From the IMG/VR virus record IMGVR_UViG_3300034946_000506: a stretch of DNA of 64,000 bases. One strand, given 5' to 3'. Made by a program: the position numbers and the translations under genes. This DNA is from an uncultured virus (IMG/VR IMGVR_UViG_3300034946_000506). Taxonomy: Duplodnaviria > Heunggongvirae > Uroviricota > Caudoviricetes. Shown here piece after piece: positions 1 through 64,000 of the stretch (positions are counted from its first letter, which is position 1; the number at the start of each line of letters is the position of its first letter). The notes beneath the pieces were generated by a model, which was not told where the DNA came from, did no database searches, and saw only the letters and a list, made by a program, of their open reading frames with translations.

Positions 1-109
1 TAAGTGTATCACCAGATTGATCAAGCAAAATCTTGTTATCATTGGCTCCTGCGAACACAACCGCCGGACTTAATAAAAGCAAGAATAATATATAATTAAA
101 ATTTTTCAT
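1..109 (-). CDS. Partial secreted protein, possible curlin-like subunit (runs off the window)
   Basis: Manual translation MKNFNYILFLLLLSPAVVFAGANDNKILLDQSGDTL: signal peptide followed by a DNxIxxDQxG curlin-like start; directly downstream of csgG. Confidence 0.5.
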   Translation of the reverse strand, partial: MKNFNYILFLLLLSPAVVFAGANDNKILLDQSGDTL

Positions 110-113
110 CCTC

Positions 114-986
114 TTATTCCTTTTTTTGATGGAGATCATTTCTTCCATGAGATCCATGGGGGTGGCGATGACCATCTTTTATTACCCAATAGCCTTTATC
201 ATGGCCTTGGTATATTAGTTCTAACACAGCAAGCTCAATAGTAGCTCTAAGCGACCGTGTCACTGATTCATTTTCTGTCATACCATCTTCTATTTCTATA
301 AGCTTGGTTGACAAATCAATGAACTTAAAAACATCATAGCCATCCGCAATACTAAGGATAGTTTTTGACGCTTGTACATTTAATAGGATTTCTCCAGTTA
401 AAGTACTCACCGCGCGTAAGGAAACAGTTACAACATCTCGGCGGTATGCTTGTTGCATACCAATTCCTAGATATCGTGCACCACGACCTCCCGTCTCAAC
501 GTTAGTATCAAATCCTATGACACCTCCCTCAAGAATAATTCCAGCGAATAGTAATGGTGCTAGACCAGTATCATCTTCTTCGCCATATTGCTCTCTAGTT
601 GTTCGAACGATTTGACGTTCTCGAGTTAAGGAATCTAAACCTACTCTTTCTACAACTCTAAACCATGAACCATTACCTGCGGTTTTTAACGCGTCGATTA
701 ATATCGTCGCTGAACCTTGAGTAACGGCTGTGGAAAACATCGCAACGTCTCCCTTTTGTTTTCTTTGACCAGTTAAATCATTAAAGCTATACACAGCAAC
801 AACTGGCATTTTTGCTGGTGCTGGCAAATCATAAAGTTCCTTATATGTAGGAATCTTATTAATCGTTGGTTGATCCACACATACTAAACCCTTTACACAA
901 CCTGTAGCATCTAGGCCTTCTAATGGCACCATTTGTGCGCAACTAGATAAGAGCAATATGAAAATACTAGTTACAATATATTTCAT
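114..986 (-). CDS. csgG: Curli assembly/transport pore lipoprotein CsgG homolog
   Basis: Lipobox LSSC; VAVYSFNDLTGQRK, FSTAVTQG, WFRVVERVGLDSLTRERQIVR and TGGRGARYLGIG match the CsgG family. Confidence 0.9.
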   Translation of the reverse strand: MKYIVTSIFILLLSSCAQMVPLEGLDATGCVKGLVCVDQPTINKIPTYKELYDLPAPAKMPVVAVYSFNDLTGQRKQKGDVAMFSTAVTQGSATILIDALKTAGNGSWFRVVERVGLDSLTRERQIVRTTREQYGEEDDTGLAPLLFAGIILEGGVIGFDTNVETGGRGARYLGIGMQQAYRRDVVTVSLRAVSTLTGEILLNVQASKTILSIADGYDVFKFIDLSTKLIEIEDGMTENESVTRSLRATIELAVLELIYQGHDKGYWVIKDGHRHPHGSHGRNDLHQKKE

Positions 987-1570
987 TAGCCTGTTCCAGC
1001 TCCTACAGGAATAACGATTGTAGTCTCTGAACCGTCTTCAGCAACAATTGTCATAACTATAACTTCTTCGCCTTGAGTACATGTCCATATAGAAGCATCA
1101 CATGAGGTTCTTTGATATGTAATCACATTACCTTCTAATACAAAACTGCCAAACGAAGATTCAGAACAGGTTCCTGCTGCTGCACCTTCTGCACTACATG
1201 TCGAAAACAAGCTATCTACTAACTGCTTTGATAACTGTGCATAAATCCTGGATTCTAAATTCCGCATGAATTTAGCCATTGTAGTATTTTCTTCTTCTCT
1301 TTTAGCGGCTAATATTGCAGCTTCTATGTCATCAGCAATAGCTTTTCTACGAGAAAACTCTTGGTTCTCGATTGTAAGGTAATGCGATGATGTACCCATG
1401 CCATTAAAAGAAGGACTCTTAAACTTATGAACAAGTTCGTCTCCTTCAACTATTTGGCTAAATAACATAAACAGTATAAGTAATGGCCAAAAAGCGATTG
1501 AAAACCACACTAATGCCTTAATGCTCCATTCGTTTATTTTATCTAATATGTTCATCTTTTTTTCCTTCAT
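986..1570 (-). CDS. csgF: Curli assembly protein CsgF homolog
   Basis: Hydrophobic N-terminus then ELVHKFKSPSFNG (CsgF-like FxNPxFGG) and FMRNLESRIYAQLS; adjacent to csgG. Confidence 0.75.
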   Translation of the reverse strand: MKEKKMNILDKINEWSIKALVWFSIAFWPLLILFMLFSQIVEGDELVHKFKSPSFNGMGTSSHYLTIENQEFSRRKAIADDIEAAILAAKREEENTTMAKFMRNLESRIYAQLSKQLVDSLFSTCSAEGAAAGTCSESSFGSFVLEGNVITYQRTSCDASIWTCTQGEEVIVMTIVAEDGSETTIVIPVGAGTG

Positions 1571-1823
1571 TATTTAAATAGGTTTGTCTCTCTCTATATT
1601 CCAACACAACCTTAATTTTTTCTTGTAATCTAATCATATCTTGATCAAGCATTCTAACCTGGTCTATTAACCGTATAAGTCCCATATGCATTTCTTCTAG
1701 CTTAGGATCTAAATCATCATTAATAAACTTCCAAACATAATATACGAAATATGCTAAACCTACAATAGCAACTGTAGTAAAACCATATTCAGCTATTAAA
1801 ATAGCAGGATTTAAAGCATCCAT
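1539..1823 (-). CDS. Small single-TM coiled-coil membrane protein
   Basis: N-terminal TM (IAEYGFTTVAIVGLAYFVYYVW) plus heptad region; resembles its neighbour at 1825. Confidence 0.7.
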   Translation of the reverse strand: MDALNPAILIAEYGFTTVAIVGLAYFVYYVWKFINDDLDPKLEEMHMGLIRLIDQVRMLDQDMIRLQEKIKVVLEYRERQTYLNNEGKKDEHIR

Positions 1824-1824
1824 A

Positions 1825-2121
1825 TCAATCTCTTCTGACGTCTATCTTACCGTCTTCCACAAAGTTTTCGGACCTAGCTATCCTGTCGATAGGCGGTGTT
1901 AAGTCCAGCGCGCTAGAAACTAACATATCAATCTTGATAATTTCGTTGTTCATAGTACGCGCTCTATTTTCTAAACTCTTAGTAAACATATTAAGAGTGT
2001 TTATTTGCTCTACAACTCCAGATAACATTTGTTTTATTATAGTAAATATAAAAAAACCGGACGCTAAAGCACCAGCAATGGGTAATCCTACATCGCTTAT
2101 AAGACTAAATACTTCATTCAT
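1825..2121 (-). CDS. Small single-TM coiled-coil membrane protein (YvrJ/holin-like N-terminus)
   Basis: ISDVGLPIAGAL TM segment plus coiled coil. Confidence 0.7.
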   Translation of the reverse strand: MNEVFSLISDVGLPIAGALASGFFIFTIIKQMLSGVVEQINTLNMFTKSLENRARTMNNEIIKIDMLVSSALDLTPPIDRIARSENFVEDGKIDVRRD

Positions 2122-2124
2122 ATA

Positions 2125-2370
2125 TTAAGAAGAATGACCAACGCTAACAACTAAAAGAGCAGCTCCGCCTTCAAGAGTTTCGGCCGGTAGTTTTCTTATA
2201 TACTCTACTGTTTTAGTCTTAACTGTCATTGTTCCAAGAACTGTCGATCCAGTCTTGTGTGTCATTAATAAGTCACTGGCGCCGCCGTTGTATACTCTTA
2301 CCAAACTTGCGTTGCTTACTGCATTTGCTGATGTTAGATTTGACTCACTTCCCATTAATTTAATCTTCAT
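2125..2370 (-). CDS. Hypothetical protein
   Basis: ORF with GGAG SD, tightly packed in the operon. Confidence 0.7.
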   Translation of the reverse strand: MKIKLMGSESNLTSANAVSNASLVRVYNGGASDLLMTHKTGSTVLGTMTVKTKTVEYIRKLPAETLEGGAALLVVSVGHSS

Positions 2371-2382
2371 TTGTATCTCCTA

Positions 2383-2823
2383 TTAGATATTTTCTAAGCG
2401 TGACATAAGTCTTTCCGCTCGGTTTGTAACTTGCTTATGCCATCTAGAATCTCTTCCTTCAACGGCTGCTTTTTTCCAATCACCACTTTGCAAAGCTGCA
2501 TTGTGATTTTTAAATTGTGTTAATCTTGTTCTGCCCATATTAAACATCATATTAGCAATTACTTGTTTGGCTTCTTCAGGGTAATCATCCCATCCTTCAT
2601 GCAATATTTTGCAGTCTTTAAGTACTGACTGTACATCATGATTGAAGCAGGCAATTGTTCTTTCTTCTGATACTGGGGTTCCCACAGCCTGTCCATGCTC
2701 TGGATCTGATTCGAGGACCAAGTGGCCAATTCCGAAAGTTGCGTAGCCCAAATGATCTTCATAAATTTCATTGACTTTACCCTCATCAATTGTTAGTGTT
2801 TCTCTTAATTGTTCAATATTCAT
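2383..2823 (-). CDS. T4-type lysozyme (GH24) endolysin
   Basis: DEG...IYEDHLGYATFGIGHL catalytic E/D/T pattern; NMMFNMG; SRWHKQVTNRAERL. Confidence 0.92.
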   Translation of the reverse strand: MNIEQLRETLTIDEGKVNEIYEDHLGYATFGIGHLVLESDPEHGQAVGTPVSEERTIACFNHDVQSVLKDCKILHEGWDDYPEEAKQVIANMMFNMGRTRLTQFKNHNAALQSGDWKKAAVEGRDSRWHKQVTNRAERLMSRLENI

Positions 2824-2833
2824 ATTCTTTTCC

Positions 2834-3586
2834 TTATTGGCTCATATTCATAATTCTATCAATTGGAATAGTATTCCAACTCGTTGTACTTTTCCAATTA
2901 CTTAAAGTATGTTGACCATCAAATGTAGCTTCCCAAAATACTAATTCATCATTTGTATCTGAGGCTGTAAACTGTGTTAAATCTTTTAAATCACCATCAA
3001 ATAATGTTCCGTTAATTTGGACTGCGCTCTGATCTACTTGTCTTTGTGGTTGCATACCTGGCATTATTTCTTCCATTGGACATAGCCAAAAGAACTCTAA
3101 TAAATCTGTATCATCAATTTCAGCATATCTATCTTCAGCTGAAATTTCCGTGTTATTACTTAAATCGTATGTTCCATATTGCATTTTTAATTTATTTGGA
3201 TATGTTTTGTCTTCTAAGTTCTGTGATTTTAAATTAGTATACATACCTAAAATATCTTCCATATATACATTTGATCCAAAATTCTCATGTAAGTATATAT
3301 CAGCATTCTGTAACGTTGCAGTAGTTACATCTTCTTCAATAATAGTTACTTTTACTTCATCTTTAAACAAAGTCTTAAGCCAAGTAATAACTCTTTTATT
3401 ATTTTCATATGCATATACATGTGTCGCACCGTACTTAACACATAGCCATGTTATAATCCCGGAACCAGCACCTAGTTCAACTACTGTTTTACCTGAAATA
3501 TTTGCTTTAATAAAGTCTAAATAAGCTTCAGTTCTTTCTTTATCGATAGCATAATCAAATACTCTATTTACTATTTGGTTTTTCAT
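2834..3586 (-). CDS. Class I SAM-dependent methyltransferase, PRMT-like
   Basis: DKERTEAY...GKTVVELGAGSGII...GATHVYAYE resembles the protein-arginine MTase N-terminal core. Confidence 0.75.
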   Translation of the reverse strand: MKNQIVNRVFDYAIDKERTEAYLDFIKANISGKTVVELGAGSGIITWLCVKYGATHVYAYENNKRVITWLKTLFKDEVKVTIIEEDVTTATLQNADIYLHENFGSNVYMEDILGMYTNLKSQNLEDKTYPNKLKMQYGTYDLSNNTEISAEDRYAEIDDTDLLEFFWLCPMEEIMPGMQPQRQVDQSAVQINGTLFDGDLKDLTQFTASDTNDELVFWEATFDGQHTLSNWKSTTSWNTIPIDRIMNMSQ

Positions 3587-3789
3587 ACTGTTTCATTCCA
3601 TGGTAAGTTTTCTTCAACCCATTCATTAACTTTATATTGAGTTGCGTCTTCATCAATGAATCTATTGTTTTCTGAATCTAATACTGCATGTATTTGAGCA
3701 AATCCATCATGCCAAACAAACTCAGCCCATTTTAATGTACCGGTTGGATTATCCCAATCTTCTACTATTGTATATGCTATATTTGACAT
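3583..3789 (-). CDS. Hypothetical protein
   Basis: Start-stop coupled ORF (MSNIAY...). Confidence 0.6.
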   Translation of the reverse strand: MSNIAYTIVEDWDNPTGTLKWAEFVWHDGFAQIHAVLDSENNRFIDEDATQYKVNEWVEENLPWNETV

Positions 3790-4559
3790 TATGATACCGT
3801 CCATGTTGATCGATCAGTTGTTGTTGTATTTGCGCTACCAGTGCCCGATCCTCCTGGGAATAAGTCACTGTCATGAGTAGCAGTAAATGTCTGGCCGCTC
3901 CCGGTAAGATAAGGGCCGACAGCGCTGAAATTAACTTCGTTCCACAACCAAATTCTGGTTGTGTTAGTTGAAGAATAATAGTAACTAGCATCAGCTCTTG
4001 GTAGTGTTAGTGTTGTCATACCACTTCTTGTAGCCACTAAATTTGTATATCCAGCATTACTGTTACTTCCTGTATCCTCTACAATCATCATTACCACAGA
4101 ATACAACTGAGTAGGTCCATATGTCTGATGAGTTATTGATCTTAATGTACCCATTGCGCCGCTCGAAGTGCCCCAGGTAGTTAGATCAGGACTGCCTATA
4201 ATACTACCTTGAGCTGAATCTGTTTTAACAGCGCTACTTATATTATTATTGTAAGCGCCAATAGTACTATCGTAAGTGTTGCCATATGATTGTCCAAACC
4301 CATGAAGAATAGCTTCATAGGTATAACCTCTAGGACCAGATACCATCTGATACTTTGCTGCCGGTTGTATTACAACTGAACTTATCCCGTGACTATACCC
4401 ACTAAATTCTGACATAGCATCAGGACTTGAGAATCCGGCCAGAGCAGATGCAGCTCTAAGTTGATAATGAGCTTCACCCGCGGTAGCCCACGGTAAATTT
4501 ACTTCGTTAGCGATCGCAGATAGATGTATGTCACCTTGCGCTGTTGTATTAATTGCCAT
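3789..4559 (-). CDS. Gly/Ser/Thr-rich probable virion or tail-fiber-associated protein
   Basis: G/S/T-rich; N-terminal GDIHLSAIANE...MSEFSGYS resembles adhesin N-termini; downstream of a late promoter. Confidence 0.55.
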   Translation of the reverse strand: MAINTTAQGDIHLSAIANEVNLPWATAGEAHYQLRAASALAGFSSPDAMSEFSGYSHGISSVVIQPAAKYQMVSGPRGYTYEAILHGFGQSYGNTYDSTIGAYNNNISSAVKTDSAQGSIIGSPDLTTWGTSSGAMGTLRSITHQTYGPTQLYSVVMMIVEDTGSNSNAGYTNLVATRSGMTTLTLPRADASYYYSSTNTTRIWLWNEVNFSAVGPYLTGSGQTFTATHDSDLFPGGSGTGSANTTTTDRSTWTVS

Positions 4560-4825
4560 TACTTAATAATCTCCGTAATTAAATTTTCAAACTGTTCTAT
4601 CTTAGAAACTCTATTTGGCCAAAGAATATATTCTTTTTCGGGATTTTTCTTTAGATTTGATAGTAAAGGAAGAATTGCATTATATAGCTTATTCAGCTTA
4701 TCCTCTAATTCACTTGCATTAGCAGATGCTGAGGTAGCTTCAGATTTTACAGACTGTACTGCTTCAAGCTCGTTTTCGTCAACTGCAGTAAATCCAAAAT
4801 CGAAATTTAATAAATCATTACTCAT
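4559..4825 (-). CDS. Conserved hypothetical T4-like phage protein
   Basis: FDFGFTAVDE...LKKNPEKEYILWPNR; SD AAAGGAG. Confidence 0.7.
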   Translation of the reverse strand: MSNDLLNFDFGFTAVDENELEAVQSVKSEATSASANASELEDKLNKLYNAILPLLSNLKKNPEKEYILWPNRVSKIEQFENLITEIIK

Positions 4826-4842
4826 TTTATCTCCTTTACTGT

Positions 4843-4850
4843 TATTTATA
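4843..4850 (-). promoter_or_regulatory. T4-type late promoter (TATAAATA)
   Basis: Exact TATAAATA on the minus strand upstream of the 4825 start. Confidence 0.7.
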
Positions 4851-4875
4851 CAAGTAAAAAAGTCAAAATGCTGAT

Positions 4876-5217
4876 TTATGGCATTGGTTGATATTCAGAC
4901 ATGCTATACTTTAATAGGATTTCATCACCCATCATAATACGAGTCTTAGTAAAGAGGTTTGCTTCTTGGCCATGCATTGTAAAGCTTGATTGACCAGTTT
5001 TTATTACAGTAATACAATTAGGGTTTTCAGAATGATTGATAAAACCACCTAATGGAGTTCTTATCCATTCGTCTTTTACAAATATTCGACAAAGACCTAA
5101 GTTAATACCAGCATCTATATCTTCTACTGCAAATATACCTAGACCATGAGTGTTACTATTCTTGATAGTAAGTGATTTTGGTAATGGAGTATAGGTATTT
5201 TCGAAACTAATCGTCAT
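4876..5217 (-). CDS. SET-domain protein (lysine methyltransferase-like)
   Basis: HGLGIFAVEDI, GFINHSENPNC and GDEILLKY are the hallmark SET motifs. Confidence 0.85.
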   Translation of the reverse strand: MTISFENTYTPLPKSLTIKNSNTHGLGIFAVEDIDAGINLGLCRIFVKDEWIRTPLGGFINHSENPNCITVIKTGQSSFTMHGQEANLFTKTRIMMGDEILLKYSMSEYQPMP

Positions 5218-5320
5218 CTTTTTCACCCTTTATTCGTTTTAGTATTTCTACTAAATCTTCAATTGTTTCTACATCCGTTTGATTTTCTGTGTCTATTTCG
5301 ACATTTATAGTTATTTTCAT
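5207..5320 (-). CDS. Small hypothetical protein (37 aa)
   Basis: Manual translation MKITINVEIDTENQTDVETIEDLVEILKRIKGEKDDD; fills the gap. Confidence 0.55.
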   Translation of the reverse strand: MKITINVEIDTENQTDVETIEDLVEILKRIKGEKDDD

Positions 5321-5322
5321 AT

Positions 5323-5649
5323 TTATTTATTTACATAAAAGCTTTCGCCGCAACCGCATTCTCCAGTTACATTTGGATTCACAAATTGGAATCCTTCGTT
5401 AAGGCCTTCAAAAACATATTCAAGTCTTGTGCCTGCAAGAAAAGCCATACTGTCATCATCTACTACGAGTTTAATATCTTCTGATTGAACAATGATATCA
5501 TGGGTTTTTATTAGATAACAGTACTCCATATTATATGAGTATCCACTACAACCTGAACTTCTGACTTCTATTCTAACACCAACACAATCAGTTCGGCCGG
5601 CCAATCTTTCTCGTAATATGTCTATTGCATGCGAAGTAATACTAATCAT
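5323..5649 (-). CDS. iscA: HesB/IscA iron-sulfur cluster assembly accessory protein
   Basis: SGCSGYSY and FVNPNVTGECGCGESF motifs with the three conserved Cys. Confidence 0.92.
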   Translation of the reverse strand: MISITSHAIDILRERLAGRTDCVGVRIEVRSSGCSGYSYNMEYCYLIKTHDIIVQSEDIKLVVDDDSMAFLAGTRLEYVFEGLNEGFQFVNPNVTGECGCGESFYVNK

Positions 5650-5822
5650 CCAAATAGACCCCAACCATGATTAGCAATTGCATTAAGTATAATTGCTATA
5701 CAAGTCGCCATGTGAGTAAACCACCATACCGTTCTAATTCCTGCGACTGTATTTGCTTGTTTATCAGTCTCGCCGACCTTTTCGCCTAGACTCTTAGCCC
5801 AGATTCTCCACCATTTCTTCAT
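5646..5822 (-). CDS. Small membrane protein
   Basis: WRIWAKSLGEK...IRT plus C-terminal hydrophobic helix. Confidence 0.65.
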   Translation of the reverse strand: MKKWWRIWAKSLGEKVGETDKQANTVAGIRTVWWFTHMATCIAIILNAIANHGWGLFG

Positions 5823-5992
5823 TGTATCCATCCTATTATTATATTAAACATTATAAGATACACACATAACAAATTTGATACAACGATAAAAGTTCTTATC
5901 ACTGATATTCTGTTTTCATTTTGTACGTCATAACCATCCTCTTCGTCAAAAGATCCTAGGGCGTGTTTCCAAATTATCCAAAGCTTATGCAT
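5819..5992 (-). CDS. Small membrane protein, paralog-like to its neighbour
   Basis: Manual translation MHKLWIIWKHALGSF...VIRTFIVVSNLLCVYLIMFNII; ATGA overlap. Confidence 0.6.
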   Translation of the reverse strand: MHKLWIIWKHALGSFDEEDGYDVQNENRISVIRTFIVVSNLLCVYLIMFNIIIGWIQ

Positions 5993-6152
5993 GACCACGA
6001 CGAACTAATTCGTTTCTAATTTTCTGCTTAAGTTTAGGCTCACAATTAGAATTCAGCTTCTCTTTTAATTCTTCAGTCTTAGTTGACTTCATATAAAAAT
6101 TTTGTATTTGACCACTACGATCTTTTTGCGTTTCTTTAAATTTAACTGGCAT
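5985..6152 (-). CDS. Small basic hypothetical protein
   Basis: Manual translation MPVKFKETQK...KIRNELVRRGHA; SD GGAG. Confidence 0.6.
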   Translation of the reverse strand: MPVKFKETQKDRSGQIQNFYMKSTKTEELKEKLNSNCEPKLKQKIRNELVRRGHA

Positions 6153-6153
6153 A

Positions 6154-6741
6154 TTATTCTCCTACGATATGCTTATATATTTCTTTCCATTTCCAATACC
6201 TAGGGATATCTCCTTGGTAATAAGAGTTATGCTCATGAGCAACAATAATTGAATTAAGTCCTAATTCTTTACCAAGCTCAGCATTCTCAACTTTATCTTC
6301 AACCCAAAAACATCCAGTATCTCTGTATGGTTCTAAGGCTTCGTCTTTGTCAGCACCACATGGTAGACATATCACTTCATCCCATAATTCGCGGCCAAAT
6401 AACAAATCTAGATTTTGATATCTTAATCTTTGAGCATACTTATTATCACTTAAAGATGTTATACAATGGAATTTATATCCATGTAACATATTAAGTCTTT
6501 TCATATAATAAACAGCATCTCTTAAAGGCGGTAAAAACGCAATTGCTGCTGACTCATTAAACTGTCTAACCAATGGCTTTGACTGGTAACGTGCCAGATC
6601 AAATCTTTTAGCAATATCATACTCATTGCTATTTTTTGTTTGTATACCTTGATGATGCATCCATTGTGTAAATGAGTATTCCCAATCACATAGTACTCCA
6701 TCACAGTCTACTAATATTATATTTTCTTTCATTTCTATCAT
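6154..6741 (-). CDS. HAD-family phosphatase (T4 gp30.2-like / 5'-nucleotidase-like)
   Basis: LVDCDGVL motif I; WVEDK motif IV. Confidence 0.8.
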   Translation of the reverse strand: MIEMKENIILVDCDGVLCDWEYSFTQWMHHQGIQTKNSNEYDIAKRFDLARYQSKPLVRQFNESAAIAFLPPLRDAVYYMKRLNMLHGYKFHCITSLSDNKYAQRLRYQNLDLLFGRELWDEVICLPCGADKDEALEPYRDTGCFWVEDKVENAELGKELGLNSIIVAHEHNSYYQGDIPRYWKWKEIYKHIVGE

Positions 6742-6765
6742 AGTTCCTTACCAGTTTATATGTAT

Positions 6766-6794
6766 ATTATAACACAGTTTTTGGTAAAAGTAAA
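6766..6794 (-). promoter_or_regulatory. Sigma70-type early promoter
   Basis: TTTACT-N17-TATAAT with TG extension; member of the repeated promoter family. Confidence 0.8.
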
Positions 6795-6807
6795 CAACTA
6801 TTTTCAT

Positions 6808-7491
6808 TTATCTTCCAAATAGTTTTCTTCGTTTATATTCCGCAATAGTTTCTAATAACTTCTTGCTCCAGTTATCACGATGTTCAACAAAAACTTGAGG
6901 GCCTTGATCACCTGCAATTAATGTAACCAATTGTGTTATTGGCATACCTGTTCTTTCTTCCCACATAATAGAATATGCAGTTTCTTGTACGAAATATCCT
7001 TCGCACCATTCTTTCTTCTTTGGCTTTGCTGAGGTCTTATAATCTATAATAGAATTTTTACCATTCCATACACCTACACAATCTACTCTTCCAGCAACTC
7101 CTAAATGAGTAGAATATAGTGGAGCTTCTTGAGCATAGACTTTAGAAAGGTTAGCATCAAGAATTTCTTTTACTTCCATAAAATTAGATTTTACTATAAG
7201 GTTAGCATCTTTGTAGTAATCTTCTTCGTTATCAACATATCTTTCTAAGACCGCGTGGACTGATGTTCCACGAGTTGAAGCTCTACGAGAAATACGATTA
7301 GCTTCAACTTCACCAACGCGTTGTCTCCAAGCTCTAATATGATCTTCACTTAATATAGAAAGTACTGTTGTAATAGAAGGGTAGTTAACACCATCAGGAG
7401 CGGCATATGTTCTGCCACTTGAAAGTGTTGTAGCAACCATATCTTTGTAGCCCATATCAATTGGTTCATGTTTAAAGTTTCCCATTTTCAT
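6808..7491 (-). CDS. PD-(D/E)xK exonuclease (Cas4-like phage exonuclease)
   Basis: YPSITTVL, RGTSVH, AGRVDC, IIDYKTS, QETAY. Confidence 0.85.
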   Translation of the reverse strand: MKMGNFKHEPIDMGYKDMVATTLSSGRTYAAPDGVNYPSITTVLSILSEDHIRAWRQRVGEVEANRISRRASTRGTSVHAVLERYVDNEEDYYKDANLIVKSNFMEVKEILDANLSKVYAQEAPLYSTHLGVAGRVDCVGVWNGKNSIIDYKTSAKPKKKEWCEGYFVQETAYSIMWEERTGMPITQLVTLIAGDQGPQVFVEHRDNWSKKLLETIAEYKRRKLFGR

Positions 7492-8155
7492 ATAATTCCT
7501 TTGTCATAATAAAATCTCTTACAAAACCACTTCGAACAATGTCTTCCCATTTAAATTCAATATGATCAAAGGAGTTCATGTGTTTAATAATTTCAATAAA
7601 ATCTTTAATGCCGTCTTTATCACCAGCTCGAGTAAAGTCTGATTGGTAGTAATCACCAGACATAATAAATCTACAATCTTCACCAAGTCTTGTTATAACA
7701 GAGCAGAGTTCATGATAGTTACAATTTTGTGATTCGTCAACTATAACAACTGCATTCTTAATAGTTAATCCTCTAATAAAAGAAGTAGTAAGAAATTCAA
7801 TTTGCTTTAGCTGAACCATCTTAGTCCAACCATCATAATCTTGAAACAGATCATTTACAATAGCTTTATAAGGCGCAGTGTAAGCATCTTCCTTTTCTTC
7901 TTGAGTTCCTGGTAAAAAACCCATGTCTCTGGTAGGAACTGCAGAACGCACAATAATAACTTTTTCATATTCTTTCTTTAATACAGCTTCTAAAGCTAAA
8001 TACAAAGATATAAAGGTTTTACCTGTACCTGCTGAACCATCTAAACATAAATGGCTTCCACTAGCAAAAGCATCAAATGCTAGTTTTTGGTTTTGTGTTA
8101 AAGGATCTAATTTAGCTAGATGTTCTAGCTTTAAACGTGTTGGTTTCTTATTCAT
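7472..8155 (-). CDS. phoH: PhoH-family ATPase
   Basis: GSAGTGKT, MGFLPG, FIRGLT, VDESQN, GDYYQSD, DIVRSG. Confidence 0.93.
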   Translation of the reverse strand: MNKKPTRLKLEHLAKLDPLTQNQKLAFDAFASGSHLCLDGSAGTGKTFISLYLALEAVLKKEYEKVIIVRSAVPTRDMGFLPGTQEEKEDAYTAPYKAIVNDLFQDYDGWTKMVQLKQIEFLTTSFIRGLTIKNAVVIVDESQNCNYHELCSVITRLGEDCRFIMSGDYYQSDFTRAGDKDGIKDFIEIIKHMNSFDHIEFKWEDIVRSGFVRDFIMTKELYENGKL

Positions 8156-8394
8156 TTTGTATTTATGTTATCCCTAAGTCGTGGTGGTAAACCTTTTTTG
8201 ATTCGTTGTTGAACTTCTTTCCATCCGTCTCCAGCCTTACGGCCAACAGATCCAGATACTTCTCCTATAATCATTGGTGAACCAATAACTTGTCGAACGT
8301 TTTTGTCTTTAACGTATTCTTCCATATCAGAAATAGACATCATTTTAGTGTATACTTCTCCAGAAGTTAAATCTTTAAAATCATATAATGGCAT
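8152..8394 (-). CDS. Conserved hypothetical protein (FmdB-like N-terminus)
   Basis: MPLYDFKD...GDGWKEV, commonly found before phoH in T4-like phages. Confidence 0.65.
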   Translation of the reverse strand: MPLYDFKDLTSGEVYTKMMSISDMEEYVKDKNVRQVIGSPMIIGEVSGSVGRKAGDGWKEVQQRIKKGLPPRLRDNINTK

Positions 8395-8950
8395 GAAACC
8401 ACTCCGGTATTTGACGTTTAGTCCAAAGCATTTTGAACCTGTCTTGTTTTGTCATATAAAAATTCCTATAGGATTCTACTGCATTTGTTCCATTTAAATC
8501 ATTGACAACGCATTCAGGATTTGCGCTCATTGCTAATTTATATGGAGTCTTAGTTATAGTATGCTTGATTCCGTAAGGAGGATTACGTAAAAATCTCCGT
8601 AGTTTTAAATCAGTCGCATGAATTTTTCCATACCTATATGTATATTCATCGCAAAGAGCAATAAAATGAGCGTAATGCCATCTATAGTTTTGGCAACATT
8701 CACGAGTCCATACTGTTGATGGATGATTGTAATGACACGCTTTATATAGTATGTCTTCACGATCATCGTCTAGTTTAAAATATTGTAACATAGAGCCTGA
8801 TTTTGATGGTCTACGTTCCATGACACCGTCTACCATTCTGTGAACAGTTGATAGCATTTGTGCAGATTCTACAATCATTTTTACGACGTGTTTGTCGCAT
8901 TGTAATTGTGCGGCTTCGATAGGATCTTCGGATAAAATAAATATATTCAT
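8381..8950 (-). CDS. Pyrimidine-dimer DNA glycosylase / endonuclease V-like protein
   Basis: MNIFIL...CDKHVVKMIVESAQMLSTVHR...HYNHPSTVWTR. Confidence 0.8.
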   Translation of the reverse strand: MNIFILSEDPIEAAQLQCDKHVVKMIVESAQMLSTVHRMVDGVMERRPSKSGSMLQYFKLDDDREDILYKACHYNHPSTVWTRECCQNYRWHYAHFIALCDEYTYRYGKIHATDLKLRRFLRNPPYGIKHTITKTPYKLAMSANPECVVNDLNGTNAVESYRNFYMTKQDRFKMLWTKRQIPEWFHAII

Positions 8951-8957
8951 AATGTAT

Positions 8958-8986
8958 ATTATAACACAGTTTCAAGTAAATGTAAA
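8958..8986 (-). promoter_or_regulatory. Sigma70-type early promoter; predicted leaderless mRNA
   Basis: TTTACA-N17-TATAAT with ATG 7 nt after the -10. Confidence 0.8.
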
Positions 8987-9017
8987 CCCCTCAGTGAAAA
9001 TAAAATCACTGAGGGGT
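8986..9017. terminator. 12-bp stem-loop directly upstream of an early promoter
   Basis: ACCCCTCAGTGA-N8-TCACTGAGGGGT perfect inverted repeat. Confidence 0.7.
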
Positions 9018-9021
9018 AATT

Positions 9022-9192
9022 TTAATGCACTTTGCTTATTGCCTCCATATCATCTAGGAAATGATTTAAATGCGCGATCTTTTTTTCCATCTTATACGCT
9101 AACACATCTTTTCCTTTCTTTAGTAATTTTCTTTGATAGTATAATGCCTCATTTCTGTCCTTCTTAAGGCGTTCAATTTGAATATAACTCAT
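9022..9192 (-). CDS. Small hypothetical protein (56 aa)
   Basis: Manual translation MSYIQIERLKKDRNEALYYQ...; SD GGAG. Confidence 0.6.
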   Translation of the reverse strand: MSYIQIERLKKDRNEALYYQRKLLKKGKDVLAYKMEKKIAHLNHFLDDMEAISKVH

Positions 9193-9260
9193 AAGCAATC
9201 TCCAGGTTATTTAGTTAATTGAAAAACTATCATGATATAGATCGTGTCGTTATTTTTCTC

Positions 9261-9686
9261 CTATTTTTTTATTAGGTCAGGAAATGCAGCTTTTATTGTG
9301 GCCTTGGTGATATATTTGAGTTTGATCTTTTTATCTTTGGCATCACAGAAAAGTTGTGCATCATCTGGGTGGATAGATTCAAGAAGCTCTACAAATTTTG
9401 TTTCTCTCTTGAATTGGTTTAAATTAGGCGAAGCAGATTTAACAAAGTTTCTAAACCTTGGATACTCAAATCTAAGTTCACTAGGTTTATTTTTACCTTC
9501 AATGTTAAACTTTTTGTAAGGTGGTTCTCCTTCAGGTAATGCTAATGATATTGTCTCATCAAAGGCAATACGTAAGACATCTTTTAAAGCAGTACATTCT
9601 TGGTCATGTAAATATTTAATTCTGTCTTCTCTAGTTTTTAATTTATTAGTATTAACTAATATTTCTGATATTAATGGTTTATCCAT
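9261..9686 (-). CDS. Conserved hypothetical protein downstream of rnh
   Basis: LPEGEPPY...KRETKFVELLESIHPDDA, typical T4-like marine phage protein. Confidence 0.75.
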   Translation of the reverse strand: MDKPLISEILVNTNKLKTREDRIKYLHDQECTALKDVLRIAFDETISLALPEGEPPYKKFNIEGKNKPSELRFEYPRFRNFVKSASPNLNQFKRETKFVELLESIHPDDAQLFCDAKDKKIKLKYITKATIKAAFPDLIKK

Positions 9687-10533
9687 TATAAAATTCCTCC
9701 ACGCATTCAATCAATAGACTGCATCTTTTTTTAATTAAGTAATTCAAAACCTTCATTTTCATAGCTGGTTTTTGCTCGTTAAAATTATTTATAATCTTTT
9801 CTTGAATGTTCGCAGGAATTTCTAATAAATCTATTAAAGTTTTATTCCTTTGGAAATTACGATATTCATCATGAGACATTATCTCTCTAAGATTATCTAC
9901 ATTATCTGCCCAATGTTCTATCTTTTTCATAGTCATTGGAGTTTGCCTAATACTATCCATAATAGCATTATCAGGAGATAGTACGTTAGGAATACCATCA
10001 CCTTTATCACCCTTACAAATATGTTCAAATGTATACTTACGAGGGTTAGGATTTGAAACCATTTTCTTTTGTATTGGTGAATACTGTTTTACATTATTAT
10101 ATCTATGTAATTGAATAAAATCTTTATCAGAAGATATAATCATAACAGGTTCATGCTGACCAAACTCTTGTGTTTGTTGAGCTAGTACACCAATAGAATC
10201 ATCAGCCTCACATCCATCTAAATGAATTACTTTGTATGGAAAGTTTTCTTTTAACTCTTCACGTACTAGGTTTAAAATTCGAAAGATTTCACCCCAGTCT
10301 TGAGTTGACTCTTCTCTATTCTTTTTGCGATGCCCTTTATATAAAGGAAAGTAATTTTTACGCCAGTAACCAGAACCATCAGCGCAAATAACCATTTGGC
10401 CGTATTCTTTTCGATACTTTTTATTATACATACGTATACTATTAAGTATCATATGTCTTATCATATCTTCATCATTTAATTTTTGTACTATAATATTAGA
10501 TAGTGCTATTTGACTATAATCAAGTAAAATCAT
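9679..10533 (-). CDS. rnh: T4-type RNase H / 5'-3' exonuclease
   Basis: ILLDYSQI, YKGHRK, EADD, SSDKDF, GDKGDGIPN. Confidence 0.92.
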   Translation of the reverse strand: MILLDYSQIALSNIIVQKLNDEDMIRHMILNSIRMYNKKYRKEYGQMVICADGSGYWRKNYFPLYKGHRKKNREESTQDWGEIFRILNLVREELKENFPYKVIHLDGCEADDSIGVLAQQTQEFGQHEPVMIISSDKDFIQLHRYNNVKQYSPIQKKMVSNPNPRKYTFEHICKGDKGDGIPNVLSPDNAIMDSIRQTPMTMKKIEHWADNVDNLREIMSHDEYRNFQRNKTLIDLLEIPANIQEKIINNFNEQKPAMKMKVLNYLIKKRCSLLIECVEEFYNG

Positions 10534-10862
10534 TCTAAATTTTCCGTTATTTTTTCATGTATTAAATCGAAGTAATCATGTAGAAAGTGATCGACTCCTC
10601 CGTATCTCATTAACATTGAAGATATCATATTAATAATAACAAACATATCTTTTGCTTCTGGAAACACTGGGTTTCTAAAATCAATATTATCAAAATAACT
10701 ACTATCATTTAATAGTAATTCTTCAATCATCAGCAATATTATCTGAGAAGTTTCTCTACATTCATCACTGAATTCCTCGTACTCTTCTCTAAGAAATTCT
10801 TTCTCTTCCTCAATTTCTCGAGTACGTTTATTAAGTGGGAACTGTATAATATTGTCTTTCAT
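10530..10862 (-). CDS. Hypothetical protein
   Basis: NIIQFP N-terminal motif; directly after a promoter. Confidence 0.7.
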   Translation of the reverse strand: MKDNIIQFPLNKRTREIEEEKEFLREEYEEFSDECRETSQIILLMIEELLLNDSSYFDNIDFRNPVFPEAKDMFVIINMISSMLMRYGGVDHFLHDYFDLIHEKITENLE

Positions 10863-10869
10863 AATGTAT

Positions 10870-10898
10870 ATTATATCACAGTTTTACGTAAATGTAAA
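10870..10898 (-). promoter_or_regulatory. Sigma70-type early promoter; predicted leaderless mRNA
   Basis: TTTACA-N17-TATAAT followed by ATACATT-ATG. Confidence 0.8.
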
Positions 10899-10901
10899 GG
10901 T

Positions 10902-11327
10902 TTATTTTGAAAAGTTTTTAACCGCATTCCCACCAATTCTGCAATTGATAATACCATTATAATAATCATCTGTTAACAATACCTCTCTATCAAACTGTTC
11001 TTTAGTTTCCATATAAGCACATTCAGATTTAGTTTTGCACATGTAAAGAATTTCTCTATAAAAACATTCTTCTCCCATAGTGTTTACATCTTCTACTAAA
11101 TGTTTATTGGAACCCCAATAGTCTCTCCAATCAGATTCTACTAATAACTTTTTGCGTCTTTTTCTTGTCTTTGTTATCGGTAGAGTCTTCTTGCTCCAAA
11201 AAAACTTCTTTCCAACATATTTCTTTCCTGAGCCACGGTTGGTTATCATATAGACAAAACCGTACACGTCTTCTGGAAGAAATTGTTCTGGCGGTTGCCA
11301 GGCGATGCCTTGATAATGCCATGTCAT
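10902..11327 (-). CDS. GIY-YIG nuclease-like protein
   Basis: GFVYMITN...KKYVGKK...YWGS...E...YYN. Confidence 0.75.
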   Translation of the reverse strand: MTWHYQGIAWQPPEQFLPEDVYGFVYMITNRGSGKKYVGKKFFWSKKTLPITKTRKRRKKLLVESDWRDYWGSNKHLVEDVNTMGEECFYREILYMCKTKSECAYMETKEQFDREVLLTDDYYNGIINCRIGGNAVKNFSK

Positions 11328-11328
11328 A

Positions 11329-11469
11329 TTACTCGTTAAAGTCTAGTTCTTCTAGAGCCTCATCCTGTTCTTCACCACAATGTGGACAAAATAAAACAAT
11401 CTCGTCTTCATTGTGACCTATTATAGTTCTATTAAAACAATGATCACAATTGACTACTGATCGTTTCAT
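11329..11469 (-). CDS. Small zinc-ribbon protein
   Basis: Manual translation with CDHC...CPHC and an acidic tail. Confidence 0.65.
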   Translation of the reverse strand: MKRSVVNCDHCFNRTIIGHNEDEIVLFCPHCGEEQDEALEELDFNE

Positions 11470-11693
11470 ATGTGTTCCATCATTGATTTTAGTTTATCGT
11501 ATCCACCAATTTTTACTCCATCAATAGTAACTTGTGGAAACGTTCGTGCTTGTGGAAAAGTTTCTACCATCTGCTCTCTACTAAAATCAATTCCTAGCTG
11601 TCTATATGTATATCTTAATTCTCTGTGTTCAACTAACTGCTTTGCCATGTCACAATATGGACACTGTGGCTTTCCCCAAATTTCTATATTCAT
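11466..11693 (-). CDS. nrdC: Glutaredoxin
   Basis: CPYC active site, RTFPQ, IGGY; follows nrdB. Confidence 0.92.
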   Translation of the reverse strand: MNIEIWGKPQCPYCDMAKQLVEHRELRYTYRQLGIDFSREQMVETFPQARTFPQVTIDGVKIGGYDKLKSMMEHI

Positions 11694-12763
11694 AAGCTTA
11701 ATCCTGATAGTGCGTCTGCATCTATATCTTGTTTTACTCCGCCTGTTACATATGAAGTAATCTCTGTTTCTTGAGGAGCAACTTGAACATTACCACCCCC
11801 AATCCATTTTTCAGTCCAGGGTAATGGGTTAGCTTGTGGAACTACATAAGGACATGGTAATCCAATAGCACGCATTCTCTTACAGCCAATCCACTCAATA
11901 TAGTCTGCTAATATTTTTTCGTTAAGTCCAATCATAGAACCATTTTTAAATAAGTATTTGGCCCATGCTTTTTCTTGATCAATTACTTCTTCATAAAGAG
12001 CAATACTATCTGCTTCCATTTCTCGCGAGATTTTTTCAAAGTCTTTATCTTCTTTCTTAAGAAGCTTTAACATAATTGTTGTAGAAGCTAAGTGTAAGTT
12101 TTCATCACGAGCAATCAGCTTAATAATCTTTGCATTGCCTTCCATCTTCTTTAATTCAGCAAACGCCCAAGAACAAGCAAATGATACATAGAACCTAACA
12201 CCTTCAAGAGCATTAGCACTCATCATGGCCATCCAAATAGCTCTTTTATGATCCATTGTTTTAGTCGGGCCCGTGTTACACTTAATTAGATCATCATAGT
12301 ATTTGGCAATCGATTTACCACAATCCATAATTTCTTTTTGATTTAATAAGTCGTCAAACACCATAGATGGATCTGGATATACATTACGAATAATATGTGT
12401 GTATGATCTACTATGAATGGTTTCAGAAAATGACCAAGTTTCAATCCAGTTCTCTACTTCAGGTAAAGATACAATTGGAAGAAATGCTAAGTTAGGAGCT
12501 CGTCCTTGAACACTATCAAGTAAGATTTGTCTTTTAAGATTGCTTGTAAAGATATGTTGCTCGTTTTCAGTAAGAGCATTGAAATCTTTTTTGTCTTTTG
12601 ATACATCAATTTCTTCAGGTCTCCAAAAGAAACCCAATTGTTTATCTGTTATTTTGTCCACTTGTGGGTATTTAACTTCATCATATCTTTGAATATCTAC
12701 AGCCTCATCTAGAAACATATTTTTACTAAGGTGAGACTTCTTATTCTTCTTCAATACAGCCAT
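11690..12763 (-). CDS. nrdB: Ribonucleotide reductase class Ia beta subunit
   Basis: FWRPEE, ETIHSRSY, EGVRFYVSF, DENLH, VAPQETE. Confidence 0.97.
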   Translation of the reverse strand: MAVLKKNKKSHLSKNMFLDEAVDIQRYDEVKYPQVDKITDKQLGFFWRPEEIDVSKDKKDFNALTENEQHIFTSNLKRQILLDSVQGRAPNLAFLPIVSLPEVENWIETWSFSETIHSRSYTHIIRNVYPDPSMVFDDLLNQKEIMDCGKSIAKYYDDLIKCNTGPTKTMDHKRAIWMAMMSANALEGVRFYVSFACSWAFAELKKMEGNAKIIKLIARDENLHLASTTIMLKLLKKEDKDFEKISREMEADSIALYEEVIDQEKAWAKYLFKNGSMIGLNEKILADYIEWIGCKRMRAIGLPCPYVVPQANPLPWTEKWIGGGNVQVAPQETEITSYVTGGVKQDIDADALSGLSL

Positions 12764-12774
12764 TAATTTTTTCC

Positions 12775-15066
12775 TTATATTTTACAGCTTTCGCAGTCGT
12801 CTTCTTCATATTGTGGGCTTTCACCATCGTATGCATGATGGGTCGTTTCATCTGTCATTTCTCCAGCCCCATCAAACGTATTGAAATAGTAAAGTTGTTT
12901 TAATCCGTACTTATATGCAGTTATTAAATCGGTTAACATTATTGACATTGGTATCTTATTATCTTCATAGTGTTCTGGATTATAAGATGTATTTACACTA
13001 ATGCCTTGATCTATGTATTTTTGAAGAATAGCACAGATCTTAAGATAACCATCAGGAGATTTTTGATCCCACAATAAGTCATACTTATTTTTTAAGCGAG
13101 CATAGCCAGGAACAACCTGAGCCATAACTCCATCCTTACTTTGTTTATAACTAACTAACGCACGAGGTGGTTCTATTCCATTCGTGCTGTTAGAGATTTG
13201 TGCACTTGTTTCAGCAGGCATTAATGCCATCAGAGTAGAATTGCGAGTACCTGTTTCTTTGAGCTTTTCTCTAAGCTCGTTCCACGGTAGTCTTTCTTTA
13301 TGCTCTATCAAATTATCTATTGCACCTTTATATGTATCAATTGGCAACACTCCACGAGCATATTTTGTGTGATTTTTTAAAGTTATTTCACCTTTTTCTT
13401 CAGCTAATTTTTGAGAAGCTTCAATTAAGTAATAAGACCATGCTTCTGCATACTCATCTACTATATCAAAAGCGCCTTCATCATATTTAAGCCCACGTTT
13501 CGCTAAGAAGTATGCTAGGTTGATTATACCCACACCTAATGGTCTACGCATTCTAGTCCCTCTCTCGGCAGCAGGCACTGGATATGATTGATAATCCAAT
13601 AATTCATCTAAAGCTCTTACAGATAAATCACAATACTTTTTAAATTCTGATGGTTCGTTAATAAGACCCCAGTTAATTGCTGATAATGTACATAATGAAA
13701 TTTCACCTTCATCTGGATTATCAGATAATGGACTAGTCGGTAAATCGATTTCACAACATAGATTACTCATACGAATAGGAGCAAGCTTTGGCTCAAACGA
13801 ACCATGCTCATTAGCATGATCTACGTTCATTATATAAATTCTACCTGTGTCTTTTCTTTGCTGCATTAAAGTAGAAAATACATCAGTAGCTGGTAATGTC
13901 TTCTTTCTAATAGATCGAGTCTTTTCATATTTTTCATATAGTTCTTTAAATCTATCTTGGTCATCAAAGAAAGATTCATATAAACCAGGAACATCGTTTG
14001 GATCAAAGAAAGTAATGTTACCACCAGACAATAATCGTTCATACATTAGTTTATTAATCTGGAATGCATAATCCATATGCCTTACACGGTTTTCTTCAAT
14101 GCCTTTATTGTTTTTAAGTACAACAAGATCTTCAAATTCGTAATGCCACATAGGTAGATATACAGTAGCAGCTCCTCCACGAACACCGCCTTGTGAACAT
14201 GACTTGACTGCCGCCTGAAAGTATTTAAGGAATGGAATTAATCCAGTATGTACTACTGAACCGTCACCAACCTTGGATCCTTCAGCTCTTATAGAACCCG
14301 CTCCAATACCAATGCCGGCTTTCTTACTAATATATTTTACAATCCCGGTGGCAGTAGCATTAATACTATCGAGACTATCACCAGATTCGATAAGCACACA
14401 GCTTGAAAACTGACGGGTCGGCGTGCGAACACCAGCCATAATAGGCGTAGGTAACGATATATAGAATTGCGAGATAGCATCATAATAATCTTTGACATAT
14501 TTTGTCCTTTTGTCTTTATCATATTTAGAAAATAGAGTTGCAGATATCATCATGTATAATATTTGCGGAGTTTCGTAATGCTGCTTTGTTTTACGATCTT
14601 GTACTAGGTATTTACCTCTGAATTGTTCCATACCAGCATAAGTAAACGAATCATCTCTGTCATGTTTAATGTAAGCATCAAGCTCTAATAATTCTTCGCG
14701 AGTATAGTCTTGCATAATAGCACCATCATATACTTTACGATCAATATTATCAATGACAACTTCAACTAGTGAATGCGGAGTATATTGACCATAGACTTCT
14801 TTACGAAGTTTATAAGATATTAACCTTGCAGCAACAAATTGGTAGTTTGGAGTATGTTCTGATATCAGCTCAGCCGCTGATTTAATAAGAAGCTCATGAA
14901 TATCATAAGCTGGAATTTTATCATACAGTTGTATATTAGCTTTGATTTCTATTTCGGATATTGAAACACCTGAAATATCTTTAACAGCCCATTCTAAAAC
15001 TTTGTGTACTTTTTCTAAGTCGAAGTCTTGTGATGTTCCATCCCGTTTGGTTACATGCATTGTCAT
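12775..15066 (-). CDS. nrdA: Ribonucleotide reductase class Ia alpha subunit
   Basis: ATP cone VTKRDG, SSCVL, SNLCCEI, MPAETS, C-terminal CESC. Confidence 0.97.
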   Translation of the reverse strand: MTMHVTKRDGTSQDFDLEKVHKVLEWAVKDISGVSISEIEIKANIQLYDKIPAYDIHELLIKSAAELISEHTPNYQFVAARLISYKLRKEVYGQYTPHSLVEVVIDNIDRKVYDGAIMQDYTREELLELDAYIKHDRDDSFTYAGMEQFRGKYLVQDRKTKQHYETPQILYMMISATLFSKYDKDKRTKYVKDYYDAISQFYISLPTPIMAGVRTPTRQFSSCVLIESGDSLDSINATATGIVKYISKKAGIGIGAGSIRAEGSKVGDGSVVHTGLIPFLKYFQAAVKSCSQGGVRGGAATVYLPMWHYEFEDLVVLKNNKGIEENRVRHMDYAFQINKLMYERLLSGGNITFFDPNDVPGLYESFFDDQDRFKELYEKYEKTRSIRKKTLPATDVFSTLMQQRKDTGRIYIMNVDHANEHGSFEPKLAPIRMSNLCCEIDLPTSPLSDNPDEGEISLCTLSAINWGLINEPSEFKKYCDLSVRALDELLDYQSYPVPAAERGTRMRRPLGVGIINLAYFLAKRGLKYDEGAFDIVDEYAEAWSYYLIEASQKLAEEKGEITLKNHTKYARGVLPIDTYKGAIDNLIEHKERLPWNELREKLKETGTRNSTLMALMPAETSAQISNSTNGIEPPRALVSYKQSKDGVMAQVVPGYARLKNKYDLLWDQKSPDGYLKICAILQKYIDQGISVNTSYNPEHYEDNKIPMSIMLTDLITAYKYGLKQLYYFNTFDGAGEMTDETTHHAYDGESPQYEEDDCESCKI

Positions 15067-15109
15067 ATTTTATCCATTATTAATGTTAGTTTATCATAAT
15101 ATACTATAT

Positions 15110-15138
15110 ATTATAACACAGAATTCAGCATTTGTAAA
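15110..15138 (-). promoter_or_regulatory. Sigma70-type early promoter for nrdA
   Basis: TTTACA-N17-TATAAT. Confidence 0.8.
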
Positions 15139-15141
15139 CTG

Positions 15142-15513
15142 TTATTTTACTTTATTTAGGTGTTTTGCTATTTGTCGTGCATGAACTTCAAATAGTGTAT
15201 TAACATCTTCTTCTATAGCATCTATTCTATCTACGAGATCTTCATATCCATCAAATCCATCAAGTCCACATGGGAAGTGAGCCTTTTGTTCTAACTCTTG
15301 AATTCTTTTAGCCATTAAAGGGTACTGTTTAATAAACTTAGCGTCCTTCTTAGCTAGCTCAAGATCATACTTTACTGCGACGTATTGCATAAAGGTATCT
15401 ACTTTCTTTTGGAACCAAATACCTATTGTAGTACCTTGGAACCAAGCATAGAAAGATGAACCAATGATAGATGATAACACTGACTTTAATGTTAATATTA
15501 ATAGCCAATGCAT
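15142..15513 (-). CDS. Membrane-anchored hypothetical protein
   Basis: Hydrophobic N-terminus MHWLLILTLKSVLSSIIGSSFYAW plus coiled coil. Confidence 0.65.
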   Translation of the reverse strand: MHWLLILTLKSVLSSIIGSSFYAWFQGTTIGIWFQKKVDTFMQYVAVKYDLELAKKDAKFIKQYPLMAKRIQELEQKAHFPCGLDGFDGYEDLVDRIDAIEEDVNTLFEVHARQIAKHLNKVK

Positions 15514-15514
15514 T

Positions 15515-16276
15515 TTACTTCTCTCCGGCAGATAGCTTTCTAATAGCTTGTACATAGTTAGGCATTCCATGGTCTACTACACCATCAAAGAACTTCCAAC
15601 GTTTCCATGATTGACCAATACCCTTAAAGAAATCTCTCCATGATGGACCATCAGCTTTATTACCATCACAATCAAAGTAAATCATTTCTCCATGATGTAC
15701 AAATCCTAACCACGCTGGTGGCATTCTACATACTATATCATTGTTATTCATCATTCGGTAATGATCACATTTAATATTTTTTATAAAGAGTGGACCTCCA
15801 ACTCTTGGTGAACCAAAGGTAAAGAGTTCTTGAGGGCAATAACGTGTGGCACTAATAGTAGCCATAGCAGCACCTAGACTATGCCCAGTGAAATATACAT
15901 CTTTGCTTTTCTTTAATTGACTATTCTTATCTAAGATTTTTACGATTTCCATCCATACATCATCTACTTCTTGTTGGAAACCACCATGGACTTTACCACC
16001 AGCAACAGCACTATTCTTAATAACTTTTAGATCTGCCAATACGTCATTTAATTTAGCAGGTTCTGTACCTCTAAACGCAAACCAAAGGTTGTGGGGATCT
16101 TTAGCTACTAATACCTCAGCACCATCAACACTAATTAAATTGGCATTGGTAAAACCTAGGTTTTTACATGCTTCAGCTGCAGGCTTAGGATCCATATAGG
16201 CAATGGCCGACAACTGAGCTGCTATATCTGCTCTTTCCCATACTGTCATTGTATCTTTTATTCTACTTGTCGCCAT
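15515..16276 (-). CDS. Class 3 lipase (alpha/beta hydrolase)
   Basis: AFRGT, VHGGF, GHSLG nucleophile, TFGSPRVG, DIV, DH. Confidence 0.9.
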   Translation of the reverse strand: MATSRIKDTMTVWERADIAAQLSAIAYMDPKPAAEACKNLGFTNANLISVDGAEVLVAKDPHNLWFAFRGTEPAKLNDVLADLKVIKNSAVAGGKVHGGFQQEVDDVWMEIVKILDKNSQLKKSKDVYFTGHSLGAAMATISATRYCPQELFTFGSPRVGGPLFIKNIKCDHYRMMNNNDIVCRMPPAWLGFVHHGEMIYFDCDGNKADGPSWRDFFKGIGQSWKRWKFFDGVVDHGMPNYVQAIRKLSAGEK

Positions 16277-16763
16277 CGGTTTTCTCCACTTTAATTTCAA
16301 CTGCTGCAGCATCTTCATCATTTATTGTAACATTCCTATAGTACACTATCACTTCGCCCAGCTGATTTATATATCTTTTAATTTCTTGAGTGTTATAAGA
16401 CATAAGCTCGTAATCCGCAATTGTCATTGCTACGAATACTACATCACCCCCATTCTTTTTCTTGATATCATCTACGAATCTATCAAAATATGTATACCCT
16501 TCTGGATATAAATCTTCTCTACCCAATTTACAATTGGACTTTTTAGTTTCAGGATCTTTAAGACATCCTTCGATGATTTTAGCATCTGAAACAACATACC
16601 ACTTAGGTTCTTTTAACTTTATCGCTCTTGGTAATACTGGTTGTATTATTTCAATCTGAACAGGCTTACTTATAATCTGGACTTCTCTAGGAGCTTGTTG
16701 AAGTAGACTACAACCACTAATCGTTAAGAGTGCTAATACGAACGCTATCGTTTTGAATCGCAT
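16263..16763 (-). CDS. Outer-membrane lipoprotein, putative o-spanin (Rz1-like)
   Basis: Lipobox ISGC after a signal peptide; Pro-rich segment; overlaps the 3' end of the i-spanin-like gene. Confidence 0.65.
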   Translation of the reverse strand: MRFKTIAFVLALLTISGCSLLQQAPREVQIISKPVQIEIIQPVLPRAIKLKEPKWYVVSDAKIIEGCLKDPETKKSNCKLGREDLYPEGYTYFDRFVDDIKKKNGGDVVFVAMTIADYELMSYNTQEIKRYINQLGEVIVYYRNVTINDEDAAAVEIKVEKTDGDK

Positions 16764-17109
16764 CGAATACCTCCTTTGTTCCATTATTAATTTTCTTCTC
16801 TACTAATCCGGGTTTAGCGCTAGCTAGTTTTCCAAGATTATGTCTACGGAAAACATCTAAGTATTCAGTCATTTGACTTTGGTATACTTCATTTTGGACT
16901 TGTTGACCTTGCAAAGCTTTAGATGTCTTTTCAAAGTTTTCTGTGATGGCCGCGATAGCAGCTTTTTGCTCTTGGTCTCTTAGATCTTGCGCTAAGATAA
17001 CTTTTGATTGTTCTTCTAGTTTGTTAATCATTGGTACTACTGTGAAGTTATAATAGATATACCCTCCAAGTGACATAGCAACGATGATACCTATTAATAT
17101 TTTTGACAT
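16717..17109 (-). CDS. Putative i-spanin (Rz-like)
   Basis: N-terminal TM, coiled coil, KPGLVEKKIN motif as in T4-like Rz. Confidence 0.65.
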   Translation of the reverse strand: MSKILIGIIVAMSLGGYIYYNFTVVPMINKLEEQSKVILAQDLRDQEQKAAIAAITENFEKTSKALQGQQVQNEVYQSQMTEYLDVFRRHNLGKLASAKPGLVEKKINNGTKEVFDAIQNDSVRISTLND

Positions 17110-17112
17110 AAT

Positions 17113-17313
17113 TTACTCTGCTTGTTTTTTAGCTTCTCTCTTTGTCTTTTTAGCCAACATTCTTTCAACAAATTTCCGGCCCGCTGTTGTTCTTCCGTCA
17201 TACGTAGGAACTTTCTTTTTCTTTTTATCATGTACTGCATCTGATGGCATAGACACTCCGCCTCCACCAACACTATTTGCTGCGTCTTCCCATACTTCTA
17301 GAAACTTTTTCAT
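17113..17313 (-). CDS. Small protein with capsid-targeting-like N-terminus
   Basis: MKKFLEVWEDAANS...; basic C-terminus. Confidence 0.65.
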   Translation of the reverse strand: MKKFLEVWEDAANSVGGGGVSMPSDAVHDKKKKKVPTYDGRTTAGRKFVERMLAKKTKREAKKQAE

Positions 17314-17903
17314 TTTTTTAGATCCATACTAGTAACTAGTATTTTTTGTTTAGTTAATACGTGTTCTACCTGATATACATTCAAACCAAAAATACTACCA
17401 TAAGGTTCCATAAAATTAAAAACTTGTACCTTAGTATTTATACCAGCAATTAAGTCACCGGTGACTGGTGATGCAATATGTTCTTTTAATGTATATGTTC
17501 CTGGGCATAACTTGTTATTCTTATCAAACCAAGCAGCGCTTTCTGAAAGATCGATTGTTTCTTCTAGATCTTTTAAGACATTACTCATAATATCTCTAAT
17601 TTCATCTTCAGTAAGATCAGTGTTTTCTTTAATTAAAAACAATGCTGATGCATAAGATGCTAGTTTACTTTTTCCGAATGGTAACTTATTAAGTAATCGT
17701 TTAACATTAAAAACTAATCTATGAAAAACAGTATAAGCGGATTTTTCTTGAGGAGTTTTTCTATCAGCAGCCTTTTTTAAAGTTTTACCTTGGTCATCTA
17801 TAACTCCAAGATCAAAAGCTTCCATCTTATTCCAAGGCGTAACAAGCAACTTTAGAAACCTAAACGCGTAAAATAAATCTGCTGTTCTGGATACTATGCT
17901 CAT
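17310..17903 (-). CDS. Conserved hypothetical T4-like protein
   Basis: DLFYAFRFLKLLVTPW...AYTVFHRLVFNVKR. Confidence 0.75.
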   Translation of the reverse strand: MSIVSRTADLFYAFRFLKLLVTPWNKMEAFDLGVIDDQGKTLKKAADRKTPQEKSAYTVFHRLVFNVKRLLNKLPFGKSKLASYASALFLIKENTDLTEDEIRDIMSNVLKDLEETIDLSESAAWFDKNNKLCPGTYTLKEHIASPVTGDLIAGINTKVQVFNFMEPYGSIFGLNVYQVEHVLTKQKILVTSMDLKK

Positions 17904-18274
17904 TAAATATTCCTTAGTCTGTTTATAACTAATTTATCCAAAGGGATTTCGACCTTATAATCTTCTGGTAAATAATGTAGAAATACTAAAAATGTTTTTA
18001 AAGTTGTGTAGTGCTCAGGTTCAACTTTAAACCACATCATTCTATTAGCAGCATTAATACCAAACACGTTGTATAAAATAATAATATGGTTTAATATTAA
18101 CCTTTCTTGTAAATCACCAGATTGTTCATAACGTCTAAGCAATCTCTTTAGATACTTAAATCTTGTTAAATCTTCTTTAAACTCTTCGACGTCAGTACAC
18201 TCTGGATTATTATAGTGCTGTGACGCGAAGAGCTCGAAGTTCCTACTTGTAAGCTTATCAAATATCTTCATCAT
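17903..18274 (-). CDS. Conserved hypothetical T4-like protein
   Basis: HYNNPEC...EFKEDLTRFKYLKRLL...LILNHII. Confidence 0.75.
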   Translation of the reverse strand: MMKIFDKLTSRNFELFASQHYNNPECTDVEEFKEDLTRFKYLKRLLRRYEQSGDLQERLILNHIIILYNVFGINAANRMMWFKVEPEHYTTLKTFLVFLHYLPEDYKVEIPLDKLVINRLRNI

Positions 18275-18303
18275 ATATTATATATAATCGTTTAATTAGC
18301 TAA

Positions 18304-19476
18304 TTAGTCTTCCTCATTATCAGCTTCATAATTAGCATCAACATAATCAAAGAATTTCTTCTTATTGTCACCTTCTAATTCACCAGGTGAAGTAACACCA
18401 AACTTTTTAAGAGCAGACTTAAAGAATTTCTGATATCTTTCTTTATCTTCTTGCATCTTAGTTTTAGCTTCATTTATAGCAAGAGCCTCATCAACTACAG
18501 ATTCAGTAACTTCTTCATTAGCCAATTGTAAAGCAGCTGCTACTTCTTTATCTTTAGACAAACCTTTCTGCATCTTTTCGATTTTCTTAACAGCACCAGT
18601 CATATTACCACCCATCTTAAGAGCAGTTTCTACAGCTTTCTTAACTAATTTCTTATCAGCAGCTTCGTCAAGTTCGGCAGACTCATTCATCTTTTGGATA
18701 TCGCCTGGCTTCATTCCTGGCCAGTTAGAATCAGGATGAATATTCTTCTGACCCTTTGGTGGTTTAACTTTCCACACTATAGCTTGTTTTGCTTCGTCAA
18801 GATCTTCTTTAATATTTTCTACAGCTTTAATTAGATCTTGAACAGTATACTTCTTCTTAGGATTTAGAGCATCGCCCAAAGCTATTTTATCTGGAAATTT
18901 AGTCTTTTTGCTAGCAATTAAATGTTCACCATCAAAATATAAACCTTTAGCTTTTGTAGCTTTCTTTAAAAACCTAGAAAGTGTCATTTGAGGAATATCA
19001 GAAGCCAGTTCTTTAGGATCTACTTTAGCAGAATTTTCTTCTAAGTCTTCATCTTCATCTTCGTCGTCGTAGTCTTCGCACTTATATTCTTTACCAGCTA
19101 CTGTAAAGGTTAGATCACCTTTATCTCTAGCAGCCATTAAAGCTTTAGTGAAAGCATTGCCTTCCTTTTCAACTTTCTTTTCTTCCTTTACAACTGTTCC
19201 ATCTTCCTTTGCTCCAGACTTCTTGGCTTTATGTGAAGCTTTAAAATCCTTTTCGCCTTTAGCTTTAGGTTCACCAGCTTCTTCAACTTCTGGCTTATCA
19301 TGGGTGTAACCTTTATCAGCAAGAGCTTTATGCTCTGCTTCATCTTTGGCTACTTTTTTCTCGCCTTCAGGACTCCACATATCATGTGGAAAATTTCCTT
19401 CTTCTTTTACTTTACCTTCCAGCACGGCACTTACTGCTGCGGCGACGCTTAAGGTATCTTTATCTTGCAGTCTCAT
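18304..19476 (-). CDS. Highly charged protein, possible internal head/core protein
   Basis: K/E-rich with many L/V-x-E sites (gp21 cleavage-like). Confidence 0.6.
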   Translation of the reverse strand: MRLQDKDTLSVAAAVSAVLEGKVKEEGNFPHDMWSPEGEKKVAKDEAEHKALADKGYTHDKPEVEEAGEPKAKGEKDFKASHKAKKSGAKEDGTVVKEEKKVEKEGNAFTKALMAARDKGDLTFTVAGKEYKCEDYDDEDEDEDLEENSAKVDPKELASDIPQMTLSRFLKKATKAKGLYFDGEHLIASKKTKFPDKIALGDALNPKKKYTVQDLIKAVENIKEDLDEAKQAIVWKVKPPKGQKNIHPDSNWPGMKPGDIQKMNESAELDEAADKKLVKKAVETALKMGGNMTGAVKKIEKMQKGLSKDKEVAAALQLANEEVTESVVDEALAINEAKTKMQEDKERYQKFFKSALKKFGVTSPGELEGDNKKKFFDYVDANYEADNEED

Positions 19477-19486
19477 ATTAGTTCTC

Positions 19487-19786
19487 CTATGGTATAACTA
19501 GCATTCCTGTGATAGCTGTGGCAGCACCAGCAATTACTATCCAGAATAATTTATTAATTATGTTTACAGTTGCCGCGTTTTCACGGACCAACTTATCTAA
19601 ACTATCTACTCTATTTATAAGAATTAATAGTTGTTCTCCTTGTTGCTTACAAATTTCAGTAATAGTAATAATTTTCTCTTCAGCTCTTGCTAAAGAAATA
19701 ATAGCATCTGACATCTGATCAATTTTTATTTCGATCCGATCGAGACGAGCATTTGATTCATCACGTTGTTGTTGTACACTAGCCAT
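19487..19786 (-). CDS. Coiled-coil protein with C-terminal TM (holin/hemolysin XhlA-like architecture)
   Basis: RLDRIEIKID...LARAEEK plus C-terminal hydrophobic helix. Confidence 0.6.
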   Translation of the reverse strand: MASVQQQRDESNARLDRIEIKIDQMSDAIISLARAEEKIITITEICKQQGEQLLILINRVDSLDKLVRENAATVNIINKLFWIVIAGAATAITGMLVIP

Positions 19787-20075
19787 ATTTGTAAATCCTA
19801 CATTTTAAGGGTGTTACCCCTTTGATTAACCTATGGTACTCACAGCGTTTAATATCAAACACCATACCTTTTTTTAATAGCCAGGGTAGACATTTCTGTA
19901 ATTGAAATTGCCATCCTTCACCATCTAAAATTTCTATTTCTCTATCTTCAAAGTCTCTATGCCAAACGAATTCAGCATCATCGCAGGTCGGGTCGAAAGT
20001 TCTTATCTCTCCATCTTCCCAATACGGTTTACCAAAAGTAAGATCCACCACCTTTAAGCCCCAAGTCCTTAGCAT
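19779..20075 (-). CDS. Cupin-like protein (start uncertain)
   Basis: WHRD.EDR.IE...GWQFQ...YHRLIKG cupin metal-binding pattern. Confidence 0.65.
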   Translation of the reverse strand: MLRTWGLKVVDLTFGKPYWEDGEIRTFDPTCDDAEFVWHRDFEDREIEILDGEGWQFQLQKCLPWLLKKGMVFDIKRCEYHRLIKGVTPLKCRIYKYG

Positions 20076-20406
20076 ACTTTGGGAGACGACATGCCCAATA
20101 GCCTGCTTTCATTTTATCGGTTTTAGTATCACAGTTGTGACGAGATGCGAAATTTCTTGCTGCATCTCTATCTCCAATCTTTGATGTTAAACCGCCCTTT
20201 TCGTCGCCAAATTCTATTTTCTTTACGTTTCCAGTCTTAGGATTTTTAACGTAAACAACGTATTTCTTTTTGCCGCTTGATCGCTTAGGTTTATTTAACT
20301 CAGGATCTGCCGCTTCGTCTATTTCTATCATAGGCTGTTCTAAAGGAACTTGAATGCCTTCATATAGACCGAATCTTTCTTCAATATGCTCTAAGAACGA
20401 ATGCAC
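20029..20406 (-). CDS. Conserved hypothetical protein with capsid-targeting-like N-terminus
   Basis: MHSFLEHIEE; KKYVVYVKNPKTGNVKKIEFG...FASRHNC...AGYWAC. Confidence 0.75.
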   Translation of the reverse strand: MHSFLEHIEERFGLYEGIQVPLEQPMIEIDEAADPELNKPKRSSGKKKYVVYVKNPKTGNVKKIEFGDEKGGLTSKIGDRDAARNFASRHNCDTKTDKMKAGYWACRLPKYAKDLGLKGGGSYFW

Positions 20407-20612
20407 TATTTATCCTTTACAGCTTTTAGTCCACCTGGAAAATCAAAAGCTTTTGGATCACCTAAATTCTTAGCACCTTTCTTTAATGCTTCAGCAGAAT
20501 TCCTAGCTTTTACTACAACCTTTTGGCCTTTCTTTAATTTGTTAATAGGCTTTTCAACAGTAACTGTCCAAAATTCCATACCTTCATTTCTTATTTCTTT
20601 AAACGTTTTCAT
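20406..20612 (-). CDS. Small protein with T4 internal-protein-like N-terminus
   Basis: MKTFKEIRNE. Confidence 0.7.
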   Translation of the reverse strand: MKTFKEIRNEGMEFWTVTVEKPINKLKKGQKVVVKARNSAEALKKGAKNLGDPKAFDFPGGLKAVKDK

Positions 20613-21073
20613 TACGTCCCCTTTATAGTTCTTACTATTTTGCTTGTTATCATTTTAATAGCAGTCATATAGGCAAAACCTAGTCCGAAAACTGCATGAA
20701 ATGTATGATTCTTTTCTATTTCGGATTTAGGGCCTAGCTTCTTAGTCCAGTTATCTACCCACTCCCCTTTGTATCTTAACACCGCGTGTGATACTTTCCA
20801 CTTACTCGGGCCAACTAAACAAATACCAGCTTGATGGGTAATTAACAGCCACCACATTTTAAGGTGAGATTCTCCACATAGTCTATATAGAACAGACAAT
20901 GCATAGTCTTCGCAATCACCAACATACTTACCTTCTGCATCTTCTGAATAGATAATCTTCCAAGCATCTTTCATACCGTACTGCTCTGAATCTAATCTAT
21001 ACTTCCATTTAGCATTGAAAGCTTTTACTATCTTCTGGTCTTCTTTATTCATTTTGTCTGTCCTTGTATCCAT
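20612..21073 (-). CDS. Transglutaminase-like cysteine protease (BTLCP-like)
   Basis: GDCEDYAL...HAVL...WVDN Cys-His-Asp triad. Confidence 0.75.
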   Translation of the reverse strand: MDTRTDKMNKEDQKIVKAFNAKWKYRLDSEQYGMKDAWKIIYSEDAEGKYVGDCEDYALSVLYRLCGESHLKMWWLLITHQAGICLVGPSKWKVSHAVLRYKGEWVDNWTKKLGPKSEIEKNHTFHAVFGLGFAYMTAIKMITSKIVRTIKGT

Positions 21074-21717
21074 CTTATAGCAATGGAGTTTTCTGGAGGT
21101 TTTGCCGCCCAGGTTTTTATTCTTTTATAAGCATTTAATGTAGCGCCTTCAATATCAGATCCTTTCGAGTTGTCGACAATAATCATTCGCTGTCTAAACA
21201 ATGCTTGGAATTTACCAATATTGTTTTGTACACTTGACCACATTTGTGTTACCATATCATCTGGTAAACTTCTTGGTCTATCATTATTTCTAGTTTGTGC
21301 AGTTTCTAAATCTGTATTAACAAATATCATATGTACAGCATAACCAAGACTTCTTAACATATCAACTTGTTTTTTAATTTTTTCATAATCTTTACCAGTA
21401 CCATCAATAACTATACCCATTCTTCCAATTAAAGCTCTAGTCATAATCTTACCAGTTAATGCTTTAGCAGAAGCTCTTACTAACTGACCTTGTGCTGATG
21501 CAATATCGTCTGGATCAGTAGTAAGACCTGCCTTTTTCAAGCCTTTTTCAAAAGCATTATCTGAATTTATTAATCTAAACCCTAATGCTTTCAAAGCAGT
21601 CTGACCTACAACAAATGATTTACCAGAACCTGGGCCACCTGCTAGGAATACTGCTTTAAAAATAGAAGGATCATTAACACCTTCCATTAAATTAAAATGT
21701 TCTTTAAATGTTGTCAT
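21049..21717 (-). CDS. P-loop kinase (zeta-toxin/AAA_33-like)
   Basis: LAGGPGSGKS, INSD, VIDGTG, RNNDRPRSLP lid. Confidence 0.85.
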   Translation of the reverse strand: MTTFKEHFNLMEGVNDPSIFKAVFLAGGPGSGKSFVVGQTALKALGFRLINSDNAFEKGLKKAGLTTDPDDIASAQGQLVRASAKALTGKIMTRALIGRMGIVIDGTGKDYEKIKKQVDMLRSLGYAVHMIFVNTDLETAQTRNNDRPRSLPDDMVTQMWSSVQNNIGKFQALFRQRMIIVDNSKGSDIEGATLNAYKRIKTWAAKPPENSIAIRWIQGQTK

Positions 21718-22061
21718 TTCTTTAGATCATATCTAAAAGAACGCCCTTTAGATTGTTTATCTTTAGTAATTTTATATGCGCCCATTCGAGCTAGAGTATT
21801 AACAAATTCTAAATTTCCTTTCTTTAGATCTTTTAATAGTTCCGGTTTTGCCTTTTTCCAAATAGTATCAAGTATAGCGTCATCATCCATAACTAATGGA
21901 GCTTCGTCAAGAGTGTCTTCGCTATACTTTTTCTTAAGTCTTTCGTTATCAGCTTTTCTATCTTTAGCTCTCTTATCTAAATCAACACCTTTTTTCTTAA
22001 GTCTTGTTTTTAATCTATCAGCAGCAGATTTACCTTCTAAAAAATCTTGAAAATATTTCAT
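21714..22061 (-). CDS. Basic protein with capsid-targeting-like N-terminus
   Basis: MKYFQDFLEG. Confidence 0.7.
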   Translation of the reverse strand: MKYFQDFLEGKSAADRLKTRLKKKGVDLDKRAKDRKADNERLKKKYSEDTLDEAPLVMDDDAILDTIWKKAKPELLKDLKKGNLEFVNTLARMGAYKITKDKQSKGRSFRYDLKK

Positions 22062-22064
22062 TAA

Positions 22065-23252
22065 TTATCCTCGTACCTTAGCTGCTAAATCTTTATCAGC
22101 TCCGCCCCATGTACCTTTTGATTTAGTCGCAAAACTATTTACTCTTGCTAATCCCCATTGAGTTGGATTTGTTCCTGGTCGATGGCTTCCTTTCCAAGCA
22201 GCATATCCTCTGTCGAAGACCTTCTTTAATATACCATAGGGCATACCAGTTTTATCAGCTTTTTTCGTAAGAGCAGACTTAGCAGCATCCTCTTCCATAG
22301 ATTGCTTAAAACTTTTCACTTCTTCTTCTCCAAATTGTTTTTTAAACTGTTTAGTATGCTTACTTTCAGGTGCATTTGGTTTTGGCTTATCATGCTTAGC
22401 TTTTTCTTTTGAATCCATATCATCATAGCTTTTTTCATCTAATAACTCAACGGAGTCTAGCCATACTCTTTTTTTCCATTCTCCGAATTCAACTACTAGA
22501 AAATTAGTACCGCATCTTTCAATAACACCAATTTGATTTGTTTCTTTTAATACTACTTCGTCGCCCTTTTTAAACAAAGTACCTTCAACGAATTGCTCTC
22601 TTTTTTCTGATACTGGTTCTAATTCAATGTGTTTTCTTTGATTATGAGATTCTTTTAGACCCATACCCTTTCTAATAGTATTAAATAATGCTTTTGAATC
22701 TTTATAGCCTTTAGGCATTCCTTTTGAAAAGTTTTCTAAATCATTATCTGAAGCATATGCTCTTAATTTAGAAGCTGACATACCTTCGACGCCTTCGGCA
22801 TCTGGATCTCTTTCTCCAGCTGAAACGATTTTAATTCCATCTTCGAAATTGTAGAAACCATGTCTAGAATCTACTCCGTTATATTTATTAAGAAGAGTAT
22901 CAAACTCTTCTACTCTGTCTGAACCGGCGACCATAGTTACTGAGGTATAACCTTGGTCATATAATTTAGTAGCAATGTCCATAACGTGTCTAACATCACC
23001 ATCAGCCATTATGCTACGAGCGTGCTTTGGAAACATTTTACGTAAGAACTTTACTTTCTCTTTAAACGTCAAAGGATTCTTTTTAGGATCTTGTGACTTT
23101 GAACCATATATTCTATATGGATTGGCTCCAGCAGTTTTCTTTAATTTATCAAATAATTTTTCATGCCCTGAAGTCGGTGGATTGAATCTACCAAATACAA
23201 AGTAAACTTCGCCCTTAGCTTCTACTAAATAGTCACTAAATCCTTTTATCAT
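22065..23252 (-). CDS. HIGH-family nucleotidyltransferase (cytidyltransferase-like) with extra C-terminal domains
   Basis: FGRFNPPTSGH, AGSDR, GMSASKLR. Confidence 0.85.
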   Translation of the reverse strand: MIKGFSDYLVEAKGEVYFVFGRFNPPTSGHEKLFDKLKKTAGANPYRIYGSKSQDPKKNPLTFKEKVKFLRKMFPKHARSIMADGDVRHVMDIATKLYDQGYTSVTMVAGSDRVEEFDTLLNKYNGVDSRHGFYNFEDGIKIVSAGERDPDAEGVEGMSASKLRAYASDNDLENFSKGMPKGYKDSKALFNTIRKGMGLKESHNQRKHIELEPVSEKREQFVEGTLFKKGDEVVLKETNQIGVIERCGTNFLVVEFGEWKKRVWLDSVELLDEKSYDDMDSKEKAKHDKPKPNAPESKHTKQFKKQFGEEEVKSFKQSMEEDAAKSALTKKADKTGMPYGILKKVFDRGYAAWKGSHRPGTNPTQWGLARVNSFATKSKGTWGGADKDLAAKVRG

Positions 23253-23638
23253 TATTTACTTTCACCTTTATTTTTTAGTTTAGCTCTATCAGCCTTTTTA
23301 ATCGCTGGTAACAACTTTTTAGCAATCTTTTTAATTGCTCCTTTTTTATTAGCTAATCTCTTTTCTATTCCGCCTCTTGCTGCGTAAGATAGATCCGATT
23401 TGCTTTTACCTTTCAGCATTTTTTTAATTAGCATATCACGAGCTTGTTTTTCTGCTTTTGATTTGAGTTTTTCGGGAGAGGCTAATTTCTTTGCAGCTTT
23501 CTTTTTACCTAGTGCAATTTTAGCTTTGTTTTTTCTAAATGAGGCTTTCATCTTCATTCGATGTTGAAGTGACATGGCTTCAGAGAAGTCTACAGAATCT
23601 TCTGATAGTTCTGCATTGTGATCTTTAAATGTTTTCAT
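23252..23638 (-). CDS. Lysine-rich protein, possible prohead core/internal protein
   Basis: MKTFKDHNAELSE followed by a very basic body. Confidence 0.7.
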   Translation of the reverse strand: MKTFKDHNAELSEDSVDFSEAMSLQHRMKMKASFRKNKAKIALGKKKAAKKLASPEKLKSKAEKQARDMLIKKMLKGKSKSDLSYAARGGIEKRLANKKGAIKKIAKKLLPAIKKADRAKLKNKGESK

Positions 23639-23655
23639 TTCTATCCTCGGCCCAT

Positions 23656-24897
23656 TTAGTTAGGATTGTCCCAACCTTTTATAATATCTTTGCTAAAGTT
23701 GTTGGTAGAAAATTCTAATCTATCAACTAATTTAACAGCTCCACCTTCCATACGATCTATTGCAACAAAACCTTCAGGGTTGGTTACTCTAAATCCGGAT
23801 CTTGTCTTAACAAATGTACTAATATTACTTAGTCCATTTAGTTTATTTATAATAATTAATTTGCTATCTACTACTAAATTCTGTAAATCGAATACATTTT
23901 GTAAGTTTTTTATGTTTGATGTAGAGAAAAATGCTAATAAAGCATCCCTTTTCGCAACTTGTGTGGCTTTGCCCTTTTGAGAAGAACGTGAATCTATTTC
24001 CTTTTGATATCTATCCGATACAAACTTAACTAATCCCTGAGCATGCTGTTTAGTATTTGTTATCCTTTGGCCTTCTCTAACCTTAGTATTATTATATACA
24101 TTAATCACTAAGTTTAACTCTTTATTTGATTCTAATTCTTTTAAAGTTGAACCTGATATCTTTCTAAATAACTTACCAGCATCTGAAAGCTTTTTAGTCA
24201 GAGCTTCTGTCTCGTCTTTAGTTAAAGTTGCGGTACCAGACAAATCATCTAATGTTGCATCTTGCATCCATACATCTTTTGAAGGCCTTAATGTTGTAGC
24301 TATTTCTTCACCAAAAGCTGCTGTCATTGTTTCAAAGCTAGATCCACTATAAACAGTATGCCATACAATACCTATTTTAGCTCTTAATATTACCTTGGAT
24401 AGATCACTTCCTGACGGTACAGCGTAAGCAATAGTGTTAGGATGGAATACAGTATGCTTTATTCCACCAATAACTTCAGTCTTAAGATCAGACTTATCAA
24501 ACATAAAATCGCCTTGTATAACTCCAGTTATACCAAGAGGCTTAAGATATGTATACGCCATTTTTAGCTTCTTAGCTAGATCACCATCAGTGTCAGCTTC
24601 AATATCTTCATGAGACTTATAAACCTTAGGGTTCTTATTGAATACGCCTTTCTTAGCAATAAAGAACTCGCCATCATTAGGATCTTGTCCAGCAAATACA
24701 GCAGGAGCACCATCCCATTTTACAGTAACATCTACTGCAGAGTTGGCGTTACCAGATAACATATCTCGCAAAGACCTAAGTGCAAGAATAGCTTGGCGGG
24801 CTCCCTTAACTCCACCATCAAGAATAAGATCTTCAATGTGAATCATATGAGTATTCTTACCTGCGGCTTCTGATAACTGATTTTTAAATGACTTCAT
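23656..24897 (-). CDS. Conserved T4-like protein with ligase-type nucleotidyltransferase motifs
   Basis: TVKWDG (motif I KxDG), QGDF, EGFV, VKLV. Confidence 0.65.
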   Translation of the reverse strand: MKSFKNQLSEAAGKNTHMIHIEDLILDGGVKGARQAILALRSLRDMLSGNANSAVDVTVKWDGAPAVFAGQDPNDGEFFIAKKGVFNKNPKVYKSHEDIEADTDGDLAKKLKMAYTYLKPLGITGVIQGDFMFDKSDLKTEVIGGIKHTVFHPNTIAYAVPSGSDLSKVILRAKIGIVWHTVYSGSSFETMTAAFGEEIATTLRPSKDVWMQDATLDDLSGTATLTKDETEALTKKLSDAGKLFRKISGSTLKELESNKELNLVINVYNNTKVREGQRITNTKQHAQGLVKFVSDRYQKEIDSRSSQKGKATQVAKRDALLAFFSTSNIKNLQNVFDLQNLVVDSKLIIINKLNGLSNISTFVKTRSGFRVTNPEGFVAIDRMEGGAVKLVDRLEFSTNNFSKDIIKGWDNPN

Positions 24898-24898
24898 T

Positions 24899-26290
24899 CT
24901 ATTTCCCTAGTTTAACATATGTACTTGAATCTAATGTCTTAGATCCAGCGTAATTTACGAAGTTTGTTATAATTGCATTAGCTTTTGTTCCAGTGTTTGT
25001 ATCAATATGGTAACACACATATAATGATCCTAATTTAGCAGATATCCAATACCAATCTTTTTTGTTCAATTCCTCATAAAATTCAGCATCAAGGACATCT
25101 GGATAAAAATGCTTAAACATTATATAGAATAATTTTATAGATCTTTTATTACCATTCGCAATATTTTTAGCAGTTTTCTTTATTCCCTTAGCATGATCTG
25201 GAATTCTCTTTCTAGTTTCACGGAATATAAATTCCTTCATACCACCCCAGGCTATTCCGCCACCTCTTGCTTTAGTTCCTTTAATCTCAGCTTTAACAGA
25301 TTCGCCAGAAGCATTATCTTTAAGGTTCATAGATCCAGTATCATATTCAATGAATGAACCCTTAGTTGACCAAAAATTTCCGCTTTTTGATTCAAGACTA
25401 ACTTTTCTTAATCTATGGTTATCTGTATCAGGTGGATATTCATTATTATACTCTTTTAGTGCAACAGGGTATTTAGTCATTGGACCCTTAAGTGATATAC
25501 CTACTAATCTTTTATCATTAAAGTGTTTTAGTATAGCTTGATTTATAGCACCTACTGATGTTATTGGTAGTTCTTTATCAATATCAAAATCGTTAGCAAG
25601 AGCCCAGAAATCTCCAGGATTCCACTTGTCATCTTTTAGTGGCTTAAATCCATTGTTTCTATATGCTTGAGTTTTAAGAGCATATATCTTAATCATTTTA
25701 GCATCGCCTCTATGAAAAGTCATACCCTTATGAATATAGCCTTCTTTAATTAACATTTTTGCAATATTATACGATGATAAAACCCAAGCATCTGGAGTTT
25801 CGAGTATTGTCTTAAGAGAAGTATCTAATTCGGTTCTTGTAAATGATTCTGAAAGAACTTCTGGTGTAAAAAATTCTAGGGCCTGTTGTCCGTGGTCAAG
25901 CATTGCTTGACACATTACAGCTTGGTGACATTCATTTCTAGCAGTGTCTTTAGTACCTGAACCTGCTCCTGAAGTTCCTCCACCAAATACTTTAGATTTC
26001 TTAAGTTGCGATAGTGGAATCATTACATCTCCACATACAAATGAAATGTTTGAAGGAGTTGTTTCAAATTGATTTAATTTTTGAAGGGCATCTTCAATGT
26101 CTGTTACTATTGTATTACCACCTTTTCTAAGCTCTAATGACTTTCCATCTCTAATCAATCGTCTTAAAATATCTATTCTAGCTTCGCCGGTAGTACCATT
26201 TAGTTTTTGTAGTTCAGACTGATTTAATGCAACTGCTTCATTTATTTGATCAATTGCATTATTTCGTAAACTGTGTTTAAATCCTAGCAT
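24899..26290 (-). CDS. Hypothetical protein, possible PD-(D/E)xK nuclease fold
   Basis: WNPGDFW...VGISLK; first gene after a late promoter. Confidence 0.55.
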   Translation of the reverse strand: MLGFKHSLRNNAIDQINEAVALNQSELQKLNGTTGEARIDILRRLIRDGKSLELRKGGNTIVTDIEDALQKLNQFETTPSNISFVCGDVMIPLSQLKKSKVFGGGTSGAGSGTKDTARNECHQAVMCQAMLDHGQQALEFFTPEVLSESFTRTELDTSLKTILETPDAWVLSSYNIAKMLIKEGYIHKGMTFHRGDAKMIKIYALKTQAYRNNGFKPLKDDKWNPGDFWALANDFDIDKELPITSVGAINQAILKHFNDKRLVGISLKGPMTKYPVALKEYNNEYPPDTDNHRLRKVSLESKSGNFWSTKGSFIEYDTGSMNLKDNASGESVKAEIKGTKARGGGIAWGGMKEFIFRETRKRIPDHAKGIKKTAKNIANGNKRSIKLFYIMFKHFYPDVLDAEFYEELNKKDWYWISAKLGSLYVCYHIDTNTGTKANAIITNFVNYAGSKTLDSSTYVKLGK

Positions 26291-26331
26291 TATATTTTTT
26301 CCTTTATTATCTTAAAACAAAAATACAATAC

Positions 26332-26339
26332 TATTTATA
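26332..26339 (-). promoter_or_regulatory. T4-type late promoter
   Basis: TATAAATA upstream of the 17-26 kb block. Confidence 0.7.
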
Positions 26340-26354
26340 CAATATTATCATCCA

Positions 26355-26525
26355 CTATTTAGAATTATATGTTTTGTTTGGTGTGACATTATCGTTACTA
26401 TCTACTTTGATTATGCCTATATTCTCAAGCATATCAATCATTTTAGCTCCACCATCTCGGATTCCTATGGTGTAAGAAGTCCAAGCAGTACCCGAAATAA
26501 TTATAAAACCAATAAAGTATTCCAT
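26355..26525 (-). CDS. Small membrane protein
   Basis: Manual translation MEYFIGFIIISGTAWTSYTIGIRDG... Confidence 0.55.
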   Translation of the reverse strand: MEYFIGFIIISGTAWTSYTIGIRDGGAKMIDMLENIGIIKVDSNDNVTPNKTYNSK

Positions 26526-26674
26526 TAAATTTCTACTTCAAAGAGTACTACTTCATAACTTTGTGACAACATTTGATAATAGAATGTGTCAGCTTCTGCT
26601 TTTAAAGCAAAGACATACTCAGCAATAAGTTTGCCGTGTTCAGTTGCTATTACCTTATAAGCTGTTTCTTTCAT
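26525..26674 (-). CDS. Small hypothetical protein
   Basis: Manual translation MKETAYKVIATEHGK...; stop/start coupled on both sides. Confidence 0.55.
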   Translation of the reverse strand: MKETAYKVIATEHGKLIAEYVFALKAEADTFYYQMLSQSYEVVLFEVEI

Positions 26675-26898
26675 TATGAATTCCTCATATACTTTTCAAC
26701 TGGTATAAGCTCAATGAATTTACGACGAGACTTAGAAAAGCTTTTCATAGGTTTTGAAAACTCTGTATAAAGCTTTGACTTAGATGAACGAAAGCCAACT
26801 AAGTGGCCCTGTTCATTAATAACGTAGGTATGGTTTAATACCTTGTGGTTACAATCATCCCAATTTGTAATTTCTTTAAATGCTCTTAACATTAGCAA
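26674..26898 (-). CDS. Hypothetical protein
   Basis: KEITNW...NHTY...FSKSRRKF. Confidence 0.65.
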   Translation of the reverse strand: MLMLRAFKEITNWDDCNHKVLNHTYVINEQGHLVGFRSSKSKLYTEFSKPMKSFSKSRRKFIELIPVEKYMRNS

Positions 26899-27230
26899 TA
26901 TCCTTCATAATTAGAACGTTCATGAATATATACATCAAGCCTTTCAGCATGACGAATAGGAAGTGTTGAATCATACGCTCGTGGACTACGCCCATCAGCA
27001 ATTGCATGAATTGCTCGAGGGCCACGTGGCATGATGTTTACACGATACTTTGTTGTTAACCTGGGTTCAACATCAGTCCAACCATGAATATACCTATTTT
27101 TATTTATTCTGTCGTTTTCTTTAGCTTTTTTGTTAATGATCTTAACAGTTTTGCGAATAGTTTCAAGTTCAAGCATATCACCTACAGATCCAACATGAGC
27201 AGTCATTACATAAGCATTACTTCTAGTCAT
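26892..27230 (-). CDS. Hypothetical protein
   Basis: ORF with SD in an early-gene operon. Confidence 0.65.
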   Translation of the reverse strand: MTRSNAYVMTAHVGSVGDMLELETIRKTVKIINKKAKENDRINKNRYIHGWTDVEPRLTTKYRVNIMPRGPRAIHAIADGRSPRAYDSTLPIRHAERLDVYIHERSNYEGYC

Positions 27231-27231
27231 T

Positions 27232-27399
27232 TTACACTCCTTGGGTCATATGTTCATATGACTCATTACATTCATTAAGTTTATTTCCGCATACACAAGT
27301 TATTGATTCTTCAAGAGTTGGTGCTCCAACAATATCTCGTACTTGAGATTCACTAAGTGTTTCGGTAACTAGGTTTTTGATGATTTCTTCTAAGCTCAT
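27232..27399 (-). CDS. Small hypothetical protein
   Basis: MSLEEII...CVCG...C..SYEHMTQG; SD AAGGAG. Confidence 0.6.
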   Translation of the reverse strand: MSLEEIIKNLVTETLSESQVRDIVGAPTLEESITCVCGNKLNECNESYEHMTQGV

Positions 27400-27409
27400 A
27401 ATATTCTCC

Positions 27410-27805
27410 TTAAATTCCTGTCCATCTGATTTCTGAAGCATTTGGCATGTTAAACACATTACCTCTTGCAAAGTTTGTAGCTGGCTTGTTATATCCAGCA
27501 GCCATTAGCATATCACCAATATTAAACGGTTTGCTAGTTTTATTATCAGTTGCTTTAGGCGATTTCTTAACAATGAAGCCAAGAACGTTTGAACGATGTC
27601 CTCTTTCAGACTCTTCAGTTTTAATCAATTTGATATAGTTACGGCCTTCTTCATAGTGAAAGATCATATCTTCCATTCTATCTTCAGCGTAACCTTCACC
27701 GTATGAATATTCACTACGAGCATAAAAGTTTTTAAGATCATCTTCCATACGCTTAAGGAGAATAGAGGTGTGAATTAAGAGGTTTTCAGTAATTGTGTCT
27801 TTCAT
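27410..27805 (-). CDS. Early hypothetical protein
   Basis: GRNYIKL...GDMLMAAGYNKPATNFARGN; start after SD AAGGA. Confidence 0.7.
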   Translation of the reverse strand: MKDTITENLLIHTSILLKRMEDDLKNFYARSEYSYGEGYAEDRMEDMIFHYEEGRNYIKLIKTEESERGHRSNVLGFIVKKSPKATDNKTSKPFNIGDMLMAAGYNKPATNFARGNVFNMPNASEIRWTGI

Positions 27806-27923
27806 AATGTAGTTCCTTATCATTTAATATAGGTATATTATATCACAGTTTTAAGCGAATGTAAACCCTTTTATGAAAATAAATCAATTATTTTAGTTAT
27901 AGTCAATATAACTCTGGTGAATA
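27798..27923 (-). repeat. Duplicated promoter cassette (leader, early promoter and upstream palindrome)
   Basis: 27798-27851 is identical to 50121-50174; promoter at 27837-27865; 36-bp upstream motif also at 50201-50236 and 52421-52456. Confidence 0.85.
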
Positions 27924-27927
27924 TAGC

Positions 27928-28587
27928 TTATATAACATCATCCAAAGGGAATATTTGATATATGACTTTAGCACAAGCTTTAGCAATTTCCATGTGTTCC
28001 TTTTGAGTTCCATTAGCCGATCGCAATTGGATATAATGTATCCAAGATCTTAATGTGCCATTAACATACATACGTGACATAGTCAAACCTTCAGGTAGAA
28101 TTGCCCTAGCCTGTTCTTTTGCTATACCAGCATTTACAGCCCATTCGTAAGCACGTTTACAACGCTCAATAATAACCTCTTGGTATGATTCCCATATATG
28201 GTTAATTGAATCTTCTAAGGGGATCTCAAGTGAGTTTTGTCTATTCTTAGTATCTTGCATTCGTGCTTCTCGAGTCACAAAATTTAGGTCTTGAGTTGGG
28301 TCTGCATATCTTTGTGAGAATTCTTGAAAAGAAAAAGATCTATGTCTAAGAATTTGACGACCAATATCACGAGTTGTATCAATCTCCATACAGACACTGG
28401 CCATCTCTAGAGGTGACCAGTGCTGGTGTTTAATGAGATAATTTATTAATTTTTCGGCTGTTTCTTCATTATTTTGGTTGTTGGGATTTGATACTCTTGC
28501 GCAGTATGCAACAAGCTGTAACAAATCATCTTTCAAATCAACGCCAATTGCTGGCTTACTATACGAAATAACACGAACATTAAACAT
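27928..28587 (-). CDS. thyX: Flavin-dependent thymidylate synthase
   Basis: HWSPLE, RQILRHRSFSFQEFSQRY, EQARAILP, TQKEH. Confidence 0.95.
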   Translation of the reverse strand: MFNVRVISYSKPAIGVDLKDDLLQLVAYCARVSNPNNQNNEETAEKLINYLIKHQHWSPLEMASVCMEIDTTRDIGRQILRHRSFSFQEFSQRYADPTQDLNFVTREARMQDTKNRQNSLEIPLEDSINHIWESYQEVIIERCKRAYEWAVNAGIAKEQARAILPEGLTMSRMYVNGTLRSWIHYIQLRSANGTQKEHMEIAKACAKVIYQIFPLDDVI

Positions 28588-28599
28588 TGTATATCCTTA

Positions 28600-29229
28600 T
28601 TAAAAATTTAAAGTTAAATTAATTGCAGCTGAATCCATAAATGCACCTGATCTTACTCCGTCCATAACCATTAATCCAATTGTTAGATTTTCTGTTACAG
28701 GCTTTGCAATCATTAACATTACATGAGACATTTCAGTTTGTCCAATTTTATTTTCTGCATATCCAACTGATACATTAGCAGCTTTGATAAATGTTAATGC
28801 TTGTAATACTTCTAAATAACTTAGATGCTCATCAACAGTATTACGGTAATATTTCAAACTTGTATTTTTCCAAGACGCTCCAATATAGACTTCTTCGAAA
28901 GGTTCATAATCGTCTCCATCGAAGTTATATTGAATAACACCCAAGTCTATACTCATATCGTCAGTCAAATCCGTGGTGTAACCAGCGTAAAAATCATATT
29001 CAACATTAGCAGTATCATCATAATCTACTTCACTTGCCCATGCTCCTGCATAAAAACCTGATTCATGATTATAGTCTACACCTGCTGCTACTGCAACATT
29101 TCCCGCATTTTGTGACATGCCTCTCCAAAAATAATCTGAAGCGACTGAAACATTATACGAAGTATCTGCTTGAGTAGTAAACGATGTTACTAATAAAAAA
29201 GAACATAAAAAAGCTTTTATGCAATTCAC
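28600..29229 (-). CDS. TorF/TIGR02001-like outer-membrane beta-barrel protein
   Basis: Signal peptide; SDYFWRGMSQ, GFYAGAWAS, EYDFYAGY; C-terminal Phe; probable GTG start. Confidence 0.8.
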   Translation of the reverse strand: MNCIKAFLCSFLLVTSFTTQADTSYNVSVASDYFWRGMSQNAGNVAVAAGVDYNHESGFYAGAWASEVDYDDTANVEYDFYAGYTTDLTDDMSIDLGVIQYNFDGDDYEPFEEVYIGASWKNTSLKYYRNTVDEHLSYLEVLQALTFIKAANVSVGYAENKIGQTEMSHVMLMIAKPVTENLTIGLMVMDGVRSGAFMDSAAINLTLNF

Positions 29230-29393
29230 TATGCTTCTCCCTTTACTAGAGTATATATACCCCATGCCAAACCTGCCCAAGCTAATAGTTTAGCAATACC
29301 ACCAAACAATACAACCGAGCCACATACCACGATAAGTGATACTCCATCTAAAGATGTTCTTTCACTAACTCTATCTTTAATCCAATCTAACAT
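29229..29393 (-). CDS. Small two-TM membrane protein
   Basis: Manual translation MLDWIKDRVSERTSLDGVSLIVVCGSVVLFGGIAKLLAWAGLAWGIYTLVKGEA; SD AGGAG. Confidence 0.7.
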   Translation of the reverse strand: MLDWIKDRVSERTSLDGVSLIVVCGSVVLFGGIAKLLAWAGLAWGIYTLVKGEA

Positions 29394-29402
29394 ATTTTTC
29401 TC

Positions 29403-30812
29403 CTATACTTTGAATTCCGCAAACGTATCTTTACTTTCTCTATCTCCCCACGTTGCGATTGGTTTATCGGGGATACTCATATCTGACATTATATCAGATT
29501 GAGCAGATTCTTCTACATCATACAACTTCATTCTTGCTCTATCAATACCAATAACAAACCGTTTGTATTTGGTTGGATCATTATAACGATTCTTAAGTTG
29601 TTTGACCATAAGTTGATTTAGTTCATCTAATTCTTCTGTTGCAATAAGTGCAAACATTAAATCAGCAGTAGCAGGCAATCCAAAAGATTCAGAAGTATCT
29701 TCTAGACCTACATCAGTATTACTAAAGCCTGATCTTGTTGTTTGAGTTGCTGTCATAATTGGAACATTAAACTCAATTGCTAAACCACGTAATTCTTCGG
29801 CTATAGCTTTTATGTAAGTATAACTATTTATACTACCACCCATGGCTTTCATACGAGAAGATGAACATATATTCAAGTAATCTATGTATATAATATGAGG
29901 TTCAAACTTCTTCTTAAGCTTTAATTCATTTAATAATGCTCTGAAATGACCGGAATGAGCAGCACCAGTAGGATACTCTTTAATGAGTAACTTACCAATA
30001 GTACCCTTTGCTATCTTTTGAATCTTTTCAGAAAATACATCTTTAGGTAATGATTCTAATTGCTGAATTGGTAAGTCCATTAGGTTAGCATCAATACGTT
30101 CAGCAATTCTTTCTTCAGCCATTTCCATTGTAATATATAAAACATTCTTACCTTGCTGTAATACTGCTGCTGCGTTGTGACACATAAACAAAGATTTACC
30201 AACACCGGTACCAGCCAAACAAACATTAAGAGTCTTGTTTGGAATACCGCCCTTAGTAATCTTATTAAAGTAATCAAGATCCCAAGGTATTCTTTCTTCA
30301 GTTTTATTATAAAAGTCAAAACGAGAATCCGAATCATCAATATAATCATGACCAATTGCTTGATCAAATGAAACACCAAGGGCTGTCGACAAAATCTCAG
30401 GTATTGCACCTTCGCTTTTTTCATCGTCTTTACCATCAATGATACCAATTGATTCCATAATAGCAATATAGACTGCTCGATCTTTGCACCATTTTTCAGT
30501 TTCGTTAATAAGATACTCAGTATCCAAATCAGTTTGTGTATTGATTTCATTAATCAACATTGCTGATTTATTAAGTACATCATCTGGAGCATTAACTTTT
30601 TGTAGCTCTATATCCAATACTCTACCAGTTGGTAGTTTATTATGTGTAGATACAAAATCTACAATAAGATCGAATACTACTTTGTGACAACCTTCAAAAT
30701 AAGCTTTTTGAAGATATGGTATTACGCGTCTGCAGTATTCGTCGTTATTAAGTAGATGACTTAGTATGTGTGTCGGTATTTCGTTCTGCAATTGATGTAG
30801 TCCCTTGTTCAA
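29403..30812 (-). CDS. 41: Replicative DnaB-like helicase gp41 (true start may be TTG near 30791)
   Basis: AGTGVGKS, TMEMAEE, IDYLNI, ATQTTR, SESFGLPATAD, KQLKNRY. Confidence 0.95.
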   Translation of the reverse strand: MNKGLHQLQNEIPTHILSHLLNNDEYCRRVIPYLQKAYFEGCHKVVFDLIVDFVSTHNKLPTGRVLDIELQKVNAPDDVLNKSAMLINEINTQTDLDTEYLINETEKWCKDRAVYIAIMESIGIIDGKDDEKSEGAIPEILSTALGVSFDQAIGHDYIDDSDSRFDFYNKTEERIPWDLDYFNKITKGGIPNKTLNVCLAGTGVGKSLFMCHNAAAVLQQGKNVLYITMEMAEERIAERIDANLMDLPIQQLESLPKDVFSEKIQKIAKGTIGKLLIKEYPTGAAHSGHFRALLNELKLKKKFEPHIIYIDYLNICSSSRMKAMGGSINSYTYIKAIAEELRGLAIEFNVPIMTATQTTRSGFSNTDVGLEDTSESFGLPATADLMFALIATEELDELNQLMVKQLKNRYNDPTKYKRFVIGIDRARMKLYDVEESAQSDIMSDMSIPDKPIATWGDRESKDTFAEFKV

Positions 30813-31062
30813 TAATATGTGTTAATAAATCGCCCAGATAATTGTTAAATTTCTCATCATTTCTTAATGTATCATGATCAAAATCACCTGGATCATTTAT
30901 ATTATACGTAAACGTCAATGTTGCTAAATCTAGTTCAGCTGATTCTTTAATAGAAACTGTACCATAAATAAATCTTACACCGTTATAAGGTGAATTTTCA
31001 TTTAAATGTATAGCATAAAAATCTGATTCAGGATGCTCAACTGTCGTAAAATGACTGTCCAT
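30748..31062 (-). CDS. Hypothetical protein in the gp40 position (between uvsX and 41)
   Basis: Synteny with T4 uvsX-40-41. Confidence 0.6.
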   Translation of the reverse strand: MDSHFTTVEHPESDFYAIHLNENSPYNGVRFIYGTVSIKESAELDLATLTFTYNINDPGDFDHDTLRNDEKFNNYLGDLLTHIIEQGTTSIAERNTDTHTKSST

Positions 31063-32114
31063 TAGTCTGTATACTCTATTTCAGGATCAAAATCAATTAA
31101 AGACTTATGACCAATTTGATATTGTTTAATTAAGAAATCTTTAAACTTTTGTGTTTTAAGAATTGGTTCCCAAAATGCATCTTCCTTAGTATCTTTTTCT
31201 CTTACTTTAGGTTCAACAATTTCTCCAGTTTCTTGATCAACTCTACAGTACCAACCATTACTAGGTTTAAACACAAAGCCGCCGGCGATAGCAATATCAA
31301 GAAGACCACTGTTACGTTCAACACCACCATCCCAAGAAACCGATACGGGAATCTTAGATTTTTCTTTAACCATTCGTGACTTTTCAACGTTGATAACAAA
31401 ATCATAACCTGTAACTTCCATACCTTTCTTATTCTGCCTGCGACCTAGAATCCAGATATTATCGGCTGAATAATAAATACCAGTACCACCTGAAACTACA
31501 GCTTTAGGGAATAATCCCATTTCTTGATATGTATGATTGACTGCCAGTAAAGACACATCTTTCATAGTTAAGTAAGGTGTTACCATACGGAATAAACCTT
31601 TAATAGCTTTAGCACGAGACATATCAGCAACTGATTTCTCATTTAATGCATCTTCCAATTCTTTCTTAGAAGCAAGGTTACCAATAGAATCAATTACAAT
31701 AATAACATGGTCTTTACGATCAATATTATCCAATTGACCAACTAAATCAAACTTAAGCTGTTCAACATCAGTAATTGGTGTATGAAGTACTCGAGTGGTA
31801 TCAATACCAAATGCTTCAAAGTATGATTGTGGCGAACCAAATTCAGAATCATAAAACAACATAACAGCATCTTTATGTTCTTTCATATAAGATGAAGCCA
31901 TCAATAAAGCAAATGATGTTTTAAAATGCTTTGAAGGGCCTGCTAATACAGTCAAACCAGAAGTTAATCCACCATCCATATCACCTGATAGAGCAACATT
32001 TATCATTGGTACTTCTGTTTTTACCATTGTCTTTTGGCCAAAGTATATACTATCTGATAATATATCAGTAGTTGATATCTTTGAGTTCTTTTTAAGTTTA
32101 TCCATTATACTCAT
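31062..32114 (-). CDS. uvsX: RecA-like recombinase UvsX
   Basis: [38 protein letters not shown]. Confidence 0.95.
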
Positions 32115-32383
32115 CGTACTTTTCTCCTGCCGAATTGTGTTTGCTGTGTAGAGCCTACTTCTCTTTTATGTCTAGCGATAGCCTCGGCCTTTTTACGCTT
32201 ACGCTTAGCAGTTGGTTTTTCATAATATTCTTTCTTACGAATATCTTGTAATATTCCAGCAGCTTCTACTGCTTTTTTAAATTTCCTTAAAGCTACATCA
32301 AACGGCATGTCCTGTTGTGGACGTTGGTTCTTCTTACCTTTTCGGAACTTTTGGGGTGGGGCTGTTAAATTAATACTTGGCAT
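32111..32383 (-). CDS. rpsU: Ribosomal protein bS21 homolog
   Basis: [11 protein letters not shown]...[23 protein letters not shown]. Confidence 0.9.
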
Positions 32384-32415
32384 ATTTCCTCTTCTATTTT
32401 AATGTTGATGTATAT

Positions 32416-32444
32416 ATTATAACATAAATTCAGTCAATTGTAAA
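32416..32444 (-). promoter_or_regulatory. Sigma70-type early promoter for bS21-uvsX
   Basis: TTTACA-N17-TATAAT. Confidence 0.78.
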
Positions 32445-33607
32445 CAGTTTTTTTCATATTCATAGGTTTTTTTCTTATTATCTTGAACCATGAAATTTGT
32501 ATCGACTTTATCTAATCTACCTTCTAGGTACTTTTTAACCATTCGAGCGGGATGCTCGGCAGTTGTCACTGGTACGTTTTGACACATATGATTAAGAGAT
32601 CTTTTAGGATTTAAAAGTTGATAATCACTAGGTAGTTTCATTAGTGATAATGATTCTCTTACGGTTAAAAATCTGTCTTCATCAGGATGAGTTAGATTAG
32701 TTGGCATATGTCCTACAAATGCTCCAATCTTATCTTTAGGAATTTCTATTCCCTTTCTCATAATATTGCCACCGGCTTTAAGCTTATGGTATTGTCTATC
32801 ACATTTATTTGCAACAGTGTCATATCCACGTTCTCGCATCCATCTAGCAACTTCTTTGTAATTTGTTCTTTCTTCAATATAATCTTGTAGACCTGTTGAT
32901 TTTTTAATCTTAGCTGAGAATTCTGAATGAGTAATCCCGCCTTCAAGTTCTTCTAGAATATACTTATAATATGGTTCATCTGATGGCTTACCTTCTTTAC
33001 ATAATATATTGCTCATAGGATCATCTTTATTATATTTAACTGCTCGAATATCATCGGCAATATTTGATGGTGCCACTTCAATATATTCAAATAATGGAAC
33101 TGAATCTCCTTTCCAAAAGAAGTAAAAAGTACGGTCTCTAACTTGACTTAATCCATGTAATAATGATTTTGTTTTAAATATACTGAATGTATATCCATTA
33201 GCCTCGGCAATTTTTCGCAGTCTACGTACTACTGGTTCACCCATTTTTGAAGCTAATCTTGGAGCATTCTCACCCCAAAAGACTTTTGGTTGAACTTCAG
33301 ATAAAACATACTCTGCTGATTTTACCATCCAATCATTTGCTGGGTTATTACTCGATGCCTGTGGACTTAATGAGCTTAGCCCAGCACATGGACATATAGT
33401 ATTAACAACGTCAACTTGACCATTGTGTTTATCGCCTTGAGATAAATTTAAATAAGGAACTTCATAATTATAATAATTTTGTAAGTGTTCTTCATTTGCT
33501 TGAAAACCATCGAATGTTAAAAAATATTCTGGTCTTGTTTTAAAAATATTTTCCATTGCGATTGTTTCTCCACCAATCAATGGAACGATACTTGCCCATG
33601 TAGTCAT
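32417..33607 (-). CDS. C5 cytosine methyltransferase-fold protein with atypical SAM-binding motifs
   Basis: Motif IV CPCAGLS, VI ENA, VIII QVRDR, IX RFLTVRE, X-like CQNVP; motif I reads VPLIGG rather than FxGxGG. Confidence 0.8.
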   Translation of the reverse strand: MTTWASIVPLIGGETIAMENIFKTRPEYFLTFDGFQANEEHLQNYYNYEVPYLNLSQGDKHNGQVDVVNTICPCAGLSSLSPQASSNNPANDWMVKSAEYVLSEVQPKVFWGENAPRLASKMGEPVVRRLRKIAEANGYTFSIFKTKSLLHGLSQVRDRTFYFFWKGDSVPLFEYIEVAPSNIADDIRAVKYNKDDPMSNILCKEGKPSDEPYYKYILEELEGGITHSEFSAKIKKSTGLQDYIEERTNYKEVARWMRERGYDTVANKCDRQYHKLKAGGNIMRKGIEIPKDKIGAFVGHMPTNLTHPDEDRFLTVRESLSLMKLPSDYQLLNPKRSLNHMCQNVPVTTAEHPARMVKKYLEGRLDKVDTNFMVQDNKKKTYEYEKNCLQLTEFML

Positions 33608-33608
33608 A

Positions 33609-34589
33609 TTAAAAAAATTCCTCGAGTGTATTAGTTTGTTCTATACCATTCCAATGCGGATAGTATTCTCTGGATAAATGTATTGATTGTGGTTTTTCCA
33701 TAAATTTAAAATCAAGTTCTTTATCTTTGTTCAACAGATAATTAGTCCATCTAATCAATCCATATTCTTTTTCAATATAGTCATTAAATCGATTACGTGC
33801 ATCTGTTCTTTCTTTCCATGAACCATAAAAGGGTTTACCTTTATAATATCCAGATTGCGGTATTTTCCTTGATTCATCTTCTATAGGAAGCAATTCATAA
33901 ATTTTAGCATTATACTTTTTAGCTTCCGTTATATATCTATCAGCCAATTCTTCTATACTTATTCCAAGTCTAATAGCATGGTGTCTTATATCAATATTAC
34001 CAAAATAACATTCAAGTTCATCGTAATCATGTTTAATAAAAGTATCAAAGCCTTCATTCAAGGCGCCATTAAGAGTTTTAAATGGAATGCTATTTACAGT
34101 CCAACCCGGACGATACATACAAATAGAATGACTATCTCCAATCACTAATTTACGCGTAGGGTTAATAACATCAACTCTAATTGCTGTGTTATACATTCTT
34201 TCAAGATTTACTAAATCTACATCATTCCATTCTGGTTGTACTTCTTTTTTGGCTGATGCTAATTTATCTTTTATCATAGTGTGATACTCTGGAAAATCAA
34301 TTCCAATGGAGTATACTTGGCCTTTAAACTTAGAAAAGTTTACTGTGTTCTTTACATACGGAAACCCATAAACACCACCAAACATATTAAGACCACCACT
34401 AAAATCGCTTCCATGATATACCCAAAGATTATCATATTCATTATGGTCTTCTATTTGCCCACCGTAATTAACATCGCAATTACCGTACTTTTGCTTTACT
34501 TCATCTCCATATATAACACCTTGAGCTCCTCTATGAGAAGCTGCTCGTTTAGCTACAGGAATAAATGGACAATTCAATATGTTTTTCAT
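33609..34589 (-). CDS. Hypothetical protein: BGT-like N-terminal domain plus SGNH/GDSL-like C-terminal domain
   Basis: IGDSH, FGNID, SIHLS blocks; the N-terminus recalls T4 beta-glucosyltransferase. Confidence 0.55.
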   Translation of the reverse strand: MKNILNCPFIPVAKRAASHRGAQGVIYGDEVKQKYGNCDVNYGGQIEDHNEYDNLWVYHGSDFSGGLNMFGGVYGFPYVKNTVNFSKFKGQVYSIGIDFPEYHTMIKDKLASAKKEVQPEWNDVDLVNLERMYNTAIRVDVINPTRKLVIGDSHSICMYRPGWTVNSIPFKTLNGALNEGFDTFIKHDYDELECYFGNIDIRHHAIRLGISIEELADRYITEAKKYNAKIYELLPIEDESRKIPQSGYYKGKPFYGSWKERTDARNRFNDYIEKEYGLIRWTNYLLNKDKELDFKFMEKPQSIHLSREYYPHWNGIEQTNTLEEFF

Positions 34590-35644
34590 AGAAAAAATTC
34601 TTCTATAGAGGATGGTTCTGTTTGTAAACTTTCTACGATTGAAGTGACATCAACCTTTGCTATTTGTCTTTTTTCAATTCTAGATGGATTTTGTTGCATA
34701 TCACAATATACTCCATACTGGCATAACGCAACTTCTGCAGTATAACATGTTAATTCGTTTTGAGCAAATGAATATACATCAATACCATCTACTTTAATAT
34801 TATGCCAATAATCATTAAAATGCATTTTACCAAATAACTTTTCTTGATTTTCTCTAACCCAAACAACCTGATTTCCAGGCGAACATTCTTTATTAGTTAG
34901 AGTTGGAAATAACATTTTAAGCGTGTGTTGACATCCTGGTCCAGGTAAAACAAATGGTTCATCATGAGTAAATGCCATAGATGGATTAGTCGATTGGTCA
35001 GTTGCTCCATGATATCCGTAGTAAGGACCAATACCTTCTTTAGAAAGTAATACACCAGCGCACTCTTTTAAAGTTTTAGCATTAAGTATCTTATCAACCG
35101 TTCCATCTTTAATCCAACCTGCTAGCCATGCAATCATATTAACAGAATGAGTATCAAATCCAAATTCCTGTTTAGCATATTTATTTGATGCACCCATTAA
35201 AGATGTATGTAACTCAGTCCTAGACCAAATAGAATATCCAAGAGATCTAGCTCTATCTAAATTAGATTTAATCTGACCTACATATTCTGGATCAATTAAT
35301 GCTCGTTCAAAATCTGTATACGCTTTCTTAGGGTCTAATTCTGCGTTAAGAACTCTATGGCAGTCTCTACCTCCATAAAAGTGAGTAATTACAAAGTTAA
35401 GTGCACGATTTACATCTGATATATTTTTGTTTGTTGATATATTTTCTGCTATATATCGTAATCGATCATCCATAGTTACATTGGGGCCAAAGTATTCTGT
35501 GTTCCATTGTATAGCTGGATCAGCACCATTAAAGAAGTCAGTCAATCCTGCACGGTAATCAAAGCCTTCAATAACACGCTTCCAAAAATAAGATATATCA
35601 TCTGCTACGCTTTGATCAACATATTTCCATAAATTAGTAGCCAA
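34586..35644 (-). CDS. aGPT-PPase1 / amino acid:DNA transferase-like DNA base hypermodification enzyme
   Basis: DPAI..EYF.PN...DDR, GIGPYYGY...D, PGPG...L..LF, EVALCQY..Y pattern. Confidence 0.7.
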   Translation of the reverse strand: MATNLWKYVDQSVADDISYFWKRVIEGFDYRAGLTDFFNGADPAIQWNTEYFGPNVTMDDRLRYIAENISTNKNISDVNRALNFVITHFYGGRDCHRVLNAELDPKKAYTDFERALIDPEYVGQIKSNLDRARSLGYSIWSRTELHTSLMGASNKYAKQEFGFDTHSVNMIAWLAGWIKDGTVDKILNAKTLKECAGVLLSKEGIGPYYGYHGATDQSTNPSMAFTHDEPFVLPGPGCQHTLKMLFPTLTNKECSPGNQVVWVRENQEKLFGKMHFNDYWHNIKVDGIDVYSFAQNELTCYTAEVALCQYGVYCDMQQNPSRIEKRQIAKVDVTSIVESLQTEPSSIEEFFL

Positions 35645-36026
35645 TTAAATCTTCACCTTCTCTTATCATATGTATAATTTGTAAATTGGGATGTGCTTCT
35701 CTAATAGCCTCTATTTGAATAGGATCATCTTCAAAGTGTAATCCTATTTCGTATCCTTTTTCTTTTAAATCCCAAATTGTTTGAGCCTTATGATATCCAG
35801 ACGATAAACGAGAATATCTAGAATCTTCTCGTGTTAATGGATTCATAAGCACTCTATTATATATGCCTCTAGAATGTAACATTTCGGTAGTTTCTTCTCT
35901 TTGCTCAAAGGAGCGGCCCGTGATGATAATATCTTCTTCACAAGGCCTAACTCCTGTAAAATCTTCACCAAAATAAATTACACCATCAATATCAAATGTG
36001 TTAATTTTAGGCATAGTCATTTTCAC
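35634..36026 (-). CDS. Capless HAD phosphatase (candidate inositol monophosphatase)
   Basis: FDIDGV, ITGR, K, HFEDD; overlaps the inositol-phosphate synthase stop. Confidence 0.8.
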   Translation of the reverse strand: MKMTMPKINTFDIDGVIYFGEDFTGVRPCEEDIIITGRSFEQREETTEMLHSRGIYNRVLMNPLTREDSRYSRLSSGYHKAQTIWDLKEKGYEIGLHFEDDPIQIEAIREAHPNLQIIHMIREGEDLIGY

Positions 36027-37287
36027 CTGATTGGAATGTATAAGTTAAGTCTTCAACTTTTGGCTTATTTTCTTTAAGTTGAGGGCGTGTAATATCAGTC
36101 AAAACTCTACGAGCTAAAGCATCGCATTCGAACTTAGCATCTGCAGTTTTAAGCTGTTGTGGTGGAGTCTTTTGAGACCATGCTGATGGACCACGAAGGT
36201 AACCAACAAGACCCATTTCAGAAGCAACTTTACAGAATCTAATAGCATCATAAACAATACCAGCACTATTTGGAGAATCTTGAACAGATAAACGAGCAGT
36301 AAGTTCATAACGTGCTCCTGCCCAACCCCAGAATACCATATCAATGTTAGCAATCTTGTTATCAGAACCAATATACTTATCGCCTGGTTTTTGGAAAACT
36401 GTAAGTGATGGCCCTGCATACATTGTAAGGCCAGCAATATCTTTACCACGTACAACTGCTTGACCATTCAATACGTTTTCTTTAGAGATATGCTTATTCT
36501 TTAAGCGATCTTTAGTAGCCATATTTAAGAAATCAGTATTAGCAGTACGACCTGTTCTACGCATATCGCCTTGAGTTGCTCCACAAGCTTTATTTTCTTG
36601 AATGTGCTGAGTTACTAATAAACCAGAATCCATAATAGACCCTTGAAGAACTTCAGATAAACGTGATGCTCCATAATCAGAACGCATATCAGAACCAACG
36701 ATTGTTACACCATTTTCAATAGCAAGTTCTTCTAATTCCATAGCATCTTTAGTAGAAATATAAGTTGGCATGCAATTAACAATATGCACTCCAGCTCGAA
36801 TAGCATTTTCAATATGCCATCTTGCTGCTTCTTCTGAACCTACTGGCATATAATTAAGTAAAACATCAACTTTACGATTTTTAAGAATCTCACGGTATTT
36901 AGCTGCTGAGATTGGAGTTGTTTCTGTATCTTCTAAAAACGAAATGTTCTCATCTAAATCATGCATGTGTGGTGCAATGCCATCAAGTGTTGGTGATCTA
37001 TACACAGTAGACTCGTTAGCAATACAGCTCATATCATGACCTGGAGGAAATACTTCCATGTTACAATTTGGTTTAGCATAGATTGCTTTATTTAATCGTT
37101 GACCAACTTTACGTGAATCAACATCAAAGCCAACTACAAAGTTAAAGTTTGGAGATGAATATCCACCAATGTCTTCAAACATTAGACCAATTGTATCTTC
37201 TGGATTTTCGTTATAGTATTGAACACCCTGAACGAGTGCTGATGAACAGTTGCCGACGCCGGCGATTGCGATATTAATTTTAGACAT
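36007..37287 (-). CDS. ino1: Myo-inositol-1-phosphate synthase (NAD-dependent)
   Basis: IAGVGNCSSALVQG, FDVDSRKVG, DVLLNYMPVGS, NTDFLNM, SK, DNK, DSPNSAG. Confidence 0.9.
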   Translation of the reverse strand: MSKINIAIAGVGNCSSALVQGVQYYNENPEDTIGLMFEDIGGYSSPNFNFVVGFDVDSRKVGQRLNKAIYAKPNCNMEVFPPGHDMSCIANESTVYRSPTLDGIAPHMHDLDENISFLEDTETTPISAAKYREILKNRKVDVLLNYMPVGSEEAARWHIENAIRAGVHIVNCMPTYISTKDAMELEELAIENGVTIVGSDMRSDYGASRLSEVLQGSIMDSGLLVTQHIQENKACGATQGDMRRTGRTANTDFLNMATKDRLKNKHISKENVLNGQAVVRGKDIAGLTMYAGPSLTVFQKPGDKYIGSDNKIANIDMVFWGWAGARYELTARLSVQDSPNSAGIVYDAIRFCKVASEMGLVGYLRGPSAWSQKTPPQQLKTADAKFECDALARRVLTDITRPQLKENKPKVEDLTYTFQSGENDYA

Positions 37288-37385
37288 AATTTTCTCCTTT
37301 ATATCAGTTTATTATAGTGAGTATTTGACTGGATTAAGAGTAGCTCACTTATAGTAGTTATAGTAGTTTTAATTCTAGTTTGCAC

Positions 37386-37694
37386 TTAAGTGTAAATAGT
37401 TGTGACCAAATTCTTAATTAAGAACATTAGTCCAACTCCATTTAAAAGAATCAGTGCACGATCCTTCCATATAATAGAAACCCACAACCATAGCATAATG
37501 CCTATTGCAGATAATCCTAAATCAAACATTTGCAATCCGTCAATGCCTCTTAGAGACATTGCACTAAGTACAAATATAGAAGCTACCCATTTAATATACC
37601 AATCTAAAGTATACTTAGGAGTAGCACTCTTAAAAATTCTTTTACTGTTCTTTAATTCTTTTGGATCAAAGTCTGCCATAATACTATTCATCAT
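37386..37694 (-). CDS. Three-TM membrane protein
   Basis: DWYIKWVAS...WKDRALILLN hydrophobic helices. Confidence 0.75.
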   Translation of the reverse strand: MMNSIMADFDPKELKNSKRIFKSATPKYTLDWYIKWVASIFVLSAMSLRGIDGLQMFDLGLSAIGIMLWLWVSIIWKDRALILLNGVGLMFLIKNLVTTIYT

Positions 37695-37884
37695 CTGTTA
37701 TCTTATGTTTATTTTTGCGCTGATATTTTGTCTTATCAGCATGTGTAGAAGGCTTATGGAGTTTGTCCATGTTCTTCTTAACTGGATTTTTTTTACCAAA
37801 TATAGTATCCCAGTTATCTCTACCCTGTTTAGATAAAGCCTTAGACTGTATACTATCACCAGTAATGTCATTCTTAGTAGCCAT
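37684..37884 (-). CDS. Small basic hypothetical protein
   Basis: MATKNDITGDSIQSK...NWDTIFGK. Confidence 0.65.
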   Translation of the reverse strand: MATKNDITGDSIQSKALSKQGRDNWDTIFGKKNPVKKNMDKLHKPSTHADKTKYQRKNKHKITDDE

Positions 37885-37885
37885 G

Positions 37886-38116
37886 TTATTCTTCATATTC
37901 CACGCAACGAGGGCATTTAACTTCAGCTCCGTTAATAATGATATCAACTCTCTTAAAAAACATGCAGCCTTCTGGAGATGTTGTTAACATAAATGTATCT
38001 CCAACATTAAATGGTGTATTGTTTATATTTACTCTGTAAGGCTCTAGTACAGTATTAATGTCGTGGAATATTAATCCATCTTCTGACATTTTAAATTTGT
38101 AACCTATATATTCCAT
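37886..38116 (-). CDS. Hypothetical protein
   Basis: ORF with SD AGGA. Confidence 0.55.
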   Translation of the reverse strand: MEYIGYKFKMSEDGLIFHDINTVLEPYRVNINNTPFNVGDTFMLTTSPEGCMFFKRVDIIINGAEVKCPRCVEYEE

Positions 38117-38133
38117 TGTTATTTCCTAAATTT

Positions 38134-38210
38134 TGGTGCGTCCTGGAGGATTCGAACCTCCGACCTACGGCTTAGAAGGCCGTTGCTCTATCCAGCTGAG
38201 CTAAGGACGC
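38134..38210 (-). tRNA. tRNA-Arg (anticodon TCT) with encoded CCA
   Basis: GCGTCCT acceptor stem, TAGCTCAGCTGGATAGAGC D-arm, ACGGC-CTTCTAA-GCCGT anticodon arm, GGTTCGAATCC T-arm, ACCA end. Confidence 0.97.
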
Positions 38211-38215
38211 TTCAT

Positions 38216-38680
38216 TTAATCGATAAAGTCGTATACAATACCAGCTTCATCAAACATTTTCTTAGTTAGTGCAGTCGATTCAATCCATCTTTCTGGCATT
38301 GAATCATCGATCTCCTTTGTTACTACTCTTTTAACTCCAACTTGTATAATACCTTTAGCGCATTCAGAACAAACTGGAAGACCATGTATATATAGTGTTG
38401 AATTATCAAGTGATGTTCCATTGTATGTAGCATTATAAATGCAATTCATTTCAGCATGTACAACGTGTTGATATTTAGTAATTTTATTATTATACATTGA
38501 TACATCGTCAGATATTCCTCGAGGAAATCCGTTATATCCTTGAGCTAAAACTTGACCTTTAGATCCTACTGCGATTGCTCCAATTTTTCGTGATGGATCT
38601 TTAGACCACAATGCTATATGTTGAGCTAAAGCTATAAATCTCTTGTCCCATTTGTAACTTTTTGCTGATTCCCAACTCAT
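38216..38680 (-). CDS. cd: dCMP deaminase
   Basis: SKDPSRKIGA, GYNG, HAEMN, PVCSEC. Confidence 0.92.
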   Translation of the reverse strand: MSWESAKSYKWDKRFIALAQHIALWSKDPSRKIGAIAVGSKGQVLAQGYNGFPRGISDDVSMYNNKITKYQHVVHAEMNCIYNATYNGTSLDNSTLYIHGLPVCSECAKGIIQVGVKRVVTKEIDDSMPERWIESTALTKKMFDEAGIVYDFID

Positions 38681-38681
38681 A

Positions 38682-39341
38682 TTATTTCACCAAATCAAAG
38701 TGGCGTTCATAAACATGTAAGTTTTGAACTTGCCAGTGAATTTCACCTGTATCACATCTTAGTTCATCGGCCAATTCGCCAAGAACATGTTCTTGCCAAG
38801 CATAGTCATTACGATAGCCAAAGATTACATCATTAGAGCGCATTTGTACTACACAACTTAGTTTATCATCTCGAATATAATATGTGACTGCGTTAGTACA
38901 AATAAAATCATTCTTACCATTTTCATTATACTCCATCCAAATAGAAGGGCGTGTATATATCATTGAAGCTCTACGAGAATCTGGATTTCTTGTTAATTCC
39001 ATAACGCACTGATCAAACTGATTATAATACTTTTCACCAAAAATTAAATGACCATAGTTAGAATTGATTTCTCCATGATCATTGGCAGTCATTATCCATG
39101 CAGCCGGTGGCTCACGGTCATTACGATAAATGTCATTAATATTTGTAGATTGACTATGATACCAATCTAGTTCTACATCAATATATTCCTGATTAGGAGT
39201 TCCAAAAATAGCAGGTCGATCAGCAACAAATGATGCACCAATCAACTCAATAGTTTTACCACCATTTCTATCTTCGGTAAACATATCATTTAAAAGCCTA
39301 GCTTTAAATAAGCCTCGTATATTATCTATAGTTGTATTCAT
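38682..39341 (-). CDS. 42: dCMP hydroxymethylase (T4 gp42 ortholog)
   Basis: KTIELIGASFVAD, GEINSNYG, NPDSRR..MIYTRPS, DFICTN, MRSNDVIFGYRNDYAWQ (Asp at the cytosine-specificity position), LHVY.RHF, closely matching T4 gp42 as recalled. Confidence 0.92.
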   Translation of the reverse strand: MNTTIDNIRGLFKARLLNDMFTEDRNGGKTIELIGASFVADRPAIFGTPNQEYIDVELDWYHSQSTNINDIYRNDREPPAAWIMTANDHGEINSNYGHLIFGEKYYNQFDQCVMELTRNPDSRRASMIYTRPSIWMEYNENGKNDFICTNAVTYYIRDDKLSCVVQMRSNDVIFGYRNDYAWQEHVLGELADELRCDTGEIHWQVQNLHVYERHFDLVK

Positions 39342-39646
39342 TTTCCATACCTATCGTCAACTTCGGGATGTTCAATTGCGTGCATCATAAGAATCATGAT
39401 TTGAGTTGTTGCATGAGATAAATGTGTATATCCAGATTCAGGATCTATATCTTCGCCGGCATGCCATTTATTTAAATGTCTTTGTACTGAAGAATAAGTT
39501 CGTATCCAACTAGTGTTATGACCATCATCACGCCAATTGTTCATACCATATTTTTCTGCGCCAAAGCCAAAAACTTCAGAGATTTGAAGTAAAGCTTCTG
39601 GTGGGATTAAACCAAGAGGTGATTTACCATTGTCAAATTTAGCCAT
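39338..39646 (-). CDS. dNTP diphosphohydrolase (DUF5664-like)
   Basis: KFDNGK..LGLIP...FGAEKYG..NW...RHL..W..GEDIDPESG..HL.HA. Confidence 0.85.
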   Translation of the reverse strand: MAKFDNGKSPLGLIPPEALLQISEVFGFGAEKYGMNNWRDDGHNTSWIRTYSSVQRHLNKWHAGEDIDPESGYTHLSHATTQIMILMMHAIEHPEVDDRYGK

Positions 39647-39672
39647 GTTGTTGTCCTTTATAATATAGATCT

Positions 39673-39701
39673 ATTATATCACAGTTTCAGCTGAATGTAA
39701 A
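39673..39701 (-). promoter_or_regulatory. Sigma70-type early promoter heading the modification cluster
   Basis: TTTACA-N17-TATAAT with TG extension. Confidence 0.8.
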
Positions 39702-40174
39702 CTGTTTTTTGATAATAATTTAAAACTTTTTAGGCCTGTCATAGTAAAAGCTTGTTCAAACGCATCTTGAATTTTTATATAGCCATCAACATTAAAAGTA
39801 AGTATATCACCAATCTTATAATCATGTTCTATATTTTGAGTAAACATAGCAATATGAGTTAGACAACCCATTTTAGCTGAAGCTTCTAGATTTCCCTTAG
39901 TAGATAAAGAAGCATTATTAGATATCTTAGGCCTTCTTTTAAAATCTAAGAAAATGCTATTACTTAGTTTTAAGTCATATCTCCAGGATTTTGGTTTTTT
40001 GTAACCAAGTGTTTTATATAAAATAAATTCTAAGGCTAAGGCATCTACATTTTTTCTGTTACTGTAGTTGCCATACCTATATTCGTCGTCTAAAGCTTTT
40101 ATAAACCAATCATCAACAATATATTCCAAGTTGCTGATATGATTACTTAGCTTCGTAAATAGTTCCTTGCTCAT
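39674..40174 (-). CDS. Hypothetical protein, possible restriction-endonuclease-like fold
   Basis: E...YD...LDFK pattern reminiscent of PD-(D/E)xK. Confidence 0.5.
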   Translation of the reverse strand: MSKELFTKLSNHISNLEYIVDDWFIKALDDEYRYGNYSNRKNVDALALEFILYKTLGYKKPKSWRYDLKLSNSIFLDFKRRPKISNNASLSTKGNLEASAKMGCLTHIAMFTQNIEHDYKIGDILTFNVDGYIKIQDAFEQAFTMTGLKSFKLLSKNSLHSAETVI

Positions 40175-40272
40175 TTAAATATATTCCAATTATGTTTCAT
40201 AAACTCTTTCATTGTGTACATACCAAATGTTGCCCATGCAATAAAAACTATCCAAATTAATAATTCTATCAT
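40171..40272 (-). CDS. Small membrane peptide (33 aa)
   Basis: MIELLIWIVFIAWATFGMY...; stop/start coupled on both sides. Confidence 0.5.
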   Translation of the reverse strand: MIELLIWIVFIAWATFGMYTMKEFMKHNWNIFK

Positions 40273-40538
40273 TAGCCTAACACAGCTTTAATATGTTCAG
40301 CATCAATAATAGCAGCAGCTTTACCATCAACATCTACAGGCATAGTTTTAGTCCAATCAAGGAATACTCTATCACCTACTTTAACCCACTCAGATTCTAT
40401 TTGATCATTAACAGCCAAAACTAAGGCTGGTTTAGATCCTTTTGTTGTATCTGCAGTAAGAATAATTCCTCCAGCAGATGTTTTATCTTCTTCAGTTGAG
40501 GTTACTAGAACCTGATTATGTAACATTTTAATGCTCAT
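40272..40538 (-). CDS. groES: GroES-like co-chaperonin
   Basis: KMLHNQVLV...KTSAGGIIL mobile loop...VKVGDRV; start after SD GGAG. Confidence 0.85.
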   Translation of the reverse strand: MSIKMLHNQVLVTSTEEDKTSAGGIILTADTTKGSKPALVLAVNDQIESEWVKVGDRVFLDWTKTMPVDVDGKAAAIIDAEHIKAVLG

Positions 40539-40624
40539 TTTATTTCTCCAATTTAGTGAGTCTTCTATTAATTTTTTATATTCCGGTGTCATAGCATATT
40601 GTCTAGCATCGTAATAATACATTA

Positions 40625-41542
40625 TTATATATTATTTCTAAATACAAAGTCAATTGCTCTTTCTGCTTCTTTAATCATATCTCGCTTTCCATACCATCCA
40701 CCAGTTTCATTGTCTAAGTCTGAACAAATCCAAGCAACTTCACGAGACGAGATTGGATAACCTCTTTGCATTGCGTTACCAGCAGTAGATACCATAATCT
40801 TATACATCTGTAAATACCAACCCGAACCAGTAATACCTTTATATTCTTCAACTTGCTTTTTATTTACAAAAGGGCAGTCTCTATATCCAGTCCATGAAAA
40901 GTTAGTGTTGTTAAGTTGTTCTTTTCTATGTTCAATAAGTCCGGCTTTGATAGATTCTGGAAGCTTATCGAAAAAAGATTCATTTGTGACAACATATCGG
41001 TGTCTTTCCATAAGCTTGTTTGGATCCATGATTGATCCGTCGTGAGTGAATATGAAGTTGTAGGCCCCTTTATATTTTGAAGGGACGTAGTACATTCTAC
41101 TAAGATCTTTTGTTTGGGCATCTGCAATGTCTCCTATTTCTTTATTAAGTGCAAACCAAAAATGTTTAATCTGATCTGCATTTACAGATTGTGTTAATGG
41201 AAATACTAATCTAAATTTTGGGTGTTCTTTTGTTGAACTTGCTGTTGAGTAACATACATACTTATAGTTAGAATACTTTTCATGTATGTCTTCAATTGAG
41301 CCTTCATAATCATCTACATCGACAATGCCGAAACCACCCCAGCTTGTAACATTTGCGTTAGCTCGGGTGGTTTCGGTCTTATATGTGGCTGGTGATATTA
41401 AGGGAGCATCAGTTTTCTTTTGATACTTATCACCGTTTGCCAATTTGTATAAAACTTTTTCAAAATCATCAAATGAATTATAATCAACTCTTTTGACGGT
41501 TTTGTTATCGTATATACTATCGAATATTGTTAAGGAGACCAT
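40625..41542 (-). CDS. AEP-superfamily primase/primpol-like protein
   Basis: DVDD, YSTASS, PKFRLVFPL, D.SRMYYVP; helical C-terminal domain. Confidence 0.7.
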   Translation of the reverse strand: MVSLTIFDSIYDNKTVKRVDYNSFDDFEKVLYKLANGDKYQKKTDAPLISPATYKTETTRANANVTSWGGFGIVDVDDYEGSIEDIHEKYSNYKYVCYSTASSTKEHPKFRLVFPLTQSVNADQIKHFWFALNKEIGDIADAQTKDLSRMYYVPSKYKGAYNFIFTHDGSIMDPNKLMERHRYVVTNESFFDKLPESIKAGLIEHRKEQLNNTNFSWTGYRDCPFVNKKQVEEYKGITGSGWYLQMYKIMVSTAGNAMQRGYPISSREVAWICSDLDNETGGWYGKRDMIKEAERAIDFVFRNNI

Positions 41543-41921
41543 AATTGCCTGTGTGTGATGGAGCTTGCCAGCCTTCAGGTTTGATTAGATCAGGCAATCC
41601 CAAAGGATTCGGACGTGATTCTTTCACGCCAACTTCTTTAGCCATGTTAGCTTTATGGACTTCATCCCATGCTTTGTATGGATCTACACCCATAGCATCT
41701 AAAGTGCCAATTGCTACTACACATAAATCAATTAAGCCATCTACAATTTCTTCTGGATCTTTTTCACCAGCAGCTTTAAATGTTTCATTATATTCTTCTT
41801 GAAGAAAGGCTATTCTAAAATGTAGTAATTGTTCTAGTTTTTCAGGATTATTTGCGACCCAAGTTTGTACACCATATTTATCATGCATTTCAGCAATATC
41901 TTTTACCCAGTCTTGGCTCAT
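41517..41921 (-). CDS. MazG-like all-alpha NTP pyrophosphohydrolase
   Basis: EEYNE, EIVDGLID, EVHKANMAK, KPEGW. Confidence 0.85.
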   Translation of the reverse strand: MSQDWVKDIAEMHDKYGVQTWVANNPEKLEQLLHFRIAFLQEEYNETFKAAGEKDPEEIVDGLIDLCVVAIGTLDAMGVDPYKAWDEVHKANMAKEVGVKESRPNPLGLPDLIKPEGWQAPSHTGNYGLLNNIR

Positions 41922-42190
41922 ATAATAATACCTTGAGATGGAGTTACTATACCACTAGTTATAGATCTAATTTGATCTACTAGTTCTTCTACTGGATCTA
42001 CTATCATAATAACATGATTTCTATTAAATACAAATTCATTATTTTTAGCATATGCCATAAATGGAATAAATCCGATTTTACCAGGTTCTGTTGATACCAT
42101 AGAAAATGCGTCTGATATAGTTATAGTATCATCATTTTCTTTAACATTACAGATAACTTCGTCACCCGATATAAGTCTTACTATTTTCAT
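41918..42190 (-). CDS. Conserved hypothetical (Sm-like) protein
   Basis: MKIVRLISGDEVI...SGIVTP. Confidence 0.7.
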   Translation of the reverse strand: MKIVRLISGDEVICNVKENDDTITISDAFSMVSTEPGKIGFIPFMAYAKNNEFVFNRNHVIMIVDPVEELVDQIRSITSGIVTPSQGIII

Positions 42191-42213
42191 TATTTTTCTC
42201 CTTTAATGTATAT

Positions 42214-42242
42214 ATTATATCACAGTTTACTGCAAAAGTAAA
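42214..42242 (-). promoter_or_regulatory. Sigma70-type early promoter
   Basis: TTTACT-N17-TATAAT; about 40 bp identical to the gp55 promoter at 56129. Confidence 0.8.
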
Positions 42243-42250
42243 CAATTATT

Positions 42251-44767
42251 TTAAAAAAATTCATCAAGTGTTGCTATATCTTTTGAGTTCCAGCCAACAG
42301 CTTGAAGTATTGGATCAATAACACCTAAGAATGTTTTTTCAAACTGAGTGTCATAATCAATATGGCGATGTAAACCAAACTCTTCAGGCAGATAATCAAG
42401 GAAGGATATTACATTTTCCTTCATATGATTAGGAGTTCGAAGGTAGATAAACTTAATCTTTTCGCCATTCTGAATCTTGTTATATTGCTTAGTAAGCGAT
42501 TTATCTACAAGTAGTTTGTTATACATGATACTGCCACGAGCATGAATCGGTGTACCTTTTTTGTATATAGTTTGATTATCCATATAGTTAGTAAGGTTAG
42601 TTATACCTCGTGGAAAGGCAATTTCATCAGGTGGTAGAGTTTTAAAGTACGTTCTAAATGCTTCGATATCATGCTGAACTTTGGATTCAGAGCCACTAAT
42701 AATCGTTTTAAACATTTGTTTAAGTGCTTCTCGACATGGAGCTGGTGTAGAAGACTTAATTGCTTCAATACCCATAATCTTAAGCTTAGGCTGTGCATAT
42801 CTAACACCTTCGTTATCAAGAACATTTAGAATATATCTTTTCTTAGCAGTCCATATTCCACGATCAGCGATTGCTTCACGACTCATAACCATACGATTTT
42901 CGATGCCACCCATAATATCAAATAGATTTGCATAGCTTTTTTCAAGTACAGCTTCAAGCTTTTCTTTACAAACTGTGTCAAGAAATTCCAATGGATTTTT
43001 AGGATTCACAGCTTTTACAAGATCATCTAGTACAACATAAACAGAATCAGTATCAATTGCTACTACATAATCTTTCTTAGTTTTAAGGATGCCATTAAGA
43101 TAATCATTCACAGCCTTCTCAGCCCATCGTATAGTGAGCTGTCCAGAAAGTGTAATACCTTCTGCTATACGCTGATCAAAGAATCTAAAGTACTTATTAC
43201 CTAAGGCACCATATAAACTGTTAAGAAGAATCTTAATAGACATTTGTTGATTTTCAGCAATACTGATATCTCTTTGAACACGATACAATTCAGTCTTATT
43301 AGTTTTATCTATCTTTTCAAGTTCTTTCTGTGCATTAATCATAGCGCGTTTAATAATAACACGTTCACTATACATTTCACTAATGATTTTTGGTAAGATA
43401 CCTTGATTATCAGTAGCAAAATACTGGCCTGATGCTGCAGCGCATTCATTATTTTCTAGCCTAGGTTTAACTTCACCACTTAGAAGACTATCAACATTGA
43501 CATTAGCAACTTTACCGTTAATAATAGTTTCAGGCGACATATTATACTGCATAATAAGTGATGGATACAGTGAGTTTAAATCAAAAGAAACGACCCATTC
43601 GTGCATACCAACTTGAGGATCTTTTACAAAGCCGCCTGGATATGGTGATTTAAACTTTTCTTCACCGAATGGAACAATGACATTATTTGCATGTAGATTG
43701 CGAAAGATAATAGAATCCCATATAGCAGTAGTACCCATAACATCGCCATAGTTAACACCACCACGATAAGCCATAGTAAGAGCTAGTGTAATAAGACCCA
43801 TCTTATCTTCAAAACGATCTACTAAGTCTACGTCTTTAATGTTGTAGTCAATAAACTTTTGATGATCATGTATGTAAAGAGTGTGGAGGTTACCATGTTC
43901 TTCATAAGAAAGTTTACGTTCTCCAAGTACTACGTTAGCAATATTGTCAAGCTTATATGATTCTTGTGGACCATACGAGTAACCAAATTTTCGAAATAGA
44001 TCAAGGTAATCCATTTGAGCGATACCTTGAATTTCATATGCGCATTGTTTACGCTGCATTGTATTGACGTCGCGGCGATCGATCAAACCCCAGGGAGATA
44101 ATCTACGCACAAACTCTTCACCATGGATTTTAATAATACGATTAACGAGGTATGGTATATCGAAGAACCTTGAATTCCACCCAGTGATTACATCCGGACA
44201 CTGCGATGGTAAAGACCAATGTGCAATGAATTTTAATAGAAGTTCTGATTCAGTCATACACTTTTCGTATACTACACGATTATCTTTCATGTATGTCTTT
44301 TCTACGTCATATTCTTTAAGACCCCAGACATAGAATGTGTTATCAATATTGTTTTTCATACAGATTGCGGTTACTTCATGAGCAGCTTCTTCAGGCTCAG
44401 GGAAACCAGCATCTGATTGAACTTCAATATCGATTGTTGTTACATTAATGATGTTACGATCAAACTTGATATTACCAGGGAATGCCTCATTGATATACGC
44501 TGGAATATGTTTGTTGTTACCAAATATATGTCTGCCAGCCGTATGCTGATTTGTCGCAAGCCAATCTTTAGCTTCACGCATATCTTCAAATTTAATAGGT
44601 GCAACTTTTGTTCCATCTAAAGCTTGAAATGGAGTTTGATTAGTAGTGTTGACATAAAATGTCGGTTTGTACTTAATTTTTGTTTGTATTTTTTTACCGT
44701 TAGAATAACCTCTATAAAGAAGATTATTGCCATATCTTGAAATATTTGTGTAGAATTTTAGATTCAT
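42251..44767 (-). CDS. 43: Family B DNA polymerase gp43
   Basis: DIEV exonuclease, FDLNSLYPS, KILLNSLYGALGN, DTDS, KKRY. Confidence 0.97.
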   Translation of the reverse strand: MNLKFYTNISRYGNNLLYRGYSNGKKIQTKIKYKPTFYVNTTNQTPFQALDGTKVAPIKFEDMREAKDWLATNQHTAGRHIFGNNKHIPAYINEAFPGNIKFDRNIINVTTIDIEVQSDAGFPEPEEAAHEVTAICMKNNIDNTFYVWGLKEYDVEKTYMKDNRVVYEKCMTESELLLKFIAHWSLPSQCPDVITGWNSRFFDIPYLVNRIIKIHGEEFVRRLSPWGLIDRRDVNTMQRKQCAYEIQGIAQMDYLDLFRKFGYSYGPQESYKLDNIANVVLGERKLSYEEHGNLHTLYIHDHQKFIDYNIKDVDLVDRFEDKMGLITLALTMAYRGGVNYGDVMGTTAIWDSIIFRNLHANNVIVPFGEEKFKSPYPGGFVKDPQVGMHEWVVSFDLNSLYPSLIMQYNMSPETIINGKVANVNVDSLLSGEVKPRLENNECAAASGQYFATDNQGILPKIISEMYSERVIIKRAMINAQKELEKIDKTNKTELYRVQRDISIAENQQMSIKILLNSLYGALGNKYFRFFDQRIAEGITLSGQLTIRWAEKAVNDYLNGILKTKKDYVVAIDTDSVYVVLDDLVKAVNPKNPLEFLDTVCKEKLEAVLEKSYANLFDIMGGIENRMVMSREAIADRGIWTAKKRYILNVLDNEGVRYAQPKLKIMGIEAIKSSTPAPCREALKQMFKTIISGSESKVQHDIEAFRTYFKTLPPDEIAFPRGITNLTNYMDNQTIYKKGTPIHARGSIMYNKLLVDKSLTKQYNKIQNGEKIKFIYLRTPNHMKENVISFLDYLPEEFGLHRHIDYDTQFEKTFLGVIDPILQAVGWNSKDIATLDEFF

Positions 44768-44797
44768 AGTATAGTCATTACCAAATAATAGGTATAT

Positions 44798-44826
44798 ATT
44801 ATATCACAGTTTACGCGTAATGTAAA
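44798..44826 (-). promoter_or_regulatory. Sigma70-type early promoter for gp43
   Basis: TTTACA-N17-TATAAT. Confidence 0.8.
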
Positions 44827-44836
44827 GGACTTTATT

Positions 44837-44862
44837 AAAAAGATCCGGGAGCCGAAGCTCCC
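44837..44862 (-). terminator. Intrinsic terminator
   Basis: GGGAGC-TTCG-GCTCCC hairpin followed by a T-run. Confidence 0.75.
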
Positions 44863-44878
44863 TTCTCTATTAATGATA

Positions 44879-44998
44879 TCAGAATGTGGATGCGTGAACT
44901 ACAATAAGAATTGGAGATAACATTAGAGTTATTCCTATAATTAAAATAGCTTCGAATCCAGATCTGAGATCAGCTTTGTGCTTACGTATGTAACCCAT
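44879..44998 (-). CDS. Small membrane peptide (39 aa)
   Basis: MGYIRKHKADLRSGFEAILIIGITLMLSPILIVVHASTF; SD GGAG. Confidence 0.5.
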   Translation of the reverse strand: MGYIRKHKADLRSGFEAILIIGITLMLSPILIVVHASTF

Positions 44999-45058
44999 AA
45001 CTTTACTCCAGTAAATTGATTTTACACAATCCACTGAGTTTTCGCTGCTCACCGGAAT

Positions 45059-45514
45059 TTAATCTTGAATAAATTCCTTCTTCTTTGATGCCCCAGCAGA
45101 CCCGATTTCGATCTTCCGAGGACGCCTTTCTTCTGGAACTTCAACTCTGGCATTCACCACAAGTATTCCGTTCTTAAGATCGGCCCCGTCTATTACGACA
45201 AATTCTGAGAGTCGGAAGGACTTCTCAAATTTGCGGGACGAAATCCCTTTGTGCGCATATTCACGATCATCATCATGAGACTTTTCACCTTTTACTAAAA
45301 GAATGCCATCCTTGACACCTACAGAAATATCCTCTTCTGCAAATCCAGCAACTGCTAACTCAATGTTGAAATTTTCAGCATCGACCTTCACAACATTATG
45401 TGGTGGATAATTATCTTGAGCTCTTCCAGCTGTGTGGATTCTTTCAAGTTCGTTTAGTATTGGATCAAATCCAATAAACAAAGAACGCGGTACGTTCATA
45501 GTATTTCTTACCAT
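45059..45514 (-). CDS. Small heat-shock protein Hsp20
   Basis: FIGFD, NYPPHN, ELAVAGF, HKGISSRKF, NGILVV, PRKIEI. Confidence 0.93.
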   Translation of the reverse strand: MVRNTMNVPRSLFIGFDPILNELERIHTAGRAQDNYPPHNVVKVDAENFNIELAVAGFAEEDISVGVKDGILLVKGEKSHDDDREYAHKGISSRKFEKSFRLSEFVVIDGADLKNGILVVNARVEVPEERRPRKIEIGSAGASKKKEFIQD

Positions 45515-45585
45515 TTTTTGCTCCTCCTATATATAGCAAGGTTAATATATGGACCCGACCAATTCGGCATCCACATTTATTTATA
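45515..45585 (-). promoter_or_regulatory. Late promoter plus ROSE-like structured 5' UTR of hsp20
   Basis: TATAAATA at 45578-45585; GATGCCG..CGGGTC hairpin; CCTTGCT pairing with AGGAGG. Confidence 0.6.
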
Positions 45586-45619
45586 CAAGTTTTTAAACCA
45601 GTTTAAATAAATTCTGTAA

Positions 45620-46042
45620 TTATTCTTTATTACTGTTTCCGATATTATATTTAGGACATAGTTGCCATTCGCTTTTTTCTTTATAAGGAATAACTTTAAT
45701 TTGTCTTAATGGTGCGAGATCTGTAGCCTGATCAGAAGTAACAAAAGTTACAAGTCCCCAATCAGATAACAATGTTGATATTGTATTTCTACGCTGAATA
45801 TCATTTAACAGTAAATTTGATGGCTTACCATCTAGTAAGAATAATTCTTTGAAATGCACAATAAAGTATCTACCTTGTTTGTGCAATATGTGACATGATT
45901 GATATAGCTTCTGATCTTTTCTAGATGCTACTCCAATTCTTGTTAATGTTTCTCGTATCTTGAGAAAGTCATCTGGTTCGTTGAGTGTTATCTCTAGCAT
46001 AGATGCTGGAGACCATTTCACTTCTGCGTTATCGTTTTCCAC
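45620..46042 (-). CDS. regA: Translational repressor RegA
   Basis: PDDFLKIRETLTRIG...LYQSCHILHKQGRYFIVHFKE. Confidence 0.95.
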   Translation of the reverse strand: MENDNAEVKWSPASMLEITLNEPDDFLKIRETLTRIGVASRKDQKLYQSCHILHKQGRYFIVHFKELFLLDGKPSNLLLNDIQRRNTISTLLSDWGLVTFVTSDQATDLAPLRQIKVIPYKEKSEWQLCPKYNIGNSNKE

Positions 46043-46406
46043 CTTTATAAATCCTCAATTTCAATTCGTTTATTTGTTCATCATTTAATAATGACAATAC
46101 AGATTTAGCTTTTACATTACTATACCCATAATATTCTTTTATTAATTCTAAATTTTCAATATCAACTGGCTTAGCCCATTTTGAAAATCTTTTCTTCTTC
46201 TTGATTATATTTATAAAAAAATCAAATTGAAGACGGTGGTCTATATGATGATTTAAATTCATTTCATTTGCATAAAGTATAGTGTCTGGAAAATATGATA
46301 GTCCTCTATTAACCATAAATGGCGAATATCCTTTTTCAGAAATGTCATCAACCATAATATCCTTTTTGGTTGTATTAATAGCATTCAAGTAATCGAAAGG
46401 GTTCAT
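46029..46406 (-). CDS. 62: Clamp loader small subunit gp62
   Basis: YSPFMVNRGLS, KRFSKWAK, YYGYS; synteny. Confidence 0.9.
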   Translation of the reverse strand: MNPFDYLNAINTTKKDIMVDDISEKGYSPFMVNRGLSYFPDTILYANEMNLNHHIDHRLQFDFFINIIKKKKRFSKWAKPVDIENLELIKEYYGYSNVKAKSVLSLLNDEQINELKLRIYKGGKR

Positions 46407-47338
46407 TTGAATCGAACTCCGGCCATTACCTCAGTAAGACACGCAACTGTATTAAGTTCATGATCGGCAACAAAGGAATTCTTATATTGATAATCCGCAA
46501 GTATGAGTACCAGTTGTGGTATACTTGATCCATCAATATAGTCATTCATGTTATCATAAATCTTACGATAAATTGCAGCAGGTTCAGAATCAATATTGTT
46601 AGCAACCCATTGTCTCATACCCTTAAAGTTTTTTTCCTTAAGATGAATCATAAGATCATTAAGAGAAACCTCAGATAGTGACACTAAAATGCCAGTATCA
46701 ATAGTACCACTTGATCCATAACGTTGTAACTCATTAAGAACTTTACGCCAATCTGGCATGTGCTTCATAATAAGTTCAGCAACTACTTTTTCATTATATG
46801 TTATACCTTCAGCATTTAAGATAGTGGTACAACGTTTTAGAAACTGTCCACAAAGAGGAGCAGCATCTTTCTTTGAAACATTAAATTCAATTGTTGTACA
46901 ACGAGAATGTAATGGTTCAATAATGCGATTTTTAAAGTTACAGGTTAATATAAACCTACAATTGTTTGAAAATTCTTCAATAAATCCACGTAATGCTGGT
47001 TGCGTTGATTGAGCATTTAAGTAATCTGCCTCATCCAAGATGACTACTTTATAGCCACCTTGGAGAGAAACAGAAGACGCAAACTGCTTAATCTTATTAC
47101 GTAGAGTGTCAATACCAGATTCTTCGGATCCATTAATCAAAAGAAAATCTAAGTTAAGTTCGTTACACAAAGCTTTCGCAACTGTGGTTTTACCTAGGCC
47201 GGCTGTGCCGGTAAGAAGCATATTGTGTAGGTCACCTCCTTTAACAATATCTTCAAAAGTTTTTTTAATCTGTTTAGGTAAAACACAATCTTGAATTTTT
47301 TGTGGACGATATTTTTCAACCCAAAGAAACTCTGACAT
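46403..47338 (-). CDS. 44: Clamp loader large subunit gp44
   Basis: LWVEKYRP, GLGKTT, DEAD, PLHSRC. Confidence 0.95.
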   Translation of the reverse strand: MSEFLWVEKYRPQKIQDCVLPKQIKKTFEDIVKGGDLHNMLLTGTAGLGKTTVAKALCNELNLDFLLINGSEESGIDTLRNKIKQFASSVSLQGGYKVVILDEADYLNAQSTQPALRGFIEEFSNNCRFILTCNFKNRIIEPLHSRCTTIEFNVSKKDAAPLCGQFLKRCTTILNAEGITYNEKVVAELIMKHMPDWRKVLNELQRYGSSGTIDTGILVSLSEVSLNDLMIHLKEKNFKGMRQWVANNIDSEPAAIYRKIYDNMNDYIDGSSIPQLVLILADYQYKNSFVADHELNTVACLTEVMAGVRFK

Positions 47339-47595
47339 TATAGTACCTCCCAACCAATAACTGTTTCTACACGAAAAGATCTCCATGCCTCTTTATCAAG
47401 AGACCAAACGGCCAAGTGATCAGAGTCAGGATTAACTGATTCGATTATTACTTTTTGTCCATAAGCATTTAAAACATTTTGATTGAGAGTTGATGGCATG
47501 ACTCGTATTTCATCTGAGTCAATTTTTTGAAAGGTCACTGTAACAGTTCCCTTTTTTAATGCTTCAATTAAACGAGCACATTCATTGCGATCCAT
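47338..47595 (-). CDS. SH3/WYL-like beta-barrel protein
   Basis: VTVTFQKID.. R.M..TL...VWSLDKEAWRSFR. Confidence 0.7.
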   Translation of the reverse strand: MDRNECARLIEALKKGTVTVTFQKIDSDEIRVMPSTLNQNVLNAYGQKVIIESVNPDSDHLAVWSLDKEAWRSFRVETVIGWEVL

Positions 47596-47618
47596 AATAT
47601 ATCCTTCATAATAAAATT

Positions 47619-47644
47619 AAAAAATGTGGAGGAGCGACCTCCAC
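47619..47644 (-). terminator. Intrinsic terminator
   Basis: GTGGAGG-N5-CCTCCAC hairpin followed by a T-run on the minus strand. Confidence 0.7.
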
Positions 47645-47661
47645 GTTAAGCTAGTTCAGTA

Positions 47662-47934
47662 TTAGACTACGTCGCCTTCAACTGTTTCAGGCAAATCAGC
47701 GCCTGCAGGAACCATACCTTCTGGTGCTGGTTCTCCTTGCTCTTTAGATGCAGCTTCTAAAAACGCTACTGTTCTATTTCGCAAGCCACCAATGGCTTCC
47801 ATTTCCGGTCCTTCAAATCCACCTCTTTTAGAACAGATATCAATAATCTGTACGAAAGTTGAGATATCCTTAAGGGATAGTTGTGGAGCTGTTTGCTCCT
47901 CTGCACCTTGTGGTGCGTTAGTTTCTTCAGTCAT
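47662..47934 (-). CDS. Conserved hypothetical protein
   Basis: LSLKDI...IIDICSKRGGFEG.EM; SD AAGGAG. Confidence 0.75.
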   Translation of the reverse strand: MTEETNAPQGAEEQTAPQLSLKDISTFVQIIDICSKRGGFEGPEMEAIGGLRNRTVAFLEAASKEQGEPAPEGMVPAGADLPETVEGDVV

Positions 47935-48037
47935 ATATTTCTCCTTTGCAAAGTAGACTAATTGTAAGAGACCCGGCGAATCCGGCATCTTCTTTTATTA
48001 TCCTCATATTATAATGAGAATTTTTCCTGTGCATATT

Positions 48038-48045
48038 TATTTATA
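48038..48045 (-). promoter_or_regulatory. T4-type late promoter
   Basis: TATAAATA at the end of gene 45. Confidence 0.6.
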
Positions 48046-48706
48046 CACCGAAACTTGACGATTTCTCTAAAGCGATAAAATAATCCAATGGATTATCAGC
48101 ATTTCTCCAATTAGAAATGAGCCTAGAAGAAATCGATACCTTATAATTACCTTGTAGCATTTTTAGATTAGAAATACTAAACACGTAATTAAAGGTTTCA
48201 GTAGATGTTGTACCAAGATTAATATCAAATGTATTTGCTGTTGCATCTTTTTCATTAAATACAGAAGCTACAACCTCGTTACCAGTACTACTAAGGGATA
48301 ATTCTGAATGACCTAGTACTGCAGCTGCTTTTCGTATCTTATCTAGATTATCAGATGATAGATCTAAAACAACTTCACAATCAGGCATATTGATATCTTT
48401 ACTAGGTTGCGTAAGAATTTCAATTTCAGAATAAAAATATTTAATCTTTTGAGATCCATCAGTCATCACTAGCCATTTATCACTAAAGTCGAGTTCTGGA
48501 TTATCCATAAGACTAAATAAAGACAAAAATTCATTAAGATCATATACACCAAACTCAACAGGGAAGTCCTCTAGAATTGATACATTAGCCATAATGGTTT
48601 TTGCTTCAGAAATAGTCTTAAGTTCCTTTCCAGGCTTAAAGACTAGATTTGCGTTAATGCCTGAAAAGTTTTTCAGGATGTTAATAGTTTCACTTGATAT
48701 TTGCAT
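48041..48706 (-). CDS. 45: Sliding clamp gp45
   Basis: TINILKNFSGIN, FGVYDLNEFL, YFIALE. Confidence 0.95.
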   Translation of the reverse strand: MQISSETINILKNFSGINANLVFKPGKELKTISEAKTIMANVSILEDFPVEFGVYDLNEFLSLFSLMDNPELDFSDKWLVMTDGSQKIKYFYSEIEILTQPSKDINMPDCEVVLDLSSDNLDKIRKAAAVLGHSELSLSSTGNEVVASVFNEKDATANTFDINLGTTSTETFNYVFSISNLKMLQGNYKVSISSRLISNWRNADNPLDYFIALEKSSSFGV

Positions 48707-48708
48707 AA

Positions 48709-48996
48709 TTATTTCCCTTGGTTAATTCTGTCATGTTCGTATAATGCTAATAAGGCGTAGTGTAGTACCTTCATTAGATCTTTTCTGTGATCTTCAGGAC
48801 CACCTTTCTTACCATACCTAGCATTATACTTATCAACATTACCTAAGAAAAATCCTAGGCCATGCCCTCGATCAACAATAACTTCAGATGATTGAAGTCC
48901 TCCTTGACCATAATGTGCTCCGTATGTAGAATCGATATACGCGTGGAACTCTTTGATAAGAGTTCCTTCGTTAAATTTGTAATCTGGTTTACTCAT
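48709..48996 (-). CDS. DUF3310-like (T7 gp1.7 nucleotide-kinase-like) protein
   Basis: HY...GFFLGNVDKYNARYGKK...KDLMKVLHY. Confidence 0.7.
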   Translation of the reverse strand: MSKPDYKFNEGTLIKEFHAYIDSTYGAHYGQGGLQSSEVIVDRGHGLGFFLGNVDKYNARYGKKGGPEDHRKDLMKVLHYALLALYEHDRINQGK

Positions 48997-50128
48997 ATGA
49001 AGCTTCTTGAGTTGTTTCGTTTGTACCATCACCAAACGAAACACCTGCATCTACCTTGCTGTATAAATCAAGAAAGGCTTCTTTAGTATCTTCATCAAAC
49101 CGTGCAATACACATGTCTATTGATTTAGACCGGTTGTTAAAGATAGAGAATGTTTGAGCAATATGACAAAGCCTACGAGTAGAAATAACTTCATCAACTC
49201 CATCATCATAAAAAGTCTTACGAATAATATCAGCCCAAGTTACAAGCTTGTCGACAAAATCTGTATCTTCAACTCCAAACTTAGCCATGTGATTGTTTAG
49301 AATTTTAGTTTCAACACTAGGTGATGGAAACTTCTGATCAATAGCAACTGTAAATCTTTCAAGGAATGCTTCATCGATAATCGAAGCAGCTGTAAACCTA
49401 CCATCTTCAGATCCTTTACCTTTAGTATTGGCTGTAGCTATAACATTGAAGCCAGCTTTAGGAGAGATCGTTTCACCTGTTTTCTTAACCAGTACAGGTT
49501 TACCTTCAAGTATACCCTGTAGACACATAATCTTATTTGTAGCACGATCAATTTCGTCGAGCAATAAGATTGCGCCATTTTCCATTGCCTTGAGAACTGG
49601 TCCCTTAGAGAATACTGTTTCTCCATTAATAAGTCTAAAGCCACCGATAAGATCGTCTTCATCTGTTTCTGGATTGATTTGGACACGAATAAACTCCCTA
49701 TTAAGTTTTGAACAAGCTTGTTCTACCATAAAGGTCTTTCCGTTACCAGATAGTCCAGAAATATATACTGGGTAGAACATACTACATTTAACTATTTTAA
49801 CTACGTCACTAAAAGCACCCCATGGCACAAATGTAGGATCTGCTTTAGCATATGTTTTTTCTTGGTTAACTATAGATTGCATATTAGCTACTGGAGCAAT
49901 ATTAACGATACTATTGTTTGTTTGAACTGGTTGTAACATACCACCAAGATCATATGTTCCAATCTTTACTCGATTGTCTAAAGTCATAAGATCTTTCCAA
50001 TCTTTACCTGTAAAGCCCATAGATCTACCAGTAGACTCAATAACATTTTTTCTAAATGCTGTTTGATCTGGGAAGTTCTTAGACAGTTCACTTAAAATGT
50101 TCTGTGTTGATATTTTCAAATCTTTCAT
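48989..50128 (-). CDS. MoxR/CobS-like AAA+ ATPase
   Basis: GLSGNGKT, LLLDEID, ATANTKG, AFLERF, STRRL. Confidence 0.9.
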   Translation of the reverse strand: MKDLKISTQNILSELSKNFPDQTAFRKNVIESTGRSMGFTGKDWKDLMTLDNRVKIGTYDLGGMLQPVQTNNSIVNIAPVANMQSIVNQEKTYAKADPTFVPWGAFSDVVKIVKCSMFYPVYISGLSGNGKTFMVEQACSKLNREFIRVQINPETDEDDLIGGFRLINGETVFSKGPVLKAMENGAILLLDEIDRATNKIMCLQGILEGKPVLVKKTGETISPKAGFNVIATANTKGKGSEDGRFTAASIIDEAFLERFTVAIDQKFPSPSVETKILNNHMAKFGVEDTDFVDKLVTWADIIRKTFYDDGVDEVISTRRLCHIAQTFSIFNNRSKSIDMCIARFDEDTKEAFLDLYSKVDAGVSFGDGTNETTQEASYE

Positions 50129-50236
50129 AATGTAGTTCCTTATCATTTAATATAGGTATATTATATCACAGTTTACAGCGAATGTAAACAATTATTTCAT
50201 TTATTTTCATTATAGCCAATATAACTTTGGTGAATA
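50121..50236 (-). repeat. Duplicated promoter cassette, copy 2 (early promoter at 50160-50188)
   Basis: 54 bp identical to 27798-27851, plus the shared upstream motif. Confidence 0.85.
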
Positions 50237-52354
50237 CTATGCTACAGCCCTCCCAAACGTAGTCATAAGTACTTTGTTTTGCTTTTTGCTTTTAGAGTAT
50301 TTCTTAAACGCAGATGCCATCTGTCCTCTACTTTGATCTGAAAAAACTTCAAATTCAGCATCTTGAGTAGATAGGTTACTACCACCTTTAATTAAGTAGA
50401 AGTCATTATAGCCAAGAACATCCGTGTAAACAACACATTTGTTTTTTCTATATTCTTTTTGAGCATTTTGTCTTTCTTGACCAGACCATCTTTTATTAAA
50501 CACGTGGTCGACCTTTTCATTGAAGTGTTTATTATCGTCAGCCATAAAGAATCCGATTGTGTTTGTAAAATATCTTTTTCTAATATTTGATAATAAAGAT
50601 GCTGTTATATCTCTACTAGAACTACTAACAATTTTTCCATCGATTCTAAATGTGCAACCACCTTTCCATCGACTCATAGCAGGAAGTTTGTTATCACTTA
50701 AGCTTTCATCATGATACGATGATATTCCATTAGCATCGCCATCTGTAAACGTTACCAAATTCATAACTTCAACTTGATTTTTACTTTTGAATTCTTTAAT
50801 TAAATGATGCGCTACAATTAAAGCTTGATCTAAAGGAGTTGAACCAAAGTCTTCAGATTGTCCACACATCTCGCGAGCAACATATCTATCAACTTTGCTT
50901 CTTAAGTATAAGTTTTTAATTGCATCTTCAAAGTCAGCCTTTTTCATTTTAGAAGATACTAGATTAGGCATAGCTAACATATCTAAGTCAATATCACCAT
51001 CACATAATAAACCTTCGTGGCGCATTTCATACCAATCAAGGTTTTTATTTGTTGAAGTGAATGCATACACATCAAAAGGAATTTGAACTTGCTTACAGAA
51101 TAAAACTAAGTGAATCAATTGCTCTAAAACTTCAGGTAATGAATCATACATAGAACCTGAATAATCAATTAGCATTATCATTCCATGGCTTTTAGCATCG
51201 TGAAGTCTAGTATTTTGTTTAAAGATATCATCATTAGTTTTGTAAGAAAACAGCTTGTTAACATCAATCACACCGGTTTTTGCTGTAGTAGCTTTAGCCC
51301 ATTGTGTGGCAGCTTTTTTCATTTCAAATTCTCTAGTTGCAATCGCAACACTTCTTTTTACACCTTTCATAAAGGTAGGATATTCAATCATCGCTTCATT
51401 AATCTTATCATGAACATAACTACTGGCTATATCTAAGGCTTGAAGTCTTTCTTCTTTAAGTTGCTTATAGCTAATAATAATTTTTTCTCTTAGTGGTTTA
51501 CTGATATCTTCATATGCTTGAACTTGAAAACCGCCTTCATCCATATCTAGTAAAGAACTTTCGTTTTCTCTAAAAGCGTTATCAGTAAGTGCTTCACAGA
51601 TATCCTCGCCACCTGCTGATTTTGTATAAGATTGTTGATCATCCTCTTCATCTGAATCCTCTTCTTCGCTATCAGATTCAGATGATTCTGTAGGAGTATT
51701 ATCTTCGTCACTTGATTCTTCAGAATCACCGCTTGAATCACCTTGATCTTGTTCTTCAGGCGTTTCACTATTGTCTGGCTCTGAAGTTTGAGGATCTTCC
51801 TCTTCTTCGTTAGCCTTATCATATGCTACTACATCTTTAACTAATTCTAAGACTTCTTGAAAGTCTTCAGTAGTCATAGCTCTATCCATAAAAACTTGTT
51901 CTTCTTCAGTAAAATCGATTTCAATATGAGAACCAACTTTAGCTTGAAGATTTATTTTATCGATAACTTTAAGCCTATCCATATCGATTGTTTCTGTACC
52001 AAAGAAGTTATCATTATAAAGCTTTGAGTAAGCTCGTGAAAAAGGACCAACAAGACCAGGATACCTAGACTTAACCTTTCTTTCAATTCTAGCATCTTCA
52101 ATAACATTAATGTAAGACCTAGGGCAACCTTGTAATTTTTCAGGACTATCATGCCAACCTTCATAAGGAGTTTCTAATGCATGACCAACTTCATGACCAA
52201 CAAATAAATCATAGACATCTTTACCCATATCTTTCCACATAGGAAGGCCTAAGACTCTATTTTTAATGTCAAACCATGGGGTTTTATAGTTACCATGTCT
52301 AATAGAGATATTCTCTTTAGCTAGTAATTTTGGCAAACTTGAATTATGATACAT
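50237..52354 (-). CDS. CobT-like protein: HExxH metallopeptidase, acidic linker and vWA domain
   Basis: HEVGH, NVIEDARIE, acidic linker, DYSGS MIDAS, STP, TDGD. Confidence 0.85.
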   Translation of the reverse strand: MYHNSSLPKLLAKENISIRHGNYKTPWFDIKNRVLGLPMWKDMGKDVYDLFVGHEVGHALETPYEGWHDSPEKLQGCPRSYINVIEDARIERKVKSRYPGLVGPFSRAYSKLYNDNFFGTETIDMDRLKVIDKINLQAKVGSHIEIDFTEEEQVFMDRAMTTEDFQEVLELVKDVVAYDKANEEEEDPQTSEPDNSETPEEQDQGDSSGDSEESSDEDNTPTESSESDSEEEDSDEEDDQQSYTKSAGGEDICEALTDNAFRENESSLLDMDEGGFQVQAYEDISKPLREKIIISYKQLKEERLQALDIASSYVHDKINEAMIEYPTFMKGVKRSVAIATREFEMKKAATQWAKATTAKTGVIDVNKLFSYKTNDDIFKQNTRLHDAKSHGMIMLIDYSGSMYDSLPEVLEQLIHLVLFCKQVQIPFDVYAFTSTNKNLDWYEMRHEGLLCDGDIDLDMLAMPNLVSSKMKKADFEDAIKNLYLRSKVDRYVAREMCGQSEDFGSTPLDQALIVAHHLIKEFKSKNQVEVMNLVTFTDGDANGISSYHDESLSDNKLPAMSRWKGGCTFRIDGKIVSSSSRDITASLLSNIRKRYFTNTIGFFMADDNKHFNEKVDHVFNKRWSGQERQNAQKEYRKNKCVVYTDVLGYNDFYLIKGGSNLSTQDAEFEVFSDQSRGQMASAFKKYSKSKKQNKVLMTTFGRAVA

Positions 52355-52379
52355 AACTACTCCTTTTCAATATATGTAT

Positions 52380-52456
52380 ATTATATCACATTCTAGGCGC
52401 AAAGTAAACCCTTTTACCATTTATTTTCGTTATAGTCAATATAACTCTGGTGAATA
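52380..52456 (-). promoter_or_regulatory. Early promoter with upstream palindromic motif (copy 3)
   Basis: TTTACT-N17-TATAAT; GTTATA-N5-TATAAC at 52429-52445. Confidence 0.8.
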
Positions 52457-52461
52457 TGGGA

Positions 52462-54183
52462 TTAAGCTGCTTTTATTTTAGAGAAATTCCTAGATTTTAC
52501 AAATTCTATTTTAGACCTAAACTTATTTTCAAGTATATCACCTTTATGAGAAATGATAAATACATTAGTTCCTTCTTCCAAAGTACTTAAAATCTTAGTT
52601 AGATTTTCAACACCGTCTACATCAAGGCTAGAATCAAATGTTTCATCTAAAACCAAAAGATTAGTTGCTGCTGAGTTTTTCATCTTAGCAATTTGACGCC
52701 AAGTAAACAACAAAGATAAATCAATTCTTTGCTTTTCTCCTTCAGAGAAAGATGCATAGTTAAATGCATCGCGATGTCTTGATCTAATGGTTTCATTAAA
52801 TGCTTCGTCGAGATGGAATGCTACAAAAAAATCTAATGTTTGAAGATAACTATTAATAAGTTTATTCATCACTGGCAAATATTGCTTAATGACTTTAGTT
52901 TTAATTCCAGTGTCTTTTAACATTTCTCCAATTACTTCATTATATGTTCTTTCTTCAACATAAGCTAATTTCTTTTCAGTTACACTATCTTTTGAATCTC
53001 TTAAATCTTCTAATTCAGTTTTAGCGGTTTTAATATCTCCGCTTGAATCTCCTAGAGATTTAATCTCTTTTTGAATCTTATCTATTTCTTTTTGAATAAG
53101 CCCGATTTTATCGTTGTTAGAATTGATTGTACGTTGCTTGTCCAATAAACCATTCATACTAGTAAAAACATTAGCATAATCCTGATCATTTTGATCCATT
53201 TCTGTTTTTAGATCTGTCATACCTTTTTGTATTTCAGCAGCAGAAGCTTTTATTCCTTTAATCTTTTCATTACGAATATCTTCATCGATATCTTGATCAC
53301 ATGTAGGACAATGTTCATTATTATCAAAGAACTTAGATTGCTCAACTAGATCTTTAATTTTTGATTTAAAATTTATGTCGTATGATTTTAGACTAGATTC
53401 TTTGTTCTTTAACTCTGCAGTTTTATTAGTTTCAAGCTGTATATATGTAGACAAATTAAGACCAAGATCCTGAGATTGCTTAAATAAACTTTCAATTTCT
53501 ACCTTATAGTCTACTATAGATTCTTCTTTGCTATCAACCATATCTTTAGTAACAGCTTGTAGATTTCTAATATATTTAGTCTGTGACTCAATTTTAGTTT
53601 TAAATAAATCTAATGAATGGTTGATCTCAGAAAGTTCTTCTTTGATTTTAGAATTACGTTCTTTCAATAAAGTATTCATCTTACTAAATATATTAATATC
53701 AAGCAAATCTTCAATAACAGATCTTCTTGACCATGCAGGTAATTGCATAAAGGGAATAAAAGAACTACTTCCTAGAACTACAACCTGATGGAATGATTTA
53801 TGATTTAACTTAAGAATGTTTTGTTCTAAGTACTTTTGGAAATCACGAGCATTAGAAGCTTGGTTTATTTGATTACCGTTTTGCCAGATTTCAAACTTAC
53901 CTGGACGAATACCACGAATGATCTTAAACTCAGAATTACCAACATCAAACTCAACTTCAACTTCAGTACCTTTCTTATTGATACTATTGATCAATTGATC
54001 TTTTTTAATATCTCTATGAGATTTTCCAAATAGACCAAATGATAACGCATCTAGCATCGTGGATTTTCCAGCTCCATTTGAGCCTACGATAAGTGTTGAA
54101 GGTGTTCTATCTAATTGTATTTTAATTGTATCATTACCAGTTGAAAGAAAGTTCTTCCATGAAACCGATTTAAAATTTATCAT
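52462..54183 (-). CDS. 46: Rad50/SbcC-like recombination ATPase gp46
   Basis: GSNGAGKS, CPTC hook, FSEGEK, LDETFD, ISH. Confidence 0.95.
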   Translation of the reverse strand: MINFKSVSWKNFLSTGNDTIKIQLDRTPSTLIVGSNGAGKSTMLDALSFGLFGKSHRDIKKDQLINSINKKGTEVEVEFDVGNSEFKIIRGIRPGKFEIWQNGNQINQASNARDFQKYLEQNILKLNHKSFHQVVVLGSSSFIPFMQLPAWSRRSVIEDLLDINIFSKMNTLLKERNSKIKEELSEINHSLDLFKTKIESQTKYIRNLQAVTKDMVDSKEESIVDYKVEIESLFKQSQDLGLNLSTYIQLETNKTAELKNKESSLKSYDINFKSKIKDLVEQSKFFDNNEHCPTCDQDIDEDIRNEKIKGIKASAAEIQKGMTDLKTEMDQNDQDYANVFTSMNGLLDKQRTINSNNDKIGLIQKEIDKIQKEIKSLGDSSGDIKTAKTELEDLRDSKDSVTEKKLAYVEERTYNEVIGEMLKDTGIKTKVIKQYLPVMNKLINSYLQTLDFFVAFHLDEAFNETIRSRHRDAFNYASFSEGEKQRIDLSLLFTWRQIAKMKNSAATNLLVLDETFDSSLDVDGVENLTKILSTLEEGTNVFIISHKGDILENKFRSKIEFVKSRNFSKIKAA

Positions 54184-54464
54184 AGGTACTTAACTCCTAA
54201 CCAATTAGCAACCTTAGTTTTTATCCAAGATTTGTTTTCCATTCTAAGACTGATGCCTGTATCGTCTATCCTTGCAGTCTCAGCTCCGTTAGAATTACTC
54301 ACTGTAAGATATGAAGTCATCGTATTGTCGCTAGAGAGACCATCAATTGTTGTGACCAGATTATTGTCAACGTAAAATTTTAGTCGCTGATCTACAGGAA
54401 CATCTAAGTTAAGACCTAGTTGTTGTGTAAGCGGGAATTGTAAGTCTAAATGCTGTTGATACAT
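54180..54464 (-). CDS. Hypothetical protein between 47 and 46
   Basis: Stop/start coupled ORF. Confidence 0.65.
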   Translation of the reverse strand: MYQQHLDLQFPLTQQLGLNLDVPVDQRLKFYVDNNLVTTIDGLSSDNTMTSYLTVSNSNGAETARIDDTGISLRMENKSWIKTKVANWLGVKYL

Positions 54465-55525
54465 TACACCACCTCCAAGTTTTGTGCTTCAGTATATAGT
54501 TTTCTCAATTCGACCTTAATGTGGTCTTTATCAAGGTCAGTCTCTACAGCATCAACATAAGTATCTAATAATTCACCTGTATCTTCTAGAGATACTTTAG
54601 AATCTTCAACGCTTTCACCTAGATATTCTTCAAAGCTTTCAGCAATTTTAAGTTCATACGTATTAATACTTTGTAGTCTATCAACAAATCTATCAAACAT
54701 GTATAGATCACTTTTATTTAAAACAATCAACTTAATAAACTTGTGTTCAAATTCAGATACATCAATATCATTATAATCAGTTTTAGTATCATCATAGATT
54801 ATTTTTTTAAATATAGTAATAGGATTACGAACCGGAATAACTTCTCTAGTTTCGGTATCTAAGATATGGAAATACTTAGGATCATCACAATCAGACCAAG
54901 TAAATTCCATTTGACCACCTAGGTAATGAACATTCCCTTGACTTGATTTAGTATGAAAATGACCTGTTAAAACAGTTTCAAATCTAGAAAATATATCAGC
55001 ATTCATACCATGTGGATTGGTAATACCAGCCATTAATTCAAAACCTTTTAATTCAAGATGTGCACCAAGAATAGAAGCTTTACACGACATAGCCCACTTA
55101 GTGTATTCTTCATAATTGGCATTATTAATCCATGGTATAACACCAACTTTACAACCATCATAATCAAGAACAGTAGGTTTCATTATGATGTTTATATTTG
55201 AAGTAAAGTAGCCGAGTAATTCCTTGAGTGAACATAATTCATTCGTATTCTTGAAATATACGTCGTGGTTCCCTGGTATAATGTCCATTGTGATCCCCAT
55301 ATCACGCATAGGCTCAAGAAAATGCTTACGATTCGCGTTGAGGGCTTTGAAGTTAACGAACTTTCGGTGTTCATAATAATCACCTAAGTGTAATATGTTA
55401 GTTATATTATGTTCTTTAAGATACGGAAAAAAGATTTCTTCGTAAAATCTACCCTGATAATTTAAAAATATATCAGAAGAATTTCTTACACCACAATGTG
55501 TATCATTTAATATTGCTACTTTCAT
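54464..55525 (-). CDS. 47: Mre11/SbcD-like nuclease gp47
   Basis: DTHCG, LGD, GNHD, GHFH. Confidence 0.95.
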   Translation of the reverse strand: MKVAILNDTHCGVRNSSDIFLNYQGRFYEEIFFPYLKEHNITNILHLGDYYEHRKFVNFKALNANRKHFLEPMRDMGITMDIIPGNHDVYFKNTNELCSLKELLGYFTSNINIIMKPTVLDYDGCKVGVIPWINNANYEEYTKWAMSCKASILGAHLELKGFELMAGITNPHGMNADIFSRFETVLTGHFHTKSSQGNVHYLGGQMEFTWSDCDDPKYFHILDTETREVIPVRNPITIFKKIIYDDTKTDYNDIDVSEFEHKFIKLIVLNKSDLYMFDRFVDRLQSINTYELKIAESFEEYLGESVEDSKVSLEDTGELLDTYVDAVETDLDKDHIKVELRKLYTEAQNLEVV

Positions 55526-55527
55526 AA

Positions 55528-56103
55528 TTATACCATAAATAATTCTAGTTTTTCTTTTTCTTTTTCTATCTTAGCAAACTCTTTGATCTTTGCATCTTTG
55601 GTTCTGATCTGATCTATTCTGCTTCTTAATGTATCTACGTATGCCATAGTTTGTTGAGCACCTGAATCATCCATACCCATAGCAGCAAAATCTTCAATAC
55701 CCATTTTTTCAATGAATTTAAACTTAATATCTTGTTGCTTCTTCTCTTTGGTTATACGCCTAATAAAAGCAAAATAACAAATCTGAGTAAAATATGAAAA
55801 TGCATTAGGATTACCAGTACGTGTAGCAGTTTCTATCTTATAGTTATTAATTGCTCTTAAACAGTTTTCTACACCATCCATAACCATTTCTTCACGATAA
55901 GTATACCGAACAAAGTTCGGTCTGTGAGACAGTCCTTCAGATATTTTCATGAAACAAGTAGCAATATAATTAGTAACTTTAGGTACTTCTACTTCAGCTT
56001 CTCTAGCAGCATTTGCTGTTCGAACATACTCAACAACTGCAAGGGAAAACTCCTTGTTATTCACATAATGTGGTTTAGCTTTTGGTTTAATTTTTTCAGT
56101 CAT
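55528..56103 (-). CDS. 55: Late-transcription sigma factor gp55
   Basis: HYVNNKEF, RPNFVRYTYREEM, NAFSYFTQI..AFIRRI. Confidence 0.93.
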   Translation of the reverse strand: MTEKIKPKAKPHYVNNKEFSLAVVEYVRTANAAREAEVEVPKVTNYIATCFMKISEGLSHRPNFVRYTYREEMVMDGVENCLRAINNYKIETATRTGNPNAFSYFTQICYFAFIRRITKEKKQQDIKFKFIEKMGIEDFAAMGMDDSGAQQTMAYVDTLRSRIDQIRTKDAKIKEFAKIEKEKEKLELFMV

Positions 56104-56128
56104 ATATATCTCCTAAAATAATATATCT

Positions 56129-56157
56129 ATTATATCACAGTTTACTGCAAAAGTAAA
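56129..56157 (-). promoter_or_regulatory. Sigma70-type early promoter for gp55
   Basis: TTTACT-N17-TATAAT. Confidence 0.8.
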
Positions 56158-56203
56158 CAATTATTTTTAATTAATTTATTTTCAATTTATTTCACTCTGG
56201 CCG

Positions 56204-56232
56204 TTTACATTCAGTGAGAAATGTGATATAAT
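56204..56232 (+). promoter_or_regulatory. Plus-strand sigma70-type promoter, divergent from the gp55 promoter
   Basis: TTTACA-N17-TATAAT with the family TGTGA-TATAAT signature. Confidence 0.7.
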
Positions 56233-56270
56233 ATAGATACTGCCGGGGAGGTAAGGGGTATACTATATTA

Positions 56271-56648
56271 TTAATGTATTGTAGTACTCGATTCATCGGT
56301 GGGAAAGATATCTTCTTTTAGTTCGTACTCTTCAGCTTCATATTCAAGATCATCGAATGCTGGAAATTCTTTAGAATCATCTTGTAATGAATATCTTACG
56401 TAGGATTCTTTTGTCTCTGTTATTACTGGAGTATGATTGATGACAAACCTTTTCATTATCTTAAATACTTTACTATCAGAGAAAGGAAACCAATCGACAA
56501 ATGTATACACTCCAGAGAGTGAGATCCTCACGGCCGCAGGACGTTCAACAATAAAAGATTTATCATTTGAACTTTGAACATAACAAATTATATCTTCACC
56601 GCTCGTAAGCTTGAAGTGTCTAATATCTACTTCTTTTATAGTTTCCAT
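56271..56648 (-). CDS. Conserved hypothetical (Sm-like) protein
   Basis: FKLTSGEDII; located between uvsW and 55 as in related phages. Confidence 0.7.
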   Translation of the reverse strand: METIKEVDIRHFKLTSGEDIICYVQSSNDKSFIVERPAAVRISLSGVYTFVDWFPFSDSKVFKIMKRFVINHTPVITETKESYVRYSLQDDSKEFPAFDDLEYEAEEYELKEDIFPTDESSTTIH

Positions 56649-56656
56649 TTATATAT

Positions 56657-58165
56657 TTATATCCTTATATCGTGTACTTTGTAATCGAATTTTTCTCTGC
56701 TGTATATTCTGATTCTTTCTGCCGCATGTAATAACGTATAGTTTTTCTTGCTTTTCCAATGTAAATCATCTGCAATATCAAACACCTTAGTATTCATACC
56801 ATCAGATGATTTTCTTAAACCTCTTCCGATACTTTGTAAGACTCTGATTTGTGACTTACTAGGTGATGCAAAGACAATATTATGTAAACGCTTAATATTA
56901 ATACCTGTAGAGAAAGTGCCCATGCTAGCCACAATAATCGCGTTATCTTGTTTTTCTGTGATTGCTCGTATCTCTTCCCGCGTGTCCACATCGGTTTCAC
57001 CTGAGACATAAAATAACCTCCTAGTATTTCTTGGTAATTCTTCAAATTTCTTCTGTAATATATCATGTAATGGTTTACCATGTTTTTCAACAAACTGAAA
57101 CAGTATAAGTGTATTACCATCTTGATCCATAGCTAAATTTGATATAAAATTATTCCTAGGTCCATACTTTACAATAAAATCTATTTCATCTTGGTATTTC
57201 ATCTTAGATACCAATTTACAATATTCATCGCTATACTTTAATAACAATACAAATATATCTAATTGTGCTAACGAATTTTCTTCAATTAACTTCTTAGTAG
57301 TTGTAACTTTATAAACTGGACCAAATAAACCTTCTAATACTAATTGATGTGTTTGTGTTCCATCTAAAGTTCCAGTAGTTCCAATTCTATATTCAGCATT
57401 TGCACACTTTTCTAAGATAGACGTAAGTGACTTAGCTTTAAAATTATGTGCTTCATCACCAATAACCATACCAAAATCTTGGAACCAATTACTTTGTAAT
57501 TTATATATTGATTGCCAGGTAGTGATTATGATCCGTTCTTTAATATTGTACTTTTCTTTTCCTGCATATATCTTATGACAATTCTCTTGACTGTTCCATT
57601 CGTCTTTCTTTGAATAATCACCAAAATCTGAATACATTTGTTCGACTAAAGAAGTTGTTGGCACTATTAGTAATACACTTTTATCGTATATATCTAAATA
57701 GTATCTAATTGCTAGATATATGATTAAGCTCTTACCTGATGCCGTAGGGCTCAATAATAAAGCCTTTTTATCTGTCAGAGTGCGCGAGAGTGCATCCAAC
57801 TGATAGTGCCTGGGGGATATATCATCCCCATTCACGCTGAGTGATATAGTCTTAAGGAAGCTTTCTATGTCATGCAATTCCTCAGTATCAGGCCTTCCAA
57901 ACGTCGAATTGTCCTCAATAATCAATTCATAGTCCCTAGCTAGGGCAAATTCCTTCAGATACTTAAACAAACCACCATATATTACCTTCTTTCTAAGGTC
58001 AAATAGGCGTATTTTGCCATCCCACATCCTATTTTTGTAAGCTGGCATAAATTTATAACCCGGAACAAAGAAACAGAAGTGCTCTGTCAATTCCATCTCT
58101 ATCCCTGGTTCCGTAGCTAAACTTAAGAAGACTTCATTCTTCTTTTTAACAATAATTTGTTCCAT
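56657..58165 (-). CDS. uvsW: SF2 helicase UvsW
   Basis: WDGKIRL, SPTASGKS, GDEAH, TGT, QSIGRGLR. Confidence 0.95.
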   Translation of the reverse strand: MEQIIVKKKNEVFLSLATEPGIEMELTEHFCFFVPGYKFMPAYKNRMWDGKIRLFDLRKKVIYGGLFKYLKEFALARDYELIIEDNSTFGRPDTEELHDIESFLKTISLSVNGDDISPRHYQLDALSRTLTDKKALLLSPTASGKSLIIYLAIRYYLDIYDKSVLLIVPTTSLVEQMYSDFGDYSKKDEWNSQENCHKIYAGKEKYNIKERIIITTWQSIYKLQSNWFQDFGMVIGDEAHNFKAKSLTSILEKCANAEYRIGTTGTLDGTQTHQLVLEGLFGPVYKVTTTKKLIEENSLAQLDIFVLLLKYSDEYCKLVSKMKYQDEIDFIVKYGPRNNFISNLAMDQDGNTLILFQFVEKHGKPLHDILQKKFEELPRNTRRLFYVSGETDVDTREEIRAITEKQDNAIIVASMGTFSTGINIKRLHNIVFASPSKSQIRVLQSIGRGLRKSSDGMNTKVFDIADDLHWKSKKNYTLLHAAERIRIYSREKFDYKVHDIRI

Positions 58166-58611
58166 TACATCCCGCTAGTAAATTTATTCCATTCAATAAT
58201 ATTTTTAATATTTTGGTGACGCCATTTAACATTCTCTAAAATTTCTTTTAATGTATCAATGAGCTCTTGCGTATAATGCATCTTAGCTTGATGTTCTTGT
58301 ATTAATGGATCTGCATCGTACCATTTATCCATATCGCCTTTAAGTACTGTAAGACCATTCAATGGATCATAGGGCCATCCTTTTGAGTCCATTTCCATTT
58401 GAGTTAGTTTACCATTATAATGCATAAACTTATCTCGTAATAATACCTTAAATTCAAGATCTAATTTTCTAAATCTAAGTTTATTTATCGAGTATAGTTC
58501 TAAGTACTTCGAATGAAGTTTTGCTGAGTCTCTAGCGGATTGGTCTAATTGAAGTTCATCAATAATAGAATCTTTTTTCCACATCTCAAGTATTGTTTCT
58601 AGGTTATTCAT
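58165..58611 (-). CDS. uvsY: Recombination mediator UvsY
   Basis: WKKDSIID...LHSKYL...IKNIIEW.KF; synteny. Confidence 0.9.
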   Translation of the reverse strand: MNNLETILEMWKKDSIIDELQLDQSARDSAKLHSKYLELYSINKLRFRKLDLEFKVLLRDKFMHYNGKLTQMEMDSKGWPYDPLNGLTVLKGDMDKWYDADPLIQEHQAKMHYTQELIDTLKEILENVKWRHQNIKNIIEWNKFTSGM

Positions 58612-58657
58612 AATGTATCCAGTAATGTATATTCTAATGTATATTCTAATATATATT

Positions 58658-58665
58658 TATTTATA
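58658..58665 (-). promoter_or_regulatory. T4-type late promoter
   Basis: TATAAATA upstream of uvsY. Confidence 0.6.
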
Positions 58666-58682
58666 AGGCGTGGAGAAGGTAC

Positions 58683-59069
58683 TTAAAACGCTCTATTAAT
58701 TACTATTTGGTTATTGATTATTACTACCGCAATCCCCATATTCATAACATTAAGAGTTGTTTCTCGAGACAGTACGTCGGGTTCGGCCCTAAGCGCAGCA
58801 TATATTAACAGATTTGACAGTAGTTTAAGCCCTACAATTTTTTCGCCCGAAGGGCTCTTGCCATATAAAGGATTAACTTCCTCTAGACACTCGGTAAGAG
58901 GCTTATCACTGGTACACTTTAATCCTTCATAAGTTTGCAATGTGTCTACCGTTTGTAAGGCTAGAAAGTATTTGTATTTGGCTTGTTCCTTTTCTGTCCA
59001 ATCATTATATCCAGTACCAGCACAACCACTAAGAAAAACTAATAAAAGGAAAGTTAAACTATTTCTCAT
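58683..59069 (-). CDS. Lipoprotein / membrane protein
   Basis: Lipobox LSGC; D..QT...E.NP motif and hydrophobic helices. Confidence 0.7.
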   Translation of the reverse strand: MRNSLTFLLLVFLSGCAGTGYNDWTEKEQAKYKYFLALQTVDTLQTYEGLKCTSDKPLTECLEEVNPLYGKSPSGEKIVGLKLLSNLLIYAALRAEPDVLSRETTLNVMNMGIAVVIINNQIVINRAF

Positions 59070-59086
59070 AAGTACTTTACTCTTAA

Positions 59087-59545
59087 CTATTTTATTTCAA
59101 AATAAGTATATTTCAATGTCACGTCAGCTTGTAAATATTCAATATCAGTTTGTTGAGTAGAGAATTCTATTGCTGATAAATTCGTTGGAAAACAATCTCT
59201 AAAAGTAATTTCTTTTGTTACATTATTGTGACTACTTAATATAGCCAATGTAGCATCCGACTTAAAGGTCTCTCCCTTTTCAATTATGTTATGCATCCAG
59301 TTAAACATTTCAATATAGTTTTCTAAATTTTCAGTTATATTAAAACGTATTGATAAATCACCAAAAGCAATTCTGTCTCCAGTAAAGGCAATATTAGATC
59401 CCTTATAAGGCGATGGTGATTCTCCTAAAGTTAGATCTGGTAGTGTTACTGAAGTACAAAAGTATTCAACATTAGAATACTTTGTAGAATCTAGCTTGAA
59501 CTGAAACCCTGTGGGACTTAAAAAGTTTTTATTTGTAGTAGTCAT
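59087..59545 (-). CDS. 3: Tail completion / sheath stabilizer gp3
   Basis: NFLSPTGFQF, LENYIEMFNW, SDATL.ILSS, FPTNLS; position after 23. Confidence 0.85.
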   Translation of the reverse strand: MTTTNKNFLSPTGFQFKLDSTKYSNVEYFCTSVTLPDLTLGESPSPYKGSNIAFTGDRIAFGDLSIRFNITENLENYIEMFNWMHNIIEKGETFKSDATLAILSSHNNVTKEITFRDCFPTNLSAIEFSTQQTDIEYLQADVTLKYTYFEIK

Positions 59546-59550
59546 ATATC

Positions 59551-59558
59551 TATTTATA
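59551..59558 (-). promoter_or_regulatory. T4-type late promoter
   Basis: TATAAATA 5 nt upstream of the gp3 ATG. Confidence 0.7.
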
Positions 59559-59576
59559 CATCTAAAATCTTAAGAT

Positions 59577-59605
59577 AAAAAAAGGGACCCCGAAGAGTCC
59601 CTTTT
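59577..59605 (-). terminator. Intrinsic terminator after gene 23
   Basis: AGGGACTC-TTCG-GGGTCCCT hairpin plus T-run. Confidence 0.9.
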
Positions 59606-59626
59606 AAACTGTAACCTAATTAAAGA

Positions 59627-60991
59627 TTAGCTGTTTTGCATAATTCCATCAACTCTAAAGATTCTAAAGTAAGGATTAGCACGATCAGCACCAGTAGTTC
59701 CATCAGTAGCTACGAATGGATTTGCAACCATACCATAACGAGTCTTGAAACCAATTTTTGGCTGGAAGTCTTGCTCACCGATTGCTTTGACCATAGTTAA
59801 AGGAACATATGGGCAATAGAAGATACCTGCATCGTACGGAGTATTACCTCTGTATCCAACAGTTACGTAATCGGGGTTAGTACCAGTAGCATATGGATCT
59901 ACATATACTTTGAACTTACCGTTAAGAACACCAGCAAAAGTATTACCAGTATCATCAACATTCAAAGAAGTAGATAGTGCAGGACTATAGTCCAACATTC
60001 CAGAAGCAGCAAGTACTGAAGCAACGTCAGAAGAACAGATAACGTAGTTACCCTTTCCTCGTCGAGTTTCTTTAGCAATTACGTTAGCTTCTCTTTCGAT
60101 TTGCATGATAAGACCTTTAGCCTTCTCTGCCAACCATCGGCCATCTGAATCAGTATGCAAGTTAAAGATACCTTTAACAGCAACACTTGCTTGCAAAGCG
60201 CCTAGAGTAGCTTTTCTGTTTACTGTTCTAACAACTTCTCTGTTGATTTCCGCAAGGATTTCAGAAGAAAGGATATTAGCAAGCTCGCCTTCAGCGTCTA
60301 AACCGTGGACTGCTTTAAGATCTTGAGCAAGTTCCATAGTGTATTCAGCTTTAAGAGCTCTTGACTTAGCAGTAACAGTAGCTTTGTCGATTGAGAATGC
60401 CATCTCGCCGAAAGTAGTACCACCACCATCGCCAAGTGCTTCTGCAGCTGCAGTAGAAAGACCACCAGCAACATCAGAAACGATCTCACCAGAAGTTTCA
60501 CCAGTTGCTAATGAATTATCTCCATCATCAACAGCAGCTTCAAGACCAGAAGGTCCAGCTTCTTGAGTAACAGAAGCGTCACCAGAGAAAGAAGCATTAG
60601 CTTCGTTATGAAGAGCTTCAGCACCACTTTGGTTAGTATATCGTGACTTCATTGCAAAGATAAGACCAGTAGGTCCGCTCATTGGTTGAACACCAGCAAT
60701 ATCATAAGCGATAAGATTAGGCATTGCTCTTCTTACGAGAGAGATCAATACTGGATCAAATCCTTTGATAGCACCAGCAGTTGCACCCATACCAGCTCCA
60801 ACAACGTTATTTGCTGCTTCTGTCATGAAGTTACCTTGCTGAGCTTGTGCTTCTTCTCTTGCTGAGATTTCTTGATTCTCTAAAAGACGTGCAACACAAG
60901 CTGCCTTGTGTGCGTCTCCGATGGATGGAACGTCACTGTGCTCGAGAACCGGAGCCCATTTTTCCATTAAGTTTTTGTCTGCGTTAAACAT
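59627..60991 (-). CDS. 23: Major capsid protein gp23
   Basis: KWAPVL, DPVLISLVRR, GVQPMSGPTGLIFAM, SRALKAEYT, FYCPYVPL, FKTRYG. Confidence 0.97.
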   Translation of the reverse strand: MFNADKNLMEKWAPVLEHSDVPSIGDAHKAACVARLLENQEISAREEAQAQQGNFMTEAANNVVGAGMGATAGAIKGFDPVLISLVRRAMPNLIAYDIAGVQPMSGPTGLIFAMKSRYTNQSGAEALHNEANASFSGDASVTQEAGPSGLEAAVDDGDNSLATGETSGEIVSDVAGGLSTAAAEALGDGGGTTFGEMAFSIDKATVTAKSRALKAEYTMELAQDLKAVHGLDAEGELANILSSEILAEINREVVRTVNRKATLGALQASVAVKGIFNLHTDSDGRWLAEKAKGLIMQIEREANVIAKETRRGKGNYVICSSDVASVLAASGMLDYSPALSTSLNVDDTGNTFAGVLNGKFKVYVDPYATGTNPDYVTVGYRGNTPYDAGIFYCPYVPLTMVKAIGEQDFQPKIGFKTRYGMVANPFVATDGTTGADRANPYFRIFRVDGIMQNS

Positions 60992-61010
60992 TTTAGTTTC
61001 CCCTATTAGA

Positions 61011-62120
61011 CTATTTGTTATATTTTGAAATAGCAGATGTGTATCTAGCCATAACATCACTGATTCCGGCATCTACCGTATCAGTACCAACTAAGTTTTG
61101 AGCTTCATCTACTGATTCTTGAGCTTCAGATTTGAAGTATGATTCTTTAACAACGTTAACTTTCATTTCGAAAGTTTCGGCTGAATCAAAATCAATATCT
61201 TCTACCAAAGATGCAAGCTTTTCAGCTTCAGTCAATGCTAGCCCAGAAGAAGCTTTTCTTACTATCTCAGCTCTTTCCAATCCGGAAACAGACTCAGTTA
61301 GCTTGATATTCTCTTCTGTTGATTTATTCAAAGATTCTTCCAGTTCAGCGACCTGCTCGGCGAGTTCGTCGATCATATCAACCTTACCTTCTGGAACTTC
61401 AATATAATGCTCTTTGAACACTGATTGTAGAGAAGTCATAAAGTCTTCAGCAATTTCAGTCCTAAGACCAGTAGTTACTGTAGCTTCATTTTCTGTCATC
61501 CAGTTAGAAACTACATAGTTAAGGTAAGAATCTACCTTCTCTACAAGCTCAGACTTGATTTCAGTTACTTCTTCTTCAAGGTTTTGAACGTACTCAGATT
61601 CTAGTCTTTCGATCTCTGCACTTACTTTAGATTTTAAAGCAGCTTCAAAGATTATCCCAGCTTTCACTTGGAAACCGTCAGACAGAGTAGCTTCTTCAGC
61701 TACCAATGTTTCTAAATCTTCAGAATAGTCAATATGAGTAACGTCAACATCAACGTCCTCTTTAGTAACTTTCTTAGTTTCTTCAACATCATCTCCGCCT
61801 TTTATTGATTTAACAACACTAGCGTAGATTTTCTGTGCACCTTCTTTTTTAGACTTTTTCAACATATCATTTACTGATGCCATGATAGCAGCTTTAGTTT
61901 TCGGCATTTCAACTACAGGCTCTTCGTCTTCGTCGTCTTCATCATCTGCAGACTCCTCAACTTCTTCCTCTTCGTCTTCATCCTCATCTTTAGCATCATC
62001 TTTAGCTTCTACGATTTCTTCGTCTTGAACTTGTTCGTCTTCAACGAGCTCCTCGTTTTCAAGCTCTTCAGTTTCTGATACGTCTTCGACTAATTCATTT
62101 TCGATTTTGTCATTAGACAT
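61011..62120 (-). CDS. 22: Prohead core scaffold gp22
   Basis: Acidic coiled coil, IIFEAA, KVDSYLNYV, FKEHYI; synteny. Confidence 0.92.
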   Translation of the reverse strand: MSNDKIENELVEDVSETEELENEELVEDEQVQDEEIVEAKDDAKDEDEDEEEEVEESADDEDDEDEEPVVEMPKTKAAIMASVNDMLKKSKKEGAQKIYASVVKSIKGGDDVEETKKVTKEDVDVDVTHIDYSEDLETLVAEEATLSDGFQVKAGIIFEAALKSKVSAEIERLESEYVQNLEEEVTEIKSELVEKVDSYLNYVVSNWMTENEATVTTGLRTEIAEDFMTSLQSVFKEHYIEVPEGKVDMIDELAEQVAELEESLNKSTEENIKLTESVSGLERAEIVRKASSGLALTEAEKLASLVEDIDFDSAETFEMKVNVVKESYFKSEAQESVDEAQNLVGTDTVDAGISDVMARYTSAISKYNK

Positions 62121-62134
62121 AATTTATTCTCCTA

Positions 62135-62788
62135 TTAAGAATTTACAAGTTTAGAGAGGAAATTCTTAAAAGCTTTAATCTCAACATCAGATGAACTAAT
62201 GCCTCGAGCCTCCTTGATTTCAGTCTCAATTTTCTCAATTTCTTGTGGACAAAGAATGCCATTCTCCCATATCCATTCAACACCTTCCATAATTCCATTG
62301 ACAAATGCCTCTGGAGCTGAAGGGTCCTGAACGATGTCTACAGTGGATAACATAAAGTCATCCTTCACATGCATAGCGCCATTCTTTTGTACAAGACTTC
62401 CCATACCACGACTTGATACACCAAGCTTAACTCCACCTTCCAACAAACCAGTTACGATATTGCCCATTGGGGTGTTAAGTATCGATGCTTTTCCTATAAC
62501 ATTGCTGCCCTCAAATCTGAGTTCAGTAATCTTATGTGAAACTTTATCTAAGTTAATGGTAGGACCATCAGGGTGGTTTAATTCCCCAACTGCTCTACCA
62601 GTACTTACTTGTTCTTTTACATATTTGTTAACAGCATTTTCTAAAATACTTCTTTCGTAAACTCTGCCATTTCTATTTTTAGCATCAGCTTGCATAAAGA
62701 CACCTTCAATTACTAGGCTCTTTTTACCGTTAACTTTTTCTTCAAGGACCGTTAGGTCACTTTCCATATATTCTGCTATAAGTTTCAT
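62135..62788 (-). CDS. 21: Prohead protease gp21
   Basis: NRNGRVY, GELNHP, GVSSRGMGS, DPSAP. Confidence 0.95.
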   Translation of the reverse strand: MKLIAEYMESDLTVLEEKVNGKKSLVIEGVFMQADAKNRNGRVYERSILENAVNKYVKEQVSTGRAVGELNHPDGPTINLDKVSHKITELRFEGSNVIGKASILNTPMGNIVTGLLEGGVKLGVSSRGMGSLVQKNGAMHVKDDFMLSTVDIVQDPSAPEAFVNGIMEGVEWIWENGILCPQEIEKIETEIKEARGISSSDVEIKAFKNFLSKLVNS

Positions 62789-62804
62789 TTACTTATTTCC
62801 GTTG

Positions 62805-62972
62805 TTAGTCCTCTACTTTAGAGGCTTGTCTGTCTTGTATAGAAGAAGCAACTTCTATCTTCTTAGCATCAAGAGCAGCGGATAACTTATCGGCCATAAT
62901 ACTATTAAACTGCTTACTAGCTTCAACATTATTACCTGATTTTACGTTATCTATTAAGTTTTCAACACTCAT
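62805..62972 (-). CDS. Small prohead core protein (gp67-like)
   Basis: Manual translation MSVENLIDNVKSGNNVEASKQFNSIMADK...; located between 20 and 21. Confidence 0.7.
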   Translation of the reverse strand: MSVENLIDNVKSGNNVEASKQFNSIMADKLSAALDAKKIEVASSIQDRQASKVED

Positions 62973-62982
62973 CATTTTTCCT

Positions 62983-62998
62983 TATTTATATATTTATA
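62983..62998 (-). promoter_or_regulatory. Tandem T4-type late promoters
   Basis: TATAAATA twice in tandem. Confidence 0.75.
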
Positions 62999-63003
62999 AT
63001 AAT

Positions 63004-64000
63004 TTAGATGTCAAGATCATCATCATCAGCAATTTCACCAGAAGCTTTTTCAGCTTCAATCTGCTTTTTAATGTCTGCGATCTCATCATCTGTTTGACGT
63101 AAAATATTTTTACGAACCCATTCATTGGAAACATATTTTCCAACATATTCATCCATCTGAGCTAACATTTCAAATCTTTCTCTTGTTATTTCAGATTCTT
63201 TTAATTCACTAAAGTAATTATCTTCAATAAAATCAAAGTAAATATCTTCTTTCCACTTAGCCCAATCTTCTTTAGTTATAATACCCTTTAGCATTAATTG
63301 AGTTCTTAGTAGTTGTAGGAATAAATCACTAAATCTTTTACGTAATCTATCTAAAAACTTCTTAAATTTAACTTCATCTCTTGAGATCTCTGTAGATCTA
63401 CCTAGGTTAAATCCTGACTCTTGTTCTAAACGATTAGCTGGAACGTTAAGAGACTTATATAATTTCTTTTGGAAGTATATAATATCATCGATCTGTCCAA
63501 GATTTTCTCCTCCAGGTAAGGTCGTAATTTCTGTACCTCTACCACCTTCTCTACGAGGTAAGAAGAAATCTTCAAGCATTGACATATGCTTACGGTCATC
63601 TTTAATATCTCCAGTAGAAGCATCATAAACCAATTTATTTCTATACTGGCTCATGATATTTTTTAAGTACTCTTCTGCTTTACCCTTTGGAAGGTTACCA
63701 ACATCTATATAAAAAATTCTTCTTTCTGGTGCTCTACTAATTCTGTAGATTACCAAAGAATCTTCCATCATTCTTAATTGATTAACTGGTTTAATTGCCT
63801 TATGTAAAAAAGATAATATTCTTTTACGACTTGGATCTAACATACCTGATGTACAATATGCTATAGAATCAGGATGTATTTTTAATCCTTGATTATTACC
63901 TACCATATTTCCATCTTGGAACAAGAAGTATTCTTCTTGCTTCTTAATAATATTGGCTCCAGTTCTAGGATCTTTTTCTTCAGTGATCTCTTTTACTTTT
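63004..64000 (-). CDS. 20: Portal protein gp20 (5' end outside the window)
   Basis: RAPERRIFYIDVGNLP, EDFFLPRREGGRGTEITTLPGG, EISRDEVKF. Confidence 0.96.
   Translation of the reverse strand, partial: KVKEITEEKDPRTGANIIKKQEEYFLFQDGNMVGNNQGLKIHPDSIAYCTSGMLDPSRKRILSFLHKAIKPVNQLRMMEDSLVIYRISRAPERRIFYIDVGNLPKGKAEEYLKNIMSQYRNKLVYDASTGDIKDDRKHMSMLEDFFLPRREGGRGTEITTLPGGENLGQIDDIIYFQKKLYKSLNVPANRLEQESGFNLGRSTEISRDEVKFKKFLDRLRKRFSDLFLQLLRTQLMLKGIITKEDWAKWKEDIYFDFIEDNYFSELKESEITRERFEMLAQMDEYVGKYVSNEWVRKNILRQTDDEIADIKKQIEAEKASGEIADDDDLDI

Follow-up and report, generated by a model that had tools for sequence, protein, structure and literature searches.

The window, that is, the 64,000-nucleotide stretch of viral DNA analysed here, belongs to a T4-like phage of marine origin whose DNA is made with hydroxymethylcytosine, and it carries at positions 32417..33607 a 396-aa ORF with an ATG start that resembles cytosine-5 (C5) methyltransferases (hereafter MTl). 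This ORF and all features given below as start..end lie on the minus strand. The question raised by the locus is what such an enzyme does in DNA in which C5 is already occupied. Judging from its residues, MTl probably does something other than ordinary methylation, and we tentatively propose, as a reading that may well prove wrong, that it is a clamp-tethered, SAM-independent enzyme acting on C5 of 5-hydroxymethylcytosine (5hmC) in new phage DNA.

Fold, catalytic residues and cofactor site

MTl is a true homologue of C5-methyltransferases with the complete two-domain fold. Pfam PF00145 matched it with E 3.1e-14 and 53.6 bits, the cut-off being 22, the AlphaFold2 model had a mean pLDDT of 96.3, and all top Foldseek matches of this model were C5-methyltransferases (best, 2uz4_A, E 6.9e-13). 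In VIA-align, the model superposed on M.HaeIII (1dct_A) with Z 25.3 and an rmsd of 3.1 Å over 279 aligned residues, and on M.HhaI (1fjx_A) with Z 25.1, model residues 1-364 lying on chain residues 11-325. Pfam, AlphaFold2/Foldseek and VIA-align thus agree with the fold assigned in the first-pass annotation, which had been made from the DNA letters, and every motif quoted there is present, namely SIVPLIGG (6-13), CPCAGLS (72-78), ENAP (113-116), QVRDR (155-159) and CQNVP (342-346). The PF00145 match spans profile positions 46-321 of 324 only, so that motifs I and II of MTl go unrecognised by this profile, and the score against NCBIfam TIGR00675 (dcm) was 36.3 bits, below the cut-off of 100.65. 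The family is widespread in marine viromes and large, with 2005 matches in a word-indexed search and 770 cluster representatives at 50% identity; the conservation counts given below come from 123 diverse relatives with 27-56% identity.

The motifs that activate cytosine are retained, as had been claimed. Motif IV, CPCAGLS (33374..33394), contains the catalytic Cys74, found in 122 of the 123 relatives, whereas Glu113 of motif VI, ENAP (33260..33271), and both Arg157 and Arg159 of motif VIII, QVRDR (33131..33145), are present in all 123, together with Q155 in 120. Motif IX, RFLTVRESLSLMKLPSDY (32621..32674), was recognised by profile alignment and family conservation. MTl shares the fold, PC, EN-, Q-R-R and motif IX residues with M.HhaI, M.HaeIII and DNMT1 (PF00145; EC 2.1.1.37). 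The residues beside the target base are smaller in MTl, PCQ being changed to PCA (A75, 103/123) and ENV to ENA (A115 for the canonical Val, 117/123).

The cofactor site differs from that of canonical C5-methyltransferases, in which FxGxGG, a beta-2 Glu and GN(A/S)V stand where MTl has VPLIGG, no such Glu and QNVP. In the variant motif I, IVPLIGG (residues 7-13; 33569..33589), V8 replaces the canonical Phe and L10 a Gly, and hhalign against E. coli Dcm placed VPLIGG on FAGIGG. Position 8, where canonical enzymes have the Phe that stacks on adenine, is occupied by Ile or Val in 109/123 relatives and by Phe in 0/123, and P9 (119/123), L10 (118/123), G12 (121/123) and G13 (118/123) are conserved. 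In the predicted strand beta-2 and its loop, FLTFDGF (residues 29-35; 33503..33523), Ser/Thr31 (120/123) and aromatic32 (117/123) take the place of the motif II Glu, the acid that binds the ribose hydroxyls in canonical enzymes, F35 is found in 114/123, and no conserved acid follows the strand: only 34/123 relatives have Asp or Glu at position 33. At motif III, 86/123 relatives (70%) retain the Asp, in whose place MTl itself has Ser. In the variant motif X, CQNVP (32570..32584), Gln343 (120/123) lies at the position of M.HhaI Asn304 and CmoX Arg350 and is followed by N344 (116/123); profile alignments set C342-Q343-N344-V345-P346 on G-N-A-V-P of M.HaeIII and on G-R350-M-V-P of CmoX. Further conserved residues are N38 (115/123), D/E39 (119/123) and H41 (87/123). 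For the positions of HhaI Phe18, Gly20, Gln82 and Val121, the roles assigned here are those that we take to be generally accepted.

The canonical AdoMet contacts of motif I, the motif II acid and motif X are thus all replaced, as the first-pass annotation had observed for motifs I and X; its word "degenerate", however, does not fit variants that are near-invariant across 123 relatives, since such strict conservation is not decay. MTl has probably lost canonical SAM binding, as far as its residues indicate, although both motif I glycines and, in 70% of the family, the motif III Asp are kept, which counts against this loss.

These retained residues belong with an alternative, namely that MTl is an unusual yet genuine C5-methyltransferase that depends on SAM or a SAM analogue, binds it through the variant motifs and modifies residual or specific cytosines. 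It would fit with this that MTl passes the PF00145 gathering score, that relatives are named "site-specific DNA-cytosine methylase", that superposition on M.HhaI takes in the entire fold with its N-terminal half, and that the motif I GG and, in 86/123, the motif III Asp persist. However, the adenosine contacts common to CmoX and M.HhaI (the Phe, the beta-2 Glu and, in MTl itself, the Asp) are all replaced, and MTl falls far under the NCBIfam dcm cut-off. Taking into account also the distribution of the family described below, we consider this alternative unlikely; if it were nevertheless correct, the motif set of MTl would redefine what a SAM site in the C5-methyltransferase fold can be.

A precedent for a changed motif X is SpCmoX, a phage DNA cytosine C5-carboxymethyltransferase (PDB 8YF3; PMC12783734), with which the MTl model superposed at Z 23.0. 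In CmoX, Arg350 selects the transferred group, while Phe25, Glu47, Phe48 and Asp69 are kept for adenosine (PMC12783734), so that CmoX offers the methylase alternative a case in which a motif X change retunes cofactor use rather than abolishing it. Both are phage C5-methyltransferase homologues with a change at the motif X position of HhaI Asn304, which in CmoX serves to take a different group; MTl Gln343 aligns with Arg350. SpCmoX has SPPC, Arg350, the adenosine contacts and a partner Cx-SAM synthase, CmoA, whereas MTl has CPCA, Gln343 and replaced contacts. The Pfam names of 77 window ORFs were read through by eye. In a general NCBIfam scan of this window, which is part of the genome, no CmoA or other carboxy-SAM synthase was named among 10 window proteins, including ORF 2834-3586, the one further ORF found with a methyltransferase fold; this is a point against the methylase alternative. 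Carboxymethyl transfer of the CmoX type was rejected for MTl on the absence of SPPC and the Arg and of a named CmoA among these 10 proteins.

Hydroxymethylcytosine context and gene neighbourhood

The window encodes a gp42-type dCMP hydroxymethylase (38682..39341) that matches T4 gp42 at E 2.2e-68 and has a D-C-D-D signature, with Asp at ThyA L143 and N177 and with the catalytic Cys and D169 kept (E. coli ThyA numbering). The diagnostic residues of thymidylate-synthase homologues were taken from PMC13326640, and identity as a 5-hydroxy-dCMP synthase was rejected because the D169N marker (PMC13326640) is absent. A dCMP deaminase (38216..38680) and a MazG-like pyrophosphatase are also encoded.

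Across three sets of viral loci, 105/106 thymidylate-synthase homologues beside MTl family members carry D-C-D-D. Among loci that extended 8 kb or more on both sides, D-C-D-D was found in 6/6, 16/16 and 10/23 in the three sets; the 13 misses in the last set belong to one lineage, whose one large record (45% complete) carries a D-C-D-D homologue at a distance of 56 kb. Metagenome-bin contigs with a full MTl ORF have D-C-D-D in 11/15 cases. Of the cultured phages, Pseudoalteromonas phage vB_Psh_XG4 and phage G show D-C-D-D, and cyanophage S-TIM5 shows C-C-D-D; the S-TIM5 synthase homologue may make 5-methyl-dCMP, a product without a leaving group, which counts against our proposal. In loci selected by UvsX, a sample unbiased for MTl, MTl occurs with D-C-D-D in 12 and with R-C-D-D in 0, and loci without MTl have D-C-D-D in 3 and R-C-D-D in 29 (Fisher p = 2e-8 with loci that are not independent, the association being partly inherited because the counted loci are related). 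The hmC context of MTl is thus supported, the family tracking the gp42-type enzyme across deep divergence. Unlike canonical C5-methyltransferases, MTl is confined to dCMP-hydroxymethylase phages and eukaryote-like transcripts. For an ordinary SAM-dependent methylase there is no evident reason for confinement to gp42-type phages (12/15 vs 0/29), in which C5 is already occupied.

One base separates the stop codon of the upstream gene from the start of MTl. The upstream neighbours comprise a 326-aa protein (33609..34589; phrog_17781, phrog_13881) that has a GDSHS motif and looks SGNH-hydrolase-like by eye; a 352-aa protein (34586..35644) with a 5-hmdU DNA kinase helical domain (PF18723, E 3.5e-15), in which no P-loop was seen by eye; a 130-aa protein (35634..36026) that matches phrog_415, a polynucleotide kinase family, at profile positions 80-165, probably its phosphatase part; and a 426-aa inositol-3-phosphate-synthase-like protein (36007..37287). 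The first-pass annotation had named inositol as a group that MTl might install, an idea at odds with wider sampling: the inositol module is absent from 10/14 MTl carriers among the UvsX-selected loci, and loci selected by inositol-phosphate synthase contain the complete four-gene module without MTl in 5/45. Elsewhere MTl adjoins AGT, TAGT, UDP-galactopyranose-mutase or radical-SAM cassettes. A general role as inositol transferase was therefore rejected, since MTl also sits in glycosyltransferase cassettes and the module occurs without MTl. The view that MTl is a fixed core gene beside a cassette that varies was likewise abandoned, because only 17/58 UvsX-selected loci carry it; that impression had arisen because loci had been chosen by MTl. 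The 3/15 D-C-D-D loci without MTl share a galactofuranose-type cassette that elsewhere carries it, and these loci together with the 5/45 inositol modules indicate that the cassettes do not need the product of MTl. MTl is thus an optional add-on to hmC systems and, on our reading, not the inositol transferase. Deamination of 5hmC by MTl to feed the neighbour with the hmU-kinase helical domain was also considered and dropped as mutagenic.

One eukaryote-like branch of the family, the 47-member cluster P0216, has a fused TET2-like dioxygenase (E 6.8e-12), and CXXC (E 6.6e-7) and C2H2 fingers occur in eukaryote-like members. TET dioxygenases also make hmC. The fingers would be in keeping with a true methylase that targets unmethylated DNA. 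TET and CXXC fusions are classic partners of true methylases, and the TET fusion may equally be read as a methylase feeding TET, by analogy with the phage C5-MT/TET pairs described in PMC8256090. Against such a partnership in phages, no TET-like ORF lies beside MTl in 416 loci (jackhmmer with the TET part of P0216). No Tet_JBP was found among the window ORFs, nor in three cultured phage genomes, the latter a weak result in that the control genomes gave none either.

Proposed reaction on 5hmC

The C-terminal tail of MTl, LQLTEFML (32420..32443), resembles the tail ATLDEFF of the family B DNA polymerase (42251..44767), and a gp45-type sliding clamp (48041..48706) is the presumed docking partner of such tails. 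A tail pattern devised by us and applied to minus-strand ORFs of 60 aa or more in the window picked six ORFs, namely the polymerase, a gp55-like sigma factor, MTl, its two neighbours (ending NTLEEFF in the 326-aa and SSIEEFFL in the 352-aa protein) and 28600-29280, whose ending NLTLNF was taken for chance. In loci of T4-like relatives, 5/7 DNA glycosyltransferases checked end in LEEFF(A) (TAGT 2/2, AGT 3/4), whereas the nucleotide-sugar enzymes lack this tail. Among the MTl relatives, 25/123 tails are T4-like, 33/123 end in (L/I/M)(F/Y) and 65 are of other kinds; the claim is therefore limited to the group of the window phage, in which MTl probably binds the clamp, as judged from tail similarity.

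We infer from these results that MTl has lost the use of SAM, is tethered to the clamp and acts on 5hmC by the following reaction. MTl would keep the covalent cytosine machinery, in which the Cys74 thiol adds to C6, Glu113 protonates N3, and Arg157 and Arg159 hold the base, while SAM would no longer be bound in the canonical way. The tail would put the enzyme on the phage sliding clamp and hence on freshly replicated DNA in which cytosine is replaced by 5hmC, the likeliest substrate being 5hmC itself. The Cys-C6 adduct may then allow the 5-CH2OH to be activated, with loss of water giving an exocyclic methylene, so that another small group could take the place of the 5-CH2OH or be attached to it. 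The incoming group would occupy the place vacated by the methionine end of SAM, with Gln343 and Asn344 as its lining.

The same route, a Cys-C6 adduct followed by loss or exchange at the 5-hydroxymethyl group, underlies the side reactions of SAM-free C5-methyltransferases on 5hmC. We know of no natural enzyme dedicated to these reactions. C5-methyltransferases lacking SAM add aldehydes to cytosine, and work of the Klimasauskas laboratory is said to have coupled thiols to 5hmC with them; both had been listed as established in the first-pass annotation and stand here as background. The remainder of that precedent is borne out by PMC11347137, which describes covalent complexes between 5hmC DNA and ordinary C5-methyltransferases, M.MpeI among them, and cites SAM-free dehydroxymethylation. 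On 5hmC, such reactions are side activities that normal methylases show in vitro (PMC11347137). The fuller form of our proposal, in which MTl is a dedicated SAM-independent enzyme whose Cys-C6 adduct activates 5hmC in DNA and attaches or exchanges a group at the 5-methylene carbon, the family having been recruited twice beside hmC makers (the phage gp42-type enzyme and the fused eukaryote-like TET), is somewhat more doubtful. If true, it would add a new reaction class to the C5-methyltransferase fold and a new route to hypermodified cytosines. A SAM-free activity on hmC DNA would make MTl the first natural enzyme built on chemistry so far seen only as a methylase side reaction, and the TET-fused branch suggests that the same activity may matter outside phages.

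The optional presence of MTl is also what would be expected of a back-up function. MTl might act on stray cytosines in nascent DNA and use a one-carbon donor other than SAM (5,10-methylenetetrahydrofolate or formaldehyde) to make 5hmC for the cassette enzymes. The aldehyde addition mentioned above, the link of MTl to hmC-type phages and its absence from R-C-D-D phages agree with this, a clamp-type tail would place the enzyme just behind the polymerase, and the CXXC fusion fits an unmodified cytosine substrate. We suppose that the conserved N38, D/E39, H41, F35 and aromatic32 could bind a pterin, but we know of no folate-using enzyme with the methyltransferase fold. Such an activity would moreover duplicate the nucleotide-level pathway of hydroxymethylase, deaminase and MazG-like pyrophosphatase in the window, and the small A75 and A115 argue for more room at C5 rather than for exclusion of 5hmC. 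We give this possibility a low probability.

Without SAM, C5-methyltransferases also deaminate cytosine. MTl could transfer no alkyl group at all and serve to mark or shield sites, as a base-flipping binder of 5hmC or cytosine or as a covalent trap, or else catalyse SAM-free deamination or removal of the C5 group. The remodelled cofactor site and the dispensability of MTl would allow this, and removal of formaldehyde from 5hmC by SAM-free C5-methyltransferases is cited in PMC11347137. However, the virtual invariance of the Cys, the Glu and both Arg over 123 sequences points to turnover chemistry, mutations would follow if 5hmC were deaminated opposite G, and hydroxymethyl removal would undo the pathway of the phage itself, which makes this option very unlikely.

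Relation to other phage modification systems

The alpha- and beta-glucosyltransferases of T4 occupy the same slot as MTl between uvsX and the hydroxymethylase gene (gene 42 in T4). Both the T4 enzymes and, on our proposal, MTl act after replication on hmC DNA. The T4 glucosyltransferases differ in their unrelated fold and chemistry, transferring a sugar to the hydroxyl with no need of a covalent base adduct. In the phage C5-MT/TET/glycosyltransferase clusters (PMC8256090; 10.1101/2023.12.21.572611), a C5-MT homologue likewise stands beside DNA glycosyltransferases, including TAGT, and 5hmC is the handle. Those clusters make 5hmC on DNA with a methylase and TET, whereas MTl phages make it as a nucleotide with the gp42-type enzyme, fusion to a TET being limited to the eukaryote-like P0216 branch. 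If the proposal holds, phage cytosine hypermodification would gain a further step through MTl, which would also be a candidate 5hmC-labelling tool, as earlier phage enzymes of the pathway became.

Literature searches returned nothing about the MTl family, and DNA methylase domains go unmentioned in the main text of the MetaGPA paper (PMC8670742). The label of MTl in the ESM Atlas is just "methyltransferase family, viruses". The family is annotated throughout as an ordinary cytosine methylase, "site-specific DNA-cytosine methylase" being among the source names.

Fold and cofactor site of the methyltransferase-like protein

The gene content of the window is that of a marine T4-like myophage, with gp23, gp20, UvsX, UvsW, UvsY, a family B polymerase, the clamp and clamp loader, RegA, ribonucleotide reductase, ThyX, ribosomal protein S21, and homologues of the curli secretion components CsgG (E 9.4e-49) and CsgF (114-1570). 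The C5-methyltransferase-like gene MTl (32417-33607, minus strand) encodes 396 aa and starts 1 base past the stop codon of the upstream gene. PF00145 matched MTl at E 3.1e-14 and 53.6 bits (cut-off 22), beginning only at profile position 46, and the NCBIfam dcm model scored 36.3 bits (cut-off 100.65). The AlphaFold2 model, for which 123 relatives were the input, had a mean pLDDT of 96.3; its top Foldseek matches were C5-methyltransferases without exception, and VIA-align gave Z of 25.3 to M.HaeIII and 25.1 to M.HhaI, bearing out the fold claimed in the first-pass annotation. Because model residues 1-364 superpose on HhaI 11-325, the N-terminal cofactor half is in place too.

Every motif string quoted in that annotation is present in MTl. 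Conservation was counted in 123 near-full-length representatives (365-440 aa; 27-56% identity to MTl) taken from the best 150 of 770 matches, and all residue counts here refer to this sample. The cytosine-activating motifs are kept, as had been claimed: C74 in 122/123, E113, R157, and R159 in 123/123, and Q155 in 120/123, with PCA for PCQ and ENA for ENV in the family. The cofactor-side variants are equally fixed, in motif I (P9 119, L10 118, G12 121, G13 118), past it (S/T31 120, aromatic32 117, F35 114, N38 115, D/E39 119), and in motif X (Q343 120, N344 116, V345 119). Position 8 is Ile/Val in 109 of the 123 and Phe in none. Hhalign placed V8-P-L-I-G-G13 of MTl on F-A-G-I-G-G of Escherichia coli Dcm (probability 50%, E 1.7e-4), and the 10-residue offset in the HhaI superposition is consistent with this alignment. 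The stretch after predicted strand beta-2 (residues 29-31) contains no acid that is conserved among the 123 relatives. At the likely motif III Asp position, 86 sequences have D, 11 E, 9 N, and 6 S; MTl itself has Ser56. Against M.HaeIII and CmoX, the family profile aligned C342-Q343-N344-V345-P346 with G-N-A-V-P and G-R350-M-V-P, respectively. CmoX has Arg350, which holds the carboxymethyl group, in place of HhaI Asn304, and its adenosine is held by Phe25, Glu47, Phe48, and Asp69 (PMC12783734). The MTl family is altered at the group-selecting residue as well, but also lacks the adenosine contacts that CmoX keeps. The cofactor-side motifs, replaced yet fixed, are thus diverged and under selection, and the earlier description of them as degenerate does not hold. 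From these residues we infer that MTl lacks canonical SAM binding. An odd but true methylase, in keeping with the fold but not with the replaced cofactor set, is an unlikely reading.

Association with gp42-type enzymes

The thymidylate-synthase homologue of the window (38682-39341; E 2.2e-68 to T4 gp42) has Asp at the positions of ThyA L143 and N177 and keeps Asp169. In the ThyA family, N177D marks a dCMP substrate, L143D/E hydroxymethylation, and D169N 5-hydroxy-dCMP synthases (PMC13326640); the predicted product of the enzyme is thus 5hm-dCMP. The window further encodes a dCMP deaminase, a MazG-like pyrophosphatase, and ThyX.

This signature, D-C-D-D when written with the catalytic Cys, was found in 105 of 106 synthase homologues neighbouring the MTl family in three divergent sets of viral loci, the remaining one being truncated. 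Among loci with both flanks of at least 8 kb, it occurred in 6/6, 16/16, and 10/23 of the three sets, and all 13 loci without it belong to one lineage. When a synthase homologue was sought in four records of that lineage, three fragments (15-26% complete) gave no match, and the large record (45% complete) had, in addition to a canonical ThyA, a D-C-D-D homologue lying 56 kb off. MTl gave only 16 matches in 185,579 species genomes, each on a metagenome-bin contig; of the 15 contigs with a full ORF, 11 had D-C-D-D nearby, 1 a non-alignable homologue, and 3 short flanks. Cultured phage vB_Psh_XG4 carries MTl with D-C-D-D and glycosyltransferases.

Since these sets had all been chosen by MTl, an extra set was chosen by UvsX (80 loci, 67-100% identity; in 58, the flank upstream of UvsX reached 2 kb or more). 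The 17 loci with MTl comprised 12 with D-C-D-D, none with the variant R-C-D-D (Arg at L143), and 5 with no homologue in the available flank; the 41 loci lacking MTl comprised 3, 29, and 9, respectively (Fisher p = 2e-8 for MTl versus synthase class, which overstates the evidence because the loci are related). MTl thus implies a gp42-type enzyme, and the reverse is false. Between MTl and UvsX, the window has the ribosomal protein S21 gene (32111-32383; PF01165, E 2.5e-17), as do many relatives, but not all.

The R-C-D-D loci (L275:6703-9743 and 28 others, e.g. L280, L298, L307, L318, L327, and L329) carry, in the same slot beside UvsX of close relatives, a module of the synthase homologue (Arg at L143, Asp at N177), a 430-466 aa GATase_7/Asn_synthase protein, dCMP deaminase, and AhpC. 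MTl accompanied it in 0/29 UvsX-chosen loci. The module's composition points to another cytosine modification, at the nucleotide level. The annotated ThyA of cyanophage S-TIM5 (L001:4757-5593) is C-C-D-D, with Cys at L143 and Asp at N177; the latter predicts action on dCMP, not dUMP, and the genome may contain C5-modified cytosine. Bacillus phage G has an outlying MTl homologue, gp301. Next to gp301, two alpha-glucosyltransferase genes, and a sugar-nucleotidyltransferase gene, it encodes a dCMP deaminase and a second thymidylate-synthase homologue of 348 aa with D-C-D-D (L088:388-2514, L084), an arrangement that suggests glucosylated hmC in the DNA of this jumbo phage.

Occurrence apart from the inositol module

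The first-pass annotation had suggested inositol as a group that MTl might install, a link that the neighbourhoods do not support. Among UvsX-chosen loci whose upstream flank reached 3.5 kb or more, 4 had MTl with the inositol module (genes for inositol-3-phosphate-synthase-like, 130-aa, HMUDK-helical [PF18723], and SGNH-like proteins), 10 had MTl but not this module, and 27 had neither. When loci were chosen instead by the inositol-phosphate synthase (45 with 4.8 kb or more downstream), the other three module genes were kept in 45/45 and MTl in 40/45; in L368, one of the loci without MTl, UvsX directly follows the SGNH-like gene. Loci with a galactofuranose-type cassette likewise include some that have MTl (L014, L034) and some that lack it (L310, L320). 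In relatives, the interval from deaminase to MTl holds AGT, T4-beta-GT-like, or TAGT glycosyltransferases, UDP-galactopyranose mutase, epimerases, UDP-glucose dehydrogenase, radical SAM enzymes, or an aminotransferase. MTl is thus a module in its own right, and an optional one. The 130-aa gene (35634-36026), between the inositol-phosphate synthase and HMUDK-helical genes, matches polynucleotide-kinase family phrog_415 in its central part, and its product is probably a phosphatase freeing inositol.

Possible function, non-phage relatives, and C-terminal tails

Full-text literature searches found no paper on the MTl family. Covalent complexes between an ordinary methylase and 5hmC DNA are shown in PMC11347137, which also cites SAM-free dehydroxymethylation. 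We tentatively propose that MTl acts covalently, and independently of SAM, at the 5-hydroxymethyl group; its substrate would be 5hmC, and it would work from the sliding clamp on new DNA. A non-SAM enzyme patching stray cytosine seems improbable; some other or non-transfer role is more doubtful still.

Some longer relatives, with IPL(I/V)GG and QNVP, lie on short contigs (2-5 kb). The eukaryote-like P0216, P0178, P0263, P0153, P0176, and P0186 have added C2H2 or CXXC zinc fingers, and all except P0216 keep PL(I/V)GG and QNVP where the region is present (P0263 lacks the N-terminal end). P0216 (cluster of 47), with YPNAGGG and QGVP, joins C2H2, MTl, and a TET2-like dioxygenase (5d9y_A, E 6.8e-12, residues 636-820); none of the 416 fetched loci had a TET-like ORF. 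Together with the gp42-type neighbours, this fusion means that the family has two unrelated connections to an hmC-making enzyme, though another reading of the fusion is a methylase that supplies TET.

The polymerase, gp55, and gp33 of T4 and RB69 use C-terminal peptides of this kind to bind gp45. An ad hoc pattern for such tails, applied to the minus-strand ORFs of the window that are 60 aa or longer, picked out six. An L-x-E/D-F-F/M type tail is common to the DNA polymerase (42251-44767, ATLDEFF), the gp55-like late sigma factor (55528-56103, KLELFMV; phrog_234, E 2.7e-50), and three DNA-directed cassette enzymes, namely MTl (LQLTEFML), the SGNH-like protein (33609-34589, NTLEEFF), and the HMUDK-helical protein (34586-35644, SSIEEFFL); the sixth match, NLTLNF, was taken as chance. 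Among the T4-like relatives checked, LEEFF(A) ends 5/7 DNA glycosyltransferases (both TAGT and 3/4 AGT) and is absent from the AGT and beta-GT-like protein of L078 and from nucleotide-sugar enzymes. Being on DNA-acting and not sugar-nucleotide enzymes, the tail may be of use in recognizing the former within this group of phages.
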